NCBI GenBank assembly: GCA_020137815.1
Contig: CM035356.1
Coordinates: 7,254,001-7,318,000, forward strand
Reading direction: 5' to 3'
DNA: 64,000 bases
Origin: Hormiphora californensis
Taxonomy: Eukaryota > Animalia > Ctenophora
The notes under the pieces were generated by a model. The model worked only from the letters and a program-made list of their open reading frames with translations, searched no databases and was not told the origin of the DNA. A program made the translations under genes and the position numbers. Shown here one piece after another: positions 1 to 64,000 of the stretch (positions within the stretch are counted from its first letter, which is position 1; every line of letters starts with the position of its first letter).

Positions 1-2
1 AA

Positions 3-764
3 ACGACAGAAGAAGGCAACGAAACAATTGAAACAGCGGAAGAAGTAGAAGGCGACGAAGTTAGTGAGGAAGGAGAGGAAGGCGATAATGCTAGTGATGA
101 AGAAGCTGAAGATGAACCTGATATCAGCGAGCTGCTAAAGGAAGAAGCAGAAAGGTACGGTGATATTTATGATGTGGATGGGCTCGATGAGGGGTATCAA
201 CTGATAAAATACAAGGTTCTCTGGGGCTTGAGACAGAGCCTAGTGCTATACAACGCCACCTATATCATTAAAACGGATGGAGATATTCTTGTCAATATGC
301 CTGTCCTGATCAGGAGATTAAAAGTGGCATCCCGGACCGGCCTCTACACAGGATCCTGTTATGCGCACCGTCTAGAACCGACTGTTAGGGAGTACATGGA
401 CATACATGGGAAGTTTCACAATTGGAAATACTGCTTGGGAGGAGGGTACATCTTATCCCGTGATGTGGTGGAGAGAATCATGGACCTGTCACGGGAGGTT
501 GCACGGATTCCTATCATTGCTGAGGATATGTACACGGGGTACCTTGTTACAAGATTACAAGATCCAGTGGTGGTTCCAGTTTCAAATAACGGGTGGATAA
601 AGTTGAATAGAAGGCAGGTTGACCCTAAAATTTTGAACACTATGGTGTTTTTTCACGATCTCAAGAAATTGGAACTTTTTGAACAGACTTTAGACAGCCT
701 CAATGATGCTCCATTTTTACCTGGGGCTGATCAGCACAGTATGGTTCCTGGACATGAATACTAA
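3..764 (+). CDS. GT31 family beta-1,3-galactosyltransferase-like protein, 3' part (5' end outside window)
   Basis: Frame is open from position 3. GT31 motifs present: LKEEAERYGDI, YIIKTDGDILVN (DxD), YCLGGGYILSRDVV and AEDMYTG. No intron in the visible part. Confidence 0.85.
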   Translation, partial: TTEEGNETIETAEEVEGDEVSEEGEEGDNASDEEAEDEPDISELLKEEAERYGDIYDVDGLDEGYQLIKYKVLWGLRQSLVLYNATYIIKTDGDILVNMPVLIRRLKVASRTGLYTGSCYAHRLEPTVREYMDIHGKFHNWKYCLGGGYILSRDVVERIMDLSREVARIPIIAEDMYTGYLVTRLQDPVVVPVSNNGWIKLNRRQVDPKILNTMVFFHDLKKLELFEQTLDSLNDAPFLPGADQHSMVPGHEY

Positions 765-1112
765 ACTACACGTATCTCACATCAGGACTTTGTTCTTACC
801 CTCACTCTAAATGGCGAGAGAAAGGTCGTGGAGATGTGTGATTTTGTGTTTGGTAGAACATTTCCTTTCAAAGTAACTTATTTATTCTTTTCTCAATTAT
901 TATAAATTTAAAATAGTTGGGGGATAACGATTAACGCCAGATTAGATATTTATGGATTTACAATTTAATGACTGGATTTATTTATTTATTCAATCTAATT
1001 TGTATAAATTGAATCACAATCAACATACACGCCCCTGACTGGAATACAACATTCAACGTAAGGCCCCCTCTCATTGTTAACAGACTATCGTCCCATCACA
1101 CCTACTGCTTAC

Positions 1113-1140
1113 CAGGGGCGGTGTGCGGCTTTCAGCCGCG
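1113..1140. mobile_element. Isolated terminus of the hAT-like MITE family seen at 27675-27981
   Basis: CAGGGGCGGTGTGCGGCTTTCAGCC matches the reverse complement of the 27981 end. No partner end with a matching TSD was found. Confidence 0.4.
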
Positions 1141-1896
1141 TCCGCCCACATGGGCCCAGGCTGGCTTGCATCCCCTGGACCCTGTGACCTGTCATCATCA
1201 TCATCATCAATAAACATTTAATATCCCGCTTTTTAGCACATATTACAAACTAACACTAACAAAAAGATAAACCTTAATGGATAGTTTAGAACTTTCTAAA
1301 GCGTCAATGGGGGACTTCACCCCCTTCAGACTCTCACTGGGGCTTTCGCCCCAGGTCCCGGACGGTTACAGCAGCTCGTGACCGAGGCAGGAGGCTACGG
1401 GCTGCCCCTGGAAGTTAAAAAAGGAACACGCCGGTCGCCGACGCGTGCATAAAAAATTAAGGGAAAAAAATTAAAAAGTCTAACTTTGAAACGCAAAAAA
1501 GCTTGGACGAGCAAGCGCGCACACGAAAACAATTCTAGATATTTCGCGCGGCGCTATATTTGCGCGTGCAAAATTTTCTAATTCGTAATAAATCACCTCT
1601 CCAGAATTAAATTCATTTTCATCGAATGAAATAACTTAAATTATCCCTTTCAAACAAATGAAACGTAACTTTTAAATGTCAAATTAAGCTGTTGTTATCA
1701 GAAACAATCATTTTAATAGTCTCGATCTCTTTCAGCTTCCAATTATGAAATTAAACCCAACCCCATTGTTTTTGCAGTAGCGTGAAGTTTATAATTATAC
1801 TTGGTACAGAAAAATAAACTCTTAAATCTCAAAATCGCGTCAAAATCTGAATACAAATTCCAAACGTCTTCTGAGAAATGTCTCTAGGTTATCTTT

Positions 1897-3278
1897 CTAT
1901 TTCGCTCCTCCATCTGATTCTGCTGGCTGCTTACCTGAAAAAACAAATTATATCATTGATTCACTATTGAGGCTACATATATCAATTCATGGAGTATATT
2001 GTAATGGCAACCTCTGCAGCTGCGCTTGCCAGCTCAGTGATTGAGCTAGAACAATGATTTGACTCCTCGGTTAGCTCTGAAACTAAACCCTCTAATTTAG
2101 AGTCTAAAACTCACAATAGTCGATAAAGTCCAGAGCTGCACTGGAAACTATTTAATTACAGTCGGACCCCGCTTTACCGGGATGGTCGGGTGAGAGGGTT
2201 TTGTGCCCGGTATATTGGGGTCAAATACCGCTAATTTCCTCTATCCTCACGGTAAATCGTGGTAAACCGGGGTCCGACTGCACTAAATTAAACGGCCTCT
2301 GCTGAACTTACAATAGTCGACATCTTCTAGAGTCCAGGAGAGTACATTGGTACAACTTAGTTCCAGGGTGGTATTGGTTTGGGGCCATTCTGCAGGAAGG
2401 GCATCCGTGTTTACACCATGGTAACATGTCACCGTACAATTCACCTAGAGATGGGGAGTAAATAGTTATACATAGTACATCAAAATCTATACAATGTGTA
2501 CAAATAAAAATAAAATACGTAAGACGTAGTAGTATACACGAATTGAGCACAACGATAATACTGGTACTTATTGTCAGAAACTTTAAAAATGAAATTCAGA
2601 ACTTTATTTCTCAATCTCCGTCCCTGGTGCAATTGCCACCTATCTCGCACTGTATAATACATGTCTATGCTTCCTACAGCTACCTCTGCTTTGTTTAAAC
2701 TTGTTCTAACTTGGCAATCTTACCTCTGTTCTTGATATTGATCTCTCTGAAGTGCACTCTATCCTCCCATAGCCGTGTGATGGCACCACCTTATCAAATC
2801 TACACAGACCTTTGTAATGATCTGCCCGCTGGACTGGGGGAGAGAGGGGTACGTTAATCGGGGAGCAGGGAGAGCTAGAGGGGAGTGGGGCAGATGGGGA
2901 GAGAGGGGGACGTTAATCGGGGAGCAGGGAGAGCTAGAGGGGGCAGATGGGCAGAGGGGGACATTAATCGGGAAAATTGGGAGAGGGGATGTTAATTGTT
3001 AATTAGGGACTGGGGGAAATAATGGCTGATTGAATAGAATTAGCTATAAGCAAAAGTTTCGAATATAAACCTGTTTATTCCACATACAGACCCCCGATTT
3101 ACTGTGATGCTCGGGGTAAATCGCGATCGGGGTCTGACTGAATAATGATTCATGTTACCTACCGATACTCCAAGAGGGGTTTGTCATTGCGAAGAGGAGC
3201 ACCCCAATTAAAGAGATAACTGTTATCACGATCGAGAATAACTGGCATCTTTTTTCTGTGACCGCGTCTCTCGGTACC
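1897..3278 (-). CDS. Constant exons of a type II membrane protein with a C-terminal Sushi/CCP-like domain (exons 3278-3163, 2833-2724, 2444-2312, 1934-1897)
   Basis: GT-AG junctions have consistent phases (entry 2, then 1, 0, 1). Translation: xVPRDAVTEKRCQLFSIVITVISLIGVLLFAMTNPSWSIVQRADHYKGLCRFDKVVPSHGYGRIECTSERSISRTEVNCTVTCYHGVNTDALPAEWPQTNTTLELSCTNVLSWTLEDVDYCKQPAESDGGAK*. It has one TM helix, a selectin-type 6-Cys Sushi pattern with the conserved W, and NCT and NTT sequons. Confidence 0.8.
2159..2280. mobile_element. Short Tc1/mariner-like MITE (CAGTCGGACCCCG TIR family)
   Basis: TIRs CAGTCGGACCCCG...CGGGGTCCGACTG with TA on the left. Relatives occur near 3086-3140, 24001-24104, 34691 and 48446-54218. 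Confidence 0.7.
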
Positions 3279-4172
3279 CTGGAAATAGAAAGGGAGCTGG
3301 TTAGGGTTGGTACTCTGGAAATGGAAAGGGAGCTGGTTAGGGTTGGAACCCTGGAAATGGAAAGGAAGCTGGTTAGGGTGGTACTTGAATGGAAGGGAAC
3401 TGAGGGGTACTGGAATGGAAGGAATGAGGGTGGTACTTGATGGAGAGGGAGCTGGTAGGGTGGCTGATGGAGGGAACTGGTAGGTTTACTCTGGAAGGAA
3501 AGGGAACTGAGGGGGACCTGGATAATGGAAAGGGAGCTGGTTAGGGTGTATGGAGAATGGGAGAGGGGACGGTTAGTGGCGAAATGGGAAGGGATGTTAT
3601 AGGGGTACTGTGGAATAATGAACTGTTAGGATTGAATAGCTATAGGCAAAGTTGAAGTGTAACAGTTGTTTCTCACATAAAGGACCCCGATTACGTGTGG
3701 TCCGGGTAAATCGATCGAGGTGACTGATTGGTATACACCGATATGAAAGGAGGGTTGGTTGTACTTGCGAAAGGGAGCACCCCGTTAAAGTGGTAACTGT
3801 TACACGATCGGAAAGAGCTGGATCTGTTTCTGTGAGGACTGGTTCGTCTCGGTACCCTGGAAATAGAAAGGGAGCTGGTTAGGGTTGGTACTCTGGAAAT
3901 GGAAAGGGAGCTGGTTAGGGTTGGAACCCTGGAAATGGAAAGGAAGCTGGTTAGGGTTGGAACCCTGGAAATGGAAAGGGAACTGGTTAGGGTTGGTACC
4001 CTGGAAATGGAAAGGGAACTGGTTAGGGTTGGTACTCTGGAAATGGGAAGGGAACGGGTTAGGGTTGGTACTCTGGAAATGGAAAGGGATCTGGTTAGGG
4101 TTGGTACTCTGGAAATGGGAAGGGAACGGGTTAGGGTTGGTACTCGGGAAGGGAAAGGAAGCTGGTTAGGGT
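3273..4172. repeat. 36-bp minisatellite built from the branch point, pyrimidine tract and acceptor of the Sushi-gene TM exon
   Basis: Unit GGAAATGGAAAGGGAGCTGGTTAGGGTTGGTACTCT. On the minus strand it reads CCCTAAC...TCCCTTTCCATTTCCAG|GGTACC. The middle part (about 3380-3860) is noisy. Confidence 0.85.
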
Positions 4173-4492
4173 TGTCATATGGGTTTCCTGTGAGGGCTGA
4201 AGAAATTAAACATGTGACCGGGAGGGACCTGGTACACTGAGCGAGCCCTCTGATCTTGTGATTGGATTAGTTTTGTATTCAACAAGAGTAGTAATTGTTG
4301 ATTAGAGGGTTAAAGGATGGATCATGATTCATTATTAAAAACCGGTCGTTGAAAACCTTTGTCCAGCATTAAACCGCCTAATTGGGAAGATAGAACCGGA
4401 TAGAAATCTAATTGGTACATGACATTATTTCTGGGACAACGGGACAACCTATTATTCGATTACAGGGTACAGCTCCTGTTTTATTTGCTTAC

Positions 4493-4614
4493 TTATCCCT
4501 GCGAGTAAGGTTAGCAGCGTGAGCCCCTGCCGTATTAGGGAACAACTGAGCCTCTTTATCGACCACAGGGGCACTATTATTCACTACCACCCCGTTCTTC
4601 TTGTTCACTACCAT
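4493..4614 (-). CDS. Alternative first coding exon V5 of the Sushi gene (MVVNKKNGVVV...NLTRRD, 40 aa)
   Basis: ATG in an AAAATGG context, in-frame upstream TAG, open 122 nt, strong AA|GTAAG donor in phase 2. Confidence 0.65.
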
Positions 4615-4651
4615 TTTACAATCCGGGATATACTATCTCTGATCTCAGTCT

Positions 4652-4788
4652 CTGGTTACGAATTAACCTAAAGGTGGACTTGGTAACATAGACACCTGGC
4701 GCGACCCCCGCACACAGTCGCGCCAGGTGTCTATGTTACCAAAAGGTCGGCCTTCGCGCGCTGGCAAGGGAGGGTAATTTCGTAACCA
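4652..4788. mobile_element. Small hairpin MITE with TGGTTACGAA...TTCGTAACCA ends
   Basis: Terminal inverted repeat plus a 25-bp perfect internal stem. A relative at about 38797-39636 is interrupted by another MITE. Confidence 0.6.
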
Positions 4789-5279
4789 AACTATCTCTCT
4801 GATACAATTCGAGATAGGGAATGAAAACAAAACAACGGAGAAAAGAAGACATTTACTGGATCATCATAGATGCCCTGGTTATAGTTTGGAAAATGGATAA
4901 ATGATATGCGAGAGAGGGACAGAGACAGAGAGACAGAGAGAGAAAAGAGAGACTCTCTCTTCTCTTAGAGAGAGGACTAATTGGCATTCCGATTTTGAAC
5001 GACCTCTGAACGAAGAAAAAGGATCTGTAGTAATAACGAAAATACTTGCAGGTCCGCCAAAAGCTATGTAGACAATGTTGAAAATAGATTGAACTGCTTG
5101 CACTTGGCATTGAGCAGGGAACTATCATCATAATATCATATTCAGTAAACAATTTCTAAACTCTATAATCCATCTCTCTTCCCTCTATCTATCCCTCCCC
5201 CTCTCGTCCAATCGCATTATATTGTGTACCCCCGGCCCCCTCTATTACATGTCTCTCCCCTCAATCTCCCCCCGTGTAC

Positions 5280-5449
5280 CTTCGCCGAGCGAGTTGTTTG
5301 ACGTCACCCCTCTTGGTCGGATGGATCACGTGAGCACTCACTATCGCTCCGGCAAGATCCGGTCCCAAACTTGCCAATCCATGACCACCCAGTGCAGCGC
5401 CAGGTCGGTCCTGCCCCCGTAGGGGTGCTTTACCATCCACCCGCGTCAT
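5280..5449 (-). CDS. Alternative first coding exon V4 of the Sushi gene (MTRVDGK...KQLAR, 56 aa)
   Basis: ATG with in-frame upstream TGA, open 170 nt, AG|GTACAC donor in phase 2. Confidence 0.55.
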
Positions 5450-6427
5450 ATAGCAGTAGTATCAGAGATGGCCGGAGAGAGTGAGACGATATATGTTAGT
5501 CAATATAGGGCTGGTTATAAGAGAGGAGGAGCGAATGTATATCTCGAACTATACGGAGAATTACCCACACTGATGACTTGCGGGGTCAATGATTATGATA
5601 CAATCTAACTGGTAATCGATTCAATAATCGATAGGCAGAAACTAGTCGACTTTGGAGGAAAATACGGACCGCAAATTAACAAAACCTTATGGACTGTACA
5701 GATTAACAAAACCGCAGCTCCCTCTACAATCGTGATCCCAATTGTGCCACAAATACAGATCTCATTAATTTGGGATGATGCGGGGGTCGAGGTATAATAC
5801 ACATAGCTGCTGCAGCGACTATGTATATCGGATAACTGGTCTATATAGGACTTTAGGGCACGAGGTTCGCGATTTGTTTTACAGCAATTGGCCAATCGAA
5901 CTTTCTTCTTGAGTAATATGAACTTTCATAAATGAAAGAGCAGACCAATTATACGTCTCACGTTACTCAACGACCAATTTCAAGAGATCGACGGCTGAAG
6001 GTGAATAATACAATTAGTAATTCAAGAACTTTAATCACAAATAATGTGCTCCAAGACAAGTGTCCTAAAATTCGTATTAATCTGAAAAGCAGGTCATAAA
6101 AGCTTGTGCATACAGACAGACTATAATCGGCCATTGTCGGTCTTTATCATCACTGCGACACTGCATGTTGCATCGGATATATGCTAATCTGTATTTTGAT
6201 TTCGAAGCAGTTTTAAGACGATTTAGATGATTCTCTTGCAGCAAATAAACTGGCCTAAAATAAAATCCAGACCAAATAAACTCAGGGATGGGGTGCGATG
6301 GGGTGTTCAAAAACTACATCAAATTCACAGAGAGTGAGAGAGGGGAGACAGAGAGACCGAGAGACAGAGACAAAGGCACTGGACAGAGACAGAGACATCA
6401 GACAGACAGAGACAGAGAGGGACCTAC

Positions 6428-6651
6428 CTGGAAACGATAGTCTTGATTGGTGTTTTCTGTTTCAGAGGGTCCTGCGCCCTGTAGCGATCGTACTTTGTTT
6501 GGATAGAAATCTCTTGGAGCGTGGGTGCTCTGCCAGCCTGGTTCAGATCTCTCCTAGACTTCCGATCAGGAACTGGAGATTCAGGTTTAGACCCGAATGC
6601 TTTACTAATCCTTCGGCCACCTTTTTGTAGGTACCCCAGGGCAAGACTCAT
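6428..6651 (-). CDS. Alternative first coding exon V3 of the Sushi gene (MSLALGYLQ...KTIVS, 74 aa)
   Basis: ATG with in-frame upstream TAA and no intervening AG, open 224 nt, CAG|GTAGGT donor in phase 2. Confidence 0.65.
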
Positions 6652-6890
6652 GATACCAGCGGCGAGTGGTGTAAACAATTACCAACGACAAGAGAGAATA
6701 ATATGAACGGCGATGTTGTGCTGGTCTGTCTCCGGTAAAGCAAACAAAGTGAACGTGTCAGATGTAAACAAAGATGGCTGATCCATATGGTAATATGAAG
6801 TATTGAGTTGACCCGATCATTGAGTAGGTACATTACCAAATATGACGACAATTGACACCTATCACGAAACTCATGAATTGGGTAACGGTC

Positions 6891-8282
6891 ATAAATGAAG
6901 TATGAACGTTTGTAGACTGGCGCGTTATCAAGTTGGCTGTTCCCAGCGCGAGCTGGGGACAGCCAACTGGAGTTTAATCGCCCGGCAGGGCGATTAAACT
7001 GGTTTAAATCCCGACGCCGATCCCGAGGCGCCAGCCGAGGGTGAGGGGGAGGTGATTTAAACCTATAACGCGATAGGCTAACAAACGTTCATATTTTATG
7101 AAACCCGATAGTAATTACACACAAATAAGAGACACAACACAAGGTGAAACACACTAGGACTGCTGGCAATTAGTCAACAGACACCGTCAAAATGTGTGTA
7201 GACTTAGTGTCTACTGTTCCTAACATGTTTGAGAAAGAGAGAGAAAGATTAGGGGCAATACACACTGTCAGAGGTAGTGAACAGTAAAAGAGACAATGAG
7301 AGAGAGAAATGAATGGAATGTGATTCTTTTCACTCCTTATGAGAGAGATAACATTGAAACGTGTTGCAGACATGTTTCCCCTTTCTTTTGTTGACAGAAC
7401 TGTGTGTTTACACACATTTTCAATACTTAAAATTTTACACGCATGTTATTCAAATGAAGAGAAACGCGTGAAAAAGGACACTGGCCTGATAAATCACGAG
7501 CAGGGTGTTAAATCCCCCAGCTAGCAGTTATCATGAGCGCGCAAAATCTTCAAACGACTGATAAATCGGCTATCGGGTTTCATAAACTTATGAAACCCGA
7601 TAGCTGATTTATCAGTCGTTTGAAGATTTTGCGCGCTCATGATAACTGCTAGCTGGGGGATTTAACACCCTGCTCGCGATTTATCAGGCCAGTGTCCTTT
7701 TTCACGCGTTTCTCTTCACTTGAATAACATGCGTGTAAAATTCTAAGTATTGAAAATGTGTGTAAACACACAGTTCTGTCAACAAAAGAATGGGGAAACA
7801 TGTCTGCAACACGTTTCAATGTTATCTCTCTCATAAGGAGTGAAAAGAATCACATTCCATTCGTTTCTCTCTCTCATTGTCTCTTTTACTGTTCACTACC
7901 TCTGATAGTGTGTATTGCTCCTAATCTTTCTCTCTCTTTCTCAAACATGTTAGGAACAGTAGATACTAAGTCTACACACATTTTCAGGGTGTCTATTGAC
8001 TATTTGCCAGCAGTCCTAGTGTGTTTCACCTTGTGTTGTGTCTCTTATTTGTGTGTAATTACTATCGGGTTTCATAAAATATGAACGTTTGTTAGCCTAT
8101 CGCGTTATAGGTTTAAATCACCTCCCCCTCACCCTCGGCTGGCGCCTCGGGATCGGCGTCGGGATTTAAACCAGTTTAATCGCCCTGCCGGGCGATTAAA
8201 CTCCAGTTGGCTGTCCCCAGCTCGCGCTGGGAACAGCCAACTTCATAACGCGCCAGTCTACAAACGTTCATACTTCATTTAT
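6891..8282. mobile_element. 1.4-kb palindrome made of two inverted copies of a ~690-bp non-coding mobile element
   Basis: Arms 6891-7585 and 7588-8282 are near-perfect reverse complements. A single copy lies at about 40512-41201. Confidence 0.85.
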
Positions 8283-8403
8283 CATTACTCGGTATCCCTA
8301 TGGCCTTTACCGTGGTCGGTGGAAATTGTAAGTACCTGCTGTCAGAGCATTGGCCTGGTAGTGTAAGTGTACCTGTGAAGTTTTGCTAGTTTTTGTCACC
8401 TAC

Positions 8404-8612
8404 CTAAGGGCAGTTTCTTTGATAGGCCCCATTAATAGTGGATCCCGTTTTCTGTACAGTTCAAATTTAGGGTTTATCCCCTCCACTCTGTGCTCTAAAT
8501 CTTCCTCGTGGTGACCGGCCCGGTCCCGTCCTGGAACCATGGATTGTGGTGCCCGTTCATAGTGGCGTTCGGGAACTGCTCTTTGGAAAGCTCTAAGAGC
8601 AGGACTTGCCAT
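8404..8612 (-). CDS. Alternative first coding exon V2 of the Sushi gene (MASPALRAF...KETAL, 69 aa)
   Basis: ACCATGG Kozak context, in-frame TGA 3 codons upstream, open 209 nt, AG|GTAGGT donor in phase 2. Confidence 0.65.
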
Positions 8613-9054
8613 GGTCGATCAGTTTCGTCGGTGTCAAGCAACACGTTAAGCAAACAGGGTAATAGAGAGTGACGATGTTGTCATATGCTGCTATAATATA
8701 CACTTACAGCTGTATTCTAGTGGTCACGGAGCACTATTGTCGCACTGCGGGTGCATCTCTAGACATATGCACAAAGAATAACAAACCCTGACCGCGGTAC
8801 GAAACCGTGAACGGAGCTTGCCCTGTTGTTTTGAAACCTGATAGGTAGATAAACCTGATAAACCGGCTTATCAAGTCCCTTCTATTGCGTACTGAAGTTT
8901 GTGACAGATGGTGGTGACTGGTGCGTACCAACGCCCAGGAGTTCCAACAAGAAAGAGAGAGAAAGGGGCATAAGAGGGAGAGAGACAGTCAAACAGAAAT
9001 AATAAAGATGACAAACAAGCATACATACATACATACAGTGAGTCTAAACGTTAC

Positions 9055-9299
9055 CTTCCACTCTCGTAGAGTGCTTTATCAAGTTCATCCTCCAAGTTCA
9101 ACCTCTTGAAGTACTTCCCCTCGAAGAAGTCCTCCATATCTCCCATGATCCCCGAGGAGGTATGAGAAGATCCTGAACTCTTCTTTTCCACCATCTCCAC
9201 CTGCCCCTCATCAATAGACCCCTCATCATGCTGGTCGGTTGGTGTTGTTATGGCTGGCATGGGATCATCTTGATCCTCGAGGAGAATTTTCGTTGCCAT
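9055..9299 (-). CDS. Alternative first coding exon V1 of the Sushi gene (MATKILLED...LYESG, 81 aa, acidic)
   Basis: Open 245 nt with an AAG|GTAACG donor in phase 2. A duplicated CTTTTTAG acceptor lies just upstream of the ATG. Confidence 0.65.
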
Positions 9300-9707
9300 G
9301 GGAATATTATGTTGTTGTGGTACTAAAAAGAGGGGAATATGTTGTTGTGGTACTAAAAAGATGGGATGGCAAAGTGCCAGAATTAACAAGGGTGTGATCG
9401 TGGTGCAGAGAGACGAAATCAAGCGATCACGATCATATGGACTCGCTCATTCAATGGCCTGTATGGGCTCTACAATTACGATAACAACAGGTTCAATATC
9501 AAATAGAGGCCCTTTAATTGCCTCCCGATCTAACAGCATGGTGTTCTAGCAAAATAGCGATGGTTCGCGGACGATCCAAAAAGAGCCTTTCTAAAACTAA
9601 TAAAATGTACTCTCTGAGCAATCTGAGAAAATTTTATCTGTCAACAGGATCACAAATCTTTTTCAATAGAATTCGAAAATTAAAGTAAGAAAATATGCCA
9701 AGTATCA

Positions 9708-10650
9708 TAGTAGGGTCGGTTGTGGGAAGTTGGATCTGGAATTATAAATTTGACTTGCTGATATGTTTAGTGACTCTATAAAAAGTCCAAAGCACCATCC
9801 CACAGGTCTCTACCACCCCCGGTTCACTAATTATTCGTAATTATGTGATTTATGACGTTATGGCCAATTAGCACTAATAATACTAGTTCCTGGCCACTTA
9901 GAGCTTAGATTTTGATACCAGATGATAGAGGATGACTAGATTAGTGGGCATACAAAATTTCAGGTCGATCGGAGTTATGGTCGAGGAGTTATAGCCGTTT
10001 TTCCGTTTGGCTGGCGGTTGGCTGGCACCACCTGGGATTACGGGTTTAGGTCGTCGTAGGAGGTCGTGGTTGGTCGTATTCGATCGGGGTCGATGAGGTG
10101 ATCAAAACCTAGTGGGGCCAGACCTTGGCCCCACCCCGTTCTGGGGTTATTAGGATTTTTCGGTTTCCCGCCAAAATATTTTCCCGCCAAAACCGAAAAA
10201 GCTTAATAACCCTAGAACGGGGTGGGGCCAAGGTCTGGCCCCACTAGGTTTTGATCACCTCATCGAGCCCGATCGAATGCGACCAACCACGACCTCCTAC
10301 GACGACCTAAACCCGTAATCCCACGTGGTGCCAGCCAACCACCAGCCAAACGGAAAAACGGCTATAACTCCTCGACCATAACTCCGATCGACCTGAAATT
10401 TTGTATGCCCACTAATATAGTCATCCTCTATCATCTGGTATATCAAAATCTAAGCTCTAAGTGGCCAGGAACTGGTATTATTAGTGCTAATTGGCCATAA
10501 CGTCATAAATCACATAATTACGAATAATTAGTGAACCGGGGGTGGTAGAGACCTGTGGGATGGTGCTTTGGACTTTTTATAGAGTCACTAGACATATCAG
10601 CAAGTCAAATTTAAATTTCCAGATCCGACTTCCCACAACCGACCCAACTA
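9708..10650. mobile_element. Fully palindromic non-autonomous DNA transposon (Academ-like, TAGT...ACTA)
   Basis: Inverted arms of about 465 bp flanked by TCA/TCA. An alternative reading is GT...AC termini with a TA TSD. Confidence 0.75.
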
Positions 10651-10801
10651 TCAGTAGAAGAAAAGAGTGGATCTCAGTGAGAGAACTGAAAAGGTGAAGG
10701 AGATCGGGCAGTGTCTCGATGGTGCATCAGGCACGAACCAGGAAAGGGAAATTAAAGTTGACCCTGCAAGCTCTCACCCCTCCAATGATACAGATGTGTG
10801 G

Positions 10802-11462
<661 letters not shown>

Positions 11463-11590
11463 TCCAGTACCAAGGCTGACCCTTTCTCGCACGCTTCGCT
11501 CAGAAGAGTGGAGCGATGAGAGTGGTCAGTGACCACTGACCCCTGGTCAGGCATCCCGCTGACAGAGCTATACTGTTCTAAGAAGCCAGA

Positions 11591-13759
11591 CACGGTGCCC
11601 CTGAAGGACGTTCCACCTCGACCGAGCCCCCCAAAAAAACGAACGGTTGTGTGACCTAAAGGGGACCTCTGGGAACTACGCAGGACCGTGGGGGAAAATA
11701 TATCATAGTAGCCTAAGGAGAAAATCGCATTTTCCCTCACACTGGCCAAATTCTACATTCCACACTTTCAAATCTTATTTTTTCGGCCAAAATCAAGTCA
11801 CCCTAGGGTTTTTTGACACGCCGAATCGATTGCCGCTAGAATTGGAACTCTAAATCCACGGCAACATTGTTAAAATGGCGTTTTTTGGGGGTTTTTTTGC
11901 GCTTTTTTGCCCTGAACTGCATTTATATGACGAGTGAGACTTCTGACTATATTTTTAAAGTGTTCCTCGGTCGATTTTCTTCCCGATTCCAAATTTTTGT
12001 GAAAATCGGTTACCAAGTAGATAAACTGTTAAAAATACAGCACTAATGAAAAATGACTGTTTCAGATGAGAACAATGTGACGCTCATACCTTTCCAAGTA
12101 GATCTCTTCCCAGGCAAGAAACAGTGCTACTGGTCGATCAAAACATGACTTCTACATTCCCTAGAGGATAGGAGGGAGTGGAACATGGTGAGTACAAAAT
12201 TAAAATTGATTGCCAAGTTACATTAATTGTTAGACAGGATTAAATGTACGCAACCGGGTATAAAAAATTAAAAGTGTAAATGGTATAGTCATAAATAGTT
12301 TGTAATGCTGTGAGTCTATACATGAGAAGCGTTATAAGCTAGCCCCGCTCTTCCCAGCTGCAGTTTGTAGTGGGGCGAGGTCATGTTGTTCACTTTGTAG
12401 TTGGACCACAGTGCATTCCAACTAGAATGTGCGTTCTCCAGCTCCTGCTCGGAGAACATCCCTAGAGGCCTACCCAAGTTATAATCTATGAACTCCTCCA
12501 AATGTTCCTCAATGATGTGGAACTTGGTGGTGGTGGATGTTCCATAGTAGGCCCTAAGTGTGGAGAGGCAATCCCTGAACTCCTGTATTGCCGACCTGTA
12601 TCCTGATTGGAGAGAGGGTGGTAGATGCTACATTCGGACCATGATTTAGTGGCACCCCAATTTAGTGGCATCCCGATTTAGTGGTCAAAACCCTTTCCCG
12701 CAAGGATGTCCGAATGTAGCATCTACCACCCTCTCTCCAATCAGGATACAGGTCGGCAATACAGGAGTTCAGGGATTGCCTCTCCACACTTAGGGCCTAC
12801 TATGGAACATCCACCACCACCAAGTTCCACATCATTGAGGAACATTTGGAGGAGTTCATAGATTATAACTTGGGTAGGCCTCTAGGGATGTTCTCCGAGC
12901 AGGAGCTGGAGAACGCACATTCTAGTTGGAATGCACTGTGGTCCAACTACAAAGTGAACAACATGACCTCGCCCCACTACAAACTGCAGCTGGGAAGAGC
13001 GGGGGCTAGCTTATAACGCTTCTCATGTATAGACTCACAGCATTACAAACTATTTATGACTATACCATTTACACTTTTAATTTTTTATACCCGGTTGCGT
13101 ACATTTAATCCTGTCTAACAATTAATGTAACTTGGCAATCAATTTTAATTTTGTACTCACCATGTTCCACTCCCTCCTATCCTCTAGGGAATGTAGAAGT
13201 CATACGTTTTGATCGACCAGTAGCACTGTTTCTTGCCTGGGAAGAGATCTACTTGGAAAGGTATGAGCGTCACATTGTTCTCATCTGAAACAGTCATTTT
13301 TCATTAGTGCTGTATTTTTAACAGTTTATCTACTTGGTAACCGATTTTCACAAAAATTTGGAATCGGGAAGAAAATCGACCGAGGAACACTTTAAAAATA
13401 TAGTCAGAAGTCTCACTCGTCATATAAATGCAGTTCAGGGCAAAAAAGCGCAAAAAAACCCCAAAAAACGCCATTTAAACAATGTTGCCGTGGATTTAGA
13501 GTTCCAATTCCAGCGGCAATCGATTCGGCGTGTCAAAAAAACCCTAGGGTGACTTGATTTTGGCCGAAAAAATAAGATTTGAAAGTGTGGAATGTAGAAT
13601 TTGGCCAGTGTGAGGGAAAATGCGATTTTCTCCTTAGGCTACTATGATATATTTTCCCCCACGGTCCTGCGTAGTTCCCAGAGGTCCCCTTTAGGTCACA
13701 CAACCGTTCGTTTTTTTGGGGGGCTCGGTCGAGGTGGAACGTTCTTCAGGGGCACCGTG
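11591..13759. mobile_element. 2.17-kb foldback Chapaev-like (CMC) element carrying the transposase C-terminus in both arms
   Basis: CACGGTG...CACCGTG termini with a 4-bp CAGA TSD. Arms are 11591-12639 and 12708-13759. They encode TKFHIIEEHLEEF...LGMFSEQELENAH...YNASHV*; the right arm has a 1-bp frameshift. Confidence 0.8.
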
Positions 13760-14146
13760 CAGAGTTGCCAAACTATAATATATGTACTATGTAGCTTATA
13801 GTGTCATAGCAGCTATCGTATGATACTGATAGTGCTAAAGTCTTTACCTACACAGCTATTTAGTTATGATGACAGCTATGATAAAAACCTACAGCTCTTT
13901 AGTTAAAAAGTACTGTAACCTCTTTGGTATAGACACTTCAGCACCTTACAACTCACAACTCAAACTCTTTACCAGACTCTCAAATCGGGCAAACGTTTGC
14001 AAACAACTGTTTTTACATGAAGAATGTGGCAGGAGAAGCTGCTTCCCTGCCTAGTTAGGAAACAGCAGAGGTGTCAACACGCATTGCCTAGAAAGAACTC
14101 ACCGCCCAACAGCGTAGTGCACAATAATTATACATGCAAGAAAGGA

Positions 14147-14235
<89 letters not shown>

Positions 14236-14240
14236 TATAG

Positions 14241-14335
<95 letters not shown>

Positions 14336-14464
14336 TAGAGATAGAAGGAATAACATGAGGATACACAAATGCAAGCCGCAAAGTAACTTCGTGAGAGGCC
14401 CAAGCAATGTACTATATCAACGATGAAGAAGTAATGAATAAAATACTAATGGGCCAATGATGTA

Positions 14465-15338
14465 CCGTGTGCGGCAAAAAAAAAGCCCCCCTAGACCACC
14501 ATAGTTGCCGATGTGGTGGAGAGCTGTAACTTGGCAGGGTTGCTCCACTATGTCTATCTTGATCCTGACAGAAAAATCAGAGCTCTAGCTCAAAATTCAT
14601 TTTTTTGATAGGAATGAACATTGTCATTCATTCCAAGAAAAAAATATTTTCGGTCCAGAATTCAAGCAATTATCTTTGGCCATCGATTAGCTTTCCAATG
14701 TGACCAAGATCATCTAAATTGGGCAACCACAAGAGACACAGTGTCATCTTTCTTAAATTTAATCAGGTCATGTGATCTTCACCGAATCGTTGAGTGTTCA
14801 GTATTACGAATCGGTCTAAGTGGTAGAGAATCACGTATCACGGCTACTAATGAGGGATGACGATGCTGATTGGTCATGAGATCTGTAGCTCTTTGATAAA
14901 TGTCCTCTTTCCTCGAATCACATTACCCTGTATTGGTACACATACCTCATTAGCGGCCGTGATACGAGATTCCTCTGCCCATTGGCTCGATTAGCAATCC
15001 CGGATAATCAACGATTCGGTGAAGATCACATGACCTGACTAACTTTAAGAAACATGACACTGTGTCTCTTGTGGTTGCCCAATTTAGATGATCTTGGTCA
15101 CATTGGAAAGCTAATCGATGGCCAAAGATAATTGCTTGAATTCTGGACCGAAAATATTTTTTTCTTGGAATGAATGACAATGTTCATTCCTATCAAAAAA
15201 ATGAATTTTGAGCTAGAGCTCTGATTTTTCTGTCAGGATCAAGATAGACATAGTGGAGCAACCCTGCCAAGTTACAGCTCTCCACCACATCGGCAACTAT
15301 GGTGGTCTAGGGGGGGGGCTTTTTTTTGCCGCACACGG
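14465..15338. mobile_element. Tc1/mariner-like MITE with long TIRs
   Basis: TA|CCGTGTGCGGCAAAA...TTTTGCCGCACACGG|TA, with inverted arms longer than 320 bp. Confidence 0.85.
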
Positions 15339-16054
15339 TACCTCCACATGAAACGACCACAAGAATCATGTTATTTAGAAATGTGGGTTATCAACATAGC
15401 ACCCATTACATTATTGGGTGTGCTAGTGATATTAAAATCCAGGCAGGGGCCAATCATTTGACAGTGAATGGATCTCGGGAACCTGACTTGAAATTAAAAT
15501 GGAAAAGAGAAGATCACATCTGGTTCTGCTTTCTAATAATACAGGGCGGGGGCTCGAAGACAGTAGTATTTGCAGTATCATATAATACAGTGGGGAGAGG
15601 GGGGGGGGGGTACTGTTATACACAAATCAGGGGGAGTGCTCAGTGCAGTGTAACAACACAAATTGACCTTCATGCCATGGTCAATGATAATTGATAAGGC
15701 ATTATGTACTAGTAGAGTGATTGGAGGAAGATAGTTTAGGAGCGACTGCAACCGACCTGTCAGTTATAGTGGTAGACGGTCATCAAATAATGTGTGAGAC
15801 GAATGTTTGTGAATGAGTTGTTGTAACTCTTTGACCGCTTGTTAAGAGTGAAACAGCCATGTGTGTGCAGTGTGTGCTAAGATCGCGTAACTGTATGATC
15901 TCTACAAAACAATGAAACTAAGAGCTCATACACCGGGGTTGCAGGGAGCTTGCTCTACATAATCAATGAGACTACTGTTATACATAAAGAGGAAGTGAGT
16001 AAGAGAGAGTGAGAGAGAGTAAGAGGGAGAGAGAGAGAGTAAGAGGGAGAGAGA

Positions 16055-16132
<78 letters not shown>

Positions 16133-16189
16133 GTGAGAGAGAGTGAGAGAGAGTAAGAGGGAGAGACAAGGAAAGACATTGTCTCAAAC

Positions 16190-17493
16190 TTATCTCTGGT
16201 CAATCTTCTTACTCAACAAGATTTCTTTCGTAAGCATCCAATAATTTATTCTTTGCACTCCTTCGGATAACCTAGATATCTAAACGGTCCCTCGCAAATC
16301 CGCGCATGCGCACTAACTTACTTCCTGACTAACCACCTTTTCCTGACCTTCCTCGGTGTGCCCGATATACGCCCGGGCTGAGAAAATGCCGGGGAAATAA
16401 AACGGTAGTCAATGGTGGGAGAAATTAAAAAGATTGCTACTTACTTGCCTCCCTCAGTGCTACGAAATAACGTGCTGGCCACTGTTGCTACTATGACTGA
16501 CGCCACCATGGTTCTTATACCCCGCTAAAATAGGGGATGGAGATATTGGATCACTACACAGCTGCACTGGGTTTCTCAACAAAACAACTACTGTTGTATT
16601 TCTAGGACAGACAATGATTGGGCACAACACTATATATCGTAATGTCTTCAATTTGACGGCAGCTACTCATTACACATGTTTGTGAGGAACAAGTCTTCCT
16701 GCTTCCCTTACTCAATAACTTCCTGCAGCAGTGTCGATCCAAGCAAAGAAAGCAAGCTCGAATACACATTTTGTGGAATGTGTCACTAGTCATATCAACT
16801 ATAAGTTATATAGTCTATAACGTATCACTACAACTCAGCAGAGAGTTCCTTCTAACGGGCCTGATTTTAGTAGACATGAAGCTCATCCCTAAAGCAGTAA
16901 AGCAGTAAATTGGAATACACACATGGAGGGCACAACACATAATCCCCTAGGTTATACGTAGTGCTGCTGAAACTAACTGGTTTAAACAAGAACTTTCTAC
17001 CTTCTCTCTTCCCATGTTCCAGGTGTTTATAGGATGGCCAGGGGATGCCCCAATTAAAATAACAAATTACCACACTCTCGTGTTTCCTAGTGTACTTAGT
17101 AACCCCAACTATCCCCCACCAGCTTAGTAACCCTTACAATAATGTATGAGAAAATACTAAATTAGGACCAACCATATAATTGGCTGTTTTGTTACTGGGA
17201 ATAGTACAGCTGTTCAGGAGTGGGTCAAAAGCTACATCATGATATTGGATATAGAAACGGGATCACACCTCTGAGTTGAATATTTTTCAACACTCCCAGT
17301 TTAATTACATAATTAATTGGTTAATTACCTGTACTAATTAGTTAACTACCTGTACTGGTATTGATGGGGGTGTTGGTCTTTCCACGCCATCCTCCAAGAC
17401 ACACACACAGAGTGGAAGCTGTCGTGATCACAGTTCACACCAAGTACTCGCACAAACAAGGGCGAGAGAGACTATACTAATGGACAATCATAT

Positions 17494-17589
<96 letters not shown>

Positions 17590-20500
17590 GTGCTTCCCCA
17601 AAATGGGTGTCTTCTGCTTGTCATATCAATATCATTAGACGACGACACGTGCCGCACTCATATTGGGTCGTACTTGGAGCGGACCATTTCAGTTTTTGCG
17701 GCGCCTCCTTGGCCAGGCAACTCCATTAGACCAGGAACAGATAATGCACTTGGTCATGATATGTTAGTTGAGATCGGGGGAGACGAGAAAGAGTTTAGAA
17801 AACAATTAAATATGCAAGATAACAGCCACCACGGTTTCTAATTGGCTTTACGAATGGCGAATATCCTAATTCCTTTATCGTTTATCGGAGACATCTAGGC
17901 TCGAAGTGCCTAATTATGTAAACGGCACTCTCCTAATGACAGGTAAGGGAAAAGTACCAGATTAATATTTCGGTTGGATAAAAAATACCATTTATCTTTG
18001 GTCGGGCGGGTCATCCTCCAGACGCACCATCTAGTCCTACAGACAATTTAACCAAGAAACAACGACAACGAACAAACAAACTGACATATATAACATGAAA
18101 GTGATAGGAACAAACTGACCTATCATGAAAGTTCTGGAAATAAAGCCTCTCATCCATCTTTATCTCTGCTATCAGCCTCTTCATTTTAGCAGGTGTCATC
18201 CCCTCCGACATTAGTTGATATTGCAGGACTGATATCTGACGTTTTGGCCAGGATATTGAGCGGGGTCCGGCGTGAAGTCTGTTAACGAACTTCTCCACTT
18301 GTAGAATCGTCTGAAATAGGTTGTAGGAGTTATAGAGGGACATGGGGGTTGGCTTTTGGGTAGAGGGGAGTTATAGAGGAATTGGTGAAATCTGGGGGGG
18401 GGGGGTTATAGCGATGAGTGGATACTAAGGTGGGGGAATAAATCAATTGAAAGCCATGGGTTCTGGGGTAGCTGAAAATTGTAGAGATGTTGCGGGGGTT
18501 AGAAAAATGCAGTGGAAAGACCCGGATATCTCCTTACTTAGGGTAGCGACTGGCTATTTGAAATGGCGGCTAATTTGATACACCCCCTCTATAACAGGCC
18601 AGCAGGTGTACCAGATTTGGACTTTTAGACATCAGTGGGCTTGGCATGAGTTCTAGCTAGCCCACTGATGTCTAATAGTCCAAATCTGGTGCACCTGCTG
18701 GCCTGTAGAGGGGGTGTTTCAAATTAGCCGCCATTTCAAATAGCCAGTCGCTACCCTAGAGAATGGGATAAAATTGATAGGGGTACGAAATTCAACTTGA
18801 TGCTTAACTTTTTTAAACCCAATTAGACTTACGGAATTTGCCAAAATTTAAGAAACAAAAAACACCACTCAAAGAGATTTCAAATTCAAAGATCTGGCGA
18901 CCCAAAGAATATATATTATAGTCTGAGTTTAGCTTGCTGACTGCTGTTCATCAGCAAAAAAAAATACGATCATAATTTTTTGATAAGAGAGCTTAATCGT
19001 CGACAACAAACAAATTAGCTCGCGAAATTGCCCAGTAATTGACGATATAGCGGGGGGTGCGACATGTTAATTTTGTTAACTTTGTTAATATTAACATCGA
19101 GAAAACAGGTGATTTATTAACAAAATTAACAAAAAGTTAACAAACGTTAACAAATGCCATTTATGCCATCTAAATCACCTTTAGCACGTGTTTTTGGTAT
19201 TTAACACTTGTTCTGCGAGCAAAGTTGTTCCTTTTGCACGATTTGCACACTCCTACTAACCTCTACTACGGCTTTTCTACAGCGATTTGTTCCATTGTGT
19301 AAATTTTAATAAAAACTAGCCAAACTAAACCGCAATTGAAGTCAATTGACCCTAATCCACCTTTTTTAAACCCTAAAAACTAATTGAGACTCATGAATTT
19401 ACCATAAAACAACAAGAATTATTGCATTATGTATTCATAATGCTGTGTTTCCCTGCCCTACCGTTTCACATGTCAGTGACATTGTCACTGCCAACAGGAT
19501 CAAGGCTTGGTCATAATGTAATGTGAGATGCATACGATCTAGCTGTCAGTATACTTCTCACATAGCTTAGAGTTAGCTAACTCCCAATCACATGACACTT
19601 GCTAACCAGCTTTTGACATTCCAACTTAACTACTTATCTAACATCTCACACTCGACTCGCAAGATGAAAATGTGTATGTAACACGCGAAACGCGCGGCAG
19701 AGCATTTCATGTTTTGTTGAGTGGCGCGCGCACACACGTCCATCAAATTGTGTCAATGAGGTGTTTGATGAAGGAGTAGCTCGTCACTGTGCGCGCGGCT
19801 CTAGTTGCTACACCGTTGCCCTCGCAACGAAAGTGTGACCAAAAAATGTCCCTCTACCGATTAGTTAGTATACCAAAATGTCGTTTTCGAATTCTAACCC
19901 TGCTATGCCTTTTTACAAAGTAAAAAGGCATCCGGGTGAATGCCTTCGGCATTCACCCGGGCAGGGAAAAAATACCCCAAAAATCAATTTTTCTAAAAAA
20001 ACACAAGGATTTGTAGCGAAGCAAATTTTCAATTTTTGACCAAAAAATTGATTTTGGAAATATTTTGTTTCTTTTTCCGACAGAAACGTTGTACATCATC
20101 TTCTTTCGTTCAAAGAATCGATTATCGATGAAAAAATCACGTTAAAGTGAGATTTTATACGCTAAATTGAAATATTTGTAACTTTTGGATTTTATCGATT
20201 TTGAGCCAAAATTAAAACATGTATGTCGGACTTTGGTTATCGGAAGAGGCCTTGTTTGGGTTTATGTGTTAGAAAAGTCATTAAACTATAAAATTAAACC
20301 AGTTAAAGTCGTATTATCAACCAATAAGAACAGTTTTTGCTGATTTGTTAACTTTGTTAATTTTGTTAATTAACGTTAATTAACAAAATCGAAAAAAAGA
20401 GGTGATTTATTAACAATTAACATGTCGCCCCCCCCCCCGATATAGCTCAAAAACTGTCTGAGCATTGTCCTGACCCTATTCTCAGGAACAGCGGTCAGGG

Positions 20501-20809
20501 CAGTGGGCTGACCCTATTCTCAGGAACAGCGGTCAGAGCATTGGCCTGAGAGTACAAACACACGTGTACCTGAAGTGGTCGTTCTTGTGTCTGGACGGGA
20601 TCACTTTTTAGAAGGACCCTGAAGGTACTGTTCTGAAGATGATCGTCCGTGTTGATGAAGGATGGAACTTCACCGTTGGAAGGAAGGTCTGCTATAGATG
20701 ACACTTTTCTAATGGGCTCCTCCTCCTCCTCCTCCCCAGGTAAGGGACCAAGTGGGGGTGAATCGGTGCTGCAGTGGGCAATCATTGGATCGATATCATC
20801 AAGAGACAT
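16190..20809 (-). CDS. Uncharacterised multi-exon protein-coding gene (exons 20809-20570, 18310-18120, 17418-17350, unresolved middle exons, about 16524-16445 and about 16271-16190)
   Basis: The first three exons join with canonical GT-AG and correct phase (MSLDDIDP...ERPLQ|TILQVEK...FHD|SFHSVCVSWRMAW). The middle and last exons are tentative. No domain recognised. Confidence 0.55.
18541..18756. mobile_element. Palindromic MITE
   Basis: GGGTAGCGACTGG...CCAGTCGCTACCC, arms of about 100 bp, TA on both flanks. Confidence 0.8.
19052..20438. mobile_element. Poly-G-ended non-autonomous DNA transposon with 8-bp TSD
   Basis: GATATAGC|GGGGGGTGCGACATGTTAATT...AATTAACATGTCGCCCCCCCCCCC|GATATAGC, with subterminal TTAACAAA repeats. 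Confidence 0.85.
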
Positions 20810-22765
20810 GGTGATGGAAACTCGGCCACTGAAACAAAAATTAAATGTAGAGTTTTGTTCGATCTGTGTAATTTTAACACAAATAATTCTAACTTTAAAT
20901 TGAAAGTATCTTTAGTTTTACTAGGAGGACGCTTGTTGTAGGACAGATTTACAGAGACAAGAGCAAGGTAGCATGAATGTCGCAATGATAGTTACAAGAA
21001 GGGAGGGAAAGAGAGTCTCTCAGAGAGAAAAGGAGAGAGAGAATCAAAGGGAGAGAACTGAGAAGATGGCCGTTTAGAGTGACAGGGTGTATGGGGGTCT
21101 AGAACAATTTTACAATTTGAAAATTGCAATATTTCCTTACACACTGCAATCTGCTAAACAATCTCCTAAACAGTAAACGCTTGATGGGGCTGCCATGACA
21201 GTATTACTCGGCCGATTCTCTCTCTAAGTCTATCATGTCCCAAACGTGTTTCCTGTGTGTAATGAATATTATGCAATTAACTCGTTTTGACAATTTCCTA
21301 CACGTGCAACATGTAATGGTAACATCATAGTGTGTAATCAACCTAACTAACTATTTCTTTGAAACCTTTGCTGAGTAAAATTAAAGGAGGACCAGGTACT
21401 ATAGCAGACAACTGAGCTGCAGGGACATGAAGTTCATGATGAACACACCCACTTGTCCCCTAGTATTGTCTTTTGAGATACAAAGAGACTGAGAGTGTGT
21501 TAAACGTATAAAATATATTGCCAAATGAGGCAAAAACCAGGAAAGAATTTCAAATATGTAGTGAGTGATGAGAGACAACCAACTATGGTAATCGGTTTGG
21601 AGCTGATATTGATTGCACGTGTACGTGATAATTCTGATATCCCGATGTCATTTCAGGATACAATTCATCGAACACGTTGAAACGGAAGGCAAGATCAGAT
21701 TGATCATAATTGTGTATGACAAGCTAATATAAGCGGTGATCAAAGAAAGTTTCATTCATGGCTAGTAATGAGTGAGATATGAAATAAGGCAACATAATAA
21801 AAATGTCAACGACACTTTCATTGAAGTTAGGGCACGTCATTGGGTGGGATAAATTTCGTTTAATTGAAGCGATATTAGAAATTGGAAGAAAAGACTTATT
21901 TTAGTGGGTGTGGACTGTTATGTGGAATCTCTTACACAGCATGAACAATAGAGTGCATGAGGTGAACAGCTCGGGAATAAAGGTTCAATAATAAAGGGAA
22001 CAAATAGGGCTCTATAATATCATGAGGATGCGAGTTATAAGAGCCAGTAAACACTCCGACAAAGCAGGAAATGAAATGTACAGAGAGGGACGTGCGATAA
22101 TAACGGCCAACGCGGCCTGATAGGTATAATAGAGGAAAGAGAGAAAAATTACAAGTTAAAAAGATAACTCTTGGATCAAGATCAGCTAACTGGTGGTAGA
22201 CTTAGACTCTCTTTTTTGATATCCCTCTCTATTTTTTCGGGTCAGCATCTCTATCTCTCCCACCTTCTCTCGGTATCTATCATAGCTTAGGTACCACCTA
22301 ATATCACAACTACAATTTGACCTCAATCCTTCACTCTCGATAGATCAAATTTTGATGTTTGAGTCATTCAAAATGTATTCAATTGCAATAATAACTTGTT
22401 TCAAGGACAAGGCTTCACAAATATGTTCAATCTATAAGTTCGACTAATGCTATCAACACAGTTTTTCCAAAAAATCTCCCTGCATCAGGAGTAGTACAGG
22501 TTGGAGAAAGCTGTGAAAGAAGTCGTAAAAATTCAGGAATTAATGTTCTCTGTGACGTCAGAATCGCACTTGGTCCATTAGACCATTGCATGTTTATAGT
22601 ATCTCTCTTTCCCCCTCTATCCTTCTATCTTCTCTCAATCTCCCTTTCTCCACCCATCTATGTTCTCTCAATCTCTTTTTCGCCATACACATAACTCAAT
22701 AATATTTCAACAAAGGTTGCAGGTGCAGATAGTTACTGACCGAGTTTCCCACAGGAATAGAGAGA

Positions 22766-22928
<163 letters not shown>

Positions 22929-23207
22929 AAGAGAGAGAAAGAGAGAGAAAGAGAGAAAGAAAGAAAGTTGCTGAAAACTATATGAGGGGATAGAAAAATG
23001 AGAGAGTAGATGAGTTGAGAGATTGAAAATTAAAAGAAGAAAGGAGTTGCAGTAAGCAATCACACACACTCTGCAATTACTTGAACTGTATCGATGTTTA
23101 ATCATGTCAATATGACAAAGAAGAATATCTCGAAACTCATTCTAAGCTACGATGACCATTGACCGAGTTGATTATCTAGACGATATTTTTAGACGAGCTC
23201 ATTAATA

Positions 23208-23520
23208 GGGGGGGTGACACGTAACACTTTGTAACACTTTGTAACATGTAACGTGCACAAAATATTTTCTGCACATGTTACAAAGTGTTACAAGCGTTAC
23301 AAAGTGTTACAAAGTGTTACAAAGTGTTACAAAATGTTGCAAAATGTTGCAAAATGTTGCAAAAAATGCCCATTTTGTAACATTTTGTAACACTTTGTAA
23401 CATTTTGTAACACTTTGTAACACTTTGTAACACTTTGTAACACTTTGTAACATGTAACGTGCACAAAAAGTTTTCTGCACATGTTACAAAGTGTTACAAA
23501 GTGTTACGTGTCACCCCCCC
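23208..23520. mobile_element. Poly-G-ended foldback MITE filled with 10-bp GTAACACTTT repeats
   Basis: GGGGGGGTGACACGTAAC...GTTACGTGTCACCCCCCC, with a degenerate TSD (ATTAATA/CTTAATA). Confidence 0.8.
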
Positions 23521-24288
23521 CTTAATATCGTCTAGACGATATTATTCTTTGTATATTTTTCATGCTATTCTCGATTAGAATTAACTATTGACCTGTCAGG
23601 CCAATGCTCTGACCACAGTTCTCACACGCTCGAGAGAAACGAGAATGGGTCAGGCCAATGCTCTGACCCACAATTAGGCTAAGAAAAAAAAGGAATTATC
23701 AAACTTGAATTGGATAGACACGGGACAAGGTTGTTGAGTAACTCAACAACCACAAGGGGAAATTATTAAACTTACATTTCACTTTCCCAACTTCAAGATT
23801 ATGGATCAGGAATCTTGTTACTCTCATAGCGCCATCTTATGATAGAGCTGTCTGGCGCCGCTGACCCCATCTGAGCGCACTGTCGCCATATAGTGATAGA
23901 GTTGCTCATGGATTGTATCATTCCCACACTTTTTATCAACATCATAGCGAGTCCTAAAAGGTCTTAGTGTTTAGGTGTATTTAGATGAAAACTGTAAATT
24001 CAATCGGACCCCGATTAACCGGACTGTTCAGGGGAAGAGGTAAACGCACGGTATCGATACTGCCCAACGAGACAGGGATCACATTCGGGTGAATCGGGGT
24101 CCGATATTGTGTTTTTTGTATATGTTTTAGAAAATAAGGCGTTATATAACGGTTGTATTAAAGATAAAACTTCACGTCACACATCACTGTAGCATGGCAG
24201 ATAATAATATAAAGTGTCAGCACTGTCTCTCTCTCTATTCAGCATCCTGGGGTTGCTATGGTAACCAGGGGGCGGTAACCAGGGGTAA

Positions 24289-26727
24289 CTATTCAGCATC
24301 CTCCATTACAGTCTCCTCATCCCCTCCCCCAGAAACTGCAGAGGCACCATTATCATCATCAACCTCTTCCTTTTTAACACTCTCCCCCTTGACCTCATCA
24401 CCTCCAACCTCATCAACAACCTCATCTCCACCTCCCTCCTTCTTTTCTTCTTCGTCTTTCTTGTCGTCATCCCGTTTATCGTCAGGTGTCCTACTTCTGC
24501 TCCGTCGATCTCGGCTCCTCCTGTCACGAGATCTTGATCTACTGTCTCGTTTACCAGAGTTGCTCCTTGAACGTCGAGATCGCCTGAAAAGACGGGGTTA
24601 GTATTTCTGGGACACCCTGTAAGTACATTGTGTGTAAAATGGACACTTCCATCATGTACTGTGCACGCGCGGCCCAAAGCCATGTCACAGGGCGCGCCAT
24701 CATCTCCACAAATTGAGCTGGAGGGGTGCTAGTTGTACGGGGGATTGTTGCAAAATTGTCCCACTTTAGTACCTGGGTGATGGAGAGCGAGATTTTGGTT
24801 TGTCCTCGAATACCCTAACTCTGCGACCGTTTAACTTGGTATCATCCAGTTCTCGGACTGCTCGTTTCATCTCTTCACGAGTTCGGAAATCAGCAACTCT
24901 GAGGGATGGGATTTTAGTTAAATTATTAACCTCTTAGTAATTGGTTAATTAATTAGTTAGTTTTTAATTAGTTGCTAATTAGTTGCCATTTTGGAATGTG
25001 ATTCACTCACCCCTCTCCAGGTCTAAAACGATGAGCGTCTGCAAAGGTAACATCAGCAACCCGCCTAAAGAAATCCTTGAGATCCTGGAAAATATGGGAG
25101 CAGTGTGTTAGATTGAGTGAATGGAATAACTGGGAATAAAACCACGCATATTTCAACACACAAATTACCTTGAAAAGGGGGCGTGGGAACTAGATTGGAC
25201 TATTAATGGGACACCATGGGCCACCAACCAGAGAGAAGGGGACTTGGTTTGGGGCACCAGAGAGAACATATGATACAACGATCAGGCCAATCTCTCTCTG
25301 GGATCTCTGTTTGGACCATTGCCAGATTACCAGAAGTAACCAGAATTATAACCAAAGTGTGTGCCAATAACCAGAGGCCCAGAGAGCCACTCACGGCTAC
25401 GAATAGTGGATGTGGAGAGTTATAATAGATGGAGAAAGATAGAATCATAATGGAGATAGATAGATAGTAAGATTGAGAAAAGAAGAGGACCGGTCACATC
25501 ACGATTGCTCAGACGGGAATCAATTAGTGCACTGGGGCCATGTTATGCAGTTAATTGTCAGTTTTATTCCCTGTCAAGTTATTTCTGGCCGTGCTTGTGC
25601 CTTGTGGGTTAAGACATGCATAATAATACGAGATATGGATTTTGTGAGAGCTGACTGCTGTTGAGTGCTAATATACCAATCACACTTTACAGTTATAATG
25701 GTGAAATCAAACAACTATCGCATTGTTGCATAACACACTGACTAACTTACCCTCCAGTCGCAGGAAGAAGAGATCCCCTCCACGACACATCGGTACTTGG
25801 TGTTGAAGGGCCTATCAAACTGCCTGTGGGAGAGTGGGAGTGTTATGAGAGGGCAACCATGGTGACCGAAGAGAAAAGATTGGTGATAAATTCTATATCA
25901 AGTTCTGGAGAGTGTAAGATGGACAGAGAGTTACAATTATATTTTACACATGCCAATTAGTCAAGCTGGTACCCAATTGGGTACCCCGCTGTCCCCGCAC
26001 TTGTGCCGAGTGCCGACACAAATACCCCGCATCTCTTGTTATTTGAGACCTCGGGTGTAACATTTGTACAGCCTTAAACCTTATTAGTGACTTAAATCCC
26101 TAGATAGATGGAGGTGTACAAATAATGAGGCTTATTACACACTAAACTACCGGTTATAACATAACAAAGGATTTATTATTTAGTACTGCAATAACTTACG
26201 ATCTCATTCGAGGACCACCTCCTCCTCCTCCTCCACCCCCACGCCGATCATCCCTCCTCTCCGGTCTACCACCTTTGCAATGCTCAACCAGGACCCGCTC
26301 ACCCAGCAGCTCCCTACCATCAAGATCATACACTGCATCGTCGGCATCTCTGTGGTCATCAAAGTCCTGCAGGGGGGATGGGACGTGTCAAGGGGAGGAT
26401 TTAACATGGAACAGATATCAAAATAATAAGATCGGTCTCGAATAGAAGGGCGTGAAACAGTGGGCACTATCTACCATATTCTAATAATGGGCGGAGTGGG
26501 CTTGTGAGAATGATAAGAGAAGAAACACCTACCACAAAAGCGTATCCACTCTTGATATTGATATCGTTGACCCTGCCGTAATCCTTGAAAAACCTCTCCA
26601 GATCCTTTGTCCTTACATCGTAGTGTAGTTTACCAACATAGATCCTATTACGAAGGTCCCTGTCCCTGTCTCTATCCCTATCCCTCTCTCCACCCCGTTC
26701 ACTCCGGTCTCGATGATGGTCTGACAT
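24289..26727 (-). CDS. SR splicing factor, SRSF4/5/6 (B52/SRp55)-like (exons 26727-26533, 26366-26200, 25823-25751, 25085-25011, about 24897-24773, about 24583-24289)
   Basis: RRM1 (RIYVGKL...GYAFV|DFDDHRDADDAVYDLDGRELLGERV), Gly linker, pseudo-RRM (CDWR|DLKDFFR...TFADAH), RS domain and an acidic tail. Confidence 0.92.
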
Positions 26728-26881
26728 TATTAACTACTGGCCCAGTAGTACTGGGAATGGGAGTGTCGGTTAGTAATACGGTTTGGCAACATGGGTCTGG
26801 TCAACTGTCATATTATCGCCTCCAAGCGGCCCACCTCGGTAAACTCAAATAAAAGGGGAGGTCTGGCGCGAGGTGAACTGA

Positions 26882-27342
26882 AAATAATAATAATAATAAT
26901 AACTATGTTTGTATTCCGCCCATATCCGACAGGGACAGAGCAGTAGAACTGTTACTGTCACTGAAGGATGATCTGAACGGTTAACATACTTGAATAGACC
27001 TGCCGACTAATCCTTAATATTGCACAAAAAATGGTAAAGAAAAAAACAACGGCTCACATAACTATCGGAAACTGAAAACATAACAGACTGAGATAGAGTC
27101 CTGGAACTCTAAAAAGATGGTTTAAAAGTCCATTAGATAGAAAACACTCGTGCTATGAAAAAACCCAAAACGTGCTTCACACTTCTGCTCGCCACGAGCC
27201 AAAATACAGAGAAAATAAAACAGGTACCAGCTAGAGCACAAACCTCAGTAAGACGGAGAGAACACTCCTAGGACAATCAGGATTCACCGAAAGCCTCAAT
27301 GAAGAGACTAGTCTTGAGCTTAGACTTGAAAGAGTCCAATGA
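26882..27342 (-). mobile_element. 5'-truncated L2-like LINE 3' end
   Basis: ORF2 end LDSFKSKLKTSLFIEAFGES*, followed by a 3' UTR with GGGCGGAATACA and a (TAT)n tail. Confidence 0.75.
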
Positions 27343-27674
27343 AATGTAAATATAAAATATTCGACGAGCATGCGATGAGCATATTTTGGCTAAAAACGAA
27401 GAAATCGATGTTTCTGATGAAATATGTGCTTTTGAGTGATCTTCGATCGTAAACATTTGGAACTGGTTTGCAAGAGCCAAGACTTTTGGGCAATGCAACG
27501 AGGGAATTTGTGTGAGAAGGTCCATTTTCCCAACTGTTTAGTGTTCACACTTAACCCCCATCCTTTGGTGCACGGATTTGTTTTGTGCGAACATCAAAAA
27601 TATAAACACGCACACAGGGCGCTCTGGCCTCTACAGAGTACAGTGTAGAGTCTAAAGTCCGTTTCAAGCTACTT

Positions 27675-27981
27675 CAGGGGCGGCTCTGCCATGCGGACGA
27701 TGCGGACGCGTCCACATTTTTACTTTGGATCACGGAGAGGAAAAGAAAAAATTCAAGGAAAAGGGCCAATTTTTCTGAAAATTTGATGTTTCAAATGAGA
27801 TTTTTAGTGAAATCCGCGCGCCACACAGGTCTTTTTGCTGTCGCAGTACATTTAGATCGGCGCGCTACGTAAAAATAGCCAATGCGGACCATCCGCATTG
27901 GGTATTTCGACGGAACACGCGAAATAAAAATGTTTCGGCCGCATTTTGACCAGAGTGGCTAAAAGCCGCGCACCGCCCCTG
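27675..27981. mobile_element. hAT-like MITE
   Basis: CAGGGGCGG...CCGCCCCTG TIRs with a perfect 8-bp TSD, AGCTACTT. Confidence 0.9.
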
Positions 27982-28113
27982 AGCTACTTGACCCGTAATT
28001 CTTGGAATTTGGCGCATTGCGTGTGTATTTACAAGGGGAAATCCTGAATTTCCAGGAATCTCAGGTCAAGTCGTTTGAAACGCACTTTAAACCCCGCCGG
28101 GGCTCCGCCCCTG

Positions 28114-28582
28114 TATGGCGGCGCATTGACGCAAAATAAAAAAAAATAAAAACATGAAAAAAATAAAAAAACGTGTTTCAAAAAACATGTTTTTAAAAAA
28201 ACATTTTTTCGAAAATTTTGATTTTGCGTCAATGCGCCACGTAAGCCGGCTCAATGACGCAAAATCATGTTTTCGAACATTTTTATTTTGCGTCAATGCG
28301 CCACGTGGCCGGCGCATTGACGCAAAATCAAAATTTTCGGAAAAAAACATGTTTTCGAAAATGTTGATTTTGCGTCATTGAGCCGGCGACGTGGCGCATT
28401 AACACAAAATCAAAATGTTCGAAAACATGATTTTGCGTCATTGAGCCGGCTTACGTGGCGCATTGACGCAAAATCAAAATTTTCGAAAACATATTTTTTT
28501 AAAAACATGTTTTTTGAAACACGTTTTTTATTTTTTTTCACGTTTTTTTACTTTTTTGATTTTGCGTCAATGCGCCGCCATA
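28114..28582. mobile_element. Foldback MITE with internal nested ATTGACGCAAAAT palindromic repeats
   Basis: TATGGCGGCGCATTGACGC...GCGTCAATGCGCCGCCATA, flanked by a CCCCTG direct repeat. Confidence 0.75.
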
Positions 28583-28622
28583 CCCCTGTGCCTGGCTGCT
28601 CACGGTTTCGATAACAGACTAA

Positions 28623-28840
28623 AGTCGGATTTTTTGAAACTGTCACCCCCCTGGGTATTTTCAAATTTCGTAAACAACCATAAATCCGGTTCCTGACGAG
28701 ATAGAGACTTGAAATTTGGAGGTTACGAAGATCTTGCCAAGTTCTTCCGAACCTCCAAATTTCAAGTCTATCTTATCAGGAACCGGAGATATGGCAAATT
28801 TTGTTATTTCAGGGGGGTGACAGTTTCAAAAAATCCGACT
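28623..28840. mobile_element. Kolobok-like palindromic MITE
   Basis: (C)TAA|AGTCGGATTTTTTG...CAAAAAATCCGACT|TTAA. Confidence 0.65.
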
Positions 28841-29937
28841 TTAAATTTACTATGTGATACCAACCGGAAGCAGAGCAAGGGGACCGCGGAGTCAAGGTTG
28901 GCAAACGCTGCTGGCAGCGCGGGATAAGGCAGCGCTTTTCAAGAGTCAAGGAGTGAGGACCGGAAACAAATCAAAATTCTCCAAAAACGGCCATTTTGAA
29001 AATGGCACACTCGCGCAGTTTTTTCACTCCTTTCAAGTTTTTTGGCTGCGTCACTAAAAATATTACGGAGCGCTAAATGTGACGCGCAACAATTCTAATA
29101 ATTACACTGCATTTTGCGCGCGGCGTAATAACGAAGATTTTAAAAATTCAAAAATAAACCGGCCGAAACAAAAAATTCCTGACTGATTTTATTTTTCAGC
29201 ACACGTGTTCCTTGTTTTACAAGCCTTTTTCAGTACCCTGATGCCTCATCGCGGGGCTCTGTCCCCTACACTTCCGCAGGGGATGTGCCCTCGGCTCTGA
29301 TTCTGCGAGGTTTACCCCACTCACCCTGACCGTTGCGCCGGACACACAGGGACACGCTTCCGGCCCAGCTCTGTCCCTAGAATTTTTTCCCCTTCTTCGT
29401 GTGAAGTTGCTTACCATGAAATTGAGACTAAGACATAGTTTTCTGTGACAGTACTCCATTAAAGTTCAAAGGCCTCCAGTTCTCAGGCGACAACTGGTTA
29501 CACTGCCACGGTGACAGTTGACACACAGCTCAGGGGACCCAGGCCCCAGTCAGGGGACCCACAAAATACAAATCCACAATAAGCAATAAACCCAACCATT
29601 AGCACCCTTATCGCCGTTATTAGCGCCGTTATTTACATAAAATGCTGATTTATTTTAACTCAATGACATCTCGCTTGGTGGTCATTCGCCAATCTATCTT
29701 AAACTCAATATACCTTACTCTCTTTAATTAAGCTCGCATATTTCAAGAAACTTTTAAATAAGAAACTTTTTTCTAGGAAACTACAGGTGTGAACAATCCA
29801 AAAACAAAAAGAATTTCTCCTTTATCAAGAAACTAAACAAGTTAGGGGTGTTCTATTTTGTTGTGGTGTCTCTGAAATATGTGATTCACATTTAAAAAGT
29901 TTCTTATAAAAAAGTTTCTTTTTATATATATATATTG

Positions 29938-30920
29938 AGTTCATTATCTACATTACCGATCTGGTATCAGGAACGACCGGAAAACTTGGAACTTTCGCTG
30001 ATGATACCAAGATTGGTCAAGATATCAGGGACCTGAACGATAGGGACAGCCTCCAGAGAGACTTGAACTTGATAGAGGAGTGGAGCCGGAAGAACAACAT
30101 GGCTCTCCACGAGAAAAAGTTTCAGGTCCTGAATTACAGGTTAAACTCCACGAAGCCACTGAGAGATCTACCTTTCAATGCTGAATGCTATTTCTACTTC
30201 AACCCGAACGGAGATATCATCGAAGCAGAATTCGGAGTAAAAGACCTTGGGATATACCTGACAGAGGATGGAAAGTTCGATTTCCACATCGCAACCATCG
30301 CAACAGAGGCCAAGAGGATCGCTGGATGGGCCCTCGGAGTGTTCAGAAACCGGTCGAAACGAACGATGATAACACTTTTCAAGGCATTGGTCAGGCCAAA
30401 GCTAGAATACTGTTCGGCTCTCTGGTCTCCCACGACGATTGGTAACATCGCTAAGCTCGAGGGAGTCCAGAGATTCTTTACGCGGCGGATCGAGGAGTGC
30501 ATCGGGATGGACTACTGGGAGAGGCTCAAGTTCCTGGGGATCCAGTCACTTCAACGGCGACGGGAGCGATTCATGATAATCCATCTCTGGAAAGTATATC
30601 ATGGACTCGTCCCGAACCATACCACCAGGCCCGTGGACGAGTCATTCAAGGTTCATCCACGGCGAGGTCTCCTAGCTGAATACCCGGACCTTTACACTTC
30701 GGCCCAAGATTCAATTGAGACCATCAGGGAAGGATCATTCTCAGTGAGGTCAGTCAAGCTCTTCAATAGGATGCCGAAAGAAGTTCGAAGATGCGAAACA
30801 CTAGAGGATCTCAAAGTTTCTCTCGGCAAGTTCCTGGATGGTATACCTGATCACCCTCCAGTTCGGGGCTACAGGAGTCCCAACGACAACTCATTGGTTA
30901 CACTGCTCCCCCCTGGGTAG
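29938..30920 (+). mobile_element. 5'-truncated CR1-group LINE, reverse transcriptase C-terminal fragment
   Basis: FIIYITDL...FADDTKIG, KDLGI, RPKLEYCSALWSP, LEGVQRFFTR and YWERLKFLGIQSLQRRR motifs. Confidence 0.9.
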
Positions 30921-31867
30921 TGTATGTTGGTCACTGCATCATTCACATCATTGTACGTAGAAGCATCATGCTGAGAACGTGGTATATTTGTCTTTATGCA
31001 TTGTATGCCGAATCTAATTTTGTAAACTTGTAAACTTGTTACTAAAGCGTTTCTTAAAAAATGGGAGTAAGGTATCTCCAACAGTCCCCAATTTAATCGT
31101 TGTTGTAACCCCATCATGTTATAGCTATCTAGGTATTGGTGATGTAATAAGTGAGGAGAACAGAACCGAGACCATGTCGTGAAAGACTCGAAGGAAAAAC
31201 ACCTAACATCATCAGCAGTGGGTTAGTTTCTACATACATAGTTTTCACTTCTTGTCTCTTGATGTGACATGATGGTCACTTTCACTGTTTCACTGTGTGT
31301 GCAATGGACTGTTCACTGCATGTGTTTATGTCAGCAATTGTTTGACACCCCCAATCAAGAATTAAAACCCCACACAATCACACCACTGCATTCACTATCA
31401 TCTTATTAGAAGCATGGTAACAAAAGCATCATCTCACTGATTTCTCTTATCTCTCTCTCTAGATCTTTCTCTATCGTTCTCTATAAATTTTCCATCCCAC
31501 CCACTCTCTCCCTAACCCCACTCTCTCCCTCACTCTATTCTATCTCCACCCGATCCTTGGCCTTGTTAGTAGCGCCACGACATTATATTGCATCTTTATA
31601 CTCTGTTGCAACCATTATGTGTATAACGATCATGCTATAATCAGCTTGATGCAAAGGAAAGGAGCTTGATACAACTCTCGTCTCGAGGGGTGGGGGGAGG
31701 GTGAGAGGGCCCTCTGCCATGAATACTTTTGCTTGTTCATTAACATCAAGCATATAATCGAGTCTTATTTTCACCCATAATATATCGTTTGTGCTTTTCA
31801 TCACTTCTTCTAGTGTGATATCCCCACTGTTCCAAAATGACTAAAACCTCACCATAATCCTGATATA

Positions 31868-32206
31868 TTAGGTAAAGAAGGAGTGACGTGAGAGTGAGAT
31901 GGGAGGTAGCCAACCCCCCTCTCTCCCTCACCCCCTCTCTCCCTCACCCCCTCTCTCCCTCACCCCCTCTCTCCCTCACCCCCTCTATCTGTTAGGTAAA
32001 GAAGGAGCGACGTGAGAGAGATGGGAGGCAGCCAACCCCACTCTCTCCCTCACCCCCTCTCTCCCTCACCCCCTCTCTCCCTCACCCCCTCTCTCCCTCA
32101 CCCCCTCTCTCCCTCACCCCCTCTCCCCCTCACCCACTCTCTCCCTCACCCCCTCTCTCCCTCACCCCCTCTATCTGTTAGGTAAAGAAGGAGCGACGTG
32201 AGAGAG

Positions 32207-32220
<14 letters not shown>
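31868..32220 (+). repeat. Triplicated acceptor/start-codon segment of the MSK gene interleaved with CCCCTCTCTCCCTCAC repeats
   Basis: TTAG|GTAAAGAAGGAG(C/T)GACGTGAGAG(A/T)GATGGG occurs three times, at about 31868, 31992 and 32178. Confidence 0.8.
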
Positions 32221-42914
<10,694 letters not shown>

Positions 42915-43229
42915 ATTGGGAGTTCAAGCTAATATATTACATTTGAAAATTATACCCAGCCAGTGATCACATCTCTTGAGGTTGTATATAATATCAGTAG
43001 TAGGGATATTGACAGTTTAAACTATATCCTATCATTATATTACACACTTGTGTGGGATTGTTATCGAACAGTCCTGGCGACGTCACGCTATGACGTCACA
43101 GAGTTAACAATCAGTGGCTACACATATCTGAATATAATCAGTGTACTATGCGATGTTAAAATGTTACACTGCTATAATACCTGCTACAATGTCACATTGC
43201 TTCAATGTTACAGTCTTAACTCTTACCTA

Positions 43230-43485
43230 TACAACAAAAATGTTACCATGGTTACCATGGTACATGCATTGTTACCATGTTATGTTACCATGGTTACCAT
43301 GTTATGTTATCATGGTTACCATGTTACATGCAATGTTATCATGGCTACAATGTTATGTTACCATGGTTACCATGTTATGTTACCATGGTTGCCATGTTAC
43401 ACGCAATGTTATCATGTTATGTTACCATGGTTACCATGTTATGTTACCATGTTACACGCAATGTTACTATGGTTACCATGCTATG
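43230..43485. repeat. GTTACCATG/GTTAT minisatellite downstream of the MSK stop codon
   Basis: Degenerate tandem 5-9-bp units. Confidence 0.85.
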
Positions 43486-43903
43486 TGCTGTTTATTCCAC
43501 GACAAACATAACACGGCTCTTTGATACTTATATATGTGGTTTGCTATGATTATTTTTACTATTTTCTAGCGTAAAACGAAATATGTATTCTTTAATTTGT
43601 TTGTTTGTTTGTTTGTCCGTTTGTTTGTTTGTTTGTTTGTTTGTCATTTTGTGGTGGAAGATTAACAATGATCACGATGAATTATAACTACTGTCATTGG
43701 GCCTGATGTCCCCATTTCTTTCTCTCTCTACTAGCTATATTTCTCTCTATCTCTCTCAAATGCATCATCGGCACGATCACTAAATCGTACACCCAAACAC
43801 AGGAAATATGTGCTACTGTCATTGGTAGACTGTAGCTCTATGTAAATCCTGTCCAATTTAGAAGACTCCATCATCCCCAATCTATCTCTCTATCTTTTTT
43901 TCA

Positions 43904-43949
<46 letters not shown>

Positions 43950-44434
43950 CCTCTCTCTCTATCTCTCTCTCTCACTCTCTCTATCTTTTTTCAGTTCTCT
44001 CACTATCTTTTTTTAATTCTCAGCTCTATATTGGCAGTTCATCTCTCTTTTTTCAACTTATCTCTCTTATTACTCCCTTTCTCTCTCTCTCTCCACTATC
44101 TATATATCGCTCACCCCACCGCTCTCGATCTAATCAATCTCTCAGTGCTACAATTACAGAGATGCGAGTGGCATTTTTCCGGTCATTTTTCTACCAATAC
44201 TCGCTTTCTTCTAGCCACGGTGCGTCGACAAACTTTAAAAAGCCTCTAAACAATACAGTAATATTGTCTAAATATAGTCCAAATGTTGCCCGTTCCAGAT
44301 TGATCCCAAGATATGATTTTAGAAAGACTTGGCAATTGAAACTTTGAAGAAGAACAAAACCCGTGACATGAACAAGTGCATGAACGTTACACATGTGCGA
44401 TAATATAGTGCAATTCCTTTGCAGTAGTTAGGCT

Positions 44435-44550
<116 letters not shown>

Positions 44551-45033
44551 CATGTCTCTCTCGCTCGCTCTATTCTTGCATACGGGTGAGTCGATAGTCT
44601 AAAAATCGGTTACATTTCCCCAAAATAACCTCCGCCATGTGTTGAGCCTTCAATCCTGGCGCTGCCTCATCCCCATCATGCTGTTGGCTCTTGAGCTACC
44701 ACCCTTTTTTTAGTTCTTTGGTATGTTTGTAGCTTCTTCCCGCTAGTCTTCCGCTTTCCTGTTCCACATTGTTGAGAAAGGGGTGACCCCTTACTGAATA
44801 TGTTCTAGAATGACCAATATCACTCTTTCCTATGCTATAGATCATCAAACTCCCCTTTCAAACTCCTCTTTCTACTTGAATGTAGTTTGCCAAACTCTAG
44901 TTTTCTCGGCCATACACAAACCCTCTGTCAGATAGTAGATACGATCCAAACAGCACGAACCACACTTTGACTAATAAACCCTCAGCCCTGTTTTAGTGAA
45001 TCTGCTGTACTACAACTTGTAGAAAGAGAGACA

Positions 45034-61524
<16,491 letters not shown>

Positions 61525-61554
<30 letters not shown>

Positions 61555-61745
61555 GGGAGAGACGTGGGGATGGTGGTGGGAGACAACCTGTTTCACCATA
61601 TTGAGAGAGAGACGGGGTGGTGGTGGTGGTGGGAGACAACCTGTTTCCCCGTATTGAGAGAGAGACGGGGTGGTGGTGGTGGTGGGAGACAACCTGTTTC
61701 CCCGTATTGAGAGAGACGGGGTGGTGCTAGTGGTGGTGGGGAGAG
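61525..61745 (+). repeat. Tandem repeat of the SVOP-like stop-codon region (4 units)
   Basis: GTGGGAGACAACCTGTTTC(A/C)CC(A/G)TATTGAG repeated. Confidence 0.85.
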
Positions 61746-63634
61746 GTTGAAGTGAGTAGGTTGAAGTGTGTTAGAGACTCTTGGACTTTTAGAAATTATT
61801 ATGATGCTGTTTCATAAACAAATGCAATTAAATTTTAATAAGGAATATAAGAGACAAATGACTTAGTTGTGCGAACCGTTGTTGAGAAGAGAACCGTGTC
61901 TCTCAGTCATAGGCTAGGAGTTGTCTGAAACTGAAAGGATAGGAGATAGTGATAGAGGTGTGTTTTTGTTTTGCAGTTTGCTATTATTTGATTTTGAATT
62001 TGATGTTGAATGTTTGCTTTATTTCAGTTATAAAGATTTCAAACTCAGACTATCAATTACTGAATAACTTGACAATGAACGCCATATTGTACAGGATGTC
62101 CCACCAGTTTGTGAGGGCGTACGGCCAGATAACCTGGAAATGTCGGTTTAATACAATGTTTGTAGCGCGCGAAGTTCTTTCAAATAAAGGGCCAAATAGA
62201 TCCGCGCCGCGCGCTCAACTGTAGCTATTTTATTTTTTTATTTAAATTTGTCATTTTCCAAGATGGCCGTTTTCACTTGGCATGCGCTGCAGACCCCAAG
62301 TGCGCGCGTTTTCCACGGCTTTGAGGGCCTGTAGCATAGGCCAACGTTTTCACTTTAAAACTTTTTTAATTCTTTTCTACAATTTTCACTAACTGTTAAC
62401 ATGCTAGAAAATGCACTTTGGCCATTATGTAAATGTAATATAATCATTTATATATACCACTTTATAGTGTAAAATAATGGAGCACGCACCAACAGCCTAC
62501 GCTTGACATACTCTCTCACTTTCAAAAGTGGTACAGATACAAAACACGAGCATAACAAAACACGAACATACAAACACGAACATAAACACGAACATACAAA
62601 TCACGAAAATACAAATCACGAACATATACCACGAACATTCAAAACACGATCATAACAGTTACTAGAACATCGGGACAAATAAATAGACCAACAAATCAAC
62701 CCACCGACAAATAAATAGACCAACTAATCAACCCACCGACAGACCACCAAAGTCAAACAAACTGTACAAATAATGCAAACAATAATTAAATAAATTAGCT
62801 GTCCTTCAAACATGCAGTCCTTGAGAGTATGTATTTCGATACAGAGTTTTTTCGGTGGATATTATTGTCTGGACATACAAGGCATAGTTTTTTATCGAGA
62901 AAAACGTTTAAAACGGAGTGTATGGTCTTCACTCTTCTTTCTTCGGCCTCTCTCAGCCAGTCTGCAACCTCATCTACTCAACTCTACACAAACTCGAAAG
63001 GCCAAGATACGTTTAAACAAAACACACACAAAGAATCTAAAATACTCTGTCATGGGTGGTCCCTCTACTAAGTCTCAGGTAGATGTAGGAAGGAATGTAG
63101 ATGTAGGAAGGAGTGTATAGTAGGTGTAGTAGGACATAGGTATAGTGGGATGGAAGGGAGTGGAAGTCTGGAATTTGGACTAGTGCATAAGCCATTAGGG
63201 CGTGGTGGCAATGAATACCGAATAGTGATAGGTGAGACAGGACACGGGAACCCAGGAAAGGACCAAGCAAGGGAGGCAGACCATGTGTAGTCCCAACTGA
63301 AGCCAGACAAGAGATAAGCAATTTGGAGAATTAGAAGCTGTAGCCTGGAGGAGGACAAGGATACACTGCACAACTTAATGGAAAAATGTGCCCTGGAAAG
63401 GATGAGGGTGTGCAGGTGCTGGAAAGATGGTGCTGTGCAGACGCCAGACATACCAAAATGACCCAGGAAAGCAAGGAAGCAAGTAGAAACCAAGGAAAAC
63501 CAGTAGTAACCATAGGAACCCAGTAGAAACCCAGGAAAACCAGTAGTAGCCATTATAGGAACTCAGAACCCAGGATGTAGAAATAAGAGGGAAACTCAGA
63601 AGACAGGTAGATTTCAATAACCGACTAACCACTT

Positions 63635-64000
63635 CTAAGAACAACCGAAACTTTCAATGAATAGATGATGTTTCAGGTACTTTTTGAACTCTGCAACAGA
63701 GGCTGATTCTCTTAGGAGTCGTGGTAGACTGTTCCATACGACTGGACCAGCTATAGAGATACCACGTTTAGTAACATTGTGTCGAAGCTTGAGGCTACAG
63801 TGTATTTTCTCTTCCAACAGGGTACTATCGTCGTCCGCTCTTAGTCCAATCTGTTTTCTCTGCCTCATTCCAACATCATCCTTCAAGTATTCTGGAGTCT
63901 GACCATGAACTACATTGTACATCAAGAGAGCGATTTTATATCGAATCCTCGCATAAATAGGTAAAAAGTGGAGTTCCTTGCTTAGTGCTGTTATTCCCCT
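63635..64000 (-). mobile_element. L2-like LINE ORF2 C-terminus (continues beyond the window; the 3' UTR may extend to about 62430)
   Basis: LHFLPIYARIRYKIALLMYNVVHGQTPEYL...AGPVVWNSLP...FKKYLKHHLF. Confidence 0.85.

What the first reader, a model, noticed from the sequence alone, without database searches (positions are those of the whole stretch)
1897..9299. Variable-tail receptor cassette: five unrelated first coding exons feeding one constant TM + Sushi module
Seen in sequence: five minus-strand ATG-initiated open segments (9299-9055, 8612-8404, 6651-6428, 5449-5280, 4614-4493; 81, 69, 74, 56 and 40 aa) each end at a GT donor in phase 2, the phase required by the acceptor at 3278. Four have an in-frame stop just upstream of the ATG, so they cannot be chained as internal exons. 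The constant exons give about 132 aa: a short basic juxtamembrane stretch, one TM helix and one 6-Cys Sushi/CCP-like domain with N-glycosylation sequons, implying type II topology. Inference: one identical ectodomain is displayed on five non-homologous cytoplasmic N-tails (acidic, basic, Gly-rich), chosen by alternative promoters or SL trans-splice acceptors. The layout parallels clustered protocadherin/UGT1/plectin loci. Unlike protocadherins, the diversity is intracellular and the variable exons are not paralogous. It could give cell-type-specific signalling or sorting of an adhesion or recognition molecule in a ctenophore. I know of no description of this gene.
Basis: partly seen in the sequence, partly recalled or inferred. 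Interest (0 to 1): 0.88.

Follow-up and report, generated by a model that had tools for sequence, protein, structure and literature searches.

The report
Comb-jelly membrane protein, swappable cytoplasmic tails
A comb-jelly gene has five, likely six or more, separate start exons in a row that likely each splice onto one shared small membrane protein, so it would make versions with different inside-the-cell tails, a layout already known from the vertebrate DPP6/DPP10 genes.

Summary
The five ATG-to-phase-2-donor segments are real at the stated coordinates and exceed chance (0 of 300 shuffles reach five; thresholds set afterwards). Only phase 2 opens the 132-codon constant frame. The window is a pleurobrachiid ctenophore: it holds an exact Hormiphora-type spliced leader, and a Pleurobrachia bachei gene model is homologous. 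That model keeps V1 (68/83), V3 (67/75), C1 (38/38) and a further upstream exon (63/63) in frame, and predicts the V3-C1 joint. Other haplotypes show an in-frame indel in V4 and a synonymous change in V5, against frame-breaking indels in the flanks; V4 also has two amino-acid changes. Corrections: the cassette likely extends to 20.8 kb (a sixth, two-exon tail, plus two short candidates); V2 and V3 resemble each other; the Sushi label rests on the Cys/Trp pattern alone. No spliced joint was seen in RNA. Best reading: alternative first coding exons put different cytoplasmic tails on one type II membrane protein. That is the DPP6/DPP10 and plectin layout rather than the protocadherin one. The protein has no detected relative beyond P. 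bachei.

The parts
9055..9299 (-). V1, candidate first coding exon, 81 aa, acidic; acceptor-like AG 23 nt before the ATG (9322)
   Evidence: 68 of 83 columns identical in the P. bachei model, frame kept across 3 gaps
8404..8612 (-). V2, candidate first coding exon, 69 aa; resembles V3
   Evidence: not in the P. bachei model
6428..6651 (-). V3, candidate first coding exon, 74 aa, basic
   Evidence: 67 of 75 columns identical in the P. bachei model, which joins it to C1
5280..5449 (-). V4, candidate first coding exon, 56 aa, Gly/Ala-rich
   Evidence: one in-frame 3-nt insertion in X1 and X5, two amino-acid changes in X5
4493..4614 (-). V5, candidate first coding exon, 40 aa; weakest donor of the five
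   Evidence: one synonymous change in X1 and X5
20570..20809 (-). Upstream candidate first exon, 80 aa, phase-0 donor; acceptor-like AG 19 nt before the ATG
   Evidence: in the P. bachei model 51 of 84 columns identical, its middle read there in the other two frames
18120..18310 (-). Upstream exon, 63 aa, phase-0 acceptor and phase-2 donor; with 20809-20570 gives a sixth, 143-aa tail
   Evidence: 63 of 63 identical in the P. bachei model, which joins it to the exon above
17350..17390 (-). Short candidate first exon, 13 aa, phase-2 donor (uncertain)
   Evidence: donor score 8.2, codon score not above background; not in the P. bachei model
16445..16509 (-). Short candidate first exon, 21 aa, hydrophobic, phase-2 donor, acceptor-like AG 15 nt before the ATG (uncertain)
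   Evidence: donor 8.5, acceptor 9.5, codon score not above background; not in the P. bachei model
3163..3278 (-). C1, first constant exon: juxtamembrane stretch with one Cys, then the single predicted TM helix
   Evidence: 38 of 38 identical in the P. bachei model
2724..2833 (-). C2, constant exon, first two ectodomain Cys
   Evidence: 32 of the 33 residues that the P. bachei model holds are identical
2312..2444 (-). C3, constant exon, three Cys, the Trp before the last Cys, two sequons
   Evidence: not in the P. bachei model, which ends earlier
1897..1934 (-). C4, last constant exon, completes the sixth Cys, stop codon
3280..4170 (-). 36-nt minisatellite whose unit ends in the C1 acceptor, interrupted by a degenerate frameshifted copy of C1 and its downstream intron (acceptor 3856)

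Best explanation
One ctenophore gene carries five, likely six or more, separate ATG-bearing exons that likely each splice to exon C1, so it would make a predicted single-pass type II membrane protein with one constant, predicted Sushi-like outer domain and interchangeable cytoplasmic tails. Shown: the exon anatomy, the phase match, conservation of V1, V3, the 18310 exon, C1 and C2 in P. bachei, and frame-keeping variation in V4 and V5. Inferred: each start exon has its own promoter (some 5' ends then receive the spliced leader), so a cell's promoter choice sets the tail; the nearest downstream donor is spliced to C1 and the other start exons fall in the intron. Inferred function: the small constant part binds one partner at the cell surface, most likely as an accessory subunit or adhesion molecule, and the tails (acidic V1, basic V3, short V5) change its sorting or its effect on the partner, as the N-terminal variants of DPP6/DPP10 do for Kv4 channels.
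For: Five of five in the only phase that opens the constant frame; 0 of 300 shuffles reach five. Codon usage of V1-V5 lies in the top 1.1-2.7% of stop-free background stretches, donors in the top 0.7-6.3% of background GTs. No internal phase-2 acceptor in V1-V5 scores above 0, against 6.5-15.3 for 26 native acceptors, so they are not cassette exons. P. bachei model P0007: V1 68/83, V3 67/75, 18310 exon 63/63, C1 38/38; frame kept across 5 gaps in V1 and V3, while the stretch upstream of V3 matches in two different frames; the model predicts the V3-C1 and 20570-18310 joints. Haplotypes: 3 of 40 listed substitutions fall in V4/V5, which are 20% of the span (binomial p 0.029); the 1 listed indel inside them is 3 nt, and 0 of 11 outside are multiples of three. 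No signal-peptide-like segment in V1-V3 or V5; both constant sequons follow the TM.
Against: No spliced joint and no 5' end was observed. P0007 is a fused prediction (SR gene plus this locus), not a transcript; it chains V1 to V3 and lacks V2, V4, V5, C3 and C4. Four of five V donors (4.8-5.9) score below the weakest of 26 native donors (6.4; these built the matrix). The codon test is weak: C1 and C3 do not pass it. V4 carries two amino-acid changes in X5; 20 of 60 substitution rows and 15 of 27 indel rows were not shown, rows cluster, and V5's ATG is not verified in one X1 haplotype (letters between 4590 and 4790 unknown). The middle of the 20809 exon is read in other frames in P0007. Charge bias across the TM is small (+2 to +4 before, +1 after). 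No promoter motif is shared convincingly. The function rests on analogy alone.
Confidence: 0.62

Rival explanations
1. Same isoforms, but one upstream promoter makes a long precursor and alternative spliced-leader trans-splicing chooses which V exon becomes first.
For: The organism has the spliced leader (exact 29-nt match at 49333-49361; on 56% of Iso-Seq reads in H. californensis, PMC8527503 section 37). V1, the 20809 exon and the 16509 candidate have acceptor-like AGs 15-23 nt before the ATG (7.4-9.7), like the neighbouring SR gene (23 nt, 13.3).
Against: V2, V3 and V4 have no AG scoring above 3.3 within 130 nt. V5's best AGs (4760, 4667) lie in the 4591-4789 stretch that one X1 haplotype skips. 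A test in trypanosomes found no general proteome diversification by alternative trans-splicing (PMC6821157 abstract). Leader addition is also compatible with separate promoters.
Confidence: 0.14
2. Only some start exons are functional (V1, V3 and the upstream pair); V2, V4 and V5 are decaying duplicates or chance frames.
For: V2, V4 and V5 are absent from the P. bachei model; weak donors for V4 and V5; two amino-acid changes in V4; about 0.6 phase-2 frames of 40+ codons per 5.2 kb are expected without the codon filter.
Against: All three pass the codon test; V2 resembles V3 as protein but not as DNA (score 22, null mean 22), which suggests selection on the peptide; V4 and V5 vary less than their flanks and keep frame in the rows shown. 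A gene model can pass over exons that it treats as intron.
Confidence: 0.16
3. The V segments are internal exons chained into one long cytoplasmic tail, as the P. bachei model draws V1 to V3.
For: P0007 chains them; V1 has an acceptor (9322, phase 1) that continues its frame.
Against: In-frame stops 3-10 codons upstream of V2-V5 and no phase-2 acceptor above 0; the stretch that P0007 uses to reach V3 holds a stop and changes frame in this window.
Confidence: 0.04
4. The V exons belong to other transcripts and do not splice to C1.
For: No joint was observed.
Against: No other coding acceptor was found between 4493 and 3278 apart from the minisatellite units and the frameshifted C1 copy; C1 has no in-frame ATG before the TM, so it needs an upstream phase-2 exon.
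Confidence: 0.04

Closest known systems
Vertebrate DPP6 and DPP10 (Kv4 auxiliary subunits; PMC3973911, passages read)
   Same: Single-pass type II membrane proteins; alternative first exons encode variable cytoplasmic N-termini (five DPP6, four DPP10 variants) joined to constant exons for the TM and ectodomain.
   Different: No sequence relation found; ectodomain here about 100 aa after the TM rather than a peptidase-like domain on 25 core exons; tails about as long as the ectodomain; one tail likely uses two exons; host has spliced-leader trans-splicing; no partner known.
Plectin (PMC3695321, passages read)
   Same: Several first coding exons (nine) spliced to one common exon 2, with isoform-specific tissue expression.
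   Different: Plectin is a large cytoskeletal linker, not a membrane protein.
Clustered protocadherins and UGT1 (PMC1885805 and PMC3325998, search listing only; detail recalled)
   Same: Tandem variable first exons feeding constant exons.
   Different: There the variable exons are large paralogues encoding the outer or lumenal part (recalled); here they are short, mostly dissimilar (only V2/V3 alike) and predicted cytoplasmic.
Sushi/CCP module (definition from PMC9352485, passage read)
   Same: Cys-bounded module of 72 aa with a Trp between the last two Cys; the Pro-x-His-Gly and Cys-x3-Cys-x2-Gly motifs recall six-Cys selectin-type modules (recalled, from no call).
   Different: No Pfam, PDB or fold match was obtained; a long insertion lies between the fourth and fifth Cys.

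Membership tests
Variable-first-coding-exon genes, DPP6/DPP10 layout | Several upstream exons, each with its own ATG and no upstream coding connection | tested here: met
   V1 alone has an acceptor that could extend its frame
Variable-first-coding-exon genes, DPP6/DPP10 layout | All end in the phase required by one common exon | tested here: met
   5 of 5 phase 2; only phase 2 opens the constant frame
Variable-first-coding-exon genes, DPP6/DPP10 layout | Constant exons encode the TM and outer domain, type II topology | tested here: inconclusive
   one TM, sequons and six Cys after it, no signal peptide; charge bias small; no topology predictor or experiment
Variable-first-coding-exon genes, DPP6/DPP10 layout | Each isoform exists as mRNA, from its own promoter, with distinct expression | not testable with these tools
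   no RNA holder listed
DPP6/DPP10 protein family | S9B peptidase-like ectodomain | tested here: not met
   whole constant part is 132 aa; no Pfam match for C1-C3
Clustered protocadherin / UGT1 loci | Variable exons are tandem paralogues encoding the outer or lumenal part | tested here: not met
   1 of 10 pairs among V1-V5 similar at p 0.001; they precede the TM
Sushi/CCP domain | About 60 aa with four invariant Cys | tested here: inconclusive
   six Cys over 72 aa; disulfide pairing not tested
Sushi/CCP domain | Conserved Trp before the last Cys | tested here: met
   Trp113 between Cys107 and Cys121; position within the module recalled
Sushi/CCP domain | Profile or fold match | tested here: inconclusive
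   only single exons or part of the domain were searched; the 53-aa model had pLDDT 59

The most novel reading that the evidence does not exclude
A ctenophore gene uses alternative spliced-leader addition on one long precursor to choose among up to nine cytoplasmic tails for a small Sushi-like surface subunit: an N-terminal toolkit like that of DPP6/DPP10, evolved independently in comb jellies and switched by trans-splicing instead of promoters.
Probability: 0.1. Interest if true: 0.8.

Novelty: new member of a known kind. Interest (0 to 1): 0.44.

Why it matters
It would show that many cytoplasmic tails on one type II membrane protein, known from vertebrate neuronal channel subunits, also arose in comb jellies on a protein with no detected relative outside them. 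It gives a compact, testable locus for asking whether promoters or spliced-leader choice sets isoforms in ctenophores, and a candidate cell-type marker. It also shows that the public P. bachei model fuses this gene to its neighbour. The principle itself is known.

Tried and rejected
RNA: no RNA holder listed; X13 (RNA is a guess) laid 0 contigs at 88 and 80% likeness; X12 (another organism) laid one 31-letter piece; X7-X9 held mainly repeats, X7 also two exact pieces over 3105-3379. None of this bears on expression. No whole genome was held. Homologue searches: C3 against longer proteins, 0 of 1 candidate; C3 against 1.84 billion representatives, 2 hits, both unrelated repeat proteins, rejected; P0007 residues 1247-1318 against shorter proteins, 0 of 19; C3 read-through in metagenome contigs, 0 of 241; V3 gave 1 of 10; V1, V2, V4 and V5 were not searched on their own. 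Pfam: 0 families for 11 exon peptides; one weak herpesvirus hit (E 0.18) rejected. PDB sequence hits E 0.58-3.5 rejected. The fold of a 53-aa part (three strands, pLDDT 59) gave no Foldseek match at E 0.001 and best Z 4.4, with no CCP module listed; uninformative. The ESM Atlas gave no answer. The whole spliced protein was not folded or searched. Shared upstream motif: best p 0.015 (V2/V4) and 0.035 (V2/V3) among 36 pairs, no better than V4 against the SR gene (0.007); rejected. Degenerate C1 copy: no contig of X1 or X5 covers 3444-3787; a hole proves nothing by itself. Earlier scan notes: none for relatives or this genome. Literature: listings showed no title or abstract on this gene; the Sushi passages of two ctenophore papers concern other proteins; no supplements or annotation files were read, and the Iso-Seq-based H. 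californensis annotation may already hold these isoforms.
Full report
Observation. The five minus-strand segments are as described: ATG-initiated, 81, 69, 74, 56 and 40 codons, each ending at a GT in phase 2. The constant exons are C1 3278-3163, C2 2833-2724, C3 2444-2312 and C4 1934-1897. Entered in phase 2 they give 132 codons; in phases 0 and 1 they stop at codons 49 and 17. Each V exon joined to C1-C4 gives a single open frame of 172-213 aa with one TM segment. V2-V5 have in-frame stops 3-10 codons upstream, V1 50 codons upstream.

Chance. I built donor and acceptor matrices from 26 exons of this window (kinase, SR and transporter genes, plus C1-C3) and a codon model from 1,479 codons. V1-V5 score in the top 1.1-2.7% of stop-free background stretches of their length and their donors in the top 0.7-6.3% of background GTs, though four of five donors score below the weakest native one, and C1 and C3 fail the codon test. 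In 4200-9400, 5 frames pass all filters, all phase 2, against 7 in 93,176 background bases (1 in phase 2); 0 of 300 shuffles reach 5. The thresholds were set after seeing the five, so this overstates the case somewhat, but without the codon filter the shuffle mean is still 0.58 and the maximum 3.

Host. The window holds an exact 29-nt match to the spliced leader printed for Hormiphora californensis (PMC8527503, section 37 and passages read), and the one homologue found is a Pleurobrachia bachei model. A pleurobrachiid ctenophore is therefore inferred.

Conservation between species. V3 found 1 protein among 10 candidates: P0007, 1,344 aa, a prediction that fuses the upstream SR splicing-factor gene to this locus. 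It holds V1 (68 of 83 columns identical), V3 (67 of 75), C1 (38 of 38) and C2 (32 of 33), and keeps frame across 5 gaps in V1 and V3, whereas the non-coding stretch before V3 matches in two different frames. It joins V3 to C1. Together they give a sixth tail of 143 aa. Against: these joints are predictions; the model chains V1 to V3; it lacks V2, V4, V5, C3 and C4; and it reads the middle of the 20809 exon in the two other frames (net shift zero; draft errors or real, not resolved). Two short phase-2 candidates (17390-17350, 16509-16445) have strong donors but no other support.

Variation within the species. I laid DNA contigs of X1 and X5 on 3100-5650 only, to test the two weakest exons. Of 40 substitution rows shown (60 in all), 3 lie in V4/V5, which make up 20% of 4190-5650 (p 0.029; rows cluster, so optimistic): one synonymous in V5, two amino-acid changes in V4. 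Of 12 indel rows shown (27 in all), the one inside a V exon is 3 nt and in frame; 0 of 11 outside are multiples of three; one of these abuts V4's ATG and leaves an ATG in place (my reading). One X1 contig differs at 26 letters and 6 gap letters over 4316-4504, with all listed differences in the intron. One X1 haplotype skips 4591-4789 with unknown letters between, so V5's start is not verified there. V1-V3 were not tested this way.

Are the tails unrelated? Of 36 pairs among nine peptides, V2/V3 stands out (score 45, null 23.3, p about 0.001), also against the P. bachei V3 (p 0.0007), with no DNA similarity above null. An old duplication or a shared short motif near the C-terminal end is likely. 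The next best pair has p 0.014 and does not survive the number of tests.

Protein. The constant part has a juxtamembrane Cys, a TM at residues 14-32, six Cys spaced 16, 13, 4, 24 and 14 apart, a Trp between the last two, and two sequons after the TM. Type II topology is inferred from the lack of a signal peptide and the position of Cys and sequons; the charge bias is small. The pattern fits the Sushi definition in outline (PMC9352485, passage; six-Cys variant recalled), but searches with single exons or part of the domain found no profile or fold match. The whole spliced domain remains untested.

Mechanism. No V exon has an internal phase-2 acceptor scoring above 0, so chaining is unlikely and mutually exclusive first exons are the simplest reading. 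Acceptor-like AGs lie 15-23 nt before the ATG of V1 and of the 20809 and 16509 exons, as in the SR gene, which fits leader addition; V2-V4 have none within 130 nt. I therefore favour a promoter per exon, with leader addition on some, over leader choice on one precursor; an abstract-level reading of PMC6821157 also finds no general role for the latter in trypanosomes. All of this is inferred: no joint or 5' end was observed. The function, an accessory or adhesion protein whose tail sets sorting or signalling, is by analogy.

Comparison. DPP6 and DPP10 are type II membrane proteins with alternative first exons encoding variable cytoplasmic N-termini on constant TM and ectodomain exons (PMC3973911, passages); plectin has nine first coding exons on one exon 2 (PMC3695321, passages). 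The locus works like these and is a member of neither protein family; it fails the protocadherin/UGT1 test of paralogous outer-domain exons. Earlier notes of this scan list variable-first-exon loci in other invertebrate genomes (unchecked), so the layout is not rare. Four paper searches listed nothing on this gene, but annotation files and supplements were not read.

Verdict. A real and larger cassette than reported, on a protein with no detected relative beyond P. bachei; a known kind of gene; splicing not yet seen. Interest 0.44.

Noticed in passing
window 3280-4170 (-): The C1 acceptor is the last unit of a 36-nt minisatellite; units at 3314 and 3350 are in-frame acceptors scoring 12.9 and 14.7 (C1: 14.4) that would add 12 or 24 Ser/Thr-rich residues before the TM.
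   Followed up: partly
window 3400-3910 (-): Degenerate copy of C1 and the intron behind it, with an identical acceptor at 3856, frameshifted; 333 of 451 columns identical with 43 gap runs and 44 mismatches, a pattern that suggests an unpolished long-read duplication rather than a pseudo-exon.
   Followed up: partly
window 17674-17726 (-): A short ATG frame ending at a weak phase-2 donor (score 1.4); the stretch is matched in the P. bachei model across a frame change, so it may be another start exon.
   Followed up: partly
window 2283-2312 (-): Reading through the C3 donor keeps the sixth Cys and stops 9 codons later, so intron retention would give a complete domain with another short C-terminus.
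   Followed up: no
window 49333-49361 (+): Exact copy of the ctenophore spliced-leader sequence, just before a LINE-like retroelement at about 49400-53700.
   Followed up: no
window 6891-8282, 9707-10651, 11591-13759, 14476-15325: Large inverted-repeat (foldback-like) elements between the start exons, arms 94-100% complementary; a smaller one at about 4655-4789 falls in the stretch skipped by one X1 haplotype.
   Followed up: no
window 24290-26727 (-): SR splicing-factor gene with two RRMs directly upstream on the same strand; fused to this locus in the P. bachei model.
   Followed up: partly
window 35394-42875 (+): Two-domain MSK/RSK-type kinase gene (name recalled from the translation); the exon at 38051 has no open frame from its acceptor, likely a one-base assembly error.
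   Followed up: no
window 3-740 (+): Galactosyltransferase frame (PF01762, E 1.7e-17) convergent with the constant exons.
   Followed up: no
window 45034-61490 (+): Multi-exon membrane transporter gene of MFS type (label recalled from the translation), with retroelement and tandem repeats in a long early intron.
   Followed up: no
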